Positions 1-64,000 of a stretch of 64,000 nt of DNA are shown here, one piece after another. Location of the stretch: NCBI GenBank assembly GCA_964421045.1, contig CAYQVF010000009.1, positions 4,380 to 68,379 of the forward strand. Direction: 5' to 3'. The translations under genes were made by a program, and so were the position numbers. Below the pieces are notes generated by a model, which saw nothing but the letters and a program-made list of their open reading frames with translations, was not told the DNA's origin and did not search any database. Numbering within the stretch: position 1 is the stretch's first letter; the number at the start of each line of letters is the position of its first letter. The DNA comes from an uncultured Chromatiaceae bacterium. Its GTDB lineage: Bacteria > Pseudomonadota > Gammaproteobacteria > JAADHS01.

Positions 1-2154
1 TTGTTCTACGGCGACGTCGGCAGCCCCCGGTACATTCCCGATGACCTTTTCCAGCTGGTGGCCCAGTGCAATAAGTTGATCAAAATCGTCGCCAAATATT
101 TTGACTGCAACTTCAGAGCGAACGCCTGAAATCAGTTCGTTAAAGCGCATTTGAATAGGCTGCAAAAACTCATAACGATTGCCCGGAATCGGTGTCACTA
201 AGGCTTCTAATTCAGCAATGAATTGAGTTTTTTCTTTGTTAGGGTCTGGCCATTCTTCCCGTGGTTTAAGAATAATAAAGTTATCCGCTACACTAGGTGG
301 CACTGCATCAGTTGCCACTTCAGCAGTACCGATTTTGGCAAACACTCTTTCGACTTCCGGTAGTTTTTTTATTTCTGATTCCAATATTTTTTGCAGATGG
401 ATGGCCTCGGTAAGAGAGGTGCCCGGAATGCGCAATGCGTGCATCGCAATATCTCCTTCATCAAGATTAGGCACGAATTCGGAGCCGAGCTTTGGAATTA
501 AAAAAGCAGAAAAAACAACCCAAGTAATCGCCAGAGCAACAACCAACCATCTCAGCTTCAGGGAGAGCAATAAAATAGGTTTGTAGAGTGAACGTGCCGC
601 CTGAACGGCTCTGTTTTTTTTCTCTTTTATGGGTTTTTTAAAGAGCAGTGCAACACCAGCCGGGATGAAGGTAATCGATAAAATCATCGCGCTGAGCAAA
701 GCAATGATCACTGTGATGGCCATGGGATGAAACATTTTCCCTTCTACGCCACTGAGCGCGAATATGGGAATATAAACCGCCGTAATAATGAACACCCCAA
801 AAAGTGCGGGACGAATCACCTCCCGAGTGGCCTCGAAGACAATGGCCAAACGTTCACTGAGTGAAAGTCCATCTTTATGATAGGCGTCACTCAACCGACG
901 CATGCAGTTTTCTACTATAATAACCGCGCCATCAATGATTAAACCAAAATCTAATGCGCCCAGGCTCATCAGATTGGCACTGGTTTTAGTTTGTACCATG
1001 CCCGTGATAGTCATTAACATGGCAATAGGAATAACCGCTGCAGTTAATATCGCGGCACGAATATTCCCTAAAAACAGAAAAAGAACAACGATGACCAACA
1101 ATGCGCCTTCCAAAAGATTCTTTTTAACCGTTGCCAGTGTTTTATCCACTAACGTGGTTCGGTTGTAAACTGCAGTGACAGTGATACCATCGGGCAAACT
1201 ACTTTTAATTTCTTCCAATTTGAGAGCAACATCATTAGCAACGGTACGGCTGTTTTCGCCAATTAACATAAAGACCGTGCTCATCACCACCTCTCGACCA
1301 TTTTGTGTGGCCGCACCCGAGCGTAATTCTTTACCCAAACTAACGCGAGCTACATCTTTGATGCGAATGGGAATGCCATGATGCTGACGAATAACAATAT
1401 TACCCAGGTCAGTGAGTGTGCTGGCTTGACCGGGGACACGCATCAACCACTGTGCACCGTTATGTTCTATGAAGCCCACGCCCCGGTTGTTGTTATTATT
1501 TTGGATGGCGTGTACCAGCTCTGAGTAGTCCATTTGGTAAGCCAGTAATTTGGCTGGCTCAGGTGCGACCAAAATTTCTTTTTTGAACCCCCCAATGGGA
1601 TTAATTTCAGCGACACCGGCAACGCGCATTAATTGTGGGCGAATAATCCAGTCATGCGCGGAGCGCAAATCCATGGGTGTAATCAAGCTACCATCACTAT
1701 TTTTGGCATTGAGTTCGGCATCGACGGTAAACATGAAAATTTCACCCAGCCCCGTTGCAATCGGACCCAGGGCAGGTTCTAACGAAAAGGGTAGATTGGC
1801 CTTGACGGTACTCAGACGTTCATGGACTAATTGTCGGGCAAAATAAATATCCGTACCTTCTTCAAATACCACCGTCACTTGCGATAAGCCATAGCGTGAA
1901 AGTGAGCGAGTATAGGATAGCTTGGGTAACCCCGCCATCGCCGTTTCTACGGGGAAACTCACCCGTTGCTCTGCTTCCAGTGGGGTATAACCGGGTGCGG
2001 CCGTATTAATGACAACCTGAACATTGGTAATATCCGGTACGGCGTCAATCGGCAATTGGGTAAATTTCCACACGCCCAAACCCATCACGATAAGGACGAG
2101 CGCCATCACTAATCCTCGGCGGGCAAGTGCAAATTTGATAATCGCTTCTAGCAT
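1..2154 (-). CDS. czcA: Heavy-metal efflux RND transporter (CzcA/CusA family), N-terminal ~718 codons. The gene continues past the window start.
   Basis: Manual minus-strand translation from the ATG at 2154 gives MLEAIIKFALARRGLVMALVLIVMGLGVWKFTQLPIDAVPDITNVQVVINTAAPGYTPLEAEQRVSFPVE...GREVVMSTVFMLIGENSRTV, a typical HME-RND N-terminus. The frame stays open to position 1, and the ORF track omits it because it lacks a stop inside the window. It lies directly downstream of the membrane-fusion-protein and outer-membrane-factor genes. Confidence 0.8.
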   Translation of the reverse strand, partial: MLEAIIKFALARRGLVMALVLIVMGLGVWKFTQLPIDAVPDITNVQVVINTAAPGYTPLEAEQRVSFPVETAMAGLPKLSYTRSLSRYGLSQVTVVFEEGTDIYFARQLVHERLSTVKANLPFSLEPALGPIATGLGEIFMFTVDAELNAKNSDGSLITPMDLRSAHDWIIRPQLMRVAGVAEINPIGGFKKEILVAPEPAKLLAYQMDYSELVHAIQNNNNNRGVGFIEHNGAQWLMRVPGQASTLTDLGNIVIRQHHGIPIRIKDVARVSLGKELRSGAATQNGREVVMSTVFMLIGENSRTVANDVALKLEEIKSSLPDGITVTAVYNRTTLVDKTLATVKKNLLEGALLVIVVLFLFLGNIRAAILTAAVIPIAMLMTITGMVQTKTSANLMSLGALDFGLIIDGAVIIVENCMRRLSDAYHKDGLSLSERLAIVFEATREVIRPALFGVFIITAVYIPIFALSGVEGKMFHPMAITVIIALLSAMILSITFIPAGVALLFKKPIKEKKNRAVQAARSLYKPILLLSLKLRWLVVALAITWVVFSAFLIPKLGSEFVPNLDEGDIAMHALRIPGTSLTEAIHLQKILESEIKKLPEVERVFAKIGTAEVATDAVPPSVADNFIILKPREEWPDPNKEKTQFIAELEALVTPIPGNRYEFLQPIQMRFNELISGVRSEVAVKIFGDDFDQLIALGHQLEKVIGNVPGAADVAVEQ

Positions 2155-2166
2155 AATGAGTGGCCT

Positions 2167-3420
2167 TTAATGATCGTGAGCGGCGCCGGATTTTTCAATG
2201 TCGGCTTTGATGACGTAGCTGTTTTCGCTGACATAACGGGTACCCGGTTCCAGGCCACCCAACACTTCAGCCCATTCACCTGTTTGCAGGCCAAGATCGA
2301 GCATACGAACCTCGTACTGCTCTCCTATTTGCGCATAAACTACCGTGAAATCCCTGAAAGCTTGTAGACCGGTTCGTTTCACCGCTAAAGCGGCGGCGTG
2401 TTCTCTCACGGTTATTGCGGCGCTAATATGACGTCCGGGGCGAAGTTGGCCTTTTTTGTTATTCAATACGACGCGCACCTTAACCGTTTGATCGGTTTCA
2501 GCCGTTATGTTGATTTGAGAGATTTTGCCGTTGGCCGATTGCTTGCTTGTTGTATCGGTAATGGTCACGGGGGCACCCATTTTTACTTGATGTAAATCAC
2601 TAGGGAAGATGAAAAGCTCCGCCCAAACAGAACGGGTATCCATAATTGTGAACAGTTGACGTCCATCCGTTTGTTCGCCGACGTTAGCATCACGTTGAAT
2701 AATGACGCCATTGATAGGCGCATTTACCGTAAACAGTTGCAAGCTTTCATTGCTTTCAACCGTCGCCAATTTTTGACCTTTGCGAACCTGTTCACCCAGT
2801 GCGGGTGAGACTGATTTAATCATGCCATCAAAGCGAGCGGTGATTTTTCGCAGACGCTCATTATTGGCTGCGATCTGACCGTATACCGTGATGGTTTCTT
2901 GCATCAGCACAGAACCTGCAACCGTGGTGCCGATTTCTAGAGCTTCGGCTACCGCAGCTTCAATTTCAGTCCTGCCCTCAAAACTATCGTATTGCCAGGT
3001 ATGTGTTAACCCATCGTGAGTTGCTTTGATCGCAACAGAGAATGAATGGGGTTCATAAATAACGGTATCACCGCGTAAAACGTCACCCTGAGGCTTGAAT
3101 TTGATGTTTTCTTGTTTACCACCCAGACGAGTCAAAGTAATATCAAGATCGATCGCTTCAGGTGCCAATGCTTTGTTATTTTTTGTTGCCCAGGCACGAA
3201 ACTCTGGCGGCACACCCGTCTCGAAAATAGCCAGTTCAAGGATGAAATCGCCATCTTTAAATAATCGCCCTCGATGCGGACCTTTTTCCGGTTCTGCCTC
3301 AATCGTTTCACCATGAGCCTCTTTTTCTGGCATTGTTTTTTCTAAATCTACGTTACCGCAAGCGGTGAGAAAAATCGCCCATAGAAATAGCAATATAGAA
3401 TTTTTCACCATTTTTTTCAT
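2167..3420 (-). CDS. czcB: Efflux RND periplasmic adaptor (membrane fusion protein, CzcB/CusB family), lipoprotein
   Basis: 417-aa protein with a signal peptide plus Cys (LTAC lipobox). The C-terminal region is typical of HlyD-like membrane fusion proteins. It overlaps the outer-membrane-factor gene by 4 nt and is 12 nt upstream of the RND pump gene. Confidence 0.75.
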   Translation of the reverse strand: MKKMVKNSILLFLWAIFLTACGNVDLEKTMPEKEAHGETIEAEPEKGPHRGRLFKDGDFILELAIFETGVPPEFRAWATKNNKALAPEAIDLDITLTRLGGKQENIKFKPQGDVLRGDTVIYEPHSFSVAIKATHDGLTHTWQYDSFEGRTEIEAAVAEALEIGTTVAGSVLMQETITVYGQIAANNERLRKITARFDGMIKSVSPALGEQVRKGQKLATVESNESLQLFTVNAPINGVIIQRDANVGEQTDGRQLFTIMDTRSVWAELFIFPSDLHQVKMGAPVTITDTTSKQSANGKISQINITAETDQTVKVRVVLNNKKGQLRPGRHISAAITVREHAAALAVKRTGLQAFRDFTVVYAQIGEQYEVRMLDLGLQTGEWAEVLGGLEPGTRYVSENSYVIKADIEKSGAAHDH

Positions 3421-4697
3421 AGCCGTTTTCCTGGTGCTGTTTGTTTTAAGTGAAGGGTTGGCTGTATCAAACGCACGCCCGTTAATCGTTCAATTTCAAT
3501 AATATTACGATGAGCATCAATACTGGCTTCAATGAGGGTATTGTGCGCATCCAGAACCTCATCCTGAACACTCCGCCACTCTAAATAACTGTAGCGTCCA
3601 AGCTGGTATGCGCGACGAGTTTGAGTGAGTGCTTGCTCAAGGGGAGGTATAATTTCGTTACGCACAGTTTCAATAACATACAAACTGCGTTGCAATTTTT
3701 CATAGATGACATAGAGCGCTGTTTCGATGCGAATCCGTGCCGCGTGCTCTTCACGGTTAGTTTGAGCCAGATTAGCACGCGCTTCCGCAATACGGCCTGG
3801 GTTAAGTGTGCGTTTGCCAAAGGGGATGCTAATGCCCGCGACAAGGGCTTGATCATGGTCTCTGTTATTATGACGAACCCCTGCATTCACACGCCAGCTT
3901 GGTTTTTTTTGAGCCAGTGCGAGCTGTAACTCGGCTTTTTTTAGAAGCTGGTCTGACAATAGTCTTTCGAATTCAGGGTTTTGTGCTAGCTGCAATTTAA
4001 GGGTTACAAAGGATGCCACCTGAATAGGACGAGTAATATCACCTTCAACTCGTGAAAAAGTAGGTATGGTCTCTCCCCATTGAGCCGCCAAACGACGATT
4101 CGCTGAAATTCTTTTATAGTCAATGTCTTTGCGTTCCAACTTTCTGCGAGTCCATTCAGCTTGAGCTCTGAGCCGTTCAGCATCCGGTGTTTTACCTGCT
4201 TTCACGCGTTTATCTACCACTTTAATGGTTTCTTTTGCGAGCTGAACGGTTTTATCCGCATTCACTTCACGAGCCTGGTAGGCCAAGCTGGCCAGATAAC
4301 GACGTGCGGTTTCAGCTGCGGCATCCAATTGCCTGATATCCGCTTCAACAGCAACCAAGGAAGAACCGGCGCGAGCTGCATCAATATGACGCTGTCGAAC
4401 TCCGCGTTCCAGCACCCAACTAATACTCAGTGTTGCTTGCGCACTGTCTACGCTTTTATTATTTCCCGTGCCTAACACATCTTCGAGTTCGAAATTTAAT
4501 TCAGGGCTGGGTGCCAACTCCGCTTGCAGCACGCGCCCTTGCTGTGCTTCAATTTGATAGTCAAAGGCTCGTAGTTCCGGGTTGTGTTCAATGGTTTTGG
4601 TCACGGCTTCATGCAAGCTCATCGTGCGTGCCTTCGCCTCTAAAGTTGGGGCTGCACTCACGGCTGAACTGAATAAAAGTAAAAAAAATAAGGCCAT
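3417..4697 (-). CDS. czcC: Outer-membrane efflux protein (TolC/CzcC family)
   Basis: The ORF extends to 4799, but the probable start is the Met at 4697 (MALFFLLLFSSAVSA signal peptide). Its length and coiled, repeat-rich sequence fit an outer membrane factor, and it is first in the C-B-A order. Confidence 0.7.
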   Translation of the reverse strand: MALFFLLLFSSAVSAAPTLEAKARTMSLHEAVTKTIEHNPELRAFDYQIEAQQGRVLQAELAPSPELNFELEDVLGTGNNKSVDSAQATLSISWVLERGVRQRHIDAARAGSSLVAVEADIRQLDAAAETARRYLASLAYQAREVNADKTVQLAKETIKVVDKRVKAGKTPDAERLRAQAEWTRRKLERKDIDYKRISANRRLAAQWGETIPTFSRVEGDITRPIQVASFVTLKLQLAQNPEFERLLSDQLLKKAELQLALAQKKPSWRVNAGVRHNNRDHDQALVAGISIPFGKRTLNPGRIAEARANLAQTNREEHAARIRIETALYVIYEKLQRSLYVIETVRNEIIPPLEQALTQTRRAYQLGRYSYLEWRSVQDEVLDAHNTLIEASIDAHRNIIEIERLTGVRLIQPTLHLKQTAPGKRL

Positions 4698-4886
4698 TCG
4701 TCTCTCCGTTTGTGCCGCTATAAAAAAACATCTCCACATTACACACTCCTTACATACGATTGCTATACCCCCCATAGTACTTATGGATTCAGGTGTCATG
4801 GGTATCGTTCAGGCACAACAAATTGATTTTAATAATTTATCCTGGAAAGCTTAGCGCTAGCTTAAGGTGAAAGTTTTCAGAAAAAT

Positions 4887-5321
4887 TTAGTGCTGAGGAG
4901 GTGCCCGTAAAGGCGGAGAAAGGACGTAATGCTCCTGAATAATCAATTTTTTCTTTCGGAAGGGTCGAACAAAATGGGCTGAAGAAACAAGCCTTGCCAA
5001 GGTGAATAAAAAAATGAACAGAGCGATCACAATAAGATTATTGGCCATTTTTTTCAATAGCCCATCTGGACTGATATCAATCTCCGATATCACCTCATCA
5101 TGATACGCTTCATGAGAGGCATCATGAGAAAAATGCGCCCTGCTTAAATAAGGGTGATCGTTTGTTTCATTAATATCAGGAGTGAGGCTATGTAGCTCTG
5201 TATGTTCGTGACCCAAATTATGGATATGTAACGTAACACCCTGCGCGCACAATAGCGATAATATCAGCAATAAGCTCCACAATAGCATTGTTCGTTTGCT
5301 CATCTGACGATAGAAATTCAT
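4887..5321 (-). CDS. His-rich membrane-anchored protein; possible periplasmic metal-binding accessory (CzcI-like role) of the efflux operon
   Basis: 144 aa with an N-terminal signal-like segment, a His-rich middle (HIHNLGHEHTELH, HFSHDASHEAYHDE) and a C-terminal TM helix. It lies immediately upstream of czcC on the same strand. Confidence 0.4.
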   Translation of the reverse strand: MNFYRQMSKRTMLLWSLLLILSLLCAQGVTLHIHNLGHEHTELHSLTPDINETNDHPYLSRAHFSHDASHEAYHDEVISEIDISPDGLLKKMANNLIVIALFIFLFTLARLVSSAHFVRPFRKKKLIIQEHYVLSPPLRAPPQH

Positions 5322-5626
5322 AGCGAGTTCAGTATATCCAGTAACATGACTCGAAACAACCCTATAGATATTAATGCAGAAAGTTTCGGTTAAACTCTTA
5401 AGTCGAAGAAAGTTATAATACAGTTTTTTCTCTGAAAACGGGCAGAAAATAGCTTTTTTATAAAACTTTATAAGCTTGATAGTGTGCGTCTTACCAGCAA
5501 ACTGTACTTGTCTTCATTTAAAGTCATTGACGAGCATCATCAAGCGACTCAAACTGTTGATACAGACTCAATTTAAAATGCGTAAATTGAAGCATTAACA
5601 CAAAGACTGAAAAGTGAGGGAAATAA

Positions 5627-6727
5627 GTGATGGAAAGTACAACGGTAACAACACTGCCAGGCACAGGCAGCACAGCCGATCTACCCAAAGAACACGATAG
5701 CAATACAATACTGGCCAATAACGAATCCAGCATTGCCTCACTCGTATCTGAAATTCAAATGCAGGATTCAGAAAGCATTCTGCATTTCGGTTCAAAAACT
5801 CAGTATAAACTCACGGAAATCTCTGAGAACATGCTGGATGGTGTAAAAAATAAAGATCTTGGCTCTGCTGGGGGTGCATTAAATGAAGTTGTTTCCGTTC
5901 TCCGAGGATTTGATATCGATTCAATCAAAAAACCCTCTTTTTTTGAAAAAATATTGGGTAAAGCCAATCCTGTCGCAAAAATTTTACAGCGCTATGAATC
6001 GGTAAGAGGGCAAATTGATGCCATTACGAATCGTTTGGAAGGTCACAAAACGCAACTTTTAACCGATATTATTTCCCTGGATAAATTATACGAAGCCAAT
6101 CTGAATTATTTCCATGACCTTGAAACTTATATCGCTGCTGGTGAAATAAAACTAAAAAACCTGGATGAAAAAGAACTCCCTGAACTGGCAAAAAAAACAG
6201 AGCAATCAGACCAGGTTTTAGATGCACAAACACTCAGTGATCTACGCGCATCAAGAGATGAGCTTGAAAGGCGTGTACATGATTTACGACTCACTCGTCA
6301 GGTTGCTTTACAAGCCTTGCCAAGTATTCGTTTGGTGCAAGAGAATGACAAAGGACTCGTTAATAAAATTAACTCGACCATCGTAAATACGGTGCCATTG
6401 TGGCAAAACCAACTGGCTCAGGCACTGACTATTTCCCGTGCATCACAAGCAGGTAAAACATTACAAGCAGCCACAGACCTAACCAATGAATTATTGGAAT
6501 CCAATGCAAAAAATTTGAATACTTCAAATGCACAGATACGCAAGCAACTGGAACGTGGAACATTTGATATTGAATCCATTAAAAAGGCCAATACACTACT
6601 GATCACCACCATTGAAGAAAGCATTCAAATCTCTGAAGCCGGAAAAAAAGCAAGAGCTGAGGCAGTAACTGAGTTAATAGATGCTGAAAACAAACTAAAA
6701 ACCGCTTTAACAAAAGCTAAAGCTTAG
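5627..6727 (+). CDS. TelA/KlaA-like toxic-anion-resistance family protein (tentative)
   Basis: 366 aa, hydrophilic and coiled-coil rich, with a low-complexity N-terminus. The length and the YIAAGEIKLKNL-type segment are reminiscent of the TelA family. It is divergent from the metal-efflux cluster. Confidence 0.4.
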   Translation: MMESTTVTTLPGTGSTADLPKEHDSNTILANNESSIASLVSEIQMQDSESILHFGSKTQYKLTEISENMLDGVKNKDLGSAGGALNEVVSVLRGFDIDSIKKPSFFEKILGKANPVAKILQRYESVRGQIDAITNRLEGHKTQLLTDIISLDKLYEANLNYFHDLETYIAAGEIKLKNLDEKELPELAKKTEQSDQVLDAQTLSDLRASRDELERRVHDLRLTRQVALQALPSIRLVQENDKGLVNKINSTIVNTVPLWQNQLAQALTISRASQAGKTLQAATDLTNELLESNAKNLNTSNAQIRKQLERGTFDIESIKKANTLLITTIEESIQISEAGKKARAEAVTELIDAENKLKTALTKAKA

Positions 6728-6822
6728 ATGTACGGATTACGCCGTGCAGTCTGGGCAAAAAAAGTCGGTTGTCGTGTAGCCAAATCGGTTTTTAACAGGA
6801 AGCTCAAAAAAGCAATACTGAG

Positions 6823-6900
6823 GTGTAGTAGCTCAAATCTAAACTAACAGACACCCTAAAAAAACGGGTAACTGTCAGATTAGGTCTGAGCTACTACATC
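6823..6900. terminator. Imperfect ~20-bp inverted repeat (GTGTAGTAGCTCAAATCTAA ... TTAGGTCTGAGCTACTACATC) between convergent genes
   Basis: Seen directly in the sequence. The arms are 6823-6842 and 6880-6900 with a ~37-nt spacer and 2-3 mismatches. It sits between the 3' ends of the TelA-like (+) gene and the LVIVD (-) gene. No U-run follows, so it may not be an intrinsic terminator. Confidence 0.3.
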
Positions 6901-7111
6901 TAATTGTTTGATTAATTCTTCAACTGTAATTTTCGACATTATATATCCTTTATTTGATGCAACGTAACAACTGCGATTAAAAACATAGTCGAGTAGAGCC
7001 AGGCGTGCGCAATCTTAGGTGAAGAGTTTTTCCGACCTGTACTTTTTGCGGTTGTGCAGCGGGTTCCTAGTTTCACCCTCATCCACTTTTCCTATGCCCT
7101 CTCTAATATAC

Positions 7112-10105
7112 TTAGTCCCTGTCGCCACACAAACTTTGGTTATCACAATGTATGCGGGCGTTAGAAAAAGACATTTTCATTTTAATGGCATTGGGGTATG
7201 GGTAGGCTATTCCCGCAGCGTTTATATTAAGATCATAACTGCCCAGAGGCATAAACCGGGGGAAAATAGCTTTAAACAGATTTTTATTCACCTGATCAGG
7301 AATGAAGTTCACTTCGGGTAATGGCTTCAATGCAGTAATCATCGTATTTCCGGCGAGATAAACTGCGTCAACTCCAGGCCAAAACCGGGTCAGTTGACCG
7401 ATTAATGGGTACTCAACCTTCAGCTTTAATTCAGGAGCAGAATATTCTAACAACGAGCCTGACGCAGCGAGAGCATATAGTTCCCCCTCAGCCAGGCTCA
7501 AATCGGTAATGGACTCATTTAACTTGATTTTATTCAGCAATGTTAAACCTGTACTCGTTAAGCGATATAATCTTAAATACTTATCGTTTTGATAGGCTAC
7601 GAGTTGATTTGAGCGAACACTAATCAAGTTTGCGGCAACAGGAAGGTCGTATTTTTTTACTAGTTTCAAATCGGAGTCAAACACCATCAATCCCGCTTCA
7701 GCCTGCTGTAAGGCAACGTATAACTTATCTGAATACCCAGCAATATCGTTAACTATGCCACCAGACCACAGGACTTGACTCATCTTTTTCCCGCTCACAT
7801 CAACACGAAGAAGCGCTTGCTCAGCTGTGATGATAAAAATGGCGTACTCACTAAGTATTATTTTTTTTGGATTAACACGCAATTCAATATGTCGCAATGC
7901 ATGAGCCTGGAAAGGATTGCTGATGTCTATTTCAGTCAATAAACCCGCATCAGAAATGACATAAGCTCGTGTCTCATTAATGGCAATCCCGACGCTGTTT
8001 CCAGGTAAATCAACACCGGTCACCCAGGTTGGGTTGAGCGGGTTTTTATTATCAAATACTTGCACCCCCCCTTCTCCATTTGCACTATAAAGATAATGAC
8101 CTTGCTCAACGACTTGCTCAACCACGCCACGCTCATGATAGCGATCTTTCAATGTCAATTTTCGGGGATTGCTAACATCAATCGTAACGACCCCACCCCA
8201 CCAGTCCATAACAAAAAGATGACCCTTATTATAAGCCAAGCCCCAGGCGGCACCGCTGGTATCATAACTGCCCAACAAACGCAGTGTGTTCACATCACTG
8301 ATATCAACAACATGAACACCGGCCAACCAATCTGCGATATAGGCATAATTCTCATGCAGATCAATGCCCCGTGCATTACCTGGCGTAGCCAGCATCGCCA
8401 AAAGTTCAGGCCTAACCGCATCTGCCACGTCAATAGCCATCAGCCCCTGGTCAAAAAAAGTAACGTAGGCAATATTATCTCTAACCCGTACATCTTCCGC
8501 TCGACCTTCAGGGTTAAACTGCCCCAGCAAACCGGGATGGCTGGGTTCGGTCACATCATAGATCAACAATCCCGCTGCATCATCCGCGATATAAGCTTTA
8601 TGATCCACGACATCGATCCCCCATGACATCCCTGGTGTATCAATATGAGCGATGATACTGGGTTGCAGTGGATTGCTGATATCGAGTATTTGGAAACCGC
8701 CCTGATGACTGGCCAGATAAAGATGATCTCCCACAATTTTGGGAATATAAGCCAAACCCGGTGTTAATATATGCGCTGCGTATTTTGGCTGCTGCACGTT
8801 GTGTACATCCACAATATGCAAGCCGTGATCATCATCGGCAATATAGGCATAACCGGCTTTGACAACCACGCCTTTTGGCGAACCCGGCGTATGATAACTG
8901 GAGATCAGTTTAATCCGTGCGGGATCACTGATGTCATAAATATGCATGCCTGAAAACCAATCCGCAACATAAGCAATATCATCTTCAATAAAAAGACGGC
9001 GCTCACCACCAAAGTTCACCCCTTGACCTGAGTCTAAACGTTGATTAGTCAACTGCGGAGGCGTAGCAGAAAAGTCTATTTTTTTTACACCACCTTGCTG
9101 AGCAATAATAATATCGTTATTATGCATGGCCAGCTCATAAATTGAACCTTTTGCATCATATACCGAGATGGTGGTTGGCATCATAGGTAAAGCAACATCA
9201 ACAACAATCACCTCCCCTTCCAGGTTGTAAAGCACCAGACGATCTTGAGCGAGATCTAATTGTAACTGGCGCACCGCTCCCAAGCGGCTATGGCTACCTA
9301 ACCAGCTCAGTTGTCCATCGGCCTGCAAACCAAGAATAAGGACACCACCCGCCCCTAAGGCAACATAGACATAAGTTCCGCCCATTTTAATATCGTAAAC
9401 AGGTAAAGAAACATGATAAGACCCCTGGTATTTTGCACCCTGCGCACTGAGCAAGTAGTACCTGATTTCTCCAGACTCAGTCACAACAAGGAGTGTATTG
9501 TCATTCACTGTAATCATATCAGCAGACTGTTCCGTCACGATGACATGGGGCTTGATCTGTTCTGTTACTGTCGTATCAAAGCGAACCACTTCTGCATGGT
9601 CCGTGGTGACATATAATTTTCCACCCTCAATAATCGCATGCTGAATCCTGGCACGACCTTGATACTGTGCCCGTAAAGCTAACTGCCCACCATCGAGTAC
9701 ATCATAGGCGGTAATATCGCCATTCGTCGTGATGACAAATAAGACATCATGACTCATCCCGACCCATTGGTATTTAGCTTGTGCTAATGTCGCTCTCTTT
9801 TTTCCTGAGTCTAAATCTCGAACCTCGAGTTCACCCTGCTCTGTAATAACAAAAACATAGTCATCAGAGACAGTCAAAAACTGCGCCTGATAAGGCAATG
9901 CAAATTTACCTACCAGCCTAGCACCACCCGGATGAAGCGTGATATTGTCCACGTTTTTTTTAACTTCTACAGCCACTGTAGTCTGTTTACCATATGAAAT
10001 AACAGCCGGATCCAGTTGCTTCAGCAACCCCGAATCAGCATTCAGGCTGCTCGCCCCTAAAAATAAACAAAGACTCCCTGAAATGATTTTAAGTTTATCT
10101 ATCAT
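7112..10105 (-). CDS. Large secreted LVIVD-repeat (beta-propeller) protein
   Basis: 997 aa with a signal peptide ([23 protein letters not shown]). It has at least 8 tandem repeats of the LVIVD type (YAYIADDDHGLHIVDVHN, AYIADDAAGLLIYDVTEP, AYIADWLAGVHVVDISDVN, LFVMDWWGGVVTIDVSNP, AYVADWFSGMHIYDISDP, LYLASHQGGFQILDISNP ...). Its start overlaps the stop of the upstream histidine kinase gene. Confidence 0.7.
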   Translation of the reverse strand: MIDKLKIISGSLCLFLGASSLNADSGLLKQLDPAVISYGKQTTVAVEVKKNVDNITLHPGGARLVGKFALPYQAQFLTVSDDYVFVITEQGELEVRDLDSGKKRATLAQAKYQWVGMSHDVLFVITTNGDITAYDVLDGGQLALRAQYQGRARIQHAIIEGGKLYVTTDHAEVVRFDTTVTEQIKPHVIVTEQSADMITVNDNTLLVVTESGEIRYYLLSAQGAKYQGSYHVSLPVYDIKMGGTYVYVALGAGGVLILGLQADGQLSWLGSHSRLGAVRQLQLDLAQDRLVLYNLEGEVIVVDVALPMMPTTISVYDAKGSIYELAMHNNDIIIAQQGGVKKIDFSATPPQLTNQRLDSGQGVNFGGERRLFIEDDIAYVADWFSGMHIYDISDPARIKLISSYHTPGSPKGVVVKAGYAYIADDDHGLHIVDVHNVQQPKYAAHILTPGLAYIPKIVGDHLYLASHQGGFQILDISNPLQPSIIAHIDTPGMSWGIDVVDHKAYIADDAAGLLIYDVTEPSHPGLLGQFNPEGRAEDVRVRDNIAYVTFFDQGLMAIDVADAVRPELLAMLATPGNARGIDLHENYAYIADWLAGVHVVDISDVNTLRLLGSYDTSGAAWGLAYNKGHLFVMDWWGGVVTIDVSNPRKLTLKDRYHERGVVEQVVEQGHYLYSANGEGGVQVFDNKNPLNPTWVTGVDLPGNSVGIAINETRAYVISDAGLLTEIDISNPFQAHALRHIELRVNPKKIILSEYAIFIITAEQALLRVDVSGKKMSQVLWSGGIVNDIAGYSDKLYVALQQAEAGLMVFDSDLKLVKKYDLPVAANLISVRSNQLVAYQNDKYLRLYRLTSTGLTLLNKIKLNESITDLSLAEGELYALAASGSLLEYSAPELKLKVEYPLIGQLTRFWPGVDAVYLAGNTMITALKPLPEVNFIPDQVNKNLFKAIFPRFMPLGSYDLNINAAGIAYPYPNAIKMKMSFSNARIHCDNQSLCGDRD

Positions 10106-12513
10106 TATATTTTTTCGGTAAGCAATAACTCTGCAGCCCCAGTCAAGCCATCCATGACGGTATAAAATTCATTATTGAAAGAGTCGAGTAACTCTGCGTA
10201 GGGAAGCCCTTCGAATAATGTTGCTTCCAGTGCTTCTATTTTTTTTGATAATTGAGTGGCACCCAAGCTAGCGGCAACACCACGCAGTGTATGCAGGAGA
10301 TGACGCACCTGTTTATCCTCTCCCAGGTTTAATGCCTTTGCCAACACGTTGGCATCATCACCATGATCCCTCACAAACTCTCTCAGCAGTTTACAAAACA
10401 ACTTGCGGTTTCCTCCGACTCGCTGCAAGCTTTCATTGATATCTATACCCGGCAGAGCGTTAAGAAAACGATCAGCTACATCAATATCTTGTTCATCATT
10501 ATTTTCCCAAGAATGCAGTTCATTGGACGATAAAGCCATCCATTTAGTCAACGTGGCATATAAAATATCAGGATCAATCGGCTTGGTAATATGATCGTCC
10601 ATTCCAGCCGCTAAAAATTTTTCTCTGTCACCGGACATGGCATGAGCGGTCATAGCAATAATAGGCAGTGTTTTACAATACACATTTTTACGGATGAGAC
10701 GGGTCGCCTGATACCCATCCATCTCCGGCATCTGTATATCCATCAGCACTAAATCAAATGTTTTTGCACGCACAGCCTGAACAGCGAACACGCCATTATT
10801 GGCAATTGTTACCCGTACACCCGTCACTTCAAGGAGCTCTTGAGCCACTTGTTGATTAATGCTGCTGTCCTCCACGACCAGTACGCGAACGCCTCTCAAG
10901 TCAGGCACTCCCCCCTTTTTCAATAATAAATCTTGTTTTTCGACGCCTTTATGAAGAGAGTGAGAACATTCAAATTCAGCATTAAAAAAGAAAGTGCTAC
11001 CCCGACCAGGCTGGCTTTTAACACCCAATGCCCCATTCATCATAATCACCAGTTGTTTGCTAATCGCCAGGCCCAAACCCGTGCCGCCATAATTTCTTGT
11101 CGTCGAACCATCGGCTTGAATAAAAGGTGCAAACAAAGCATCGGCCTTGTCAGGCTCAATGCCTATCCCGGTATCTTTTACCGAAAAATGTAACACGACC
11201 CGTTCTTCTTCTGTCTCCTGTATTTTTACAGATACATGAATATAGCCTTGTTCAGTAAACTTCAGCGCATTGCCAACAAGATTAATTAATACTTGTCCCA
11301 AGCGCAGCGAGTCTCCCACCAGGACCGCAGGAATTTTTTTGTCAATGTCATAATTCATGACTATCCCTTTTTCTGCCGCGTCTACCGACACCAAATTAGA
11401 AAGATGATCGAATACACCTTGCAAGGAAAAATCAGTTTTTTCTATTTCCAGGTGACCCGCTTCTATTTTTGAAAAATCAAGAATGTCATTAATAATACCC
11501 AGCAATGTCTTGGAGGAAGTCTGAATTTTATTTAAATAATCACTCTGCTTCGGCGTCATTTCAGTTTTAGTCGCGAGATAAGCCAAACCCATAATGGCAT
11601 TCATTGGGGTACGAATTTCATGGCTCATATTGGCGAGAAACTCACTTTTGTAACGGCTTGCCTGCTCGGCCTGTTCTTTGGCCTCCACCAGTTCCAATGT
11701 CCTTTCAGAAACCGTGTCTTCCAGTTTATCATGGGCTTGTTGAAGCGCGGTTTCAGCACTTTTTCTCGCTTCTTGCTGATGCTGGATGCGCACCAACATA
11801 TGATTAAATGCTTCGTACAAACGACCAATTTCATCTTGCGCAGGGTGGTGCACCCGCCGACTGTAATCCATATTTTGAGAGATATCATCAGCAACGCCAG
11901 CCAGCGTTAAAATCGGTTTTGAAATCACGCTCTGCAGGGCATTGGCTAACAAATAGGCCAGGGCGATTAAGAACAAAGCCGTAAACAATAGAAAAAGTCC
12001 ATATTGCCGTCGTTTATCATCGAGCTCTTTAGTGGAGAGTAATAAATAAATGCTGCCGTAGTCACGCTCCTGATAGCGAATGGGTTTAATAACATGTAAT
12101 TTGTTATCACGAAATTCGGTAAGATCATTTGTTTCAGAATGAATCATCCGGTTTGCGGCTTGTTTAACTAGTAAATCCACTGAGCTTTGGGATTTTGGAA
12201 CCGCGACATTATGCAAACGAGTGAATAATTTCCCTTTTTTGTCATACAAAAAAGCCTCTTCCACTGCCGGTGTACGCAGCAATCCAGAAAGCGTTTCCCG
12301 CGCGGCTTCTTCATCGCCAAAAAAAAGATCGGAAGCGGCATACCCCCCCACAGTATGGGCTGTAATCACCGCATTATCCAACATATTTTGCTTAAAAGCC
12401 TTCACATCCGTAAACATGACAAAACCCAAGCCCAAACTGACGACGGGAATAACCACGGCAAGAATGACAATAATGATTCTGTGGCGCAAAGACAGTTGGG
12501 CCAAAGACTTCAT
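10105..12513 (-). CDS. Hybrid sensor histidine kinase/response regulator (TM-periplasmic-TM, HAMP, HisKA, HATPase, REC, Hpt; BarA/GacS-type architecture)
   Basis: H-box [13 protein letters not shown], an HATPase region ([22 protein letters not shown]), a REC domain ([10 protein letters not shown]...[15 protein letters not shown]...TAHAMSGD) and a C-terminal Hpt ([12 protein letters not shown]). The N-terminus has two TM segments flanking a periplasmic domain of about 150 aa. Confidence 0.85.
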
Positions 12514-13046
12514 TTTTTTTCGCGACCTGTTGAAGACATCATGATCGCCAATTTAAGTAATCTTGAACTGATTTTTAAACCCACCGTTTCCGCTGCCTGC
12601 TGATTGATTTCAAAATGGAGTTTATTATTTTTACGAATAAAATTAATCATCACACCTTGATGAGCAAAGCCAGGGGTATCACTAATGGTTAATACCGGAC
12701 GATTTTGTAATGAGACAAGAATGCCCTCTAGAGCCTTGTGTTGTGTTTTTTCGATAAACAACATATCGCAATCGACAGCAGATTCAGAGCGACTCATTTG
12801 GGTAAATAATGTCGGTCTACCGTTAATGGCCAAAGATTCCAGTTTTTTCAGTTCACCTTTAAATAAATTTTTTCCAATAATGCATAATTGAAAATGCCCT
12901 TTTGAACCGCCCGGCCATTCAACAAAACGAGTGAATTTTTCCATAAACGCCGCTTTTAGTTCATACTCACTCACGCCCCCCCATGCAGGCAATGAAAAAC
13001 TTAATAGCAGCAATATCGTCAGTACACGCTTCAACAGCATTTCCAT
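12510..13046 (-). CDS. YfiR-like periplasmic protein (DUF4154)
   Basis: 178 aa with a signal peptide. The C-terminal [42 protein letters not shown] is characteristic of DUF4154/YfiR. It overlaps the kinase start by 4 nt and is 1 nt from the TBDR stop. Confidence 0.65.
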
Positions 13047-13047
13047 A

Positions 13048-15198
13048 CTAAAATTTATAATGCAATGTGAAACTCAGCAATCTTCCTGGCTGAGGTGCTT
13101 CGAGAAAAGTGACTTGAGTTGTACCTTCTGAAACATTGACATATTTTTTATCAAATAGATTGAAAATATCTGCTTTAATAGTAAAACGATCCGTGAGTTT
13201 GACCTGACTGTGTAAATCTATCCGGTAATAAGAAGGAATACGCAAACGTTTGGTGCTGTCATTGGGGGTTTTTTGTTTGTGTTGAGTCGAACCCACCCAA
13301 AATAATTTCGGTGTTAGCAAATATTTATTGTGATAGTCCAGGGTCATGCCAGCAATAAACTTGTATTTAGCAGTTAAAGGTAATTCAGAATCCCCCTCCC
13401 CCTCTTTTAACTGACCTTCAATAAAGCTGACATTCGCCCAGCTTTTCAACGTTGTTTTGTTCGCTAAAATAGATTCATTTGCAACACTCACGTCAATGCC
13501 ATAGCTTGTTGAATCTGCCATATTTTTCGATTTTTGTGTCCGCAATATCTGAGCACCCGGAATCGCTTGATCCGGTGTCTCATCCGCAGCGGTCTGTATG
13601 ATGTCAGAGACTGAAATATAATAAGAAGCCACTTTTAAATGTGTATGCTCATCAAACCAATGCTCATAATTCAATTCAAAAGTTTTTGCTTTTTCAGGCT
13701 TGAGATCCGGATTAGGTACCTGGAAGAAATCGCCTATCCACGCCCCATTACTATTTTTTTCGCCGCTAAAACCACCAAAGTGGCGAAACATTTGATCCGA
13801 TGACGGCGCGACAAAAGCATGGCCATACAATATTTTAAATACATTGCTTTCATCGTATTTATAAATGGCGCTGATACGCGGATTACGAGTTTTACCATAC
13901 AATGAATTATTATCATAACGTAGCCCGATGACCAACCGCCATTGCGAGTTAATCTCCCAATTATCTTGTAGATAAACGCCATAATTACGATAGCTTCTGG
14001 CAAAAAAAGCGATGGGGATATCGGTATTTGGATAGGTCAAAGTTTGTTCATCAGGGCTTTTTGACGTGTCGTAGCGTGCAGGTAGATCAGCGCCTACCGG
14101 TATGACGTCAAAATAATCAAAAACCAGACCTCCTGACAAATGATGATTTTGATTAAACTTGAATTCAAAATCCTGATTCAATGACACACGGTCACTGTTT
14201 CCATATTTGTAACCCGGTTTAAAGTCTGTGAATCTATTGTTGTAATAAGTATTATTTTTCAACTCATAGTTCATTGCATTAAGCAAAGTGTTTACTTTAA
14301 ACCCGGAAAACAATTCTGTTTGATAGCGCACATAAAAATTGCTCAGCCGTACTCTTTCTTGTGCATCGACATCAAACGCACTGCTTGACGGTAGCGAAGA
14401 AAAATCGTGACTATACGAGTAAGCGCTATGATTAAATCCAACTTGCCAATTTTGACCGAGACTGATGTTGCCCAGCAAACTGTAGTTTCTTGAATTAGCA
14501 AAGCGATAGCCTTTAGACGGATCGTCGTATAGCTCAGGGAAATCTTTATCAAATTCAAAATTTTGTGATTTATAAGCCTGCACACCCAGGTTAAGGTGTA
14601 CATTATCCTTTATATTATGACTGAGATGAGCGTATCCATATCGATAGTCATCTTGACCGGCGGTGACTGAAATATCAGCGACATTACGCTCGTCACTGTC
14701 CATAGTAATAATATTAATCACACCCATGAAAGCATCAGCACCATAAGAAACGGAAGCCGGCCCCATAAGTACTTCTATTTGTTTGGCGTAGTAAATAGGG
14801 AAATTTTCAAAAATAGCTAGTCTTTCACTTGCCGGTGCACTGATACGTACACCATCCTGCAAAAAAAGAAACTTGTTATTACCCACGACACCTCTTGTCG
14901 TAATCAGATTATAAGAAGCTTGCGCCGAAAAATTTTGCATTTGAACACCGGGCAAACTTTGCAGAATATCCAGCAAGCTGGTATAGCCACGCTCTCTAAT
15001 CTGCTTTTGAGTAAAAACATGAATATCTGCTGGTGTATCCCGTAGCTTTTCTTCGTATTTAGATGTCGTACTGATTTCAATATTCATCAGCTCTTGTAAC
15101 GACAGTTGACGAAGACCTTCAGAAATATCGGCTGACAGTGGGCAAGGAATAATACAGATGGCAACTACAATTAGTTTTCGTCTGAAATAGCCATCCAT
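13048..15198 (-). CDS. TonB-dependent outer-membrane receptor
   Basis: 716 aa with an N-terminal plug region (DTPADIHVF...GVQMQ, MGPASVSYGADAFMGVINIIT). The protein is beta-rich throughout and has a C-terminal aromatic (…LHYKF) typical of TBDR barrels. Confidence 0.8.
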   Translation of the reverse strand: MDGYFRRKLIVVAICIIPCPLSADISEGLRQLSLQELMNIEISTTSKYEEKLRDTPADIHVFTQKQIRERGYTSLLDILQSLPGVQMQNFSAQASYNLITTRGVVGNNKFLFLQDGVRISAPASERLAIFENFPIYYAKQIEVLMGPASVSYGADAFMGVINIITMDSDERNVADISVTAGQDDYRYGYAHLSHNIKDNVHLNLGVQAYKSQNFEFDKDFPELYDDPSKGYRFANSRNYSLLGNISLGQNWQVGFNHSAYSYSHDFSSLPSSSAFDVDAQERVRLSNFYVRYQTELFSGFKVNTLLNAMNYELKNNTYYNNRFTDFKPGYKYGNSDRVSLNQDFEFKFNQNHHLSGGLVFDYFDVIPVGADLPARYDTSKSPDEQTLTYPNTDIPIAFFARSYRNYGVYLQDNWEINSQWRLVIGLRYDNNSLYGKTRNPRISAIYKYDESNVFKILYGHAFVAPSSDQMFRHFGGFSGEKNSNGAWIGDFFQVPNPDLKPEKAKTFELNYEHWFDEHTHLKVASYYISVSDIIQTAADETPDQAIPGAQILRTQKSKNMADSTSYGIDVSVANESILANKTTLKSWANVSFIEGQLKEGEGDSELPLTAKYKFIAGMTLDYHNKYLLTPKLFWVGSTQHKQKTPNDSTKRLRIPSYYRIDLHSQVKLTDRFTIKADIFNLFDKKYVNVSEGTTQVTFLEAPQPGRLLSFTLHYKF

Positions 15199-15304
15199 AA
15201 TCTAGCATCCAGTCTTAAGTATTGGCGAGCGTCCTTTGTACTCTATGTCTCCATCTTTCGTCAATGAAAACATTATGTTTTTTACGATGTGATGTGCTAA
15301 GAAT

Positions 15305-15454
15305 CTGTAAATAAATAACTTGGCATTCTACGCTCGCTAGCACTTCGTCTCCACAGCTCACGCCCCTTAGCGACTTCCATAAAAGCAAGGTGCTTATACT
15401 CGTTACCAGAGACGGAATGATGGACAAGTAAAATATTAAGTTATTTATTTACAG
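15305..15454. repeat. Perfect 17-bp inverted repeat (CTGTAAATAAATAACTT / AAGTTATTTATTTACAG) with a 116-bp spacer in an AT-rich divergent intergenic region
   Basis: Seen directly: the arms are 15305-15321 and 15438-15454. It sits in the 600-bp region between the TBDR operon start and the gshA start. A second 8-bp inverted repeat (GTGCATAG-N21-CTATGCAC) occurs near 15545-15581. Confidence 0.5.
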
Positions 15455-15805
15455 GCTCTAACCCAAAGTGGCGTCAAAAAACCTCACTTAGTGCCACAAA
15501 AAATGCAAATCTATATAACCCTAAAAAACGCAGTTGATCCACGGTGCATAGCTCAATCTTGCAGTTAAGGAACTATGCACATTCCTAATTCAACATTAAT
15601 ATAATGACTATTTTTAAATAGAGACTAGAATACTCAGGCTTACTCATCGTACAATATACCCATGACGATTGAGATTTAGGTATAATTACACGTCCTCTTC
15701 ATTACCATCGGGGCGTTAAAATTTCTCGCAATAGTAAACTACATCTAAACCTCAAACGCCACGGGTATAGACCCTCAACATTATATATTTAGGAATTCAA
15801 AACTA

Positions 15806-17092
15806 ATGAGTATTGAACATCTTCATGCTGTACCCCATTTAACAACGGTACTCAATGGACCATTACTCAAACTTGAACGCCATTTCCTGGATCGTCAAGC
15901 ACACATTGAATCCTGGTTACGCAGTCAATGGCTACAAACACCCGCCCCTTTTTATGCTTCCGTTGATTTACGCAATGCCGGTTTTAAGCTTGCTCCAGTC
16001 GATACCAATCTCTTCCCTGCCGGGTTCAACAATTTAAACCCGGCTTTTTACCCGCTTTGCTTTCATGCAGTGCAATCGGCAATTGAGCGAATCTGTCCCG
16101 ATGCGCAACGAATTTTGCTTATCCCTGAAAATCATACTCGCAATACTTTTTATATAGAGAGCTTGAGCAGACTCACTGAAATCCTGAGTAAAGCGGGGCT
16201 AGAAGTTCGTATTGGCACACTGGCTGAATCTCCTTCTGAACTTAAACTCCCCTCCGGTCATACCCTAAAAATAGAGCCGCTCACCCGAACAGGAAATAAA
16301 GTCGGGGTTAAGGATTTCACGCCCTGCGCCGTGTTACTCAACAATGATCTTTCTTCGGGACGACCAGAGATACTTGAAAATCTCGATCAAATCGTAACCC
16401 CACCGCTCGACCTGGGCTGGGCACAACGACTGAAATCCCAACATTTTAGTTGTTATCAAGAGGTGGCTTCGGAATTTGCACATATTGCCGATATCGATCC
16501 TTGGTTCATCAACCCATTATTTCGCCATTGCGGTGAAATTGATTTTATGAAACGTAATGGCGGCGAATGCTTGCAAAGTAACGTTGGGAAATTACTTTAT
16601 GATATCCAAGGTAAATATGACGAATATGGCGTAGATAAAAAACCTTTTGTCATCATCAAAGCAGATTCTGGAACCTATGGTATGAGTGTGATGACGGTAC
16701 ATGATTCTGATGAAATCATGGCGCTTAATCGCAAGCAACGCACTCGCATGGCCGCGAGCAAAGGGGGGCAAGCTGTCTCAAAGGTTATCATGCAAGAAGG
16801 AGTTTATACCTTTGAAACCTGGGGCGATGATCAAGCCGTAGCCGAGCCGGTTGTCTATATGATGGATCATTTTGTGGTGGGTGGCTTTTATCGTGTCCAT
16901 ACCGGTAGAGACATTAATGAAAATCTAAACGCGCCGGGTATGCAGTTTGAGCCGCTGGCCTTTGCGGAATCCTGTAGTAACCCGGATAACAAAAAAGCAC
17001 CTGATGCCAACCCCAATCGCTTCTATGCCTACGGTGTTATCGCACGACTGGCCTTGCTTGCTGCCGCCAGAGAAATAAAACAAGCCGGATGA
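15806..17092 (+). CDS. gshA: Glutamate--cysteine ligase (short proteobacterial type), operonic with gshB
   Basis: 428 aa. Its stop overlaps the gshB start (ATGA at 17089). The family assignment comes from that operonic context with glutathione synthetase and general resemblance to the ~430-aa proteobacterial GshA class. I did not verify the motif by search. Confidence 0.55.
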   Translation: MSIEHLHAVPHLTTVLNGPLLKLERHFLDRQAHIESWLRSQWLQTPAPFYASVDLRNAGFKLAPVDTNLFPAGFNNLNPAFYPLCFHAVQSAIERICPDAQRILLIPENHTRNTFYIESLSRLTEILSKAGLEVRIGTLAESPSELKLPSGHTLKIEPLTRTGNKVGVKDFTPCAVLLNNDLSSGRPEILENLDQIVTPPLDLGWAQRLKSQHFSCYQEVASEFAHIADIDPWFINPLFRHCGEIDFMKRNGGECLQSNVGKLLYDIQGKYDEYGVDKKPFVIIKADSGTYGMSVMTVHDSDEIMALNRKQRTRMAASKGGQAVSKVIMQEGVYTFETWGDDQAVAEPVVYMMDHFVVGGFYRVHTGRDINENLNAPGMQFEPLAFAESCSNPDNKKAPDANPNRFYAYGVIARLALLAAAREIKQAG

Positions 17093-18036
17093 AACCTAAA
17101 CTCGGCGTCGTTATGGATTCTATTGAGTCCATTAAACCTTATAAAGACTCCACTTTTGCAATGTTGCTGGAAGCTCAAAAACGCAATTGGCAAATTTATT
17201 ACATGGAGCAAAATGATTTATTTATGCGGGATGGCCGTGCTTGTTCCACCATAAAACGCTTAGCGGTTTATGACGACAAATCAAACTGGTTTGAATACCA
17301 AAGCGCCGCACAAGCGTCCCCCCTCTCGTCTCTCGATGTGATCTTAATGCGTAAAGATCCACCATTTGATATGGAGTACATCTATTCTACTTATCTTCTT
17401 GAAAAAGCCGAAGCCGAAGGGGTATTGGTGGTTAATAAACCTCAGAGCCTGCGTGATGCTAATGAAAAGTTATACACTTCATGGTTTCCGCAATGCTGTC
17501 CGCCCAGCCTGATCAGCCGGAACAATGCCCAGCACCGTGCTTTTCTCCAAGAATACAAGGATATTATACTCAAGCCCCTGGATGGTATGGGCGGAGCATC
17601 GATCTTTAGACTCCATCAAGACGATTATAATATTAGTGTGGTGCTTGAAACATTAACGGCACACGAAACACGCTACATCATGGCGCAACGCTATATCCCT
17701 GAAATCAGCCAAGGTGACAAACGCATTCTTGTCATCAATGGAGAACCTGTGCCTTATGCACTGGCTCGCATTCCTGCTAAAGGAGAAACACGAGGAAACC
17801 TGGCGGCAGGCGGTCGCGGTGAAAGCCGGCCTCTTTCAGAGCGAGATCACTGGATTTGTGCGCAAGTCAAAGAAACATTGATTCGCAAAGGACTGCTTTT
17901 TGTGGGCCTGGATGTGATTGGTGATTATCTCACTGAAATTAATGTCACCAGCCCAACCTGTATTCGCGAACTGGACAAAAACCACTCGCTGAACATTGCC
18001 GGTTTGCTGATGGACACCATTGAAAGTCAGTTATAA
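17089..18036 (+). CDS. gshB: Glutathione synthetase
   Basis: 315 aa. It is near-collinear with E. coli GshB (MIKLGIVMDPI.. vs MKPKLGVVMDSI; DVILMRKDPPFD; ILKPLDGMGGASIFR; RGNLAAGGRGE; TEINVTSPTCIRE). Confidence 0.92.
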   Translation: MKPKLGVVMDSIESIKPYKDSTFAMLLEAQKRNWQIYYMEQNDLFMRDGRACSTIKRLAVYDDKSNWFEYQSAAQASPLSSLDVILMRKDPPFDMEYIYSTYLLEKAEAEGVLVVNKPQSLRDANEKLYTSWFPQCCPPSLISRNNAQHRAFLQEYKDIILKPLDGMGGASIFRLHQDDYNISVVLETLTAHETRYIMAQRYIPEISQGDKRILVINGEPVPYALARIPAKGETRGNLAAGGRGESRPLSERDHWICAQVKETLIRKGLLFVGLDVIGDYLTEINVTSPTCIRELDKNHSLNIAGLLMDTIESQL

Positions 18037-18088
18037 AAACCAACCTTTTCATTTAACCTAAATTCTCATCCAGCTGCATTTTTTAGGT

Positions 18089-19213
18089 TTAAGAGTCGAT
18101 GATGGCTTGCTCTATCTGTTGCCTTAAATCAGCAATCCAGATTTTTATTAAACGATTAGAAACAACACAAAAAATGGATAGGATCATCATACGATAGACC
18201 CAGGGTCGAGCCACTTTTATACGCTGAGAAGCATCCAGATAACAGCCAAAGCGTGCTAGCTTAGCCAACGTCGCTAACCCTATCAGCAAGGGCCACAAAG
18301 CCGCAAGCCGTAAACGAAAACAGTACCAGGGTATGGCTAAAACATATTGTTCAGCTTCACCATAATAAGCCAAAGCCTTTCTTAACCACTTATGAATAAT
18401 CGGTTTTACCGCGTTACTTTTTTCTGCATCAAGAAGTTGTTGTGGTGTCAATGCCGCAGCACATAACTCATCAAGTGGTAAATAACAACGTCCTTCACTC
18501 AAGTCTTCAGGTAGGTCTCGCAGAATATTGGTCAACTGTAATGCCTTGCCGTAACGGACACCTTGTTCACTCATGGCGGCAACATCCCAATGGCTTAGTG
18601 CCTTGTCATATCGACTTATAATTTCTGTCCAAAATGCGCCCACGCAACCCGCTACGCGATAAATATAATCATCCAATTCAGAGTCATTTGCCAAAGCGAT
18701 GGGTTGAGCTTTAGGAGCGTGGTGAAAACGCTGCATATCCAGTTCCATGCCACTGATTAACACATTGACGACGTTAGCAATGGCGGCTTTATCTTGAGCT
18801 CCCACAGAATAAAATTCAGACAACACAAATGGAATACTTTTCAACAAGCAACGCTCAGCAGGATCCTTGATACCCTTAATAAGCGACGGGGTAACAATAT
18901 CAGCCTGCCTCGACGGATCTTCCAGTACGCCGCGTAAAGTGATCAATACCGCCAGGCGCTGCGCAGCAGAGACTTCAGTAGAATCAGCGATCGTATCTGC
19001 GGCTCTGGCCAGCAAGTAGGCTATGGCGATAGGCAGCCTCGCACCGGCGGGCAACACTCTGAGCGTTAAATAAAAACTACGAGAAACCGATTTGAGTTGC
19101 GCTAAAAAAGCGCGTTCGGTTTTCACTAAGGGTCGTCTACCATACTTTTGTGATCTCTCAGGATGAACAACTAATGCAAATTTCTCCTGCCCAGGCGGGT
19201 GGTTTTTGTGCAT
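18089..19213 (-). CDS. Squalene/phytoene synthase family protein (squalene synthase-like) with a hydrophobic C-terminal tail
   Basis: Has the trans-isoprenyl diphosphate synthase head-to-head motifs (SRSFYLTLRVLP; YCYRVAGCVGAFWTE; GKALQLTNILRDLPEDLSEGRCYLP). The C-terminal ~60 aa are hydrophobic. The annotated start (an alternative start codon) overlaps the selO 3' end by ~56 nt, so the true start may lie further downstream. Confidence 0.6.
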   Translation of the reverse strand: MHKNHPPGQEKFALVVHPERSQKYGRRPLVKTERAFLAQLKSVSRSFYLTLRVLPAGARLPIAIAYLLARAADTIADSTEVSAAQRLAVLITLRGVLEDPSRQADIVTPSLIKGIKDPAERCLLKSIPFVLSEFYSVGAQDKAAIANVVNVLISGMELDMQRFHHAPKAQPIALANDSELDDYIYRVAGCVGAFWTEIISRYDKALSHWDVAAMSEQGVRYGKALQLTNILRDLPEDLSEGRCYLPLDELCAAALTPQQLLDAEKSNAVKPIIHKWLRKALAYYGEAEQYVLAIPWYCFRLRLAALWPLLIGLATLAKLARFGCYLDASQRIKVARPWVYRMMILSIFCVVSNRLIKIWIADLRQQIEQAIIDS

Positions 19214-20636
19214 AATGAGCGTACGATGGTTGCTCGTCGAAAGGTCGACGTAACAAGGTTAACAATCGCTCTACCTCACTAAAATCATTCTCATTTTCAG
19301 CTAATTTTATTGCTGATTCTGCCATATGATTCCGCAAAATATACTTTGCATTCACTTTTTTCATACGAACATGCCTGTCTGTGTCACGACTCTTCTCTTG
19401 AAATAAACGTACGCGATACCGGGCTAACCAATCTGACATACCCCGTGAATTTGAGAATTGTTCTGCTAAAGCATTTTGCGACGACTCTTGCTCAGCGTGC
19501 AACGCACTCAGTTGACGAAAAAACAAGGTATAGTCAACCTGCCCTTCCATTAATGCCAACAAAGATTCCATTAATTCAGAATCCCCTTTTTCTTGCTCAA
19601 ACAAGCCTAGTTTGTCTCGCGAAATATTGAGATACGCTGTTTGGTATAATGCTTGATAGTGAGAAAGTTCTGCCTTGGCAAATTCTGCTGCACGCTCAGG
19701 GTCATCATCAAACAAGGGCAACATGGCCTGTGCCAAACAACTGAGATTAAACAAACCTATTTGTGGTTGTTGTGAAAAAGCATAACGCCCAGAAGTATCA
19801 GAGTGATTGCAGATATAATTTGCTTCATAGGTATCGAGGAAAGCGAAGGGGCCATAATCCAAAGTTAAGCCAATGATCGACATATTATCCGTGTTCAACA
19901 CTCCGTGAGCAAAGCCAACGCTTTGCCACTGCGCAATCAATTTAGCCGTTTTTTTTAGCACCACGGCAAATAGCTTTTGATAAGCGTCAGCCTGCCCTTC
20001 TAAGTCGGGGTAGTGCTCACGAATAACGTAGTCTGCCAAAAGCTGTAAATAATCAAATTTTTGCGCATAATAAAAATACTCCAAACTACCAAAGCGTACA
20101 TGACTCTGTGCAACACGCAACATCATCGCTCCCGGCTCAAATGTTTCACGATAAACCATTTGTTTGCTGGAAATTAAAGCCAAAGCACGGGTCGTAGGAA
20201 TGCCCAAACCATGCATTGCTTCACTACAAAGGTATTCCCTAATACAGGAACGCAAAACAGCACGACCATCACCTTGCCGCGAGTAACGGGTGATGCCACT
20301 GCCCTTGATTTGAAGATCCCACAGTTGTTGCTGCTTATCCCTGATTTGCCCTAATAAAACCGCACGACCATCGCCCAAGCGCGGCACATAGGTACCAAAT
20401 TGATGTCCGGCATAGCACATGGCTAAGGGCTCACTGCCAGACCAGGCATCAATACCCGTGACATAGCGGATAAATTGTTGCGCATTAAACTCAGCCTGTG
20501 TGAAACTCAGCAATGACTGGACATCAGAATTCAAACTGGCAAACGCAGTCCCCTCCAGAGGCTCAGGTGAAACCTTGTGATAAAATTCTGCGGGTAAACG
20601 AGCGTATTGATTATCAAATTTTAGTTGGTTAAACAT
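19158..20636 (-). CDS. selO: Protein adenylyltransferase SelO (YdiU/UPF0061)
   Basis: 492 aa and collinear with E. coli YdiU (YAGHQFG; LGDGRAVL; KGSGITRYSRQGDGRAVLRSCIREYLCSEAMHGLGIPTTRALAL; GFAHGVLNTDNMSIIGLTLDYGPFAFLD; C-terminal ...SCSS). Confidence 0.9.
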   Translation of the reverse strand: MFNQLKFDNQYARLPAEFYHKVSPEPLEGTAFASLNSDVQSLLSFTQAEFNAQQFIRYVTGIDAWSGSEPLAMCYAGHQFGTYVPRLGDGRAVLLGQIRDKQQQLWDLQIKGSGITRYSRQGDGRAVLRSCIREYLCSEAMHGLGIPTTRALALISSKQMVYRETFEPGAMMLRVAQSHVRFGSLEYFYYAQKFDYLQLLADYVIREHYPDLEGQADAYQKLFAVVLKKTAKLIAQWQSVGFAHGVLNTDNMSIIGLTLDYGPFAFLDTYEANYICNHSDTSGRYAFSQQPQIGLFNLSCLAQAMLPLFDDDPERAAEFAKAELSHYQALYQTAYLNISRDKLGLFEQEKGDSELMESLLALMEGQVDYTLFFRQLSALHAEQESSQNALAEQFSNSRGMSDWLARYRVRLFQEKSRDTDRHVRMKKVNAKYILRNHMAESAIKLAENENDFSEVERLLTLLRRPFDEQPSYAHYAQKPPAWAGEICISCSS

Positions 20637-20685
20637 AGCAATTTAGGAACCGTCGCATTGATAAAAAGATCATATTTCAATAAAC

Positions 20686-20744
20686 AGGGGGGGAGGCGAC
20701 CCAAAAATTGCAATAACGTAAGTCTGACTTAAGTCGAGGGGGGG
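20686..20744. repeat. Two homopolymeric G tracts (G7 at ~20686-20692 and G8 at ~20737-20744) plus the palindrome GACTTAAGTC in the selO upstream region
   Basis: Seen directly: aaacaGGGGGGGagg ... GACTTAAGTCgaGGGGGGGGcttttt. They lie 50-110 bp upstream of the selO start codon and downstream of the sigma54 regulator gene. Confidence 0.6.
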
Positions 20745-20796
20745 GCTTTTTCGCGCAATTAAATCTGCTATCGAGTGGCCTCCTCCTGACTCGCCG

Positions 20797-22200
20797 CTAC
20801 CCTACAGAAGAAGATTCTACAGGACTATTTTTAGGCACCTTGAAAGCACCAGGATCAACCTCATGACGATGTAATAATTTATAGAACTCGGTACGATTTC
20901 GTTTGGCTAATCTTGCAGCCTGACTCACATTGCCCGCTGTAATTTTCAAAATTTTCAAAATATAATCTTTTTCAAAGCGAGCTTTTGCATCTTTCAAAGA
21001 AGGTAAGTCCATCGGCACCTCTCGTAGCGCACCTTTAACTAAGCTTGCAGGAATCACCTGCGTTGTACATAAAGTAAACGCTTGCTCCACGATGTTACGT
21101 AATTGCCGTACATTTCCCGGCAAGGGCGCGAGCAATAATAATTCAAGAGCAGCAGGTGAAAAATTTTTCAAAGCTTTGTCGTATTTATAAGACAACTCAC
21201 TTAAGAATTTATTCACGATTAAGGTAATATCTTCCCGTCGCTCTGATAATGGAGGAATTTCCAACGACACGACGTTTAATCGATAATACAAATCTTCTCG
21301 AAATTGCCCTAAACGTATTTCTTCATTAATATCCCGGTGTGTCGCCGAAATCAGGCGAATATCAACGGCGATGTCTTGAGTAGAGCCTAATACACGAATG
21401 ACCCGCTCCTGAATCACTCTTAATAGCTTCGCTTGTAAAGAAACAGGCATATCTCCAATTTCATCAAGAAAAAGTGTGCCTCCATTTGCTTCTTGTATTA
21501 ATCCCTTGTGGTTTCTTGTCGCTCCAGTAAAAGCACCTTTGTTATAACCAAATAACTCCGACTCTAAAAGTTGCTCTGGAATAGCAGCACAATTAATCGT
21601 GACAAAGGCCTTGTCTTTTCTGGGGCTCGCACGGTGTATTGCCTGAGCAAAAAGTTCTTTACCTGTACCGCTATCGCCTCTAATAAAAACACTGGCATCG
21701 CTTTGCGCAACTAACCAGGCCTGCTGGATTAAATCTTCCATTAACGAGCTTCGTGTAATGATCTCTTTACGCCATTCATCGTCAACATTAGTCGATGATG
21801 AGACTTCGGGCATGCTACTGCCCATCCCCACCAACCCCACTGCTTTTTCTACCTGGGATAAAAGATCTTTACTGTCAAAAGGTTTAGTTAAAAAGCCAAA
21901 AACACCTTTGTGCGTCGCATTGATCGCATCAGGTATAGAACCATGCGCCGTTAGAATAATAACGGGCAATGAAGGGTTGTCTCTTTGAATCACTTCTAAT
22001 AGCTCTATGCCATTCATTCCGCCCATTTTCAAGTCAGTAATAACTAGGTGAGGGCGTGAAATCGTTAATTGGTCTATTGCCTTTTCCGCGCTATCTACTG
22101 CAGTGACGTCATAATTTGCCGTTTTAAGCCGTAATGAAAGTAATTGCAAAAGATCTTTGTCATCATCGACAATTAATATTGTTGCTCGATTCGTTATCAT
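20797..22200 (-). CDS. Sigma54-dependent two-component response regulator (NtrC family; GlrR/QseF-like)
   Basis: 467 aa with an N-terminal REC domain (ILIVDDD...VITDLKMGGMNG) and a central sigma54-interaction AAA+ domain (GDSGTGKELFAQAIH; GAFTGA; ESELFGY). The C-terminus carries a Fis-type HTH. Confidence 0.85.
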   Translation of the reverse strand: MITNRATILIVDDDKDLLQLLSLRLKTANYDVTAVDSAEKAIDQLTISRPHLVITDLKMGGMNGIELLEVIQRDNPSLPVIILTAHGSIPDAINATHKGVFGFLTKPFDSKDLLSQVEKAVGLVGMGSSMPEVSSSTNVDDEWRKEIITRSSLMEDLIQQAWLVAQSDASVFIRGDSGTGKELFAQAIHRASPRKDKAFVTINCAAIPEQLLESELFGYNKGAFTGATRNHKGLIQEANGGTLFLDEIGDMPVSLQAKLLRVIQERVIRVLGSTQDIAVDIRLISATHRDINEEIRLGQFREDLYYRLNVVSLEIPPLSERREDITLIVNKFLSELSYKYDKALKNFSPAALELLLLAPLPGNVRQLRNIVEQAFTLCTTQVIPASLVKGALREVPMDLPSLKDAKARFEKDYILKILKITAGNVSQAARLAKRNRTEFYKLLHRHEVDPGAFKVPKNSPVESSSVG

Positions 22201-22829
22201 GGTGTAACGGTTCCTTCATTCATATCTCGTTGAATTATACTCGTTTCTATCGACTTAAGCAGTGTCAACTGGCGCTTGATTTTTTCTCTTTCCGCTTCGC
22301 TTTCAGACAGTTTATCTTTTAATTTCTGGTTTTTCTTTTCCAGTTCACTGTACTTGGAATCCAGAGAATACATCTCTTGGCTCAGTCGCATATTTTCTTG
22401 TAACCAACGACGATACTGTTTTCCCAAGAAAGCCAGAAAGTGCTCTGATTGGCTACGCTCCGACGAGTCATCTTTTAAATTTCCGTCTCTTATTAGAGAC
22501 AGAACTTGCTCTGCTGACTTTGTACTTTTATCGCTATAAGCCTGTAATAAAATCAACTTATATCGATTTAACATGCTCGGCTGATTCGTAAAATCAGCCT
22601 TTACTTCAACCAATAACTGCGCTAACTGTTTATCGCTAAGCCCTTCATATATCTTGGTAAATTGACTTATTTCTTGTAGCTCATAATAGGCAGAATATTG
22701 GGTCTGAAACAAAACCTGGCGTCCTGTGTTGCCTACTCCCGATGTTCGTTCAAACGCAATACAACCCGTTAACAAGAACATCAAACCAACCAGAACCAGC
22801 CTTGCTAAAGTATATCTAGCATAATTCAT
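22197..22829 (-). CDS. Coiled-coil lipoprotein (QseG/YfhG-like position between kinase and regulator)
   Basis: 210 aa. It has a lipobox (LTGC) after a signal peptide and a C-terminal coiled-coil (KYSELEKKNQKLKDKLSESEAEREKIKRQL). It overlaps both neighbouring genes by 4 nt. Confidence 0.5.
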   Translation of the reverse strand: MNYARYTLARLVLVGLMFLLTGCIAFERTSGVGNTGRQVLFQTQYSAYYELQEISQFTKIYEGLSDKQLAQLLVEVKADFTNQPSMLNRYKLILLQAYSDKSTKSAEQVLSLIRDGNLKDDSSERSQSEHFLAFLGKQYRRWLQENMRLSQEMYSLDSKYSELEKKNQKLKDKLSESEAEREKIKRQLTLLKSIETSIIQRDMNEGTVTP

Positions 22830-24286
22830 GCCGCCACCATATTTAAATTCATCGGTAACGTCACTCTGAAGTGCGCACCAGAGCTGGCATCTTGAACGAC
22901 CCTGATGCTACCTCGATGTATATCAACCAACTCACGGGCAATAGACAAACCTAACCCACTCCCTCTGATGTCACCATGAGGCATGACACTCCCTCGATAA
23001 AACGATTCAAAAACCCGCTCCGTGTCTTCTGGGGAAATACCCGGCCCATAGTCTTTGACATCCAGCAAAAGTTCATTTTTACGCCTTCTTAACTGAATCA
23101 GCAATGGACTCCGGTCAGGAGAATATTTAATCGCATTCGAAATTAAATTATCGATAACAATACGTAATTTTTCACCATCACCGTTCAGCTCAATAGGCAC
23201 ACAATTCAATCTAACTTGAATACCCTTAGCTAATAAGGCCAGGTTGTGGTCAGCCAAAACATTATTAACAATCTCACTCATGGAAACCAATGAGACATTC
23301 AGGCTCGCTGTACCCGTTTCTAACATATTAAAACTCAGTAAATTTTCTATCATTTTTTGTAACAACAGCGTATTTCTTTGTATCAATTGAGCGACCTCGC
23401 GCTGCTCCGTATTCAGTTTGCCTAATAAGTCTTCAGCAAGTAAGGCACTGCCTTCTTTTACGGCGGTTAATGGCGTTTTTAATTCATGCGAAACATGCCT
23501 GACAAAGCTGCCTTTTTTACGCTCTAAATCAGCTAATCTTTTCCGCAACCAATTCAACCGGGTACCAATACGTTGTAAATCTTCAGGGCCGGTCACCACG
23601 ATTTTTTGATCCAGCTCTCTTTCACCCAACTGTCGTATGGCTTTGTCAATTTGACGTACGGGTTTCGATAAGATATTGGACAACAATACTGCAAAAGCCA
23701 GCGTTCCTGGTACCAAAGCGATGGCCTGCCACAACAGGACTGTTTCTGCATTTTTTGTCATTTCCGCCAAAGCATTAACTTGATCGTTTATCCACGTCTG
23801 ACTTTCTGACAAAATAGATTCTGCTAACAGGCTCAAGCCAGTATATTCCTCCTCAGGGTTAAATGCGCGCTCTGTAGAACGACTTGCACGAAGAAGGAAT
23901 TCAAATAATATATTTTCTTTAGCAATTAATATTTCAATCTGACTCTTTAAAAATTCCGTATCAATCAATCCCGAAAGCGTCTCTGCTGTTTGATGAAACT
24001 GCTCTCGTCTACTTTTGTAGCCACTTAACAAACTCTTATCTTTCAAAATTTGATATTGTCTTGCATTTCTCTCTAACACGGTAATTTGATCTGTTAATAA
24101 GCGACTCACCGTAGCAACTTGTGCAGAACGATAGACTGTCGATTCACTTTTGACAAACATCTTGTCCAAATAAAAACCCATATGAACCAACGCCACAGCC
24201 AGTGGTAACGTAATTAATGCAAACGCCATTAACAGCAGTTTAAAAAAGGACTTTGGATGATAATCAAAACGAGGTTTTTTGAACAT
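22826..24286 (-). CDS. Sensor histidine kinase (2 TM, periplasmic domain, HAMP, HisKA, HATPase; GlrK/QseE-like)
   Basis: 486 aa with an H-box (VSHELKTPLTAV) and HATPase motifs (DNLISNAIKYSP, DYGPGISPED, GSGLGLSIAREL). Two TM segments flank a periplasmic domain of about 150 aa. Confidence 0.8.
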   Translation of the reverse strand: MFKKPRFDYHPKSFFKLLLMAFALITLPLAVALVHMGFYLDKMFVKSESTVYRSAQVATVSRLLTDQITVLERNARQYQILKDKSLLSGYKSRREQFHQTAETLSGLIDTEFLKSQIEILIAKENILFEFLLRASRSTERAFNPEEEYTGLSLLAESILSESQTWINDQVNALAEMTKNAETVLLWQAIALVPGTLAFAVLLSNILSKPVRQIDKAIRQLGERELDQKIVVTGPEDLQRIGTRLNWLRKRLADLERKKGSFVRHVSHELKTPLTAVKEGSALLAEDLLGKLNTEQREVAQLIQRNTLLLQKMIENLLSFNMLETGTASLNVSLVSMSEIVNNVLADHNLALLAKGIQVRLNCVPIELNGDGEKLRIVIDNLISNAIKYSPDRSPLLIQLRRRKNELLLDVKDYGPGISPEDTERVFESFYRGSVMPHGDIRGSGLGLSIARELVDIHRGSIRVVQDASSGAHFRVTLPMNLNMVAA

Positions 24287-24310
24287 TTTACACCTTTCCA
24301 GCTAACGACC

Positions 24311-24326
24311 GTCTCTTTTTAGAGAC
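24311..24326. promoter_or_regulatory. Short perfect hairpin/palindrome GTCTCT-TTTT-AGAGAC, 25-40 nt upstream of the kinase start codon
   Basis: Seen directly. On the minus strand it precedes GGAAAGG and the ATG at 24286. Confidence 0.3.
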
Positions 24327-24512
24327 GAATTGTCGCATACTTATTCTAACCATGAAAGAACAAAGGATCTTCCAAGCTCTTTAAATTGTATCTATTTTAC
24401 CATTTTTTACGACCTGGATTCCTTGCATTTAAAGTATTGAAACCTGAGCCATGGTCGAGCATAATTAAGACATTGCCAGAGGCTGTCTGAGAATAGGGAT
24501 CGTCGTAAGAAC

Positions 24513-24979
24513 CTCGGTATTCCCTTGTGGGGCGAAGGCCATTTTGCATCCGCAAGGAACATAAAAGTCCGGTTTTTCGATCAAATGATGAAATACATCC
24601 TTATATTTCATCCCGTTGGGGGGTGGCTTCGCGATTCCAATTCGTTCCCGACGAATGGGTAAGGCGGATAATGAGCCTATTGAACGAAAATAATCGGAAA
24701 AATAGGCCAAAATGGCTTGGTTGTAGTACGAATATAGGGATATGGAGCTGCCGAAAGTCAGTCTGTTCTCGGACTGCCGCCCAGGAGGCTATCGGCAACT
24801 AGATTAAGCGATTGCGAAAAACCCATTATGACTCACAATAAGCCTATTCGCCCCACTTATTTCCTGGAAGTGAACAGGAATGACGAAGCAACCTAATGGG
24901 GTATTGTTTATTCATAAAACTTGGCTTTTATGCTCCTTGCGGATGCAAAATGGCCTTCCCCCCACAAGGGGATACCGAG
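24513..24979. repeat. ~467-bp element bounded by 55-bp terminal inverted repeats (3 mismatches); candidate MITE or structured RNA locus
   Basis: Seen directly. Arm 1 (24513-24567) is CTCGGTATTCCCTTGTGGGGCGAAGGCCATTTTGCATCCGCAAGGAACATAAAAG. The reverse complement of arm 2 (24925-24979) is CTCGGTATCCCCTTGTGGGGGGAAGGCCATTTTGCATCCGCAAGGAGCATAAAAG. A 357-bp core lies between them. The repeat creates the spurious shared peptide PCGCKMAF in two opposite-strand ORFs. Confidence 0.6.
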
Positions 24980-25075
24980 ACTCTCGCAACGATGACTATG
25001 CTCGGGCAACCTTCTAGGTCGCGTCATCAAAAACAGCCTTCACAAATCGACAATCATTATAAACAGGAGAACAAA

Positions 25076-25867
25076 ATGGGATTTTTGCAGGATAAAAAGG
25101 CGCTCATTGTAGGACTGGCCAGTAATCGTTCCATTGCATGGGGCGTTGCAAAAGCAATGCATCGAGAAGGAGCTTCTCTGGCATTTACCTACCAAAACGA
25201 CAAACTCAAAGGGCGTGTTGAAAAATTTGCGGCTGAACTCGATTCGGATATCACCTTACCCTGCGATGTAGCCCAAGACGAACAAATTGAAGCGGTCTTT
25301 GAGCGTCTGGATGATTTTTGGGATCACATCGACATTATTATTCATTCAGTGGCATTTGCACCGAGCACAGAGTTAGAGGGTGACTATCTCGATGCCGTCA
25401 CTCGTGAAGGATTTCGTACCGCACACGAAATCAGTTCATATAGCTTTGCAGCGCTTGCCAAAGCCGGTAGAAATATGATGGAAGGACGCAATGGTGCCTT
25501 GCTAACCTTAAGCTATATCGGCGCTCAAAAATCGGTTCCTTATTACAATGTCATGGGGCTAGCCAAAGCCAGCCTGGAAGCCAACGTCCGTTATATGGCC
25601 AGCTCCTTAGGCCCAGACAATATCCGCGTCAACGCCATCTCCGCCGGCCCGATCAAAACCCTTGCCGCAGCAGGGATCAGCAATTTTCGCAAAATGTTAA
25701 AACATGTAGAAGAAAATGCGCCATTGCGCCGCAACGTGACAATAGATGATGTTGGCAACGCGGCGGCCTTCCTATGTTCTGACTTAGCCGCAGGGATAAC
25801 CGGTGAAATAACTTATGTAGATTCAGGCTATAATACGGTTGGTATGACCATGCCTGACGAAGAATAA
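25076..25867 (+). CDS. fabI: Enoyl-[acyl-carrier-protein] reductase (NADH), FabI
   Basis: The real start is the ATG at 25076 after AGGAGA; the upstream part of the listed ORF is an artefact of the inverted repeat. The 263-aa protein is an SDR with FabI motifs ([19 protein letters not shown]; SIAFAPS; [17 protein letters not shown]; [11 protein letters not shown]). Confidence 0.88.
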
Positions 25868-25930
25868 CGCACCACCCTCAGGAATAAACGCTCCTGTCTC
25901 GATTAACCCTACAACATCGGGGTTCCCGTG

Positions 25931-25947
25931 CAGGAGCGACACTCCTG
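25931..25947. terminator. Hairpin CAGGAG-CGACA-CTCCTG between convergent fabI and ppiD
   Basis: Seen directly: a 6-bp perfect stem. No strong U-run follows, so it is a weak terminator candidate. Confidence 0.25.
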
Positions 25948-25963
25948 TTACGAGTCAAATATT

Positions 25964-27877
25964 TTAAAGTCTGTCAGGATAAGTTTGTACATCCGCACTT
26001 TTTTTCCACTCATCTAACATGCTTCTGTAATCTAATACACCTCGACTTTGTACCTGACTATCAAACAACGCTTTTTTATCCTCTTCTTTCATTTTCATGA
26101 TATCTCCGTCCCGCACATCATAGACTGCATAAAGCACAGAGTCCCCACTGGAAAGCGAAGCAGTGCCGTAAACAGGCTCTCCCTCTTTGGGTTTAGCGGC
26201 CTTAAAGAAGGTATTCACTAAGTCATGATCCAGATCAGCATATTGACGTCCTACAAAACCGGGCTTATCCCAGTCAAGCTCATGCTCAGCTAACAGTTGG
26301 GTTAAATCGGCACCCGACTGAACTTGCTTCAATAACTCATCGCCAAGCGCTTGCACCGCATTTTGTGCTTTTTCATTTTCTACAATTTGCTTGATCTGGT
26401 CGCGAACCTCATCCAGTGTTTTGGTCGATTCGTTATTGTGCTCTTTTATCCTGAGGACAACGACTTTATTAACGTCCTGCTCTACAGGTTCGCTGTTATT
26501 TTTATTACCCAGGACATCTTCACTAAACGCGGCAGCGCGAATTTTAGCTTCTGTAGCAACACCCGCGCCAAGCTCTCGACTGAATAACTCTGAAGTTTTG
26601 ATCTCTAAACCTAAAATTTCAGAAGCGACAGATAACGTTTCCGGGTTTTCATAAACCAATGTTTGTAGTTGCTCAATTTGATCATAATAAAGATCTTCAG
26701 CTTTTTCATTCAAATACTCATTTTCAAGTATTGAACGTACATCGGCAAAGGGCTTGACACGACGAGGCTCTATGTCCGTCAGTTTAATAATGTGAAAACC
26801 AAACCCACTACGAACGACCTCACTTATTTGTCCTATTTCTAACTCATCGCTCGCTTTCACAAATGATTTATCCATAAACCCCGCTTCAAAAAAACCGAGA
26901 TCTCCACCCTTTTTAGCGGAAAGTGGATCATCGGATTCAGCCGTAGCAAGCTCTTCAAATGAGGCTCCCTTGTTGAGCCGAGCCAAAATATCTTCCGCTT
27001 TTTTTCTCGCCACCTCCACTTCACTGTCATCAGCATCAGAGTCAATTTCTACTAAAATATGACTCGCTTGACGACGTTCAATCACTACATAATTCTCTTC
27101 TTGAGCCTGATAACGCATGAGTAACTCTTCTTCATCAACCTCAATATTTTTTTTCAAATCATCTGCTGCAAGCTCTACATACTCAATGCTAACTTGTTCG
27201 GGATTTTTATAACGTTCTAAATGTTTCTCATAATGTGCTTTAATCTCTGATTCTTCAACGGTAATTTTATTTTTATAATTCTTTGATGAAAAGGCAACAT
27301 AACCTACTGAACGTTCCTGGTCTCTGACTCTAACCAGTTGTCCAAGCCCAATTTTGGACACCAGAACCGTACTGGCCACCCCTCTGGCAGGCTGCTCTAA
27401 TAATAGTTCTCTTCTTCTCTGATACTCCCAAACAGTCGGTGTTGAACGAATGCTGCCCAGCATTTGCTCATACCTGACACGGTCAAATTGACCTTCAACC
27501 TGAAACTCAGGAACTTGAGCAATCATATTAAAAAGTTGTTGGTCACCAACACGAAAACCATTGTCGCTTAATACCTGGATCTGAATTTCCTCGTCAACCA
27601 ATTGCTGCAACACTTGGTTTTTCAGACCCAGACTTTCCATAATTTCAGGGCTGATATTACCGCCAAACTGAGACATCACTTGTGACCGTTTTAAATCATA
27701 TTCATATTGAAAGCGGTCATATTTAATATCAACACCATTGACTGTCGCTATGGTCGCGTTTGAGTCGGGCTCAAGATATGAGTTGATGCCCCAAAAAGCA
27801 AAAACCACGATCAGTAACGTAACAATAACCCAGGAAACCCATGATTGAGCCCGGTCACGAATAGCTTGCATTAACAT
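25964..27877 (-). CDS. ppiD: Periplasmic chaperone/peptidyl-prolyl isomerase PpiD
   Basis: 637 aa with an N-terminal TM anchor (MLMQAIRDRAQSWVSWVIVTLLIVVFAFWGINS). It has a SurA-like N-domain and a parvulin-like region. Its position downstream of lon is conserved. Confidence 0.8.
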   Translation of the reverse strand: MLMQAIRDRAQSWVSWVIVTLLIVVFAFWGINSYLEPDSNATIATVNGVDIKYDRFQYEYDLKRSQVMSQFGGNISPEIMESLGLKNQVLQQLVDEEIQIQVLSDNGFRVGDQQLFNMIAQVPEFQVEGQFDRVRYEQMLGSIRSTPTVWEYQRRRELLLEQPARGVASTVLVSKIGLGQLVRVRDQERSVGYVAFSSKNYKNKITVEESEIKAHYEKHLERYKNPEQVSIEYVELAADDLKKNIEVDEEELLMRYQAQEENYVVIERRQASHILVEIDSDADDSEVEVARKKAEDILARLNKGASFEELATAESDDPLSAKKGGDLGFFEAGFMDKSFVKASDELEIGQISEVVRSGFGFHIIKLTDIEPRRVKPFADVRSILENEYLNEKAEDLYYDQIEQLQTLVYENPETLSVASEILGLEIKTSELFSRELGAGVATEAKIRAAAFSEDVLGNKNNSEPVEQDVNKVVVLRIKEHNNESTKTLDEVRDQIKQIVENEKAQNAVQALGDELLKQVQSGADLTQLLAEHELDWDKPGFVGRQYADLDHDLVNTFFKAAKPKEGEPVYGTASLSSGDSVLYAVYDVRDGDIMKMKEEDKKALFDSQVQSRGVLDYRSMLDEWKKSADVQTYPDRL

Positions 27878-27963
27878 AGGATTTGAACTCTTCCGTAATC
27901 AAATTATGAATTTAGTATTTTAACACGAGATTGATTGATCGGTACGGAGGGATATGAATTGAT

Positions 27964-28040
27964 GGCGGAGCGGACGGGACTCGAACCCGCGACCACCGGC
28001 GTGACAGGCCGGTATTCTAACCAACTGAACTACCGCTCCA
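27964..28040 (-). tRNA. tRNA-Asp (GTC)
   Basis: Reverse complement GGAGCGGTAGTTCAGTTGGTTAGAATACCGGCCTGTCACGCCGGTGGTCGCGGGTTCGAGTCCCGTCCGCTCCGCCA. This gives a cloverleaf with a GTC anticodon loop and the GGTTCGAGTCC T-arm. Confidence 0.9.
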
Positions 28041-28048
28041 ATAATTTT

Positions 28049-28123
28049 GGTGGGTGCTGAGGGGATCGAACCCCCGACCCTCGCCTTGTAAGGGCGATGC
28101 TCTACCAGCTGAGCTAAGCACCC
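28049..28123 (-). tRNA. tRNA-Val (TAC)
   Basis: Reverse complement GGGTGCTTAGCTCAGCTGGTAGAGCATCGCCCTTACAAGGCGAGGGTCGGGGGTTCGATCCCCTCAGCACCCACCA. The anticodon is TAC. Confidence 0.9.
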
Positions 28124-28254
28124 AATCGAGGAAATGAGACACAGCCAGTAACTCCGTGTGCATTCCCAAGTGGCGCTATTGTACGGCATAGGACATAACC
28201 ATGCTAGCTTTTTTTATAACAATTCCTGGAACAAAAACTAAACAGCTCTATTTT

Positions 28255-30693
28255 TTAGTGTGGCCTGATACGACCTCTTTCTTTGCTCTTTTTAACCGAC
28301 TCTTTTCCTGCTAATGCTGCAGCCTTATCCTCTTCAAGCAACGGCTCAGGCATGGATTGTAAAGCCAGCTGCAACACATCATCTATCCATTTAACAATTT
28401 GAATATTTAAATTTTGCTTGATATTGTCCGGTATATCGGCCAAATCGCGTTCGTTGTCTTCAGGAATAAGAACCGTTTTTATACCACCGCGATGCGCCGC
28501 TAATAACTTTTCTTTAAGTCCGCCTATAGGCAACACCTGACCACGAAGTGTAATTTCACCCGTCATTGCCACATCCGATTTAACGGGAATACCCGTTAAC
28601 ACAGAAACCAGAGCCGTACACATTCCAACACCCGCACTCGGGCCATCTTTTGGTATCGCACCTTCGGGAACATGAATATGGATATCATTTTCCTGATAAA
28701 ATTCCGATTGAATACCCAAAGTAGCCGCTCTACTACGAACAACAGTCATTGCGGCCTGAATAGACTCTTGCATTACATCCCCTAGCTGGCCGGTGATCGT
28801 GAGCTTACCTTTACCTGCGGTGACCGCAGCTTCAATGGTTAGGAGTTCGCCACCAACCTCGGTCCAGGCTAGCCCGGTCACTTGCCCTATTTGATCATTT
28901 TCTTCGGCACGACCAAAGCGAAATCGCTTAACCCCCAAAAAGTTTTCAATATTTTTTGAGGAAATTTTAATCGCATTTTTCTTCGCCTTGCTCAGCAAAA
29001 TACGTCTAACGACTTTGCGACATAGCTTGGATATTTCCCTGTCCAAACCACGAACCCCGGCTTCACGAGTGTAATACCGGACAATGTCGTGTATTGCACT
29101 TTCATCAATGCTCATTTCATTCTCGGCCAAACCTGCTGCCTTCAACTGTTTAGGAACAAGGTAGCGAGTCGCAATATTCACTTTTTCTTCTTCTGTATAG
29201 CCGGACAAACGAATCACTTCCATTCGATCGAGCAAAGGCCCCGGTATATTCATACTGTTTGCAGTAGCAATAAACATGACATCGGATAGATCGTAATCCA
29301 CTTCCAGGTAATGATCAGCAAAAGCATTATTTTGCTCCGGGTCAAGCACTTCCAACAAAGCTGAAGACGGATCGCCTCTGAAGTCATTAGACATTTTGTC
29401 TACTTCATCCAGTAAAAACAGGGGGTTTTTAACCCCGGCCTTACTCAAGTTTTGAATGATTTTACCCGGCATCGAGCCAATATAGGTTCGCCTATGCCCA
29501 CGAATTTCAGCTTCATCACGTACACCACCCAGCGCCATACGAACAAACTTTCTATTCGTAGCACGAGCAATGGATCGTCCCAGGGATGTTTTTCCTACCC
29601 CTGGCGGCCCCACCAAACACAATATCGGGCCATTCAACTTATCCACTCTTTGCTGTACCGCTAGATACTCTAGAATGCGTTCTTTAACTTTTTCCAAGCC
29701 ATAATGATCATCTTCTAAAACCTGCTCTGCCGCAACCAGATCACGCCTGACTTTAGAGCGCTTTTTCCAGGGCACATTGACCATCCAGTCAAGATAGTTC
29801 CGTACCACCGTCGCCTCAGCCGACATCGGCGCCATCATTTTGAGTTTATTTAACTCCGCCTTGGCTTTTGTTTTCGCTTCCTTGCCCATACCCGATTTTT
29901 CTATTTTTTGCGTCAACTCTTCAACTTCATTAGGCACATCTTCAAGCTCACCCAGTTCTTTCTGGATCGCTTTCATTTGTTCATTTAAATAGTATTCTCT
30001 CTGGCTCTTCTCCATTTGGCGTTTAACACGCCCACGAATTCGCTTTTCTACCTGTAATAAATCTATTTCCGCTGTCATCACACCCATTAGTTTTTCCAGA
30101 CGTTCGTTAACGCCGATCAACTCCAGAATTTCTTGACGTTCATCAATTTTTAACGTCATATGTGCAGCAATGGTATCTGCCAAACGACCCGGATCTGTAA
30201 TAGTTCCAAGAGAAGAAAGCAGTTCAGGTGGCACTCTGTTGTTTAATTTCACATATTGATCAAATTGAGTCATCACCGAGCGCATCAGCACTTCAGCCTC
30301 ACGTTTTTCCATAATTATTTCAGGAATAAGGTCAACACGAGCCAGAAAATAAGGGTCTACTGCCAGATAGTCCGTGATTGTTGCTCGTTCGGAACCTTCG
30401 ACAAGAACCTTGATCGTTCCATCGGGAAGTTTAAGTAACTGTAAAATTGTGGATAAAGTGCCAACCTCATAGATATCTTCTTGTTTAGGATCATCCATCA
30501 CGGCGACTTTTTGCGCGCCAAGAAAAATCTGCTTGTCACTCTCCATTGCCGCTTCGAGTGCCTTGATGGATTTTTCACGACCCACAAATAGCGGGATCAC
30601 CATATGAGGATAAACGACAACATCCCGAAGAGGCAGAATAGGGATTTCAATATTTTTCGAGTCTCGTTCAGCTCTATTTTCGCGTTGCGCCAT
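28255..30693 (-). CDS. lon: ATP-dependent Lon protease
   Basis: 812 aa with a Lon N-domain, Walker [10 protein letters not shown] and protease domain (…[22 protein letters not shown]…) with the catalytic Ser. The tig-clpP-clpX-lon synteny supports the call. Confidence 0.97.
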
Positions 30694-30757
30694 ACTAATA
30701 ATCTCCGATTACTGCATTAGAACCACCAAGAAAAACATCACACAAAATCACAACCCC

Positions 30758-32041
30758 TTATTCCGTTGATGCGACTCTTTGTTTATTATCGCCGCCTTCA
30801 TAAATCAGAATCGGAGCAGATTCTTCTTTAATGACCCCTTCATCGACAATGACTTTGCTCACATCATCCGCTGAAGGCAGCTCATACATGGTATCAAGAA
30901 GCACATGTTCAAGTATGGATCTTAAACCTCGCGCACCTGTTTTACGATCCATCGCTTTTTGTGCAACGGCCAGCAAAGCTTCTTTACGAAACTCTAACTC
31001 GGTCCCTTCCATTTCAAAGAGTTTTTTATACTGTTTAGTGATGGCATTTTTAGGCTCATTCAAAATTTGAACCAAGGCTTCCTCATCCAACTCATCCAAA
31101 ATGGCAACGACGGGCAATCGACCTACAAACTCTGGAATCAAACCATATTTGATCAGATCTTCGGGCTCTACGGTATGAAGAAACTCTTTTGTTAAATTGT
31201 CATCATTTTTATTTTTCACCAAAGCCGTAAAACCTATCCCTCCTTTTTCGGAGCGGTCGCGAATGATTTTATCCAGGCCCGCAAAAGCACCGCCACAGAT
31301 AAACAAAATATTTTCAGTGTTCACTTGTAAAAACTCTTGCTGTGGGTGTTTGCGTCCCCCTTGGGGCGGTACTGACGCAATCGTTCCTTCAATGAGCTTA
31401 AGCAAAGCTTGCTGTACACCTTCACCTGAGACATCACGGGTAATCGAGGGGTTATCCGCCTTTCTTGAAATTTTGTCTATTTCATCGATATAAACGATAC
31501 CGGTTTGTGCCTTCTCAACATCGTAGTCACATTTTTGCAATAATTTTTGAATGATGTTTTCGACATCTTCCCCAACATAGCCTGCCTCAGTCAGGGTCGT
31601 CGCATCAGCGATAGTAAATGGTACATTCAAAAGACGAGCCAAGGTTTCTGCTAACAGCGTTTTACCACACCCTGTCGGCCCAATCAGCAAAATATTACTT
31701 TTGGATAGCTCGACATCATCTTTTTTCAATCCCACATGCAAACGCTTATAGTGGTTATATACAGCAACAGATAAAACTTTTTTAGCCTTTTCCTGCCCAA
31801 CGACATATTCGTCTAAAATTTCATCTATTTCTTTTGGCGTAGCCAGCCTGGAGTCACCACTTGAAGCTGATTTTTCTTGCAACTCTTCGCGAATAATATC
31901 ATTACAAAGCTCCACACATTCGTCACAGACAAAAACAGACGGACCTGCAATTAATTTCCGAACCTCATGTTGGCTCTTTCCACAAAAGGAGCAATAAAGA
32001 AGTTTTTTACTCTCTTCACCCGAGTTTTTGTTATCACTCAT
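30758..32041 (-). CDS. clpX: ATP-dependent Clp protease ATP-binding subunit ClpX
   Basis: 427 aa with an N-terminal zinc-binding CSFCGK...CDEC motif. It also has Walker A GPTGCGKT and [10 protein letters not shown]. Confidence 0.97.
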
Positions 32042-32119
32042 AGCTATACCCCTGTCTCAAACAAGCACACATTAATCCTTTAAACTCTAAACCCAGTGCG
32101 ATGACAATCAATATTGTTT

Positions 32120-32743
32120 CTATCTACTCTCAAGCACTTTATCAATTAAACCATACTCAACTGATTGCTCACCACTCAGAAAATTATCTCTATCCGTATC
32201 ATTTTGAATTGCCTCAAGAGACTGACCCGTATGACGAGCCATAATATTATTTAGCCTGTCCCTAACCAGTAGAATTTCCTTGGCATGAATATCAATATCT
32301 GACGCCTGACCTTGAAAACCACCTAAAGGTTGATGAATCATCATTCTGGAATGCGGCAAACAATAGCGTTTACCTTTAGCTCCACCCGTCAATAATAACG
32401 CGCCCATACTCGCCGCTTGACCAATACACATCGTACTGACTTCGGGTTTGATAAACTGCATGGTATCGTAAATGGCCAATCCAGCCGTGACCGAACCTCC
32501 AGGAGAATTGATATACAAATAAATATCTTTTTCTGGATTTTCAGACTCTAAGAATAACATCTGAGCGACAATCACGTTTGCTACATAATCTTCGACAGGC
32601 CCAACCAGAAATATAATTCTTTCTTTGAGCAAGCGAGAATAAATATCGTAGGCACGCTCCCCTCGAGCAGACTGCTCAACAACGACAGGAACCAAGTTAA
32701 GCCCCGTCATGGGGTGTAATCCATTACTTATTTTGCCGGACAT
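32120..32743 (-). CDS. clpP: ATP-dependent Clp protease proteolytic subunit ClpP
   Basis: 207 aa with the catalytic triad context ([11 protein letters not shown]; MIHQPLGG; D in RDNFL). Confidence 0.97.
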
Positions 32744-32905
32744 TGATTGCTCCTGGTGATGGTTTGTAGTGTTATCGGCATAGTAGCACGTTAGATAACC
32801 CTAGATTATAAATCTATTTAATTTTTTAGCACGTTAAATAATGAGCATATCCAATCTATAGGGATAAGGTATAAACTACAATACCAAGAAGTGCAGAATT
32901 TTTGT

Positions 32906-32923
32906 TTGCAATGTACATTGCAA
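32906..32923. promoter_or_regulatory. Perfect 18-bp palindrome TTGCAATGTACATTGCAA in the tig-clpP intergenic region (~160 bp upstream of clpP)
   Basis: Seen directly; the sequence is its own reverse complement. No U-run follows on either strand, so it is more likely a dimeric regulator operator than a terminator. Confidence 0.4.
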
Positions 32924-33057
32924 CGTGGGGCGCATAGTGGACAATGTAACTCAATTTGCCGACACCAATGCAGACCAAGGCGCGCTATAGCTATAAAGGG
33001 GAGTAACTTGTAATGGAATATACGAATCAAAAGGGCATTTGAGTACATACATCACCC

Positions 33058-34362
33058 CTAAGCACCATCACCATATTTCATCAGTTCGCTTACCGCCACT
33101 TGTTGCTCTGATATTTTAGCTTTTTCAAGTATAAGTGCAATGGCCTGATCTTCTAGCAATAAGGCTTCCACATCACCCAAGCGACTACGGTCACCCAAAT
33201 ACCATTGAGTAATTTCTTCTGGATGTTCATAGTTTGCAGCAATTTTAGCAATAGCTTGATGTACCGCTTCAGGGGTAACAGCCAGTTTATTCACCCTAAC
33301 AAGATCACTAATGATTAATCCCAGCTTAACGCTACGCAATGCTGAATCAGAAAAAGTCGCATCTTCTAGGTTAATTAAATCTTTGCTGATACCACTCCCC
33401 ATCAATTGTTCTGTGGCCTTTTGCTTGCGCGCTACAATCTCATTTTCTACCATTTTTTTTGGCACATCCAGTGGGATAGACTGCAATAACATGTCCACGA
33501 CTTGTTCTTTGACCTTGTCTTTAACAGCTTGCTCCACTTCATGCCCAATATTTTCTTTGACTTGAGCACGCAACGAAACGAGATCATCAACAGCAAAACG
33601 CTTGGCAAAATCATCGTTTATTTCCGGCATCTGTGAGGCTTCAACATAATTTACCACAACATCAAACTGGCAAGTATTGCCCTTGAGTTTTTCAATACCA
33701 TAGTCTTCCGGAAAGGTGACATTAATAGTGAAACTCTCCCCTTTTGTTCGACCTATCAACTGAGTTTCAAAATCATCCACCAAAGCTTTGGAGCCAATCA
33801 CAACATTAAAGTCTTTAGCTTGCCCACCCTCAAAATTGTCACCATCAATACGCCCAACAAAATCGATATTCAGTCGATCTCCAGATGCTGACGCTCTATC
33901 CAATGCACTCCAGTCCGTTTGCTGTGTTCTCATTTTTTCCAAAACAATATCGATATCCGCATCACCAACGGTCGCAACAGGTTTATTTATAGGAAATTGC
34001 TCAGGAATCGTCAGTTTGATTTCGGGATACACTTCAAATATAGCCGTGTATTGAAAGTTTTCTCCGGGCGCACTGTCTTTGATTTCAATGCTAGGCTGTC
34101 CAGCCAAACGCAGGTTTTTTTGCACAATCGCATCACTGAAACTCGTTTGCAGTAGATCTCGACTTACTTCATCTCTGATTTCAGTACCGTATTTACGTTT
34201 TATCACACTGAAAGGTACTTTCCCCGGCCTGAATCCATCAAGGCGAATTTTTTTGCTCAGCTTCTTTAAACGTGCCTTAACCTGCTCGTCGATATCGTCA
34301 CCCGGCAAGGTGACGATCATACGGCGCTCTAGCCCTTCCGTATGTTCTATAGATACATCCAT
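33058..34362 (-). CDS. tig: Trigger factor
   Basis: 434 aa with a ribosome-binding N-domain (GFRPGKVP signature) and a PPIase middle domain. It is adjacent to clpP. Confidence 0.95.
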   Translation of the reverse strand: MDVSIEHTEGLERRMIVTLPGDDIDEQVKARLKKLSKKIRLDGFRPGKVPFSVIKRKYGTEIRDEVSRDLLQTSFSDAIVQKNLRLAGQPSIEIKDSAPGENFQYTAIFEVYPEIKLTIPEQFPINKPVATVGDADIDIVLEKMRTQQTDWSALDRASASGDRLNIDFVGRIDGDNFEGGQAKDFNVVIGSKALVDDFETQLIGRTKGESFTINVTFPEDYGIEKLKGNTCQFDVVVNYVEASQMPEINDDFAKRFAVDDLVSLRAQVKENIGHEVEQAVKDKVKEQVVDMLLQSIPLDVPKKMVENEIVARKQKATEQLMGSGISKDLINLEDATFSDSALRSVKLGLIISDLVRVNKLAVTPEAVHQAIAKIAANYEHPEEITQWYLGDRSRLGDVEALLLEDQAIALILEKAKISEQQVAVSELMKYGDGA

Positions 34363-34444
34363 CTAATTTCTCTGCCTCTTTAAGCTTATATTGAACCCAA
34401 CAAAAACAACCCAAGGAAATTTGACATAGTTTGAGGTAATGAAA

Positions 34445-34529
<85 letters not shown>

Positions 34530-34586
34530 AAATATTATTATTAGCAGCTATTTTAAGATGATTTCTGTTAATCACCTTATTCAATT

Positions 34587-34663
34587 TGGGGTGGATGATG
34601 GGGCTTGAACCCACGACCACCGGAATCACAATCCGGGGCTCTACCAACTGAGCTACACCCACC
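34587..34663 (-). tRNA. tRNA-His (GTG)
   Basis: Reverse complement GGTGGGTGTAGCTCAGTTGGTAGAGCCCCGGATTGTGATTCCGGTGGTCGTGGGTTCAAGCCCCATCATCCACCCC, with the extra 5' G characteristic of tRNA-His. The anticodon is GTG. The exact 3' end is uncertain. Confidence 0.85.
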
Positions 34664-34750
34664 ATATTTTTCGCGTAACCGTCCAGCGTCATTCCAACCG
34701 CTGAATCGTTGCTTCCTTACTACTGGCCTGACAAGCCCTTTTAATAAAAA

Positions 34751-34827
34751 TGGCGCGCCTGGCAGGATTCGAACCTGCTACCCTCGGCTTAGAAGGCCGA
34801 TGCTCTATCCTGATGAGCTACAGGCGC
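34751..34827 (-). tRNA. tRNA-Arg (TCT)
   Basis: Reverse complement GCGCCTGTAGCTCATCAGGATAGAGCATCGGCCTTCTAAGCCGAGGGTAGCAGGTTCGAATCCTGCCAGGCGCGCCA. The anticodon is TCT. Confidence 0.88.
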
Positions 34828-34912
34828 AAGTCACCCTGCGTACCTACCAAAAATAACGTGGCATAGACCTTCACAGCTTTTGGTATAAAGACTGCTCTGT
34901 CTGCCAATTTCT

Positions 34913-34989
34913 TGGTCGGGGTAGAGGGATTCGAACCCCCGACATCCTGCTCCCAAAGCAGGCGCGCTACCAGACTGCGCTATACCCCG
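34913..34989 (-). tRNA. tRNA-Pro (TGG)
   Basis: Reverse complement CGGGGTATAGCGCAGTCTGGTAGCGCGCCTGCTTTGGGAGCAGGATGTCGGGGGTTCGAATCCCTCTACCCCGACCA. The anticodon is TGG. Confidence 0.88.
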
Positions 34990-35037
34990 GTCATGCCTTA
35001 CAAGAAGGCGGAATGATACGCGCCAAGAGCAGAACCG

Positions 35038-36126
35038 TCAAGAAATAAGAGGCGTTACAGATTGAACACCTTGATTTTGAGCTCGATGGCGCAACATATG
35101 ATCCATTAAGACTAAGGCCAACATCGCTTCCGCGATAGGGGTGGCGCGAATACCGACACAAGGATCATGTCGCCCTTTGGTGACCACCTCTACCACCTCA
35201 CCTTTTTTATTAATAGAACGCCCAGGTAACAAGATACTCGATGTCGGCTTCATCGCAATGCTAGCGACGATATTTTGTCCGGTAGAAATACCACCGAGCA
35301 CCCCCCCTGCATTATTACTCAAAAACCCCTCTGGCGTTAACTCATCACGGTGCTCTGCACCCGACTGCTCTATCGAAGCAAAACCCGCTCCAATCTCTAC
35401 CCCTTTTACCGCATTGATACTCATTAAGGCATGAGCTATGTCAGCATCCAGACGATCAAAAACGGGTTCCCCCAAACCGGGAGGCATCCCCGTGGCAACC
35501 ACATTCACTCTGGCACCAATGGAGTTCCCCGCCTTGCGTATTTTTGTTATGTAGCTTTCCAAAGCCTGTATTTTTTCCGGATCCGGAAAAAAAAATGGGT
35601 TTTTCTCAATGGCGAACCAGTCTAGTTTTTCAGCTTTAATTTCACCTATTTGCTGCACATAACCCCGAATAGTAATGCCATATTCTGCGTCAAGATATTT
35701 TTTTGCGATACCCGCTGCGGCAACCCGCATCGCGGTTTCACGAGCAGAAGATCGCCCTCCTCCGCGATAATCCCGCACTCCATATTTTTGCTGATAGGTA
35801 TAATCTGCATGTCCAGGGCGAAATTGTTCTGCAATATCAGAATAGTCCTTGGACCGCTGGTCTTCATTCCGAATCAGCAAACCAATCGGCGTCCCCATGG
35901 TTTTTCCTTCAAACACACCGGACAGTATTTCAACCTGGTCGGACTCTTTACGCTGCGTGGTATAACGCGAGGCTCCAGGTTTGCGACGATCAAGATCCCG
36001 CTGTAAATCAGCGGCTGTTAATGGCAAACCGGGCGGGCAACCATCCACCACCGCCCCTAACGCTGCGCCATGGCTCTCTCCAAAGGTGCTAACTGTAAAT
36101 AATTTACCAAAAGAATTACCTGACAT
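35038..36126 (-). CDS. aroC: Chorismate synthase
   Basis: 362 aa with an N-terminus [20 protein letters not shown] and [15 protein letters not shown]. The length and motifs are typical of AroC. Confidence 0.92.
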
Positions 36127-36155
36127 ATCTATAATCTCGTTTTTTTTACTTCGCG

Positions 36156-37544
36156 CTAAATAACCTTGGAAAAACGCTGATTTTTGCGATTCCGCAAATA
36201 ACGATCAAATACCATACAAACATTTCTAATTAACAAATGCCCTCGAGGTGGAATCGTCATCACGGTCGCAGAAATTTCCACTAAACCATCGCTCATCATT
36301 ATTTGTAAATCAGTGAGTTCCTGAGCAAAATAATCATCGAATTTAATATCATATTTTTTTTCAATCAACGGAATATCCAGATGAAAATGACAGATGAGTC
36401 GGGTAATCACATCACAGCGTAACAAATCATCATCATTGAGCTCAATACCGCGAAATACGGGCAATGCAGATTGATCTATACGCTCATAATATGAGTCTAT
36501 TTCACGTACATTTTGTGCGTAAGTCTGACCCACCATGCTGATGGCTGTCGGCCCCATACCAATCAAATCACATTCGGCATGCGTAGAATAACCTTGAAAA
36601 TTACGATACAGTGTATGCTCACGCTGAGCGATGGCCAGCTCATCATCGGGTTTAGCGAAATGATCCATGCCAATATAAAGATAACCTGCAGCACTGAGAC
36701 GATCGATAGTTAACTGCAAAATTTCAAGCTTTTCAGCCGGAGAGGGCAGCTCTTCAGCCTTGATTTGCCGCTGTGTTTTAAACAAATCAGGAAGATGGGC
36801 ATAGTTGAATATCGACAATCTATCCGGATTAACGTCGATTATTTTATCCAGGGTTTCACTAAATGATGCTGTCGTTTGCAATGGCAAACCATAAATCAAG
36901 TCCAGGTTAACGGACTTAAAATTTAAACTCTTCGCTTCTTCTAAAACAGCCAGCGTTTCTTTTTCAGACTGAATCCGGTTGACCGCTTTTTGCACCGCTG
37001 GGTTAAAATCCTGCACTCCCATACTAATTCTATTGAACCCCAGGTCGCGCAATAATTTAATAGTGCCTGCACGTACTTCTCTGGGATCAAGTTCAATCGA
37101 ATATTCGCCAGTATCGTCCTCTCTCAACGTAAAATGACGTCGAGTTTCGTCCATCAAGGCGCGCATCTGGTCATTACTTAAAAAGGTTGGGGTGCCCCCG
37201 CCCCAATGTAACTGATCAACTGTCCGCGAACGATCAAATAATGCAGCTTGTTGAGCCATTTCAACAAACAAATGTTCCAAATAAGCTTCGGTACGTTGAC
37301 GATTTTTGGTAACAATCTTGTTACAACCGCAATAAAAACAAACTGTATCGCAAAAAGGAATATGAAAATATAACGATAAAGGGCGTAATTTTGCTTCTTT
37401 ATTGGTTGCCACTGCTGCCGCCGCATAAGCTTCTGAGCCAAAATCTTCCGTAAACTGTACGGCTGTTGGATAAGAAGTATAACGAGGCCCTGCCTTGTCA
37501 TAACGCTTGATTAAGTCTACGTCAAAGATTAAAGATTGATCCAT
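36156..37544 (-). CDS. hemN: Oxygen-independent coproporphyrinogen III oxidase (radical SAM, HemN)
   Basis: The likely start is the Met at 37544 ([28 protein letters not shown]). It has a CxxxCxxC motif ([11 protein letters not shown]) and HemN length (~462 aa). Confidence 0.85.
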
Positions 37545-37651
37545 AAAGTTGTCGCCCACAAATGCCGACCCGTATTATACGTCAATTCCACATTTTTTAC
37601 GCCGACAACAATAGCGCACCATTATTTTCGCCAGCACCTACATTTTTCAAG

Positions 37652-38497
37652 TTATTTGACAAATTTCAGCAACATGCGATCGCTCTCACCAATGGTGAGA
37701 TATTTTTTCTGATTTTTTTCGCCGAGACGCAAAGTCGGTGGCAGCGTCCAGACGCCTTTGGAATGGTTTTTACTGTCCTCAGGGTTGGCCAGTAACTCTG
37801 ACTTTTCCACCAGTTTAAAGCCTGCTTTTTCTACCAGTGCGATGGTATAGGCTTCATTCACATACCCTGATTTTGCTTCGGTGTCTTGTTCAATGTCAGG
37901 GTTGCCACGATGCTCAACTAAACCCAGTGTGCCGCCAGGCTTGAGTGCGGTATACATCGCCCCAAGTACTGCATCGCTGTTATTTGCCGACATCCAATTA
38001 TGGACGTTGCGAAAGGTGAGCACCAAATCAACCGAGCCAGGGGGCGCAATTGTGATTTTTGTTGGCGGTGCCAGCTCAGTGACAATGACTTTATTATAGA
38101 CAGCTGGATTCGCAGCAAGCTTTTCATTGAATGCTTTAGCGTTACGCCGAAAATATTCTATTTCTGAGCCGGCATCAAAACCCGCCGCATAGAAAGTACC
38201 TTTTTCTCTCAGATAGGGCGCCAGAATTTCGCTATACCAACCCCCACCGGGCGTAATTTCAACCACCGTCATATCCTCTTTTAATCCCAGCCAGGTCAGT
38301 GTTTCTAACGGCTTACGATAGGGATCGCGTGCGCTATTTTTTGCACTGCGGTGATCGCCATTGATGGCCTGCAACAACTTGGTATCGCCACCCGGGTTCA
38401 AATCATCCGCTACAGCCAATATAGAAAAAGATGCCAGCAATGCAAAATAAAGTGTAGTCAAAAGACAAGCTCGATAACGTAATGGAAAAAAATGCAT
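37652..38497 (-). CDS. Secreted SAM-dependent methyltransferase (class I MTase fold)
   Basis: 281 aa with a signal peptide and a motif I-like segment (VVEITPGGGWYSEIL). The acidic/aromatic patterning is typical of small periplasmic predicted methyltransferases. Confidence 0.55.
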   Translation of the reverse strand: MHFFPLRYRACLLTTLYFALLASFSILAVADDLNPGGDTKLLQAINGDHRSAKNSARDPYRKPLETLTWLGLKEDMTVVEITPGGGWYSEILAPYLREKGTFYAAGFDAGSEIEYFRRNAKAFNEKLAANPAVYNKVIVTELAPPTKITIAPPGSVDLVLTFRNVHNWMSANNSDAVLGAMYTALKPGGTLGLVEHRGNPDIEQDTEAKSGYVNEAYTIALVEKAGFKLVEKSELLANPEDSKNHSKGVWTLPPTLRLGEKNQKKYLTIGESDRMLLKFVK

Positions 38498-39019
38498 AGC
38501 TATTCCTTTTATAACTGTAATTTGAATGACAATGGTAGGCTATTTCTATCAAAGAATATACCCTAGAAAACTTCCAGCAGTGCCCACCCCCAACCTACGT
38601 CCAGGTCTAATTGAACAAAAAAATACAGGTAACGTGCTTTTTGAGAAGCTAATCTACAGAGTCATCACGAAAAGGTATAAGGTCTCTACCAACCAAACGG
38701 CTAGGTATAATGACACAAGTTCAGGCGTGCTCAACCTAGAAAACGCAGTTGGACGCAAATCTGTACCCCAAAGGCACTTCTTTCAGAGCGTATAGCGCAA
38801 AATATTGATTCGAATAACGTAGCGGGAAAAGTCATGCTCACCTTAACGATAATGAAACTTTTCCCCGAATAGGGTAGGCAGATCAAGAACTTGTGCTATA
38901 CATCGTGGATCAACAGCGTTTTTTAGGTTCAATAACTCTCGACGCAATAACACAAAAAAGGGCCATTAAGAACGACCCCTTGATTTACAACCTCCAGCCT
39001 AAGCAAAAATGCTCTAATC

Positions 39020-39424
39020 TTAATCCAACTGAACCATCAGTATTTTGAAGTTGTTATCCTGCGTCCCAGAAATCTGACGATACAAGGTCACCGGCAAACG
39101 GTTTACATAAGCTACGCGTAAAGTATTGGCTATTTCCTGATTAGCAATACTTTCGCTCTTTTTATCTTTGCCCAAAGCCAAGGTATAAACTATGCCCGGC
39201 TTAGAATCGAGAGAAACCATCACCTCGGCATGTGTTTTATTTTTACCCTTGCCAAAATTCATCCCTTCCACCTGCACACGATACAGGTTGATCTTACCCG
39301 ACACTTCAACCGAATGGCGATCTGGAGAACTGATGTCTGCCGGGCTATCAGCCTGAGCAAAGCCACTAGCGAACAGACCTAAAACAACCATTGAAACCAA
39401 CATAGTATGCGAATAAATTTTCAT
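39020..39424 (-). CDS. Small secreted protein of unknown function
   Basis: The ORF extends to 39526, but the likely start is the Met at 39424 (MKIYSHTMLVSMVVLGLFASGFAQA signal peptide). The mature protein is about 110 aa and beta-rich, and I recognise no motif. Confidence 0.5.
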   Translation of the reverse strand: MKIYSHTMLVSMVVLGLFASGFAQADSPADISSPDRHSVEVSGKINLYRVQVEGMNFGKGKNKTHAEVMVSLDSKPGIVYTLALGKDKKSESIANQEIANTLRVAYVNRLPVTLYRQISGTQDNNFKILMVQLD

Positions 39425-39862
39425 GATAAATCCTTCCATAGAGTCAATAAAATTAAAGTTTAAAACATTATTAATGCAAGCCTTTAAACGACATTTTTGA
39501 ATCAACGTCAAACACCTTGACGACAAAACAAATTCGAACTAATAACCGTTTGTGCTTTGCATGTAGAAGATCATAATGATTCATCCTTAAATCAAACTGA
39601 AAAAATAAACCTGAAAGAAAATAAACCTTAGCGTTTTAAAAAAACATGTGATGTGAAGTGATCTAATATACCCATGGTATTAGCGTGTGCAAACATGCAA
39701 ATAGAAACTAAATTTGTGCACCACTTGCATAAGTTATTTAATTTTGATTCCCTATATTCGGTTTTTACGATTAAAAAAATGCAGGCCTGGCTGGTTAAGC
39801 CGAGACTATTTCAGATAAAAGCAGTGAAGTGGTTCTGGATCACAATTTATGTAGTTATAGGG

Positions 39863-40813
39863 TTAACTACCACAACTATCACTAGAACCCGAAACTTTCC
39901 CATCTTGCTGTTCAATCCAGACCACCATATCCTTCCATACTTCATAGGCCTGTAAATCCCTGAGAAGCAAATGGTAGCCCTGCGGATAAAAATGAACCTC
40001 AAGCGATTTATGAAGACGAGCAATTAAACGACAAACCGAATGTAGTGGAATCACTTCATCTTTTTGTCCGTATAATATTAAAACTCGACGTGATAACTGA
40101 GGTGCCACGGTAAAAGCTTCGTCCATGAGCTGCACTAAACCATACAAAGAATCAAATCTGCTCTCACGAATAAGCTGTTCATCTTTACTCATTTTTCTCA
40201 ATAAGGAAATATTGTCACTGACTTGAATACCTAAACTCTCGCCCGTTACCGTATACCAAGGAACAGTATGTGATGCCAACCAAAGAATAAGCCGGTAAGC
40301 CCGGTTCATCGTCTCGCCCCCCCAAATGGCTGGAGCATTTAAAATACTGCCTGCAACGTTTAAGTCTGGAAACCGAACCAGAGTTGAAACAACCACGGCA
40401 GCACCCATGCTGTCTCCTAATAAATAGATTGGTGTATTAGGATGTTGCTTTTCAATGATAGAGATGAAGTGATACAAATCCATTTGCAAGCGATTCTTGC
40501 CAGGCCAAAGCCCTCGATGCAGCGTTGCCCCAAACCCTCTTTGGTCGTAACTATAAAAAGCAAACCCCTGTTTAGCCAAAAAAGAACCCGGCAGAACAAA
40601 TGCGTTACGATAATCGTTAAAACCATGAACACCAATAATCACGGCACGGATGTGTTGTTGGGGTAACCACACCGCAACTGGCATCGTTATGCCATCTTGA
40701 GCAATAAACAACTCTCCTATCAAAACAGGAGATTGATTAACCGGCAAGGAAGGATGAATAACAGGAGCACAGCTAGATAGAATAAAAACAAAACCGACAA
40801 GCCATCTATACAT
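39863..40813 (-). CDS. Alpha/beta-hydrolase lipoprotein (lysophospholipase/monoacylglycerol-lipase-like, Hydrolase_4 type)
   Basis: 316 aa with a lipobox (FILSSC) and HG oxyanion motif (GVHGFNDY). The nucleophile elbow is GDSMGA, and a His lies near the C-terminus (GYHLL). Confidence 0.65.
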   Translation of the reverse strand: MYRWLVGFVFILSSCAPVIHPSLPVNQSPVLIGELFIAQDGITMPVAVWLPQQHIRAVIIGVHGFNDYRNAFVLPGSFLAKQGFAFYSYDQRGFGATLHRGLWPGKNRLQMDLYHFISIIEKQHPNTPIYLLGDSMGAAVVVSTLVRFPDLNVAGSILNAPAIWGGETMNRAYRLILWLASHTVPWYTVTGESLGIQVSDNISLLRKMSKDEQLIRESRFDSLYGLVQLMDEAFTVAPQLSRRVLILYGQKDEVIPLHSVCRLIARLHKSLEVHFYPQGYHLLLRDLQAYEVWKDMVVWIEQQDGKVSGSSDSCGS

Positions 40814-40833
40814 TAGGCCGTCCCTTACATCTT

Positions 40834-41412
40834 TTATCCAGGCAATAAATTTTCTTCTAGCTGACGGGACATCTCTCCGGTGATACTCGCATTATCACTG
40901 GCAATTTCAGCATAAAGTCGATGTACCAGCGTTGAATAGTCCTGTGGATCTATCTCTCCACCTTGACCTTTTTTCGAAAGTGAAACCAGATAAGGAATAT
41001 CCAGACCTTTAATAGCCAACGTTTCTAACACCGGCCCATATCGCCACAATTTGCCTTCTCCCGCTTCAAGATCGGCAACATATTTCGCCATTGTCATTCT
41101 AACAGGATATTCAAACCGGGAATCTGCAACTAACCAAACGACAGAACCAATAACACTGGCTGGAATCATCAAAATCCAAACTGTTTTAGCAAAAGTGCTA
41201 TCGGGTACAACACCATTAGACCAACCAAAAAAAGCAACGCCAAAACCCAGCATATAAACAGCACTGGCAGCAATCAAACCAAACAGTTTGGATTTTCCCT
41301 TACCAGGCCGAATTAAACTTTTATATTCTAATCGTGAGAAATCAAAATCAGTCTCTAACTGTTTAACGATGACTTTTTTTATATGCCGACGACTCTTTGC
41401 TTTGCCAGCCAT
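40834..41412 (-). CDS. Two-TM inner-membrane protein of unknown function
   Basis: 192 aa with a basic N-terminus. It has two hydrophobic helices (LFGLIAASAVYMLGFGVAFFGW; TVWILMIPASVIGSVVWLVA) and a soluble C-terminal domain. Confidence 0.5.
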   Translation of the reverse strand: MAGKAKSRRHIKKVIVKQLETDFDFSRLEYKSLIRPGKGKSKLFGLIAASAVYMLGFGVAFFGWSNGVVPDSTFAKTVWILMIPASVIGSVVWLVADSRFEYPVRMTMAKYVADLEAGEGKLWRYGPVLETLAIKGLDIPYLVSLSKKGQGGEIDPQDYSTLVHRLYAEIASDNASITGEMSRQLEENLLPG

Positions 41413-41442
41413 TCAGTGACTCCATTTCATACTTTTGTAAGC

Positions 41443-41898
41443 TTAACCACAACGCATCGGTTTTTGCCGTTCAATGAGATTAGCTGCTGCTTTCACTTCC
41501 CGGGAAGATAACTCTTTTAATAAGGCATTACGTTCAGCGGCTGCCAAGGGTACGGATTGATCCGCAGCCAAACGATACCATGCATAGGCTAGAATCAGAT
41601 CTTGCCTGTGGCTTTCACCGTAGTGTGTCGCCATGCGTAAACCATAAAAACGACCCACTTCATATTGGGCGGGACCATAGCCCTGCTCCGCAGACTTGCA
41701 AAACCACTGCAATGCAATAGGGGTATCATGCCCGGCACCAAAACCACAACAATATTCCAAACCTAATTGATATTGCGCCTTTGGGTCACCTTGTTCTGCA
41801 CGCACAATGAGCTGGTCAACCTTATCACGGGTTGGTGACTTGAAACTGCAACTGCTTACTACCAAGCTCATCAACCCAAATAAAACCAGCCACCTCAT
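41443..41898 (-). CDS. Sel1-repeat (TPR-like) lipoprotein
   Basis: 151 aa with a lipobox (VVSSC). It has Sel1-type repeats (AEQGDPKAQYQLGLEYCCGFG...ALQWFCKSAEQGYGPAQYEVGRFY). Confidence 0.65.
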   Translation of the reverse strand: MRWLVLFGLMSLVVSSCSFKSPTRDKVDQLIVRAEQGDPKAQYQLGLEYCCGFGAGHDTPIALQWFCKSAEQGYGPAQYEVGRFYGLRMATHYGESHRQDLILAYAWYRLAADQSVPLAAAERNALLKELSSREVKAAANLIERQKPMRCG

Positions 41899-42305
41899 AG
41901 ACTCTCGCCCACGCTATATGGAAATTCAAATATTTTTTCACCTCGCCTGCATTTCACTTTAAACTCCAACACCCAAGCCCCCACCCCATCAAATACTGCG
42001 GTTCTTCCGTGGTATACACCAGCAGGACTACGCTCTTCCATTCTTCGCCATTCTGCTAAAGTATCTCTGGGACTATTTTTATTATATTGTTGAAATTTAA
42101 TATCACACGCAGAAATTCCTCTCCGTTCTTTTCTCAGTGTCGCATATATTTTTGCTGTTTCCCCGACAACAAGAGGGTGTGGATCATTCGTAATAGAAAT
42201 AAAATACTCGGGGGTTTCTTGAGTTTGAGTAAACTGGCCTAAATCACAAGCAAACAAACTCATGGTCAGCAGCAATATTATTATTTTTCTCATCACTTGC
42301 CTCAT
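41895..42305 (-). CDS. Lipoprotein of unknown function
   Basis: 136 aa with a lipobox (SLFAC). It overlaps the Sel1 gene start by 4 nt. Confidence 0.5.
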   Translation of the reverse strand: MRQVMRKIIILLLTMSLFACDLGQFTQTQETPEYFISITNDPHPLVVGETAKIYATLRKERRGISACDIKFQQYNKNSPRDTLAEWRRMEERSPAGVYHGRTAVFDGVGAWVLEFKVKCRRGEKIFEFPYSVGESL

Positions 42306-42341
42306 AGCTAAGAATTTTATTGATTCAACTCAGTATGCCTC

Positions 42342-43580
42342 TTATTCTACTTTAATCAGGGGAAATTTTGCGACAATGGTCATTTTATCATCTCCCCGCA
42401 AAACAACAATAGGTAACCAGGTACCCGCTTGCATTTTTCTTACGATATCAATCACTTCGATCACTCGTTTAATTTTAATTCCGGCCATCTCAACAAAGAT
42501 ATCTCCCGCCACTAACCCCGCTGCTTGCGCCAAACTTTCATCAATAACCCGACTTATTTTTACTCCTTTTTTCGCTGATTCAATATGTACACCCAGCTTC
42601 TGCTTGCCCGAAAACCCATTTTTCGGCAGTGCAGGCATACCATAAACAGCGCTGGCAAAATCGGATGTTAACATTTCACACTCATATTCTTGTTCCCATG
42701 GAATGAGAGTCGCAACATTTTTAACACCTAAATCCGCTAATTGATGAGGCACACCAAAACCATTCATAATATGTCCGCTGCCCATAATGGCGACAACTTG
42801 ACGTTTGGGCATCGCCTTGACCAAGGTCTCAATACCGTGAGCCATAGCACGATCCCACAACTGCTGCCCTTGGACAAATCGTTGAAAACCACTGTCCTTT
42901 TTCAATTTATCCAGATCTAATTTTTTTGATTTTTTTCCATCTGTTGATGCACCATGATGACCATGTAACGAATAAGTAGACGCGAGCATCTCTAAATAAG
43001 CATCGCCAGGACTGGCCGGATCACGAATCCCATCTCTTTCGGATTTAGGAATATTAAACCAACCTCTCTCTTTTACTTTTTTCTTTAAGGTTTGTTCCAC
43101 ATTAATACCATATAGGGGTATATTATTCATGCGTGCGAATCGCAAGATAGGAAGATAAAGTTCGGCATCAAATTTCCAATATTCATACCACTTTGACTCT
43201 TTAAGAAAAGTTTCTTCGTTCGTCTCTCCCCTTACCCATCGATCTAATGCGGGCTGCGCACTCCGAGGTAACATTTCAAGACCTATCGCCAGGGCTGAAC
43301 TCTGACCATACAAAGCGGCTATTGTTGCCAGTTCCCAATCATGATGGAGTACGCTGTCATGAAATTCACCTAACAACACAACCTGGTTCGTGGCCAGATT
43401 TTTTATGATCTCCGGTGTAGAGCGCTGCTGATTTTTTTTTGCGGTTTGCCAAATATAAGGTGGCACACAAATTTCTTGTTCACTCGTATCCGATATAGCC
43501 ACGGTGGGCATCATAACCATCATCAACATACACAAAAGTACACCGCCTGTGCCAAACCCTGGTTCAAATGTCCTTAGCAT
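42342..43580 (-). CDS. ChaN/Tiki/TraB-superfamily (haem-binding-uptake-like) protein with C-terminal PDZ domain
   Basis: 412 aa with an N-terminal hydrophobic segment. It has a GEFHD motif (VVLLGEFHDSVLHH) and a later GSGHI motif, as in the Tiki/ChaN/PrgY fold. The C-terminal ~90 aa are PDZ-like (GVKISRVIDESLAQAAGLVAGDIFVEMAGIKI...). Confidence 0.55.
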   Translation of the reverse strand: MLRTFEPGFGTGGVLLCMLMMVMMPTVAISDTSEQEICVPPYIWQTAKKNQQRSTPEIIKNLATNQVVLLGEFHDSVLHHDWELATIAALYGQSSALAIGLEMLPRSAQPALDRWVRGETNEETFLKESKWYEYWKFDAELYLPILRFARMNNIPLYGINVEQTLKKKVKERGWFNIPKSERDGIRDPASPGDAYLEMLASTYSLHGHHGASTDGKKSKKLDLDKLKKDSGFQRFVQGQQLWDRAMAHGIETLVKAMPKRQVVAIMGSGHIMNGFGVPHQLADLGVKNVATLIPWEQEYECEMLTSDFASAVYGMPALPKNGFSGKQKLGVHIESAKKGVKISRVIDESLAQAAGLVAGDIFVEMAGIKIKRVIEVIDIVRKMQAGTWLPIVVLRGDDKMTIVAKFPLIKVE

Positions 43581-43648
43581 CCTATGTCTTCCCTTAATTT
43601 AAGTGGCAATCTGCTGGCTCATTTTGATGCTCATTAAGCCTTTCCCCC

Positions 43649-43685
43649 CTGGGACACCGTCAAGGCTATTTTGACGGTGTCCCAG
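43649..43685. promoter_or_regulatory. Perfect 15-bp inverted repeat CTGGGACACCGTCAA-N7-TTGACGGTGTCCCAG upstream of the envelope operon and downstream of cysG
   Basis: Seen directly; it is preceded by a C7 tract. No adjacent U-run occurs on either strand, so it is a candidate operator or RNA stem-loop rather than an intrinsic terminator. Confidence 0.45.
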
Positions 43686-43818
43686 TGTAATCTCCTTGAC
43701 TAGTTTACCTTAAACAGCCAAACTCAGGAGGCGACAAAACCAAATAAGGAGAAAACTTAATAAATTGAAGTTGAATAGGTCAACACCTCATGTCTAGGCG
43801 TATTGCAAGAACGGCTTT

Positions 43819-45213
43819 CTAACCGCGATGTTTCAGATTAAACCAGGCCAGTTGATGATGTAGCTTAACCACATCACCGACAATAATGAGCGTGGGTGCA
43901 TGAACTTTTGCCTGAGCAACGATCTCGGCCAGACTGGCCAGTGTACCGCTGAAAACACGTTGCTTACTGGTGGTGCCTTGCTCAATCAAAGCGGCAGGAC
44001 GGGTAGCGGGCGCACCATGGGCTTGTAAGGCGGCACAAATGATATCTACGCCCTTTAAGCCCATATAAATAACGACGGTTTGCTGAGGTTGTGCGAGCAT
44101 AGACCAATTGAGATTAATGCTACCATCCTTAAGTTGCCCGGTGACGAAGCTAACGGATTGAGCATAATCTCTATGGGTCAGCGGTATGCCGGCATAGGTG
44201 GCGCACCCTGAGGCCGCCGTGACACCCGGGACAACTTGAAATGTAATATTATTTTCGGCTAACAGGGCAATTTCTTCTCCCCCTCGACCAAAAATAAACG
44301 GGTCACCGCCTTTCAGACGTAATACCCGCTTCCCTTCTCTAGCCAGATCAACCAGAGTTTGATTGATTTCTCCTTGCTGCATAGCATGATTTGCCCGATG
44401 TTTACCGACATAAACCCGCTCTGCATCGCGGCGTACCAAATCCAATATTTCGCTTGAAACCAACCGATCATAGAGCACAATGTCAGCCTGTTGCATTAGC
44501 CTCAGGGCTCGAAAAGTCACCAAATCCGGGTCTCCAGGGCCGGCACCCACTAAATAGACTTCACCTGTCGTTGACGCCAAGGTAATGTCATTATTCAGCT
44601 CAGCATGCAACGCCTGGCGCGCCTGTTCTTCTCTACCTGAAAAAACCAGCTCAGCAACCGATCCACTTAATACTCGTTCCCAAAAACGTCGGCGTTCAAC
44701 AGTTTCACTAAAACGTAATTTAACGTGCTCTCTGAACGTACCCAACAGACCGGCCAATTTTCCATAGGCCGTCGGAATCATCGTTTCCAGACGGGCACGT
44801 AACAAACGCGCTAAAACCGGTGAAGTGCCTCCGGTTGAAACAGCAATTAATACCGGGTCGCGCCTGACAATAGAAGGCACCGTAAAAGTACACAAATCAG
44901 GACAATCAACCACGTTAACTGGAATATAACGAGCGGTAGCAGTACGAGCGACGAGTTGATTAACCTGTTGGTCATCCGTTGCGGCAATAACCAGAACGAT
45001 GCTATTGATGTCTTCTGGAGAAAATTTTCGCGCATGGTGTTTGATCTGCTGCTGATTCAATGCCATTTGCAAGCGACGACAAAGTGCAGGAGCAACAACC
45101 GTAACTTGTGCCTGGGACTGCAATAACAAGTTAATTTTTCGTGCTGCAACTTCACCGCCGCCAATAATCAAGCAGGGTTGATCCTTGACTTTGAGTGTAA
45201 TGGGGAAATGCAT
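43819..45213 (-). CDS. cysG: Siroheme synthase (uroporphyrinogen-III C-methyltransferase / precorrin-2 dehydrogenase / ferrochelatase)
   Basis: 464 aa with an N-terminal NAD-binding dehydrogenase part (LIIGGGEVAARK). The C-terminal methyltransferase part has VYLVGAGPGDPDLVT and a conserved tail. Confidence 0.88.
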   Translation of the reverse strand: MHFPITLKVKDQPCLIIGGGEVAARKINLLLQSQAQVTVVAPALCRRLQMALNQQQIKHHARKFSPEDINSIVLVIAATDDQQVNQLVARTATARYIPVNVVDCPDLCTFTVPSIVRRDPVLIAVSTGGTSPVLARLLRARLETMIPTAYGKLAGLLGTFREHVKLRFSETVERRRFWERVLSGSVAELVFSGREEQARQALHAELNNDITLASTTGEVYLVGAGPGDPDLVTFRALRLMQQADIVLYDRLVSSEILDLVRRDAERVYVGKHRANHAMQQGEINQTLVDLAREGKRVLRLKGGDPFIFGRGGEEIALLAENNITFQVVPGVTAASGCATYAGIPLTHRDYAQSVSFVTGQLKDGSINLNWSMLAQPQQTVVIYMGLKGVDIICAALQAHGAPATRPAALIEQGTTSKQRVFSGTLASLAEIVAQAKVHAPTLIIVGDVVKLHHQLAWFNLKHRG

Positions 45214-45221
45214 AGCGATCT

Positions 45222-46499
<1,278 letters not shown>

Positions 46500-46566
46500 T
46501 TACCTCTTTTTAGCATATGATATTAAAAAATGAGCACGGAATAACTTCCCATTTTAGCGCCCACTC

Positions 46567-46875
46567 CTAACTCATGTTTACATTAGCATCCCACCAGATC
46601 ATATGTCGGGGCTTAATCTTTTCTGCGATGTGTCCTACTATTTTTTTTACTTTATCGGGTTCGTCAAAAAATTCAACGACGATAGGCAAGTCAAAAGATA
46701 AGCTAACCAAGTGACTGTCATGCACGATACCGGATTCACCAAAACCAGATATACCCCGAAAAACGGTGACGCCCTTAACTTTTTCTCTATCATGCAATCG
46801 TTTGAGTAAAGATTCAATATTTTTGTCTTTTTCAGAAAAATAAACGCGTACTATGCTTATTTGTGTCATCTTCAT
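46567..46875 (-). CDS. DUF190 (PII-like) protein, usual partner of CrcB
   Basis: The likely start is MKMTQISIVRVYFSEKDK; the protein is about 100 aa. The ISGFGESGIVH-type segment and its position immediately downstream of crcB match the known DUF190-crcB pairing. Confidence 0.6.
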   Translation of the reverse strand: MKMTQISIVRVYFSEKDKNIESLLKRLHDREKVKGVTVFRGISGFGESGIVHDSHLVSLSFDLPIVVEFFDEPDKVKKIVGHIAEKIKPRHMIWWDANVNMS

Positions 46876-47246
46876 AATCGCCTCGCCAGCGCCACGCCCA
46901 GGGCGGCAAACAAAATACACACCACCACGCTGAGTACAATATTCAGTGCGGCTTTAGTATAAGCCTCCTGATTTATGAGCGTAAGAGTTTCCATTGAAAA
47001 AGTAGAAAAAGTAGTAAAACTACCTAAAAAACCAACAATAATCGCTGCGCGTATTTCTGGCCCCACATTAATGCGTTCTAATAATAAAACAAACAAAAAC
47101 CCCATAAAGAAAGAACCAATCAGGTTTACAGCTAAAGTGCCATAAGGGAAACCCCGTCCGAGTATCGTATAAATACTATTGGCGAGAGCATATCGTGCGA
47201 CGGCACCCAGCGCACCGCCCCCGGCAATCGCTATCCAAGTCAGCAT
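46872..47246 (-). CDS. crcB: Fluoride ion channel CrcB (Fluc)
   Basis: The likely start is the Met at 47246 (MLTWIAIAGGGALGAVARY). The protein is about 125 aa with 4 TM helices and the typical GFLGSFTTFSTFS motif. Confidence 0.85.
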   Translation of the reverse strand: MLTWIAIAGGGALGAVARYALANSIYTILGRGFPYGTLAVNLIGSFFMGFLFVLLLERINVGPEIRAAIIVGFLGSFTTFSTFSMETLTLINQEAYTKAALNIVLSVVVCILFAALGVALARRL

Positions 47247-47256
47247 AATTTGCTCG

Positions 47257-48603
47257 TCATGAGGAATAGCGTTTATTCTGAGATTGTTGATCGAGTGCTT
47301 GCAAACGTGTGAGTTTGTCACCAATTTTAATTTCCAGACCTCTCGCTACGGGTTGGTAATATTGTCTGCAAGACAAGGCTTCAGGAAAATAATTTTCACC
47401 GGCCGCATAAGCATCCGGCTCATCATGCGCATAACGATAGTCTTTACCCTGACCCAACTCTTTCATTAAACGAGTTGGTGCGTTACACAAATGAGGGGGA
47501 ACAGGATAAGAATGATGCGCTTTGACATCAGCAAGCGCTTGTTTATAAGCCATATAGACCGCATTGCTTTTAGGTGCGCTGGCCAGATAAATGACGGCCT
47601 GAGCAAGTGCAAGCTCCCCTTCCGGGCTACCGAGTCGCTGCTGTACTTGCCAGGCATCCAGAGACAGAGCCAAAGCACGCGGATCTGCATTACCAATATC
47701 TTCACTGGCCATACGTACTATACGTCGAGCTAAATAAAGCGGATCGCAACCCCCATCCAGCATACGACATAACCAATACAAAGCGGCATCGGGTGCCGAA
47801 CCGCGTACTGCTTTATGCATAGCTGAAATCTGATCATAGAAGGCATCGCCTCCTTTATCAAAACGGCGCTCACCGCCACTTAACAAGTCGTCGAGTAAAG
47901 CATCACTAACCGTCTGCACTTCTGTGGCAGGTTCCAACAAATCAGAAAGTATTTCCAATAGATTTAAAGCCCGTCTTGCATCGCCATCGGCGCGCAAAAT
48001 GAAACGTTCCATCTGTTCATCAGACAAAGTAAGACGGTGTTGCCCCAGCCCTCGTTTTTCATCGCTTAATGCGCGCAAAATAATCTTGCGTAACTCGGCT
48101 GGCTGAAACGCTTTTAATACATAGACGCGAGCGCGTGATAATAAAGCATTATTCAACTCGAAAGAAGGATTTTCTGTGGTCGCACCGACAAAAACTAAAG
48201 TGCCATTTTCCACATAGGGCAAAAAGGCATCTTGCTGAGACTTGTTAAAACGATGCACTTCATCGACAAATAAAACCGTCCCTCGGTTTTCATCTTGACG
48301 TAAGCGTTTTGCTTTTTCCACCGCAGAACGAATGTCTTTCACGCCAGCCAATACCGCAGACAACGTTAAAAAAGCGGCATCAGTTTGCTGTGCAATCAAG
48401 CGAGCCAGAGTTGTTTTGCCTGTTCCTGGCGGCCCCCAAAAAATCATTGAATGAATGCGTTCTGTCGTCAAAGCCTGACGCAAAGGTTTGCCCTGGCCAA
48501 GTAGGTGTGACTGTCCACAAAATTCGTTTAAATTTTGCGGCCGCATGCGATCTGCGAGGGGACGCCCTATATTATCCAAGTCGTTGTTTTGACCGGATGT
48601 CAT
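47257..48603 (-). CDS. rarA: Replication-associated recombination protein A (MgsA/RarA)
   Basis: 448 aa with Walker [10 protein letters not shown] and Walker [12 protein letters not shown]. It lies in the ftsK-lolA-rarA-serS block. Confidence 0.92.
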
Positions 48604-49226
48604 GGCCCAAATACATCAACATCATCTGGCGGAGTAAAAACAAAAATGTTCTTCTCCAGCTCAGGATTACTCTGCACCTGTGTAAATATCAGCTCAGTCT
48701 GATTCCCTAAACTGTCTCCGAGCAACATCTTGCTGAGTACCCCGTTCTGAAAAGCCAGCTTAATCAACAAAAATGTGGCCTCTTTTTGCTTGGGAATCAA
48801 TTCTACCCAGGCTTCTTCCCCTTTCATCCCTAAATCATTAATCAGGAAATTTTTATCTATTGGCACATCAGAAGCCAACATCTGTGCGGGCGTATTATCG
48901 ATTGCTGCACCCTGGTGTTTTACCGTAACTTGATCCAGGTCGGGTTCATAAATCCATATTTTTGTACCATCACCAACAATAACTTGCTCATACGGTTTTT
49001 GATAGTTCCAACGAAATTGATCAGGTCGTGCTAAATAAACTATACCTGAAGAGCTTTGAATTTTATTCGCACTGTCATCAACGACTACCTGGCTGAATTG
49101 GGCTTTGAATGTCTTGACCTTGGAAAAAAACTCAGCAAGCCACGCCGCTCCCTGGCCGGCTTGCGCGGTCGTCGTAATGACTATAAATAAAACAAAAATA
49201 GCAAAAATAGCTCTACAAAATTTCAT
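48600..49226 (-). CDS. lolA: Outer-membrane lipoprotein carrier protein LolA
   Basis: 208 aa with a signal peptide. Its position between ftsK and rarA is conserved, and its beta-rich sequence fits LolA. Confidence 0.8.
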   Translation of the reverse strand: MKFCRAIFAIFVLFIVITTTAQAGQGAAWLAEFFSKVKTFKAQFSQVVVDDSANKIQSSSGIVYLARPDQFRWNYQKPYEQVIVGDGTKIWIYEPDLDQVTVKHQGAAIDNTPAQMLASDVPIDKNFLINDLGMKGEEAWVELIPKQKEATFLLIKLAFQNGVLSKMLLGDSLGNQTELIFTQVQSNPELEKNIFVFTPPDDVDVFGP

Positions 49227-49259
49227 TATGAATGACTTGATCCGTTGTTTTTTGACGAT

Positions 49260-51551
49260 CTATTTTTCAGGAGGTGGTGGCGCTAATACTTCGCGCGAGC
49301 CATTCGACTGTACCGTACCAACAACGCCTGATCGTTCCATTTCTTCTACCATTCGCGCTGAGCGATTATAGCCAATTTTAAGACGGCGCTGAATACCAGA
49401 AATGGAGGCTCGGCGACTTTCTGTGACAATCCGTACCGCCTGATCATAAAGCTCATCAACCTCTTCGCCCCCATTCAGCATGACATCTCCAGAAGCGGCG
49501 TCGAAACTGCCGTCCATGAGCCCTTCTATATAATTAGGTTCACTCGATTTTCTTAACTCATTCACAACATTATGTACTTCATGATCATCAACAAAAGCAC
49601 CATGGACGCGAGTCGGCACTGCAGTACCCGGCGGCAGGTACAACATATCACCATGCCCTAAAAGCTGTTCGGCACCCATTTGGTCTAATACAGTTCGAGA
49701 ATCGATGCGCGATGAAACCTGGAAAGCAATACGAGTAGGAATATTGGCCTTAATTAAACCCGTTAAGACATCAACCGAAGGACGTTGCGTAGCAAGGATA
49801 AGATGAATACCGGCCGCACGTGCTTTTTGCGCTAGTCTGGCGATTAACTCCTCTACTTTTTTACCTACGACCATCATCATATCAGCCAATTCATCGACAA
49901 TGACAACGATATAAGGTAGTGGATCCAGATAAATTGTCTCACCATTTTCATTATCAGTCGGCGTAACCGGATTAACAATAGGCTCGCCCGACTTAATGGC
50001 ATCATTTACTTTGCGATTATAACCAGCGATACTTCTTGTTCCCATGGCGGCTAATAAACGATAACGATTATCCATTTCGGCAACACACCAACGTAACGCA
50101 TGCGCTGCCTCTTTCATATCGGTCACCACCGGAGTCAATAAATGCGGAATACCTTCATAGATAGAGAGCTCCAACATTTTAGGGTCAATCATAATCGTGC
50201 GCACTTGATCCGGCCTAGCATTATATAACAAGCTCAATACCATCGAGTTCAGGGCAACCGACTTACCCGAACCGGTCGTACCTGCAACCAGCAAATGTGG
50301 CATTTTCATCAAATCCACCGCAACAGGATGTCCACTAATATCTTTCCCTAAGGCCAAAGTTAAAGGCGAGTCCACTTTGGAAAAAACACGACTGGAGATA
50401 ATTTCACTTAAGCGAACGATTTCTCTGTGTTCGTTTGGTATTTCCAAGCCAATATAAGATTTACCAGGAATCACTTCCACCACACGAACGCTGATTACCG
50501 CCAAAGCACGCGCGAGATCTTTTGCCAGGTTAGTGATCTGACTGACTTTAACACCGGCTGCCGGTTGCAATTCAAAGCGTGTAATCACCGGCCCTGGATG
50601 CACCGCTATGACCGCCACCTCAATATTAAAATCGAGCAATTTAAGTTCAACAAGCCGCGAAATAGCTTGCAATTCATCCTGGCTTTGCCCTTTTTTATGC
50701 TCAGAAGGTTTATCTAACAACGATAGAGAAGGTAGCGTATCATCACGAAAATCAGAAAATAGGTCTTGTTGTTTATCCTGTTCAGCTCGTCGGCTTAATT
50801 TTATTTTTTTCAGAATAGGTTGAGTTTTTCGTTCCGGCTGATCTCTCTTTTGAGTGATGACTTGGGTCGCTTTTTCTTGCTCAGCAATAACCTTTCTATC
50901 TGCAAGATAATCTCGTAACCTGTCTTTGCCATCTAAAATTTGTTCATAGGTTTTTAAAACCCACTCACCAATGGCCTCCATGAGCCAAAACCACGACAAG
51001 CCTGTAAAGAGGGTAATGCCTGCTAAAAAAAGGGCAAAGAGCAGAACCGTTGCACCCACGATACTAAACGGTTTAATTAATACCGCCGCGAGCCATTCAC
51101 CCAGCATGCCCCCAATACCCACAGGAAGTTCTGCCGCAATGTGAGAAAAATGCATGCCTGCCAATGCGGTACCCGCAAAAATGAGCAAAAGAAAACCACT
51201 GGCTCGAAAAACAAGCGTTAAATCCGCCACTGGTTTTGCATCGCCTCTATTTTTATAGAAGTATCCGCCGCCATATAACAAAGTAAGAGGAAACAAATAA
51301 GCAAAGCCACCAAAAAAATAATACGATACATCGGCAAACCAGGCACCCACCCATCCTGCTGCATTTGCCACTTCGTCATTCAAGCCACTATGTGACCATG
51401 CCGGGTCTTCAGGTTGATAACTGATCAAGGCAATAAAAATGAAAGTGACCACCGCCAGAACAACGAGTAAGACGCCCTCACGAACCCCCCGTACGAGTTG
51501 TGCAGAAACCACCGGTTTCGCTTTATTTCGAGTTGCTTGTGCCAAGCGCAT
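49260..51551 (-). CDS. ftsK: DNA translocase FtsK
   Basis: 763 aa with N-terminal TM helices and a linker. The motor domain has Walker [11 protein letters not shown] and Walker B-like [11 protein letters not shown]; the motifs fit FtsK/SpoIIIE. Confidence 0.92.
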
Positions 51552-51576
51552 GCCTCTATATTTTATACCTATAGCG

Positions 51577-51640
51577 TTATGTTGTAGGTGTTTTCACGCA
51601 CCTCTGCACGCGCTAACACTCACAACATAACCTTAATGGG
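51577..51640. terminator. Nested inverted repeats (GTTATGTTGT ... ACAACATAAC; AGGTG...CACCT) between ald 3' end and ftsK 5' end
   Basis: Seen directly: a 10-bp perfect inverted repeat with a ~36-nt spacer. It is a candidate ald terminator or ftsK regulatory region. Confidence 0.3.
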
Positions 51641-51661
51641 TATATAAAATTAAAAATTTAA

Positions 51662-52744
51662 TCATTTTTGAGGTGCAAACCCCAAGCTCTTAATTAATCC
51701 CGGATGCCGCAACGCCCCCCCTTGAATATTAATTCCAGCAGTCAGCTCTGCATTATCGATCCAATCGGCCTGAGCTAAGGCGCTGACATAAGGAATTAAT
51801 GATGCAGACAAGGCCTGCGATGCCGTTTTAGGAACCGCACCTGGCATATTCGTTACGCAAAAATGAACGACGCCATCCATTTCGTAGGTTGGATTCTGAT
51901 ACGTCGTTGGCCGGGTTGTAGCGACACACCCGCCCTGGTCTACCGAAATATCAACAATCACACTGCCCGGTTCCATGCTGGCGACCGTTTCTTTGTCGAC
52001 CACATGAGGCGCTCGCTCACCGGTCACCAACACCGCACCAATAAGCAAATCCGCAGAGTTAACTTCAGCCTTAATCTGGTCGGCATAAGGATAAAGACCG
52101 GTGACATTATCTCCCAAGGCTCTTGCTGCAGCCAGTTTGTCTCGATTATAATCGAAAACCACAACGGTTGCGCCTAATGATGCCACTACCGTAGCCGCAT
52201 TATAACCGGCAACTCCAGCACCGACTATCACTACTTTACCACGCTCAGCCGCAGGCAAACCACCCAGCAGCAAACCTTTTCCACCCAAAGACTGGTGTAA
52301 ATAATGACAACCCGCTTGAGCGGCGATACGCCCGGCAATATCACTCATAGGCGCTAATAAGGGTAAGCGACCCAGAGGATCTTCAACGGTTTCAAATGCC
52401 AGCGCCGTCACACCACACTTCATTAGCGCTTGCGCTAAGCCAGGTTCTGCCGCCAGATGCAAGTAAGAAAAAAGGATTTGATCCGGTCGCAACATCGCCA
52501 CTTCAGCGGGCTGCGGTTCTTTCACTTTCACAACGATTTCCGATTCACCATACAAAGCCTTGGCACTGGGCATAATACGAGCCCCCAGCGCCTGATATTG
52601 ACGATCAGCATAGCCACTCATCAAACCGGCATTTTGCTGCACCAATACCTCATGCCCTTGCCCCACCAACTCTGCAACCGCAGCAGGGATAAGTGCCACA
52701 CGACCTTCCATGGTTTTAATTTCTTTTACAATTCCAATGCGCAT
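51662..52744 (-). CDS. ald: Alanine dehydrogenase
   Basis: The real start is probably the Met at 52744 (MRIGIVKEIKTMEGRVALIP), giving about 360 aa. It has the NAD-binding VVIVGAGVAGYNAA motif. Confidence 0.85.
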   Translation of the reverse strand: MRIGIVKEIKTMEGRVALIPAAVAELVGQGHEVLVQQNAGLMSGYADRQYQALGARIMPSAKALYGESEIVVKVKEPQPAEVAMLRPDQILFSYLHLAAEPGLAQALMKCGVTALAFETVEDPLGRLPLLAPMSDIAGRIAAQAGCHYLHQSLGGKGLLLGGLPAAERGKVVIVGAGVAGYNAATVVASLGATVVVFDYNRDKLAAARALGDNVTGLYPYADQIKAEVNSADLLIGAVLVTGERAPHVVDKETVASMEPGSVIVDISVDQGGCVATTRPTTYQNPTYEMDGVVHFCVTNMPGAVPKTASQALSASLIPYVSALAQADWIDNAELTAGINIQGGALRHPGLIKSLGFAPQK

Positions 52745-52771
52745 TGTTGTCCTTTTCCTTATTACAATTAG

Positions 52772-54186
<1,415 letters not shown>

Positions 54187-54199
54187 ACCTACCTGATTA

Positions 54200-55333
54200 A
54201 TGAATTGCCAAATTATTTCATCTCTTGCTGAAGTCCATGCCCAACAGTGGGATGCTTTAAACACTGCGCGTTATCCTTTTATAAACTATGCCTTTTTACG
54301 TACACTTGAAACTGAAGGTTGCGTGGGTTCGCATAGCGGCTGGTATCCACAATATATTGTTGCGTATAGAGAAGGACTGTTAGTAGGCGCACTGCCTATG
54401 TACTTAAAAACACACTCATGGGGAGAGTTTGTTTTTGATTTTGCCTGGGCAGAGGCATACCACCGATCAGGCTTAAGCTACTACCCTAAACTGGTTATCG
54501 CAGTTCCTTTTTCACCGGTTACCGGGTCAAAATTACTGGTACAACCCAGTGCCAGCCGCGCCCAAATCACATCCATCATGATCGACACCGCCATCAAACA
54601 TGCTAAAAAATACCATATATCGTCTATTCATGGCCTCTTTCTCAACCAGGAAGACTGTAATACATTTTTGTCAGCGGGCTTCATCAAACGTTTGGGATAT
54701 CAATTCCATTGGAGCAATCAAAACCAGACATGCTCATCCTTTGACGATTACTTAAACCGCTTCAACGCCAAACAAAGAAAAAATATAAAAAGAGAACGGC
54801 GACGTATTCAGGAGATGGGCGTTTCTTTAAAAATGATTGAAGGTCAACAAATGAATGAGGCTCTATGGTTACAATTTTATCACTTGTATAGCAGTACATG
54901 CCGTAGAAAAGAAGGCATGCCCTACCTCAACTTAAACTTTTTTAAAGAACTCAATACACGAATGAGTTCTGCTATTGTTTTAGCAGTTGCTATGTTAAAA
55001 GATGAAATTATTGCGATGTCTTTTTTTATAAAAACACATCATACTTTATATGGCCGTTATTGGGGGTGTTCAGAACAATATGATAGCTTGCATTTCGAAA
55101 CCTGTTATTACACACCAATAGAATATTGTATTCGCAACAACCTTCTTCATTTTGATGCTGGCGCTCAAGGAGAACATAAAATAAGCCGAGGGTTTATGCC
55201 CGTACCCACACTTTCTGCACACTGGATTAATCACATAAAACTGCGTCCTGCTATTGAGAGTTTTTTAGATGAAGAAGCCTGCTATATTATAGAGCGCTTA
55301 AATAAACTCAAACAATGTGCGCCGTTTAACTAA
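54200..55333 (+). CDS. GNAT-fold N-acyltransferase (COG3146 / FemAB-like PF04339 family), uncharacterised
   Basis: 377 aa. Its size and pattern resemble the proteobacterial BioF2-like/FemAB-like acyltransferase family, and it lies immediately upstream of aat. Confidence 0.45.
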   Translation: MNCQIISSLAEVHAQQWDALNTARYPFINYAFLRTLETEGCVGSHSGWYPQYIVAYREGLLVGALPMYLKTHSWGEFVFDFAWAEAYHRSGLSYYPKLVIAVPFSPVTGSKLLVQPSASRAQITSIMIDTAIKHAKKYHISSIHGLFLNQEDCNTFLSAGFIKRLGYQFHWSNQNQTCSSFDDYLNRFNAKQRKNIKRERRRIQEMGVSLKMIEGQQMNEALWLQFYHLYSSTCRRKEGMPYLNLNFFKELNTRMSSAIVLAVAMLKDEIIAMSFFIKTHHTLYGRYWGCSEQYDSLHFETCYYTPIEYCIRNNLLHFDAGAQGEHKISRGFMPVPTLSAHWINHIKLRPAIESFLDEEACYIIERLNKLKQCAPFN

Positions 55334-55344
55334 AATTTAATTTT

Positions 55345-56055
55345 ATGCCTATTTACTGGTTACCTGAAGCCGATAATCCTGAGTTTTTTCCTGATCCTGA
55401 AAAAGCCGAAATAGATCCAAATGGCCTGCTTGCTATGGGGGGCGCGCTATCAGAACAACGTTTAATCGCCGCTTATAAACAAGGTATTTTCCCTTGGTAC
55501 AGTGCAGGACAACCTATTTTATGGTGGTCACCCAACCCCCGTGCCGTATTGTTCCCTGATCAAATAAAAATTTCCCGGAGTCTAAAAAAAACCATAAAAA
55601 AAGGACATTTTCATATCCGTTTTGATACCGAATTCAAAAAAGTGATACAACACTGTGCAGCACCTCGTGCAGAAAGTCCGGGCACCTGGATTATGCCGGA
55701 AATGGCATCTGCATATTGTCACTTACATGAAAAAGGAATAGCTCACTGCGTAGAAACCTGGTTAGATGGACGCCTGGTGGGAGGGTTATACGGTATCGCT
55801 ATCGGCCAGGTCTTTTATGGGGAATCCATGTTTAGCCTCGCAACAGATGCCTCCAAGGTCGCGTTGGTTCAGCTTGCAAAACAGCTTCAGAAATGGCAAT
55901 TTCAACTGATTGATTGTCAAGTCAGCTCTGCCCATCTCACCCGTTTGGGTGCCATTGATATACCCCGCCTTGAATTCACCCAGCTTTTAAAAAAACTTTG
56001 CTCCCAATCTTCTACCGCCCCTCTAAACTGGACAGTTAAATCGAATCCTTGTTAA
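55345..56055 (+). CDS. aat: Leucyl/phenylalanyl-tRNA--protein transferase
   Basis: 236 aa with MPIYWLPEADNPEFFPDP...GIFPWYSAGQPILWWSPNPRAVLFPD; ...GESMFS. The motifs are typical of Aat. Confidence 0.88.
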   Translation: MPIYWLPEADNPEFFPDPEKAEIDPNGLLAMGGALSEQRLIAAYKQGIFPWYSAGQPILWWSPNPRAVLFPDQIKISRSLKKTIKKGHFHIRFDTEFKKVIQHCAAPRAESPGTWIMPEMASAYCHLHEKGIAHCVETWLDGRLVGGLYGIAIGQVFYGESMFSLATDASKVALVQLAKQLQKWQFQLIDCQVSSAHLTRLGAIDIPRLEFTQLLKKLCSQSSTAPLNWTVKSNPC

Positions 56056-57070
56056 AAGCCTTCATACGAGCATCTTGTTTCGTAATTTTACCGAGCTTCA
56101 CCAGCTCTTTAAGGTTTTGATCTAGAGTTTGCATACCAATCGACTGACCCGTCTGGATCGCTGAATACATTTGTGGAATTTTGTTTTCTCGAATCAGGTT
56201 ACGTATTGCAGGTGTACCCATCATAATTTCGTGCGCCGCAATTCGCCCACCCCCTACCTTTTTAATTAAAGTTTGAGAAATAACAGCCTGCAGTGACTCT
56301 GATAACATCGAGCGCACCATTTCTTTTTCAGCGGCAGGAAACACGTCAATGATACGATCCACTGTTTTTGCTGCTGAGTTGGTATGGAGTGTTCCAAATA
56401 CAACATGGCCGGTTTCAGCTGCAGTGAGTGCCAAGCCAATGGTCTCTGGATCCCGCATTTCGCCAACAAGAATAATATCTGGATCTTCACGCAAGGCAGA
56501 TCGCAGTGCGTTGGTAAAACCGTGGGTATCCCGATGCACTTCCCGTTGGTTAATCAGGCATTTTTTACTTTGATGGACAAATTCAATCGGGTCTTCTACC
56601 GTTAAAATATGACCAAATTCATTTTCATTTTTGTAATCAAGCATCGCCGCCAAGGTCGTAGATTTACCTGAACCCGTGGGTCCGGTAACCAAAATCAAAC
56701 CGCGTGGTTTATCGGTAATCTCCTTAAAAATATCAGGTGCACCTAGGTCTTCCAACGTCAAAATAGTCGAAGGAATGGTTCGAAAAACACCACCAACCCC
56801 CCGATTTTGATTGAACACATTGACACGAAACCGTGCCAAGCCTTGTATTTCAAAAGAAAAATCGGTTTCAAACTGCTCTTCAAACTCTTTCCGCTGTTTA
56901 TCGCTCATGATGTCATACAACATGCCGTGTACCGCTTTATTGTCCAGCGCAGGCACATTGACTCGCCTGATGTCCCCATCAACGCGAATCATCGGCGGCA
57001 AACCCGCTGACAAATGTAAATCTGAAGCTGCATTTTTTACGCTAAAAGCCAATAAATCAGCTACATCCAT
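56036..57070 (-). CDS. pilT: Type IV pilus twitching-motility ATPase PilT
   Basis: 344 aa with Walker A GPTGSGKST and the Asp box. It has the His box (HLVFGTLHTNSAAKTVDRIID) and the typical PilT N-terminus MDVADLLAFSVKN. Confidence 0.8.
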   Translation of the reverse strand: MDVADLLAFSVKNAASDLHLSAGLPPMIRVDGDIRRVNVPALDNKAVHGMLYDIMSDKQRKEFEEQFETDFSFEIQGLARFRVNVFNQNRGVGGVFRTIPSTILTLEDLGAPDIFKEITDKPRGLILVTGPTGSGKSTTLAAMLDYKNENEFGHILTVEDPIEFVHQSKKCLINQREVHRDTHGFTNALRSALREDPDIILVGEMRDPETIGLALTAAETGHVVFGTLHTNSAAKTVDRIIDVFPAAEKEMVRSMLSESLQAVISQTLIKKVGGGRIAAHEIMMGTPAIRNLIRENKIPQMYSAIQTGQSIGMQTLDQNLKELVKLGKITKQDARMKAFNKDSI

Positions 57071-57277
57071 TTTCGATCTCCTACCTAAAAGCTCTACTCT
57101 GCTCTCTCCACCGCCAAGGCGCGAGGATATATTTAATGTTTCCTAGCCCTAATAACGGCAACATTGAAGCAGACTTAAGGAATGGAGACGGAATTAACTT
57201 GATCATCCTGGAACATTCAGCTGGGCACAGAGTACAAGAGCACCGTGAATCAACTTAGCGCTCAAACAAGCTCCTTG

Positions 57278-57913
57278 TTATCCAACTATGTCCAATTCAC
57301 GGCGTCTAAAGTTCACACCCAGCTTATTAGCCATATTTTCACAGGCTTGGATATCGACTCCTTGCAAACCATTGATGGCGGTAACACTTACATCGGGCAC
57401 ATATTGTTTTGCTAACCTGACGAACTCCAGCATGGCTTGATAGGAACCATCAAGCTTGGGTCGGCAATGTTGATTGTAAAGGGTTTCATTATGCGCATTC
57501 ATTGAGACTGATAGACTGTCGATTAAGCCGTGCATTTCTGATGTCACGTCACGGGCGTGTACCAAATTCGCCAAACCATCCGAATTCAAACGTATTTTTG
57601 CGCCTTTTAGCTTGAGTGCTGTCGCTATTTCAATCATCGTATCCCAGCGTAGTGTGGTTTCTCCTAAGCCACAAAATACGATTTCGTTGTAACGACCCGG
57701 ATCGCCTGTTGCGGTGAGAATTTCTTCAGCGCTGGGCTCACGGCGAAGACGAAGATCAAGACCTTGCACCTCCCAGGTGCCATTAAATTTAGGACAAAAT
57801 GCGCAACGTAATGTGCATTGATAAGTGATGTTTAAATATCGATTGCCGTGCAAAGTATAAGCTAAGGTTTCTTGCTGACTTGATATCGCTTTTTCAGTAT
57901 TTTTTTTATTCAT
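57278..57913 (-). CDS. Small radical-SAM protein (CxxxCxxC), function unknown
   Basis: 211 aa with the motif QCTLRCAFCPK (C-x3-C-x2-C). It has a glycine-rich segment (IVFCGLGETTL) consistent with SAM binding. It overlaps the upstream 258-aa gene by 4 nt. Confidence 0.6.
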   Translation of the reverse strand: MNKKNTEKAISSQQETLAYTLHGNRYLNITYQCTLRCAFCPKFNGTWEVQGLDLRLRREPSAEEILTATGDPGRYNEIVFCGLGETTLRWDTMIEIATALKLKGAKIRLNSDGLANLVHARDVTSEMHGLIDSLSVSMNAHNETLYNQHCRPKLDGSYQAMLEFVRLAKQYVPDVSVTAINGLQGVDIQACENMANKLGVNFRRRELDIVG

Positions 57914-58686
57914 TTTTGTCGTAATCGCAACTGCACTAATTTGGTTTGATACCGCGAAATATCTTTAGCTGCACGTTTATAAACTGATCGCAAATGCGAT
58001 TTTAAGTGTGGTGTAACTTGCTTTGTTGGTAGTGCTTTCAACGCCGCAAACAACGCCAAGGCATAAATCGCTTCATCTTGAGATAAATATATTTCTCGCT
58101 CCACTTTTGGCCCTGAACATTTACCGCAGCCCCCCCTAAAATGATACGCGGTATTAGCAAATAACACACCAAACCCCAATCTAATCGCAAGCACCTCCAT
58201 CGCATAACCATATGCAGCCTGACCACCAGGGGGTTCAGTTTTGGCCATTCCACCTAAGTAAAATGCTAAGACACTGGCATAGTGCGCGATAAGCGTATCT
58301 GGTGTGCCGACTTGCCCGGTATGGTAGGGAATCACTGGCAGCGTTATTTTTTCATTCGATTGTGGCGTTGTTGATAGCTCGGAACTCAGAATTGAAGCAA
58401 CACTGGCCGTATGATTCAAGCCATCCTGAAAACCGTGTTGATCTACTAATTGACAAGGCCAATGACTAAGCCCCGCATATTTTTGTACTTGTCGAAAAAT
58501 CAGCTCCGCCATGGCTGCAGCACTGTCGGCATTGCCGGGGAAAAATTCGTTACTCGGCACCACCAACACCGACTCCTGATTGATAACATTGGCATCAAAC
58601 TCGGCTAAAGACCAGTCAAAAACATCGAAAACCCAAACAGCAGTGTCCTCATCGACAACAGGCCTGCTTTGTAAAAATTCCAGCAT
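57910..58686 (-). CDS. Hypothetical protein (258 aa), translationally coupled to the radical-SAM gene
   Basis: A long ORF with no family I recognise. It contains HFRGGCGKCSGP near residue 180. Confidence 0.45.
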   Translation of the reverse strand: MLEFLQSRPVVDEDTAVWVFDVFDWSLAEFDANVINQESVLVVPSNEFFPGNADSAAAMAELIFRQVQKYAGLSHWPCQLVDQHGFQDGLNHTASVASILSSELSTTPQSNEKITLPVIPYHTGQVGTPDTLIAHYASVLAFYLGGMAKTEPPGGQAAYGYAMEVLAIRLGFGVLFANTAYHFRGGCGKCSGPKVEREIYLSQDEAIYALALFAALKALPTKQVTPHLKSHLRSVYKRAAKDISRYQTKLVQLRLRQK

Positions 58687-58900
58687 ATTGTGTTCTTTTT
58701 TTCTGTATAATAAGTCAGATTTCGGAATTCAAATCTACGTGTGTTGAATAAACGGCAAAATGAAATAATATATCGTACTCATATTACGTACTTATGTCCG
58801 TTTTTTCATGTCGAACGGTAAAAAACCATGCAAATACAATCATGACTTAACTCTATCTTAAAATCTATTTATCAGAAAGCACTTAAATCTAATCCAGAAT

Positions 58901-59269
58901 ATGGCAAAACAATTATTTAAGCTACGAAACGTTCCTGATGATGAAGCCCATGAAGTTCGCACGCTATTGGCAGAACATGATATCGATACATACGAAACCA
59001 CATCGGGATTTTGGGGAACCGCAGTCCCTGCCATCTGGCTTAGAGACGAAGCTCAACTTGAAGCAGCAAAACAATTAATCGAGACTTACCAACAAAAGCG
59101 ATCCACTACAGCGCGTTTGCACTATGAACAACAGTGTAAAGAGGGAACAGCAAGATCAACCCTGGATATTATAAAAGAAAACCCCAGTAAATACGGACTT
59201 TATATTTTAGGAGTTCTTGCCGTTCTTTATTTTAGTTTCGTCCCCTTATTTAACTTACTATACAAGTAA
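58901..59269 (+). CDS. Hypothetical protein with C-terminal TM helix
   Basis: 122 aa with a soluble N-terminal domain and a hydrophobic C-terminus (LYILGVLAVLYFSFVPLF). Confidence 0.4.
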   Translation: MAKQLFKLRNVPDDEAHEVRTLLAEHDIDTYETTSGFWGTAVPAIWLRDEAQLEAAKQLIETYQQKRSTTARLHYEQQCKEGTARSTLDIIKENPSKYGLYILGVLAVLYFSFVPLFNLLYK

Positions 59270-59288
59270 AAACCACAAGAAGAAAAAC

Positions 59289-59708
59289 GTGCTGACATTA
59301 TTCCTTATTATTCACTTCATCGGGCTATGTATTGGTGTGGGTGCATCCCTCTGCAATGCCCTTTTAAATCTATACCTGACACAGCAAAACAAGGGAGATA
59401 TTCCACAAGAAACCAGAAGCATTATAACATCATATTTGTTTCATCTTGGTATCATAGGGCTGGCTCTGCTCGTCATATCCGGAATAGTACTTATGGTCTT
59501 TTACCACCCTTTCGTCACTCTGTCTTTTTTATTTTGGCTAAAACTATTTGTAGTTAGCATTTTAATTGCCTTGATTTACCAGGCAAAACAACTCTTTAAA
59601 GAACCCAACCCAAGCCATCGTACAGTGACACAACTGACACGTATCCGTCTATTTAACCCCGCCCTGTCTCTCTCTATTGTTATTTTGGCTGTATTAGCTT
59701 TTCAATAA
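59289..59708 (+). CDS. Hypothetical integral membrane protein (about 4 TM)
   Basis: Probable GTG start at 59289 after AAGAAG. It is about 139 aa and hydrophobic throughout. Confidence 0.4.
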   Translation: MLTLFLIIHFIGLCIGVGASLCNALLNLYLTQQNKGDIPQETRSIITSYLFHLGIIGLALLVISGIVLMVFYHPFVTLSFLFWLKLFVVSILIALIYQAKQLFKEPNPSHRTVTQLTRIRLFNPALSLSIVILAVLAFQ

Positions 59709-59776
59709 CTTCTCGTTTTGAAATTTCACCTTCTTAAATCCGAGCGCCAAAAAGGAAGTTATTACGTGCTCATTCC

Positions 59777-59971
59777 TTAATTCTGTTCGTCTATCCATGC
59801 CGCTTGGATGGCTTCTAATAATTTCTCTCCAGAACGCTGGGGATCACCCCGAAAATCTTCCAGTTTACAGACCCATTGATGCAAGTCGGTAAAACGCACA
59901 TAACGAGCATCGACATCAGGATATTGGTCGGTGAGTGCGATTGCAATGTCATGTAGGTCATTCCACTGCAT
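59777..59971 (-). CDS. iscX: Fe-S cluster assembly protein IscX (YfhJ)
   Basis: 64 aa and collinear with E. coli IscX (..[24 protein letters not shown].. vs DARYVRFTDLHQWVCKLEDFRGDP). Confidence 0.85.
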   Translation of the reverse strand: MQWNDLHDIAIALTDQYPDVDARYVRFTDLHQWVCKLEDFRGDPQRSGEKLLEAIQAAWIDEQN

Positions 59972-59973
59972 GA

Positions 59974-60312
59974 TTATTTCCCTTCAGAGACCATATTAAT
60001 TGTATATTTTGGAATTTCGACAACCAGATCTTTATTGCTGACAACGGCTTGACAACTCAATCGTGAATCCGGCTCCAGACCCCATGCTTTATCCAATAAA
60101 TCATCTTCAAGTTCGGTTGCTTCCGCAAGAGAGCCCCCCCCCTCACGAATAATCACATGACAGGTTGTACACGCACATGATTTTTCACAAGCATGTTCTA
60201 TTGATAAGCCATTCTGCAATGCCGCATCACATATCGTTACACCCGGCTCAGCTTCAATCACGGCACCTTCCGGGCAAATTTCTTCATGAGGTAAAAAAAT
60301 AATCTGTGTCAT
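59974..60312 (-). CDS. fdx: [2Fe-2S] ferredoxin of the ISC system
   Basis: 112 aa with the Cys pattern [11 protein letters not shown]...C of adrenodoxin-type Fdx. It lies between hscA and iscX. Confidence 0.88.
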
Positions 60313-62186
60313 AGGTCTATCTCTTCAACCCGATGCCCCTTGAGCGCAGCCTGCATACTAGAATCCATTCGCCTTGCTGCAAAAGTCATACTGACCTCAT
60401 TCAAGGTGGCGATTAATTCTTTTATATGCAGATGATCATCCCCCATCATGTTATCAGATAAATTCTGCATAGCCTGCAAAATAAGCTCTTTTTCTTGGCT
60501 TTCTAACAAACGTTCACCATCCATAGTAAGGGCAGCTTGTACTGACTCGAGCAAACGTTCGGCATCTAATTGCTGCTCTTTTAAGAGCCGACTCGCTACA
60601 TCGTCAGAGGCATGCGCTAAAGAATCATGTAGCATCGCGGCGATGTCTTCGTCCGTTAAACCATAAGACGGTTTCACTTGAACACGACTTTGTACACCAC
60701 TGGTTAATTCTTCAGCACTCACACTCAACAAGCCGTCCGCATCCACTTGAAAGCTGACTTTGATTTTAGCAGCACCAGCAACCATTGGGGGAATACCATG
60801 TAAAACAAATTGTGCAAGTGAACGGCAATCATCAACCAATTCTCTTTCACCTTGTACGGCATGTAATTGTATGGCCGTTTGGCCATCTTTGAAGGTCGTA
60901 AATTCTTGTGCTCTGGCAACAGGAATAGGCGTGTTACGAGGAATAATTTTTTCTACCAAACCACCCATAGTCGCGATGCCCAAAGACAAAGGCGTGACAT
61001 CCAGTAACAATAAACCCGCCGCGTTATTGTTGCCAACCAACTGATCTGCTTGACGCGCGGCACCCAAAGCAACCACTTTATCTGGATCAAGATCGACCAG
61101 GGGTTGGCATTCAAAAAAAGTGCCCACTGCGTTGCGAACCAGCGGCACACGGGTGGCCCCCCCCACCATCACCACCGCCTTAATCTCATCCAGTGTGATT
61201 GAGGCATCTTTGAGCGCCCGTCGACAGGGTAGCAAGGTACGCTGAACTAAGGTCATAACCAAGCCTTCAAAAACCTCGCGAGTCAATACACCATGCCATG
61301 AAATTTTCTCTTCATATTCAATGTTGATATCCACTTCACTACGCAGCGTTAATAACTCTTTCGCAGAGCGAGCCTGTTCTGTAAGTGTACGCAATAATTT
61401 GTGTTCCAGCTTATTCGCCAAACCCGCTTGCTCTATCAGCCATTCGGCAATAAGCTGATCCATGTCATCACCACCTAATGCAGAGTCACCCGCCGTCGCC
61501 AGCACTTCAAAAACCCCTTTATTCAGCTGAAGAATAGACACGTCAAAAGTTCCGCCGCCTAAATCATAAATAACATGGATACCCTCATTTCCCTTTTCCA
61601 GGCCATAGGCGACGGCAGCGGCAGTCGGCTCATTTAACAAGCGTAAAACATGAAGTCCAGCAAGCCGTGCGGCATCACGAGTTGCTTGACGCTGAGCATC
61701 ATCAAAATAAGCAGGAACAGTAATCACCACGCCTGACAATTCGCCACCCAGCGCTTCTTGTGCTCTGTCGCGCAGCACCTTGAGTATTTCAGCAGAGACT
61801 TCAACAGGACTCACCTCGCCTAGCTCAGTATTAATACGCGGCATGCCGGCATCGGCATCAACAAACTGGTAAGGCAAGTGGTTGGCGGTATGACTCACGT
61901 CCGCCAAGCCGCGTCCCATTAACCGCTTAACGGAAGCAATAGTATTCAGCGGATCAACCACTGCTTTGGCTCTGGCAATACCGCCCACTTCAATACCCGC
62001 CTCTTTACTGTAGCGAACAACCGACGATAACAAGCTTTGCCCATCACTATCAGGTAATATATCAGGGATACCACTGCGTACCGTGGCCACCAAAGAGTGA
62101 GTTGTTCCGAGATCAATCCCCGCTGATAAACGGTGTTGATGGGGGGCTGTGGATTGCCCAGGCTCAGTAATTTGTAATAACGCCAT
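60309..62186 (-). CDS. hscA: Fe-S cluster biogenesis Hsp70 chaperone HscA
   Basis: 625 aa with Hsp70 motifs ([12 protein letters not shown]; [12 protein letters not shown]; [10 protein letters not shown]). It overlaps fdx by 4 nt. Confidence 0.95.
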
Positions 62187-62195
62187 AATACCCTT

Positions 62196-62729
62196 TTAGG
62201 TTAACTCCAATACTTCGTCATGCAACTTCGAAAAAAATTGATATTTATCTAACAGGCTACTTGCTTTTTTGGCATTTTTTGTCTCATTCACATGCTGAAA
62301 ACAGGCACTCAAATCTGTCAAAATAGTCTGTTGCTGTGCTTCAATTTTGTCTATAAATGTTATTAACCTGGCCATCTCTATGGGGCTTGTTTTTTTAATT
62401 TCGTCAAACTCTTCCCGTAATGACATTTGTTCCAATAATAAGGCGGTGTCTTGTACCGTATGAGTAGGTTCGCCGACATCATCTATTAACAAGCTTAACA
62501 AGTAACGCCCCCGTTGCAACGGGTCTTTCAGGGTCAAATAAGCTTGATTAATCAATGCCGAAAATTGCACCGCTAAACGCCGTTCCTGCGCTGTACCTCC
62601 GGCATACTGATCAGGATGCGCTGAGGCTTGCAGATGCCGGTAACGAACGCTTAAAGTCGGGAAAGAGAGGTCAAACTGAAGCGGAAGATCAAACAATTCG
62701 AAATAGTTTTTTTGCAAAAAATCAGTCAT
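62196..62729 (-). CDS. hscB: Fe-S cluster co-chaperone HscB
   Basis: The start is probably the Met at 62729 (MTDFLQKNYFELFDLP). It has a J-domain with HPD (AHPDQY) and a C-terminal helical domain. Confidence 0.85.
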   Translation of the reverse strand: MTDFLQKNYFELFDLPLQFDLSFPTLSVRYRHLQASAHPDQYAGGTAQERRLAVQFSALINQAYLTLKDPLQRGRYLLSLLIDDVGEPTHTVQDTALLLEQMSLREEFDEIKKTSPIEMARLITFIDKIEAQQQTILTDLSACFQHVNETKNAKKASSLLDKYQFFSKLHDEVLELT

Positions 62730-62736
62730 ATCTTTA

Positions 62737-63060
62737 TTAGATACTGAAACTTTCACCGCACCCACATGTATCTTTCACATTAGGGTTGTTAAATTTAAAG
62801 CCTTCATTCAAACCTTCACGACCGTAATCAAGCTCGGTACCGTCAAGATAGAGCAAGCTTTTTGCATCCACAATTACTTTAACGCCCTGATCTTCAAAAA
62901 CGGAATCGTCTGTTTCAATTTCATTGACAAACTCCAACACATAGGCCATACCCGAACAACCCGTTGTTTTAACGGCCAAGCGCACACCCACACCATGACC
63001 TCTGGCCTCCAGGAAGGACTTGACTCGATCTGCCGCCGCCACACTCATAGTTATCGCCAT
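62737..63060 (-). CDS. iscA: Iron-binding A-type carrier IscA
   Basis: About 107 aa and collinear with E. coli IscA ([12 protein letters not shown]...[14 protein letters not shown]). Its start lies 2 nt after the iscS stop. Confidence 0.88.
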
Positions 63061-63062
63061 GC

Positions 63063-64000
63063 TTAGTGCGCTGCCCATTTAACTTTTGAGAGGTCTACGC
63101 CGTCTTTATACATATCCCATAACGGTGACAATTCACGTAATTTTGCAACCCGTTCGCGAATTAAATTGATGATGTAATCCACTTCTTCAGTTGTTGTAAA
63201 ACGACCTAGGGTAAAACGCAATGAGCTATGCGCAAGTTCATCACTACGGCCAATAGCACGCAGTACATAAGAGGGCTCCAGACTGGCAGAAGTACAAGCT
63301 GAACCCGACGACAGCGCAATATCCTTTAATGCCATAATTAATGACTCACCTTCAACATAGTTGAAGCTGATATTCAGATTGCCGGCGACTCGCTGCTCTA
63401 AATCACCATTGACATAAATTTCTTCCATATCGCTTAAACCATTATAGAGCCTATCCCTGAGAGATTTTAGACGAATATTTTCCGTTGCCATTTCTTCTTT
63501 TGCAATGCGAAAAGCTTCGCCCATACCCACAATTTGATGGGTCGCCAAAGTCCCTGAACGCATTCCTCGTTCATGTCCACCACCATGTGTTTGTGCTTCA
63601 ATCCGTACGCGCGGTTTGCGTCGAACATAAAGTGCACCGATACCCTTAGGTCCGTAGATTTTATGTGCAGAAAAAGACATTAAATCAACTTTCATCTGCT
63701 GCAAGTTGATGTCTACTTTTCCTGCGCTTTGTGCGGCATCAACATGAAACAAGATACCCCGTTCCCTGGCCATTTCGCCTATTTTAGTAATGTCCTGGAT
63801 CACACCAATTTCATTATTAACATGCATAATAGAGATCAATATTGTATCGTCCCTGATCGCCGCAACCAGTTTTTCAAGATCTAGCAGACCATTAGTTTCA
63901 GGATCAAGATAACTCACATCGTAGCCTTCTCGCTCCAACTGACGATAGCAATCGAGCACCGCTTTATGCTCAGTTTTTAAAGTGATGAGGTGCCGTCCTT
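63063..64000 (-). CDS. iscS: Cysteine desulfurase IscS (C-terminal ~310 codons; the gene continues past the window end)
   Basis: It has a PLP site ([17 protein letters not shown]), the active-site loop ([21 protein letters not shown]) and a C-terminal ...VKWAAH. Confidence 0.92.

Follow-up and report, generated by a model that had tools for sequence, protein, structure and literature searches.

A probable lineage-restricted operon of a TIGR04038 radical-SAM gene and a zincin-like CxxC gene in an uncultured Chromatiaceae bacterium

Gene content of the locus

The stretch of DNA analysed here, hereafter the window, comprises 64,000 nucleotides of an uncultured Chromatiaceae bacterium, and encodes on its minus strand two overlapping genes for a 258-aa protein (the partner) and a 211-aa radical-SAM protein (Table 1). 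The features on which a previous sequence-only reading of this locus was based were all found in place: the two ORFs overlap by 4 nt, the radical-SAM protein carries a C-x3-C-x2-C motif (CTLRCAFC, residues 33–40), the 258-aa protein contains a CGKC motif (residues 187–190), and the pair lies between pilT and two small divergent genes on the plus strand, encoding a DUF6164 protein and a small membrane protein. An ATGA overlap of 4 nt is the commonest overlap type in bacterial operons and has nothing unusual per se. No clear Shine–Dalgarno sequence precedes the ATG of the radical-SAM gene in the region around the overlap, which fits coupling through termination–reinitiation, and translation of both genes is probably coupled through the ATGA.

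The intergenic region that separates the pair from the divergent genes is presumed to contain its promoter. A simple scan of this region detected no sigma-70-like site on either strand, and a search for promoters and terminators near the two genes yielded only sub-background matches, located on the wrong strand. In addition, no match to the FNR-type consensus TTGAT-N4-ATCAA was found upstream of either gene of the pair, even with up to two mismatches allowed.

Two other regions of the window deserve description. At its end, an isc cluster includes iscS (which runs off the window), iscA (overlapping the iscS stop), hscB, hscA, fdx, and iscX, with no iscU between iscS and iscA. IscU, the usual client of HscA and HscB, may be encoded elsewhere. 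A few kb from pilT, a PilZ-domain ORF of 110 aa with a GTG start (PF07238, E 1.3e-8) overlaps the end of a thioredoxin-reductase-like gene.

Table 1. Location of the features described in the window and in related loci (L numbers).
Feature	Position	Strand	Remarks
Partner gene, 258 aa	57910-58686	minus	ATG start; upstream gene of the pair
Radical-SAM gene, 211 aa	57278-57913	minus	ATG start; downstream gene of the pair
ATGA stop/start overlap	57910-57913	minus	Partner stop codon and radical-SAM start codon
C33-T-L-R-C37-A-F-C40, [4Fe-4S]/SAM cluster-binding motif	57794-57817	minus	Read from the sequence
C187-G-K-C190, glycine-rich CxxC loop of the partner	58117-58128	minus	Read from the sequence
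S138-V-L-A-F142 of the partner	58261-58275	minus	Aligns with HExxH of relatives; putative vestigial zincin active-site helix
Divergent intergenic region	58687-58900	none	Presumed promoter of the pair
pilT	56036-57070	minus	3' of the pair
DUF6164 gene (PF19661, 128.9 bits)	58901-59269	plus	Divergent neighbour; Pfam match
DUF6164 gene and overlapping small membrane-protein gene	58901-59708	plus	Divergent from the pair
isc cluster	62737-64000	minus	
iscA	62737-63078	minus	
PilZ-domain ORF	53854-54186	plus	
Thioredoxin-reductase-like gene	52907-53857		
DUF6164/membrane-protein pair in relatives	L001:4984-5790; L085:2287-3112; L086:305-1105		Divergent to the gene pair
HI0933-like flavoprotein gene	L086:2973-4106; L168:3782-4972		
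Radical-SAM–ubiUV operon loci	L083:5001-8687; L088-L166, e.g., L095:6001-7632, L108:6001-8700		
Small CxxCH protein gene	L095:5328-5843; L103:5063-5545		Examples; 14 more loci

Family assignment of the two proteins

The 211-aa protein was assigned through NCBIfam to TIGR04038, the "TatD family nuclease-associated radical SAM protein" family, scoring 244.6 bits where the cutoff is 129.7, and its residues 16–208 align with positions 1–192 of the 192 of the profile, i.e., along its full length. It shares with this family the length class and the CxxxCxxC motif, although the family name implies a TatD neighbour or fusion and neither the window gene nor the roughly 80 gammaproteobacterial orthologues surveyed have an adjacent TatD gene. 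The second-best family, the sister family TIGR04100 ("rSAM_pair_X"), which we take to pair with a "CCGSCS motif" protein, can also be aligned over the full length of the protein, but its 158 bits stay below the cutoff of 262. Pfam recognised only the generic PF04055 domain. A word-indexed search retrieved 882 homologues at E ≤ 1e-10, and as the best 120 of them range from 200 to 237 aa, the short length of the protein is normal for its family. Thus, its description as much shorter than typical is right with respect to the radical-SAM superfamily but not with respect to TIGR04038, where about 205–215 aa is the norm. Of the families previously put forward for it, the TatD-associated radical-SAM family corresponds to TIGR04038, whereas QueE gave no match.

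Cysteines C33, C37, and C40 are invariant across an alignment of 31 homologues (A2) and, as in the rest of the superfamily, would bind one [4Fe-4S] cluster and cleave S-adenosylmethionine to produce a 5'-deoxyadenosyl radical. In comparison with PflA and with minimal radical-SAM cores (NifB core, BlsE, viperin, QueE), the protein scores far below the family cutoffs. Identification as PflA (TIGR02493) was rejected at 17.6 bits against 231.75, with a neighbour that is not a glycyl-radical enzyme, viperin at 21.3 bits against 180, and QueE for the absence of any match and of queuosine genes nearby; neither a glycyl-radical enzyme nor a queuosine gene is encoded near the pair. The protein consists of the core domain alone, with scores of 16–23 bits for SPASM maturase models with cutoffs of 340–625, and no peptide-recognition domain was found in it. 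No usable sequence match to the PDB was obtained for this protein or for its partner. Its fold assigns no substrate class, and no biochemical function for TIGR04038 was found in the literature searched; the open-access literature searched contained nothing relevant on TIGR04038 or on TatD-associated radical-SAM proteins.

The 258-aa protein matched no Pfam or NCBIfam family, even at E ≤ 10. However unnamed, its family is broad: a word-indexed search found 47 related clusters, an exhaustive profile search recovered 1,800 representatives at 50% identity with E ≤ 0.001 (258 with E ≤ 1e-30), and tblastn confirmed 298 loci among genomes that each represent a species, almost all of which carry the label Gammaproteobacteria, including Sedimenticola, Thiodiazotropha, Granulosicoccaceae, tubeworm and clam symbionts, Motiliproteus, Thalassotalea, and Pseudoalteromonas. 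Its predicted structure (pLDDT 84.1, pTM 0.82) is confident except for residues 93–112 and 181–200, with the CxxC loop modelled at low confidence (pLDDT 55–69), and a Foldseek search against the PDB returned no match with E < 0.75.

Alignment of 186 family members separated them into 49 with an HExxH motif, 120 with a CxxC loop, and 17 with neither, none having both. At the positions of the HExxH motif, histidine is found at 138 in 98 of the 186 sequences, glutamate at 139 in 57, and histidine at 142 in 91. The "ATLAHELAHYL" sequence of the distant relatives P0264 and P0213 aligns with "AHYASVLAFYL" of the window protein, and two distant members gave sub-threshold Pfam matches to SprT-like proteins. 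Both branches have in common E164 (E or D in 185 of 186), N178 (184 of 186), and R197 (160 of 186). The presence of HExxH-bearing relatives at the same helix and the HExxH/CxxC split place the window protein in the CxxC branch of a probably zincin-like family. Neither C187 nor C190 varies in alignment A1, with a family loop consensus GGCGSC, and the clade of the window protein also lacks both histidines (S138, F142). Judging from these alignments, the catalytic motif of the family is replaced by a cysteine pair in this branch, and the 258-aa protein cannot be a zincin-type protease because S-V-L-A-F takes the place of HExxH. The CxxC loop is probably a metal-binding or redox site. The window protein differs from known zincins, namely SprT-like proteins (PF10263), M48 peptidases (BepA, HtpX, ZMPSTE24), and minigluzincins (proabylysin, selecase), by its S-V-L-A-F in place of HExxH, and its CxxC loop is absent from HExxH members of its family.

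The similarity of the GGCGSC loop to the name of the CCGSCS-motif proteins led us to consider this identity, which was rejected because no such NCBIfam match appeared at E ≤ 10 with the window protein, its C-terminal half, or three relatives as queries; no paper in the literature searched mentions CCGSCS-motif terms. Domain fusions were noted in the HExxH-branch proteins P0261, P0264, P0281, and P0283, with C-terminal TPR repeats in P0261 and P0264 and a class I methyltransferase domain in P0281. They hint that the HExxH branch, presumably of active proteases, has roles in protein interaction, and gave no clue to the function of the window protein.

Distribution and genomic context of both genes

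Conservation of the pair was analysed from both sides. When the best 80 genomic loci of the partner were searched by tblastn, the radical-SAM gene was found only in L001, a relative with 86% identity. An HMM derived from the alignment of radical-SAM proteins and run on six-frame translations gave a similar picture, with the gene present in one of the 69 partner loci that had at least 1 kb of downstream sequence, and in these 69 loci no other CxxxCxxC ORF of at least 100 aa was found within 3 kb of the partner. The genes flanking the partner vary by lineage, and none recurs in more than seven of 77 loci at any position; in the cultured Motiliproteus and Pseudoalteromonas luteoviolacea, the neighbours are unrelated and no radical-SAM gene is nearby. 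From the opposite side, the partner was present in one of 80 metagenomic radical-SAM loci (56–85% identity), L087, which is 85% identical and belongs to the same contig as L085. Orthologues of the radical-SAM gene at 69%, 64%, and 60% identity have unrelated neighbours, and beyond the clade of the window the two families share no neighbouring gene.

The sequence-only reading had proposed an enzyme acting on a partner encoded next door, a proposal that would be refuted if the partner were not co-conserved. Scored as physical linkage, association in 1/69 and 1/80 loci means that the partner is not co-conserved with the radical-SAM gene, and the pairing is restricted to one small clade. We thus consider it likely that the pair is not a dedicated enzyme-and-substrate system, but two independently distributed genes.

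Inside this clade, the pair is kept in all five members examined (the window, L001, L081, L085/L087, and L086), with identities of 73–86% for the partner and 80–93% for the radical-SAM protein. The ATGA overlap also appears in L085 and L086, in L001 the choice of start codon decides between a GTGA overlap and a gap of 2 nt, and in L081 the genes are separated by a 28-nt spacer, so the junction is tight in four of the five. The gene located 3' of the pair differs among them, being pilT in the window and L001, a Metallophos gene in L085, an HI0933-like gene in L086, and a peptidase S11 gene in L081. In the window, L001, L085, and L086, the pair and the divergent DUF6164 and membrane-protein genes stay together as a four-gene block. 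Retention of the pair in all five despite the varying 3' gene could reflect selection for co-expression, and it constitutes the main evidence for some functional link in this clade. Recent common ancestry explains it equally well, as overlapping genes are hard to separate.

Regarding other genes around the pair, the small membrane protein (about 139–163 aa) has a weak HemJ-like match (TIGR00701, E 1.8e-4), and outside the clade the DUF6164 and membrane-protein genes are not found beside the partner gene. An HI0933-like flavoprotein gene follows directly the radical-SAM gene in L086 and directly precedes the partner homologue in Motiliproteus sp. SC1-56 (L168), a recurrence that may be a coincidence.

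A different context was found for radical-SAM orthologues at 56–66% identity, in which the gene order radical-SAM–(mnmL/ytqA)–ubiU–ubiV appears on one strand, usually with gaps of 0–30 nt. At least one of ubiU, ubiV, or mnmL was detected downstream in 27 of the 50 loci with at least 1.5 kb of downstream sequence, UbiU in 26 of these 50, UbiV in 24, and MnmL in 15. After de-replication at 80% identity, ubiUV-type linkage was present in 10 of 23 clusters. All these assignments are above curated equivalog cutoffs: UbiU (NF047963) with 541 bits against 440, UbiV (NF047965) with 415 against 275, and the radical-SAM-type protein MnmL/YtqA (TIGR01212) with 365 against 180. Among 125 immediate neighbours of the orthologues, the most frequent Pfam families were Radical_SAM_C/Radical_SAM (13), Peptidase_U32 (9), and NMO (9).

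An FNR-type box (TTGAT-N4-ATCAA, with at most one mismatch) was found upstream of the radical-SAM gene in 28 of the 33 linked loci, where shuffling predicts 0.2, at 17–103 nt from the start and mostly around −70; among unlinked loci, it was found in three of 21. In a neighbour-joining tree without support values, ubiUV-linked genes occupy most of the major branches, whereas the partner-linked ones form a single small nested clade. The position of the box matches published work, which describes control of ubiUV by FNR, with FNR sites predicted 5' of ubiU or ubiT, and an O2-independent ubiquinone pathway formed by UbiT, UbiU, and UbiV, with no radical-SAM component in the papers searched (PMC6747719, PMC11707229). 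No paper joining a radical-SAM gene to ubiUV was found in the open-access literature searched, the nearest one being a review of U32 oxidases. Placed at the head of ubiUV operons and behind an FNR-type box, the TIGR04038 orthologue most likely has, on the basis of its context, an anoxia-induced function tied to the O2-independent hydroxylases UbiU and UbiV. The window differs from these putatively FNR-controlled operons, in which the orthologues lie directly upstream of ubiU–ubiV and behind the box: no ubiU, ubiV, or mnmL gene is present in its 64 kb, it has no FNR box upstream of either gene of the pair, and pilT occupies the downstream position instead.

Other genes were observed upstream of these orthologues. 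In 16 of 55 loci, the radical-SAM gene and its FNR box directly follow a gene for a protein of about 160–200 aa, which starts with a transmembrane helix, has a haem-c-type CxxCH motif near its C-terminus, and matches no NCBIfam family, and in nine of 55 a WbuC-family cupin (TIGR04366) is located 5' of this small protein.

Origin and meaning of the pairing

Putting together these data, we propose that the pair is probably a lineage-restricted operon that joins two genes of separate history, rather than a conserved enzyme–partner system. Its radical-SAM gene would descend from one that, in related Gammaproteobacteria, typically heads a ubiUV operon preceded by an FNR box, and that would, in a single small clade of uncultured Gammaproteobacteria from vents or the sea, have moved behind the gene of a CxxC pseudo-zincin, i.e., a catalytically degenerate zincin-like protein that would have lost HExxH and has an invariant CxxC loop. 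The move would have cost the radical-SAM gene its ubiUV linkage and its FNR box, and from then on it would have been expressed from the promoter of the pseudo-zincin gene, co-transcribed with it, and coupled in translation through the ATGA. The direction of this rearrangement is suggested by the neighbour-joining tree, which carries no support values, and the link of the radical-SAM gene to ubiUV by gene order and a consensus motif.

The invariant glycine-rich cysteine loop of the partner would be a chemically plausible target for a radical, which counts against this proposal and agrees with the 211-aa enzyme being an activase or maturase that modifies the 258-aa protein, for instance at its CxxC loop, either only in this clade or in general from unlinked genes elsewhere. 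We regard this as quite unlikely, as pairing was detected in just one partner locus out of 69 and one radical-SAM locus out of 80, and near relatives examined from a CxxC branch of about 120 representatives have no adjacent radical-SAM gene. Moreover, the window enzyme retains all the family-invariant residues of the ubiUV-linked orthologues (e.g., P0093) and nests inside their tree, so it shows no sign of a new specificity, and neither its score for PflA nor its lack of SPASM and peptide-recognition domains is that expected for such a function. A link could also be indirect, if both proteins served one low-oxygen process (Fe-S, thiol-redox, or quinone) and were co-expressed without contact. 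Both depend on cysteines and probably bind metals, the operon lies about 1 kb from iscX-fdx-hscA-hscB-iscA-iscS in the window and in L001, and the four-gene block is kept in four members of the clade; yet, the isc neighbourhood is not kept in L085 or L086, the two families have no neighbour in common outside the clade, and no regulatory motif is shared, all of which makes this possibility unlikely too.

The family name of TIGR04038 and the descent of the partner from a metallohydrolase-like (zincin) fold would fit, in turn, an enzyme that works with a TatD-type nuclease or hydrolase for which the 258-aa protein stands in as a metal-hydrolase-like partner. This seems very improbable, since no TatD gene was found adjacent to the pair or among ten other ORFs of the window scanned, TatD_DNase was not among the families found at least twice in the 125 immediate neighbours of the orthologues, and the partner has lost its zincin catalytic motif. 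The lineage-restricted operon is therefore the explanation that we favour, and it is not a new system, as one component belongs to a radical-SAM family that is curated but functionally uncharacterised and the other is a zincin-like protein in degenerate form, both of them known kinds.

In itself, the pair represents a local operon rearrangement that does not change the way in which radical-SAM enzymes are thought of. The association of TIGR04038 with ubiUV and FNR, unreported as far as the searchable literature shows, is a more interesting by-product, and suggests that the TatD-derived family name is misleading for the gammaproteobacterial ubiUV-linked branch. The division of a family without Pfam model into HExxH and CxxC branches is also unreported in the searchable literature, and makes the partner family a case in which an active site would have been replaced and not merely lost. 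With regard to the radical-SAM gene, TIGR04038 becomes a concrete candidate for an extra factor beyond UbiT, UbiU, and UbiV. As a tentative extension, the enzyme might be an unrecognised FNR-controlled accessory of the UbiU/UbiV pathway in many environmental Gammaproteobacteria, which in the clade of the window could have been rewired off ubiUV and FNR and coupled to a CxxC pseudo-zincin as a possible new partner or substrate.

Follow-up and report, generated by a model that had tools for sequence, protein, structure and literature searches.

The ISC operon described here has lost iscU by deletion in place, and it is, in our opinion, probably still functional, with an IscU-type scaffold supplied from an unlinked gene. 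The operon lies on the minus strand at one end of the 64-kb stretch of DNA that was analysed (hereafter, the window), and its iscU-less architecture is widespread in marine Gammaproteobacteria. In the standard view of the ISC pathway IscU is the obligate scaffold; to our knowledge, it is also the only established client of the chaperones HscB and HscA. Neither a description of ISC operons without iscU nor a publication on the accessions concerned was found in the literature searched.

The junction between iscS and iscA can be read directly. On the minus strand the sequence is ...AAA TGG GCA GCG CAC TAA gc ATG GCG ATA ACT ATG AGT..., in which iscS ends with ...VKWAAH, its TAA occupies positions 63063-63065, and the ATG of iscA follows at 63060. 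The site that holds iscU in canonical operons (about 390 nt plus two spacers) corresponds here to the spacer alone, and no scaffold gene separates the two genes, as the first-pass annotation had stated. Nucleotide alignment with relatives indicates that the entire iscU region has been deleted in the window. Since the gap is this short and iscA is not preceded by a clear Shine-Dalgarno sequence, translation of iscA is probably coupled to that of iscS by termination-reinitiation.

Table 1. Features of the iscU-less ISC operon in the window
Feature	Product	Extent	Position	Strand	Basis
iscS	cysteine desulfurase	3' 936 nt (C-terminal 311 aa)	63063..64000	-	NCBIfam NF010611, 579 bits
spacer	GC, iscS stop to iscA start	2 nt	63061..63062	-	direct reading
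iscA	A-type Fe-S carrier	107 aa	62737..63060	-	TIGR02011, 176.6 bits (cutoff 150.6)
hscB	J-type co-chaperone	177 aa	62196..62729	-	NCBIfam HscB models
hscA	Hsp70-type chaperone	625 aa	60309..62186	-	NF003520, 958 bits; TIGR01991, 878 bits
fdx	ISC-type [2Fe-2S] ferredoxin	112 aa	59974..60312	-	TIGR02007, 181.6 bits
iscX	IscX	64 aa	59777..59971	-	TIGR03412, 109 bits

Apart from the missing scaffold gene, the operon closely follows the canonical iscRSUA-hscBA-fdx-iscX arrangement of E. coli (reference locus L010), with the same genes in the same order and with suhB and trmJ as upstream neighbours. The differences are that iscU is wholly missing, that the distance from iscS to iscA is 2 nt compared with about 430 nt, iscU included, in E. 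coli, and that trmJ and iscR are separated by cysE. Six products (IscS, IscA, HscB, HscA, the ISC ferredoxin, and IscX) were assigned by NCBIfam models, and the matches bear out the earlier reading of hscB, hscA, fdx, and iscX as intact. The iscS gene is truncated by the window end, and its full 404-aa form, equal in length to that of E. coli, is present in an identical contig (L003). Its product is an IscS-type PLP cysteine desulfurase, in which the Cys328 loop and the C-terminal tail motif are identical to those of E. coli. IscA is an A-type carrier with the motifs GCSGMAY and CGCGESF and, by alignment with E. coli IscA, the three cysteine ligands Cys35, Cys99, and Cys101. HscB combines the HPD motif of the J-domain with the C-terminal IscU-binding patch (L92, M at position 96, and F153) and also retains R99 and E100; an alternative GTG start of hscB at 62765 would overlap iscA. 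HscA, Fdx, and IscX score as members of their families, and of the 262 positions whose conservation reaches 95% or more across 116 outgroup HscA proteins, the window HscA keeps 257. Identical contigs (L001-L003) extend the gene order beyond the window to trmJ-cysE-iscR-iscS, with suhB also upstream. The Rrf2-family regulator IscR, encoded directly upstream of iscS in L003, shares 60 positions that are invariant across five iscU-bearing comparison sequences.

No IscU was found in the 64-kb window, either by tblastn with E. coli IscU or by running an IscU profile (hmmsearch) against the six-frame translation, and no IscU/NifU_N signal was present within about 10 kb beyond either window end. The suggestion that iscU might stand immediately upstream of iscS, or nearby, did not hold, as iscR, cysE, trmJ, and suhB are found there instead. 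The window contains no other Fe-S system, its content being ordinary chromosomal housekeeping genes, and SufB, SufC, and SufD genes were not found in or near the locus. A metagenome scan recovered at least 119 diverse iscS-iscA-hscBA operons without iscU; these loci with their flanks (671 kb in all) likewise contain no IscU/NifU_N-like ORF, and no conserved extra gene occurs in or beside the operon across these loci. A non-homologous replacement gene was sought by clustering the non-isc ORFs of the 119 loci, which yielded upstream housekeeping neighbours only, the recurrent ones being cysE, trmJ, a 173-aa ORF, and a GlcD-like oxidase. Other ORFs were screened for LPP[VIL]K, the motif recognised by HscA, which gave only chance matches in the wrong frame. 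In a search for IscU homologues, no entry was tied to any long contig with an iscU-less operon, and the two entries with inspected context are canonical operons of other organisms.

Close relatives, with which a comparison had been proposed, record how the gene was lost. In the window and in the corresponding locus of a second species (L004), everything but 2 nt is gone from the iscU region. Two loci with 82-83% HscA identity (L007 and L008) retain the iscS-iscU spacer together with the first 15 nt of iscU, ATGGCTTATAGCGAC, which encodes MAYSD, the first five residues of the IscU of locus L014. In both, these residues, the N-terminus of IscU, begin a 20-codon remnant; beyond the 15 nt the iscU coding sequence is lost and sequence resembling the iscU-iscA spacer of locus L011 follows. 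The gene was thus removed by in-place deletion from an ancestor that had iscU at its canonical position. In the outgroup locus L009, iscU is internally deleted and encodes 71 aa. The gene is intact in the neighbours L011, L012, L014, and L135, where it encodes 125-132 aa, and L012 is itself nested among operons without iscU. Together, the remnants, the truncation, and the nested position of L012 indicate that iscU was apparently lost more than once. The iscU-less loci include relatives of Thiogranum longum and an abundant pelagic group, so that what had been presented as a peculiarity of one lineage is in fact a broadly distributed architecture. Further carriers of the iscU-less operon are JAADHS01, GCA_054019135.1, a closed MAG encoding the IscA UCE76441.1, and a pelagic MAG with the IscA MDB4089905.1.

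Indirect evidence that a client of the IscU type persists comes from the surfaces that contact IscU. The HscB residues that bind IscU have been identified experimentally as L92, L96, and F153 (PMC3040723). In 89 HscB sequences from iscU-less operons, with a median identity of 38% to the window HscB, the HPD motif, L92, and E100 are conserved in 100%; position 96 is M, I, or L and position 153 is F or Y, again in 100%; R99 and E97 are each conserved in 97%. The conservation of the L92/L96/F153 trio is equalled by only 1.6% of residue triplets drawn at random, and the states at the IscU-binding positions match those of seven iscU-bearing operons. The elements of IscS that contact IscU are α8, E347, and α12 (PMC2854127). 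All of them are conserved in the window IscS, and among 81 iscU-less operons α8 (residues 309-316) and E347 are conserved in 100% and α12 (residues 379-391) in 91%; the C-terminal tail of IscS is conserved as well. The chaperones that normally act on IscU remain under strong selection, which argues that the scaffold is probably encoded elsewhere. Conservation of these HscB and IscS surfaces could instead reflect another partner or a structural constraint.

That an unlinked scaffold of the IscU type exists is, in our view, the most likely reading of these sequences. The operon iscR-iscS-iscA-hscB-hscA-fdx-iscX would then keep working in the canonical way: IscS would mobilise sulfur, Fdx would provide electrons, and IscX would modulate IscS, while HscB would recruit the cluster-loaded scaffold and hand it over to HscA for ATP-driven release, and IscA would carry clusters onward. 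The scaffold itself would be provided in trans by an unlinked gene, either an iscU paralogue or a gene for a protein with an IscU-like domain. The first-pass annotation had offered a choice between a relocated iscU and a different scaffold for HscBA; the conserved HscB and IscS contact residues favour the first of these in a broad sense, with an IscU-type client that is unlinked.

An alternative that we regard as unlikely, and yet as the most serious one, is that there is no IscU-type scaffold at all, with clusters built on another protein that HscB and HscA take as their client. IscA, whose translation is probably coupled to that of IscS, would be the most plausible candidate, and a SUF- or Nfu-type scaffold would be another; IscA is able to assemble clusters in vitro with IscS-derived sulfur. 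Consistent with this possibility, iscA lies directly behind iscS, at 2 nt in the window and mostly at 9-13 nt in the other loci, and iscU has been lost repeatedly, as the vestige in L007 and L008, the truncation in L009, and the nested position of L012 indicate. In addition, V437 and V534 in the substrate-binding domain of HscA, invariant in 116 other HscA proteins, are changed in 4 of 4 members of the window clade (V437A at the first position); these changes are unique to the clade and could hint at an altered client. The failure to find an IscU-like sequence in the window, its flanks, or the 671 kb of the 119 loci also fits, although the flanks examined are a small fraction of each genome and absence there says little. 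The difficulty is that the IscU-binding residues are among the most conserved of HscB, a fast-evolving protein, in the 89 iscU-less operons, with states identical to those of iscU-bearing operons, and that the IscU-docking helices and the C-terminal tail of IscS are also conserved. Nor does IscA show distinctive changes: of the 54 positions that do not vary among the iscU-bearing comparison sequences, only 2 differ in the clade, and an LPPVK motif is absent. It is accordingly improbable that a large marine gammaproteobacterial radiation does without any IscU-type scaffold and uses IscA, or an unrecognised protein, as both scaffold and HscBA client.

Less probable still is that the operon is a decaying remnant. 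Under this hypothesis cluster assembly would have moved to another system, for example SUF, with hscBA, fdx, and iscX in the course of being lost and IscS surviving solely for its role in sulfur trafficking (tRNA thiolation, thiamine, and molybdenum cofactor). ISC and SUF do tend toward mutual exclusion in Gammaproteobacteria (PMC10631705), and iscU would merely have been the first component to go, with the 71-aa gene of L009 as a pseudogene-like intermediate. Decay would, however, give frameshifts, truncations, or relaxed selection, and the selection analysis contradicts it. All retained genes are intact in 4 of 4 clade members and in the 119 further loci, their catalytic and binding motifs are invariant, and all are under purifying selection. 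The dN/dS ratio is 0.02-0.09 for iscS, iscA, hscA, fdx, and iscX (iscA, 0.02-0.06; hscA, 0.06-0.09; iscX, 0.02-0.06; fdx, at most 0.04) and 0.11-0.23 for hscB. These ratios hold within pairs of iscU-less operons, at a dS of 0.2-0.5, as well as over the clade as a whole, where dS exceeds 1, so that hscA, fdx, and iscX in particular have remained constrained over long divergences.

Finally, an assembly or sequencing artefact, which the first-pass annotation had raised as an erroneous loss of about 400 bp at 63060, is refuted: contigs from GCA_006243085.1, SRR14803397, and SRR6439371 carry the junction with 100% identity, it recurs in L004, where IscS and IscA have the consecutive GenBank accessions NOY71790 and NOY71791, graded remnants are preserved in L007 and L008, and the 119 independent metagenome contigs share the iscU-less architecture. 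Moreover, the project's sister assemblies, which belong to the same sample series, include another organism with a normal iscS-iscU-iscA order, which indicates that the pipeline recovers iscU where it is present.

The operon differs from other known Fe-S assembly systems. Minimal ISC- and NIF-like systems consist of iscS-iscU or nifS-nifU without chaperones, as in Helicobacter NifSU and Methanosarcina IscSU (PMC7585200). These two-gene systems are also functional, but they represent the opposite reduction, keeping the desulfurase and the scaffold without HscBA, Fdx, IscX, or IscA, whereas the scaffold is the sole component missing from the window operon and the accessory factors are all kept. 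The SUF system (sufABCDSE) is similar in having an A-type carrier gene next to its core genes and a scaffold other than IscU; however, SUF does not include HscBA chaperones, and the window locus lacks SufB, SufC, and SufD.

What emerges is a natural and widespread class of ISC operon that lacks iscU and in which every IscU-interacting partner is tightly constrained. If the scaffold is indeed unlinked, its expression would be separated from the IscR-controlled operon, and the question is why this separation recurs. If IscU is missing altogether, these organisms would offer a natural experiment on A-type carriers or other proteins as in vivo scaffold and chaperone client. In either case, automatic pathway calls will label iscU-less genomes as ISC-incomplete, a label that may be wrong.

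With regard to cultured organisms, Thiohalobacter sp. IOR34, which came up as an HscA match, was considered as an iscU-less relative and set aside because its operon is canonical. The IscA of Thiogranum longum (WP_455233985.1) falls into a cluster, at an identity of at least 90%, with the IscA of an iscU-less locus; this link, made through its IscA alone, suggests T. longum as a possible culturable model.

The iscS-iscA junction on the minus strand (AAA TGG GCA GCG CAC TAA gc ATG GCG ATA ACT ATG AGT, by direct reading) establishes that the iscS frame ends in ...VKWAAH with its stop codon at 63063-65, and that iscA starts at 63060, after 2 nt. The first-pass annotation was therefore correct that iscA directly follows iscS with no iscU at the canonical place, and its description of hscB, hscA, fdx and iscX as intact holds as well. 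All six products obtain full family-member scores with NCBIfam models. Neither tblastn with E. coli IscU nor a six-frame hmmsearch with an IscU profile detected IscU-like sequence in the 64-kb window. The operon has every defining feature of a canonical ISC system except a scaffold gene, which was sought in the operon and not found; the locus is a known ISC system in a new form. In the literature searched, no description was found of an ISC operon with hscBA but without iscU. It should be noted that the hscB start is ambiguous (62729-62765): a start at ATG 62729 yields a 177-aa protein that aligns with E. coli HscB, while GTG 62765, the gene callers' choice, gives 189 aa and a 29-nt overlap with the 3' end of iscA.

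Products of the isc operon in the window (NCBIfam models), with Nei-Gojobori dN/dS for the iscU-less clade
Product	Position	Strand	dN/dS
IscS (partial)	63063-64000	minus	0.03-0.05
IscA	62737-63060	minus	0.02-0.06
HscB	62196-62729	minus	0.11-0.23
HscA	60309-62186	minus	0.06-0.09
ISC ferredoxin (fdx)	59974-60312	minus	at most 0.04
IscX	59777-59971	minus	0.02-0.06

The HscA lineage of the window is isolated, its identities in a large protein collection being 100%, 93%, 83% and 82%, and then 66% or less. The 93% relative (L004, MAG JAADHS01) has the same gene order and 2-nt gap, and its IscS and IscA bear consecutive accessions in the GenBank annotation. In the 83% and 82% relatives, L007 and L008, iscU is also absent, and a 109-nt spacer between iscS and iscA contains a 20-codon ORF beginning MAYSD or MDYSD. 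Nucleotide alignment reveals that both retain the iscS-iscU spacer together with the initial 15 nt of iscU, ATGGCTTATAGCGAC; this stretch has 2 mismatches in its 15 nt to the iscU start of the neighbour L014, ATGGCATATAGCGAT, and both encode MAYSD. Thereafter the coding sequence is lost, and the alignment resumes in sequence like the iscU-iscA spacer of another neighbour, L011. By our own estimate, M-A-Y-S-[D/E] would occur at that place by chance with a probability of about 1e-5.

The nearest outgroup by identity, L009 (66% HscA identity), has a 71-aa iscU that matches IscU up to ...ARLKTYG and then stops, so that Cys63, LPPVK, His105 and Cys106 are missing. This short gene represents either an early step in a separate loss of iscU or an error in the assembly of the MAG. 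Full-length iscU is present in Thiohalobacter sp. IOR34 and in L011, L012 and L014, which come next in an HscA neighbour-joining tree without support values. Since iscU is truncated, vestigial or absent in the relatives and full length in the neighbours, the ancestor had a canonical iscU that was removed by deletion. The loss is represented by truncated (L009), vestigial (L007, L008) and clean (window, L004) stages. The L009 gene (L009:6691-6906; MAG GCA_947259325.1) is internally deleted, with a GTG start and the changes G38A and F58L at conserved positions; L011, its apparent sister, has an intact 125-aa iscU. The IscA of L008 (L008:8950-9273) reads TTVCSGMACFLEF, which departs from all others by three substitutions next to the Cys35 ligand; either an error in the MAG or true variation could account for this.

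The iscU-less architecture extends beyond this clade. Metagenomes were scanned for an IscS C-terminus WAAH-stop, 0-30 nt, and an IscA start M[AS][IV][TS]..., a pattern of about 41 bits by our own estimate, so that less than one chance match is expected; it matched in at least 119 contigs. By tblastn, every matched locus has the order iscR-iscS-iscA-hscB-hscA-fdx-iscX, complete or ended by the contig end, and none of the 119 contains IscU; nor did the IscU profile match anywhere in their 671 kb. These loci are diverse (GC 30-66%; IscS 60-82% and HscA 61-67% identical to those of the window), and their iscS-iscA gap is most often 13, 9, 10 or 12 nt. An IscS neighbour-joining tree groups them in a large radiation that encloses the window clade, with the iscU-bearing L012 interspersed. 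The 90% cluster of the IscA of one such locus, L089, includes WP_455233985.1 of cultured Thiogranum longum (Chromatiales) and UCE76441.1 from a closed 2,446,898-bp MAG, both linked to L089 by IscA clustering. The IscA of L055 matches Thiogranum sp. MAGs, and L104 (30% GC) falls within a pelagic group known from Tara Oceans, whose IscA cluster has 93 members and contigs reaching 870 kb. Of the best 120 HscA homologues of the window protein, at least 5 come from iscU-less loci, and of five non-clade contexts inspected directly, four are canonical; iscU-less operons thus make up a substantial minority and are no rarity. Many relatives, with or without iscU, carry a further cysteine desulfurase gene, which is NifS-like (377-381 aa), between iscR and iscS (L005:6738-7886, L012:2316-3449, L135:5794-6939 and about 25 of loci L016-L134). 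The window's own operon has no such gene.

In our opinion, the locus probably belongs to a functional ISC system whose IscU-type scaffold is provided in trans by an unlinked gene. A radiation of marine Gammaproteobacteria has lost the canonical copy by deletion, apparently on more than one occasion, and such repeated loss suggests that the operon copy may have become redundant. In HscB, IscU binding depends mainly on L92, L96 and F153 and to a lesser degree on R87, R99 and E100 (Fuzery et al., PMC3040723). Among 89 HscB from iscU-less operons, with a median identity to the window HscB of only 38%, L92, E100 and HPD are 100% conserved, position 96 is always M/I/L, position 153 is always F/Y, and R99 and E97 are 97% conserved. 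Conservation equal to that of L92/L96/F153 is reached by only 1.6% of random residue triplets, and seven iscU-bearing operons show the same residue states. IscU docks on IscS at α8 (309-316), E347 and the C-terminal helix α12 (379-391), and deletion of residues 376-404 abolishes binding (Shi et al., PMC2854127); in 81 IscS from iscU-less operons, α8 and E347 are 100% and α12 is 91% conserved. Of 262 positions with at least 95% conservation among 116 other HscA, the window HscA retains 257. Among the changes are V437A and V534L/M/I (E. coli numbering) in the substrate-binding domain, at positions that are invariant in the 116 but altered in every one of the four members of the clade of the window; they may reflect minor retuning or be without meaning. 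From these residue patterns, an IscU-type client of HscB/HscA seems to persist in iscU-less organisms.

The alternative that there is no IscU at all, with IscA or another protein serving as both scaffold and HscBA client, would be important if true; we consider it improbable.

Clustering of all non-isc ORFs of the 119 loci gave upstream housekeeping neighbours only; inside the operon and downstream of it, no additional gene is conserved. No in-frame ORF has an LPPVK-like motif, and the window IscA is ordinary. Among the closest 120 of thousands of IscU homologues, none lay on a contig whose length equals that of a long iscU-less contig. Two IscU candidates sharing the source signature of the window organism were rejected as canonical operons of other organisms.

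That the operon is decaying after loss of its scaffold gene is very unlikely, being contradicted by the dN/dS values. Their ranges are valid for the pairs L003-L004 and L007-L008 (dS 0.2-0.5, both members iscU-less) and clade-wide (dS >1), so the chaperone arm has been kept by selection long after iscU was lost.

An artefactual junction, including the assembly or sequencing deletion of about 400 bp once considered for it, has a negligible probability, as an exact IscA look-up returned contigs from GCA_006243085.1 and the Logan assemblies of SRR14803397 and SRR6439371 that match the window at 100% identity along stretches of up to 11 kb. Moreover, sister assemblies of the same project (VAPL, VAPM, SRR6439370) hold an ordinary iscS-iscU-iscA of a different organism; such assemblies thus recover iscU where it exists. 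A position of iscU immediately upstream of iscS had also been envisaged and is not borne out: the identical contigs read suhB (opposite strand), trmJ, cysE, iscR, iscS, iscA, with no IscU signal in the 9-10 kb upstream of iscS. Extension past the other window end adds only a CzcCBA-type efflux system. The organism itself recurs at 100% nucleotide identity (overlaps 2.3-11 kb; L001-L003, L136-L138) in GCA_006243085.1 (VAPK), SRR14803397 and SRR6439371, and an exact copy of its CzcB protein is present in SRR6439370. Hydrothermal and marine-sediment metagenomes (JGI 3300003886, 3300003885) contain related loci.

The remaining window is chromosomal housekeeping, including ftsK, lolA, serS, cysG, aroC, lon, ppiD, gshAB and selO, and contains no SUF or NIF genes. 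The region directly downstream of iscX (57278-59708) begins with a DUF6164 gene and a membrane ORF of 139 aa on the plus strand, followed by a minus-strand pair, overlapping by 4 nt, that encodes a 258-aa protein without a Pfam match and a radical SAM protein of 211 aa; neither L007 nor L008 shares this neighbourhood. A minus-strand cluster at 7112-15198 encodes a 997-aa LVIVD-repeat β-propeller protein, a BarA-like hybrid histidine kinase, a YfiR-like periplasmic protein (TOL_0243 family) and a TonB-dependent receptor.
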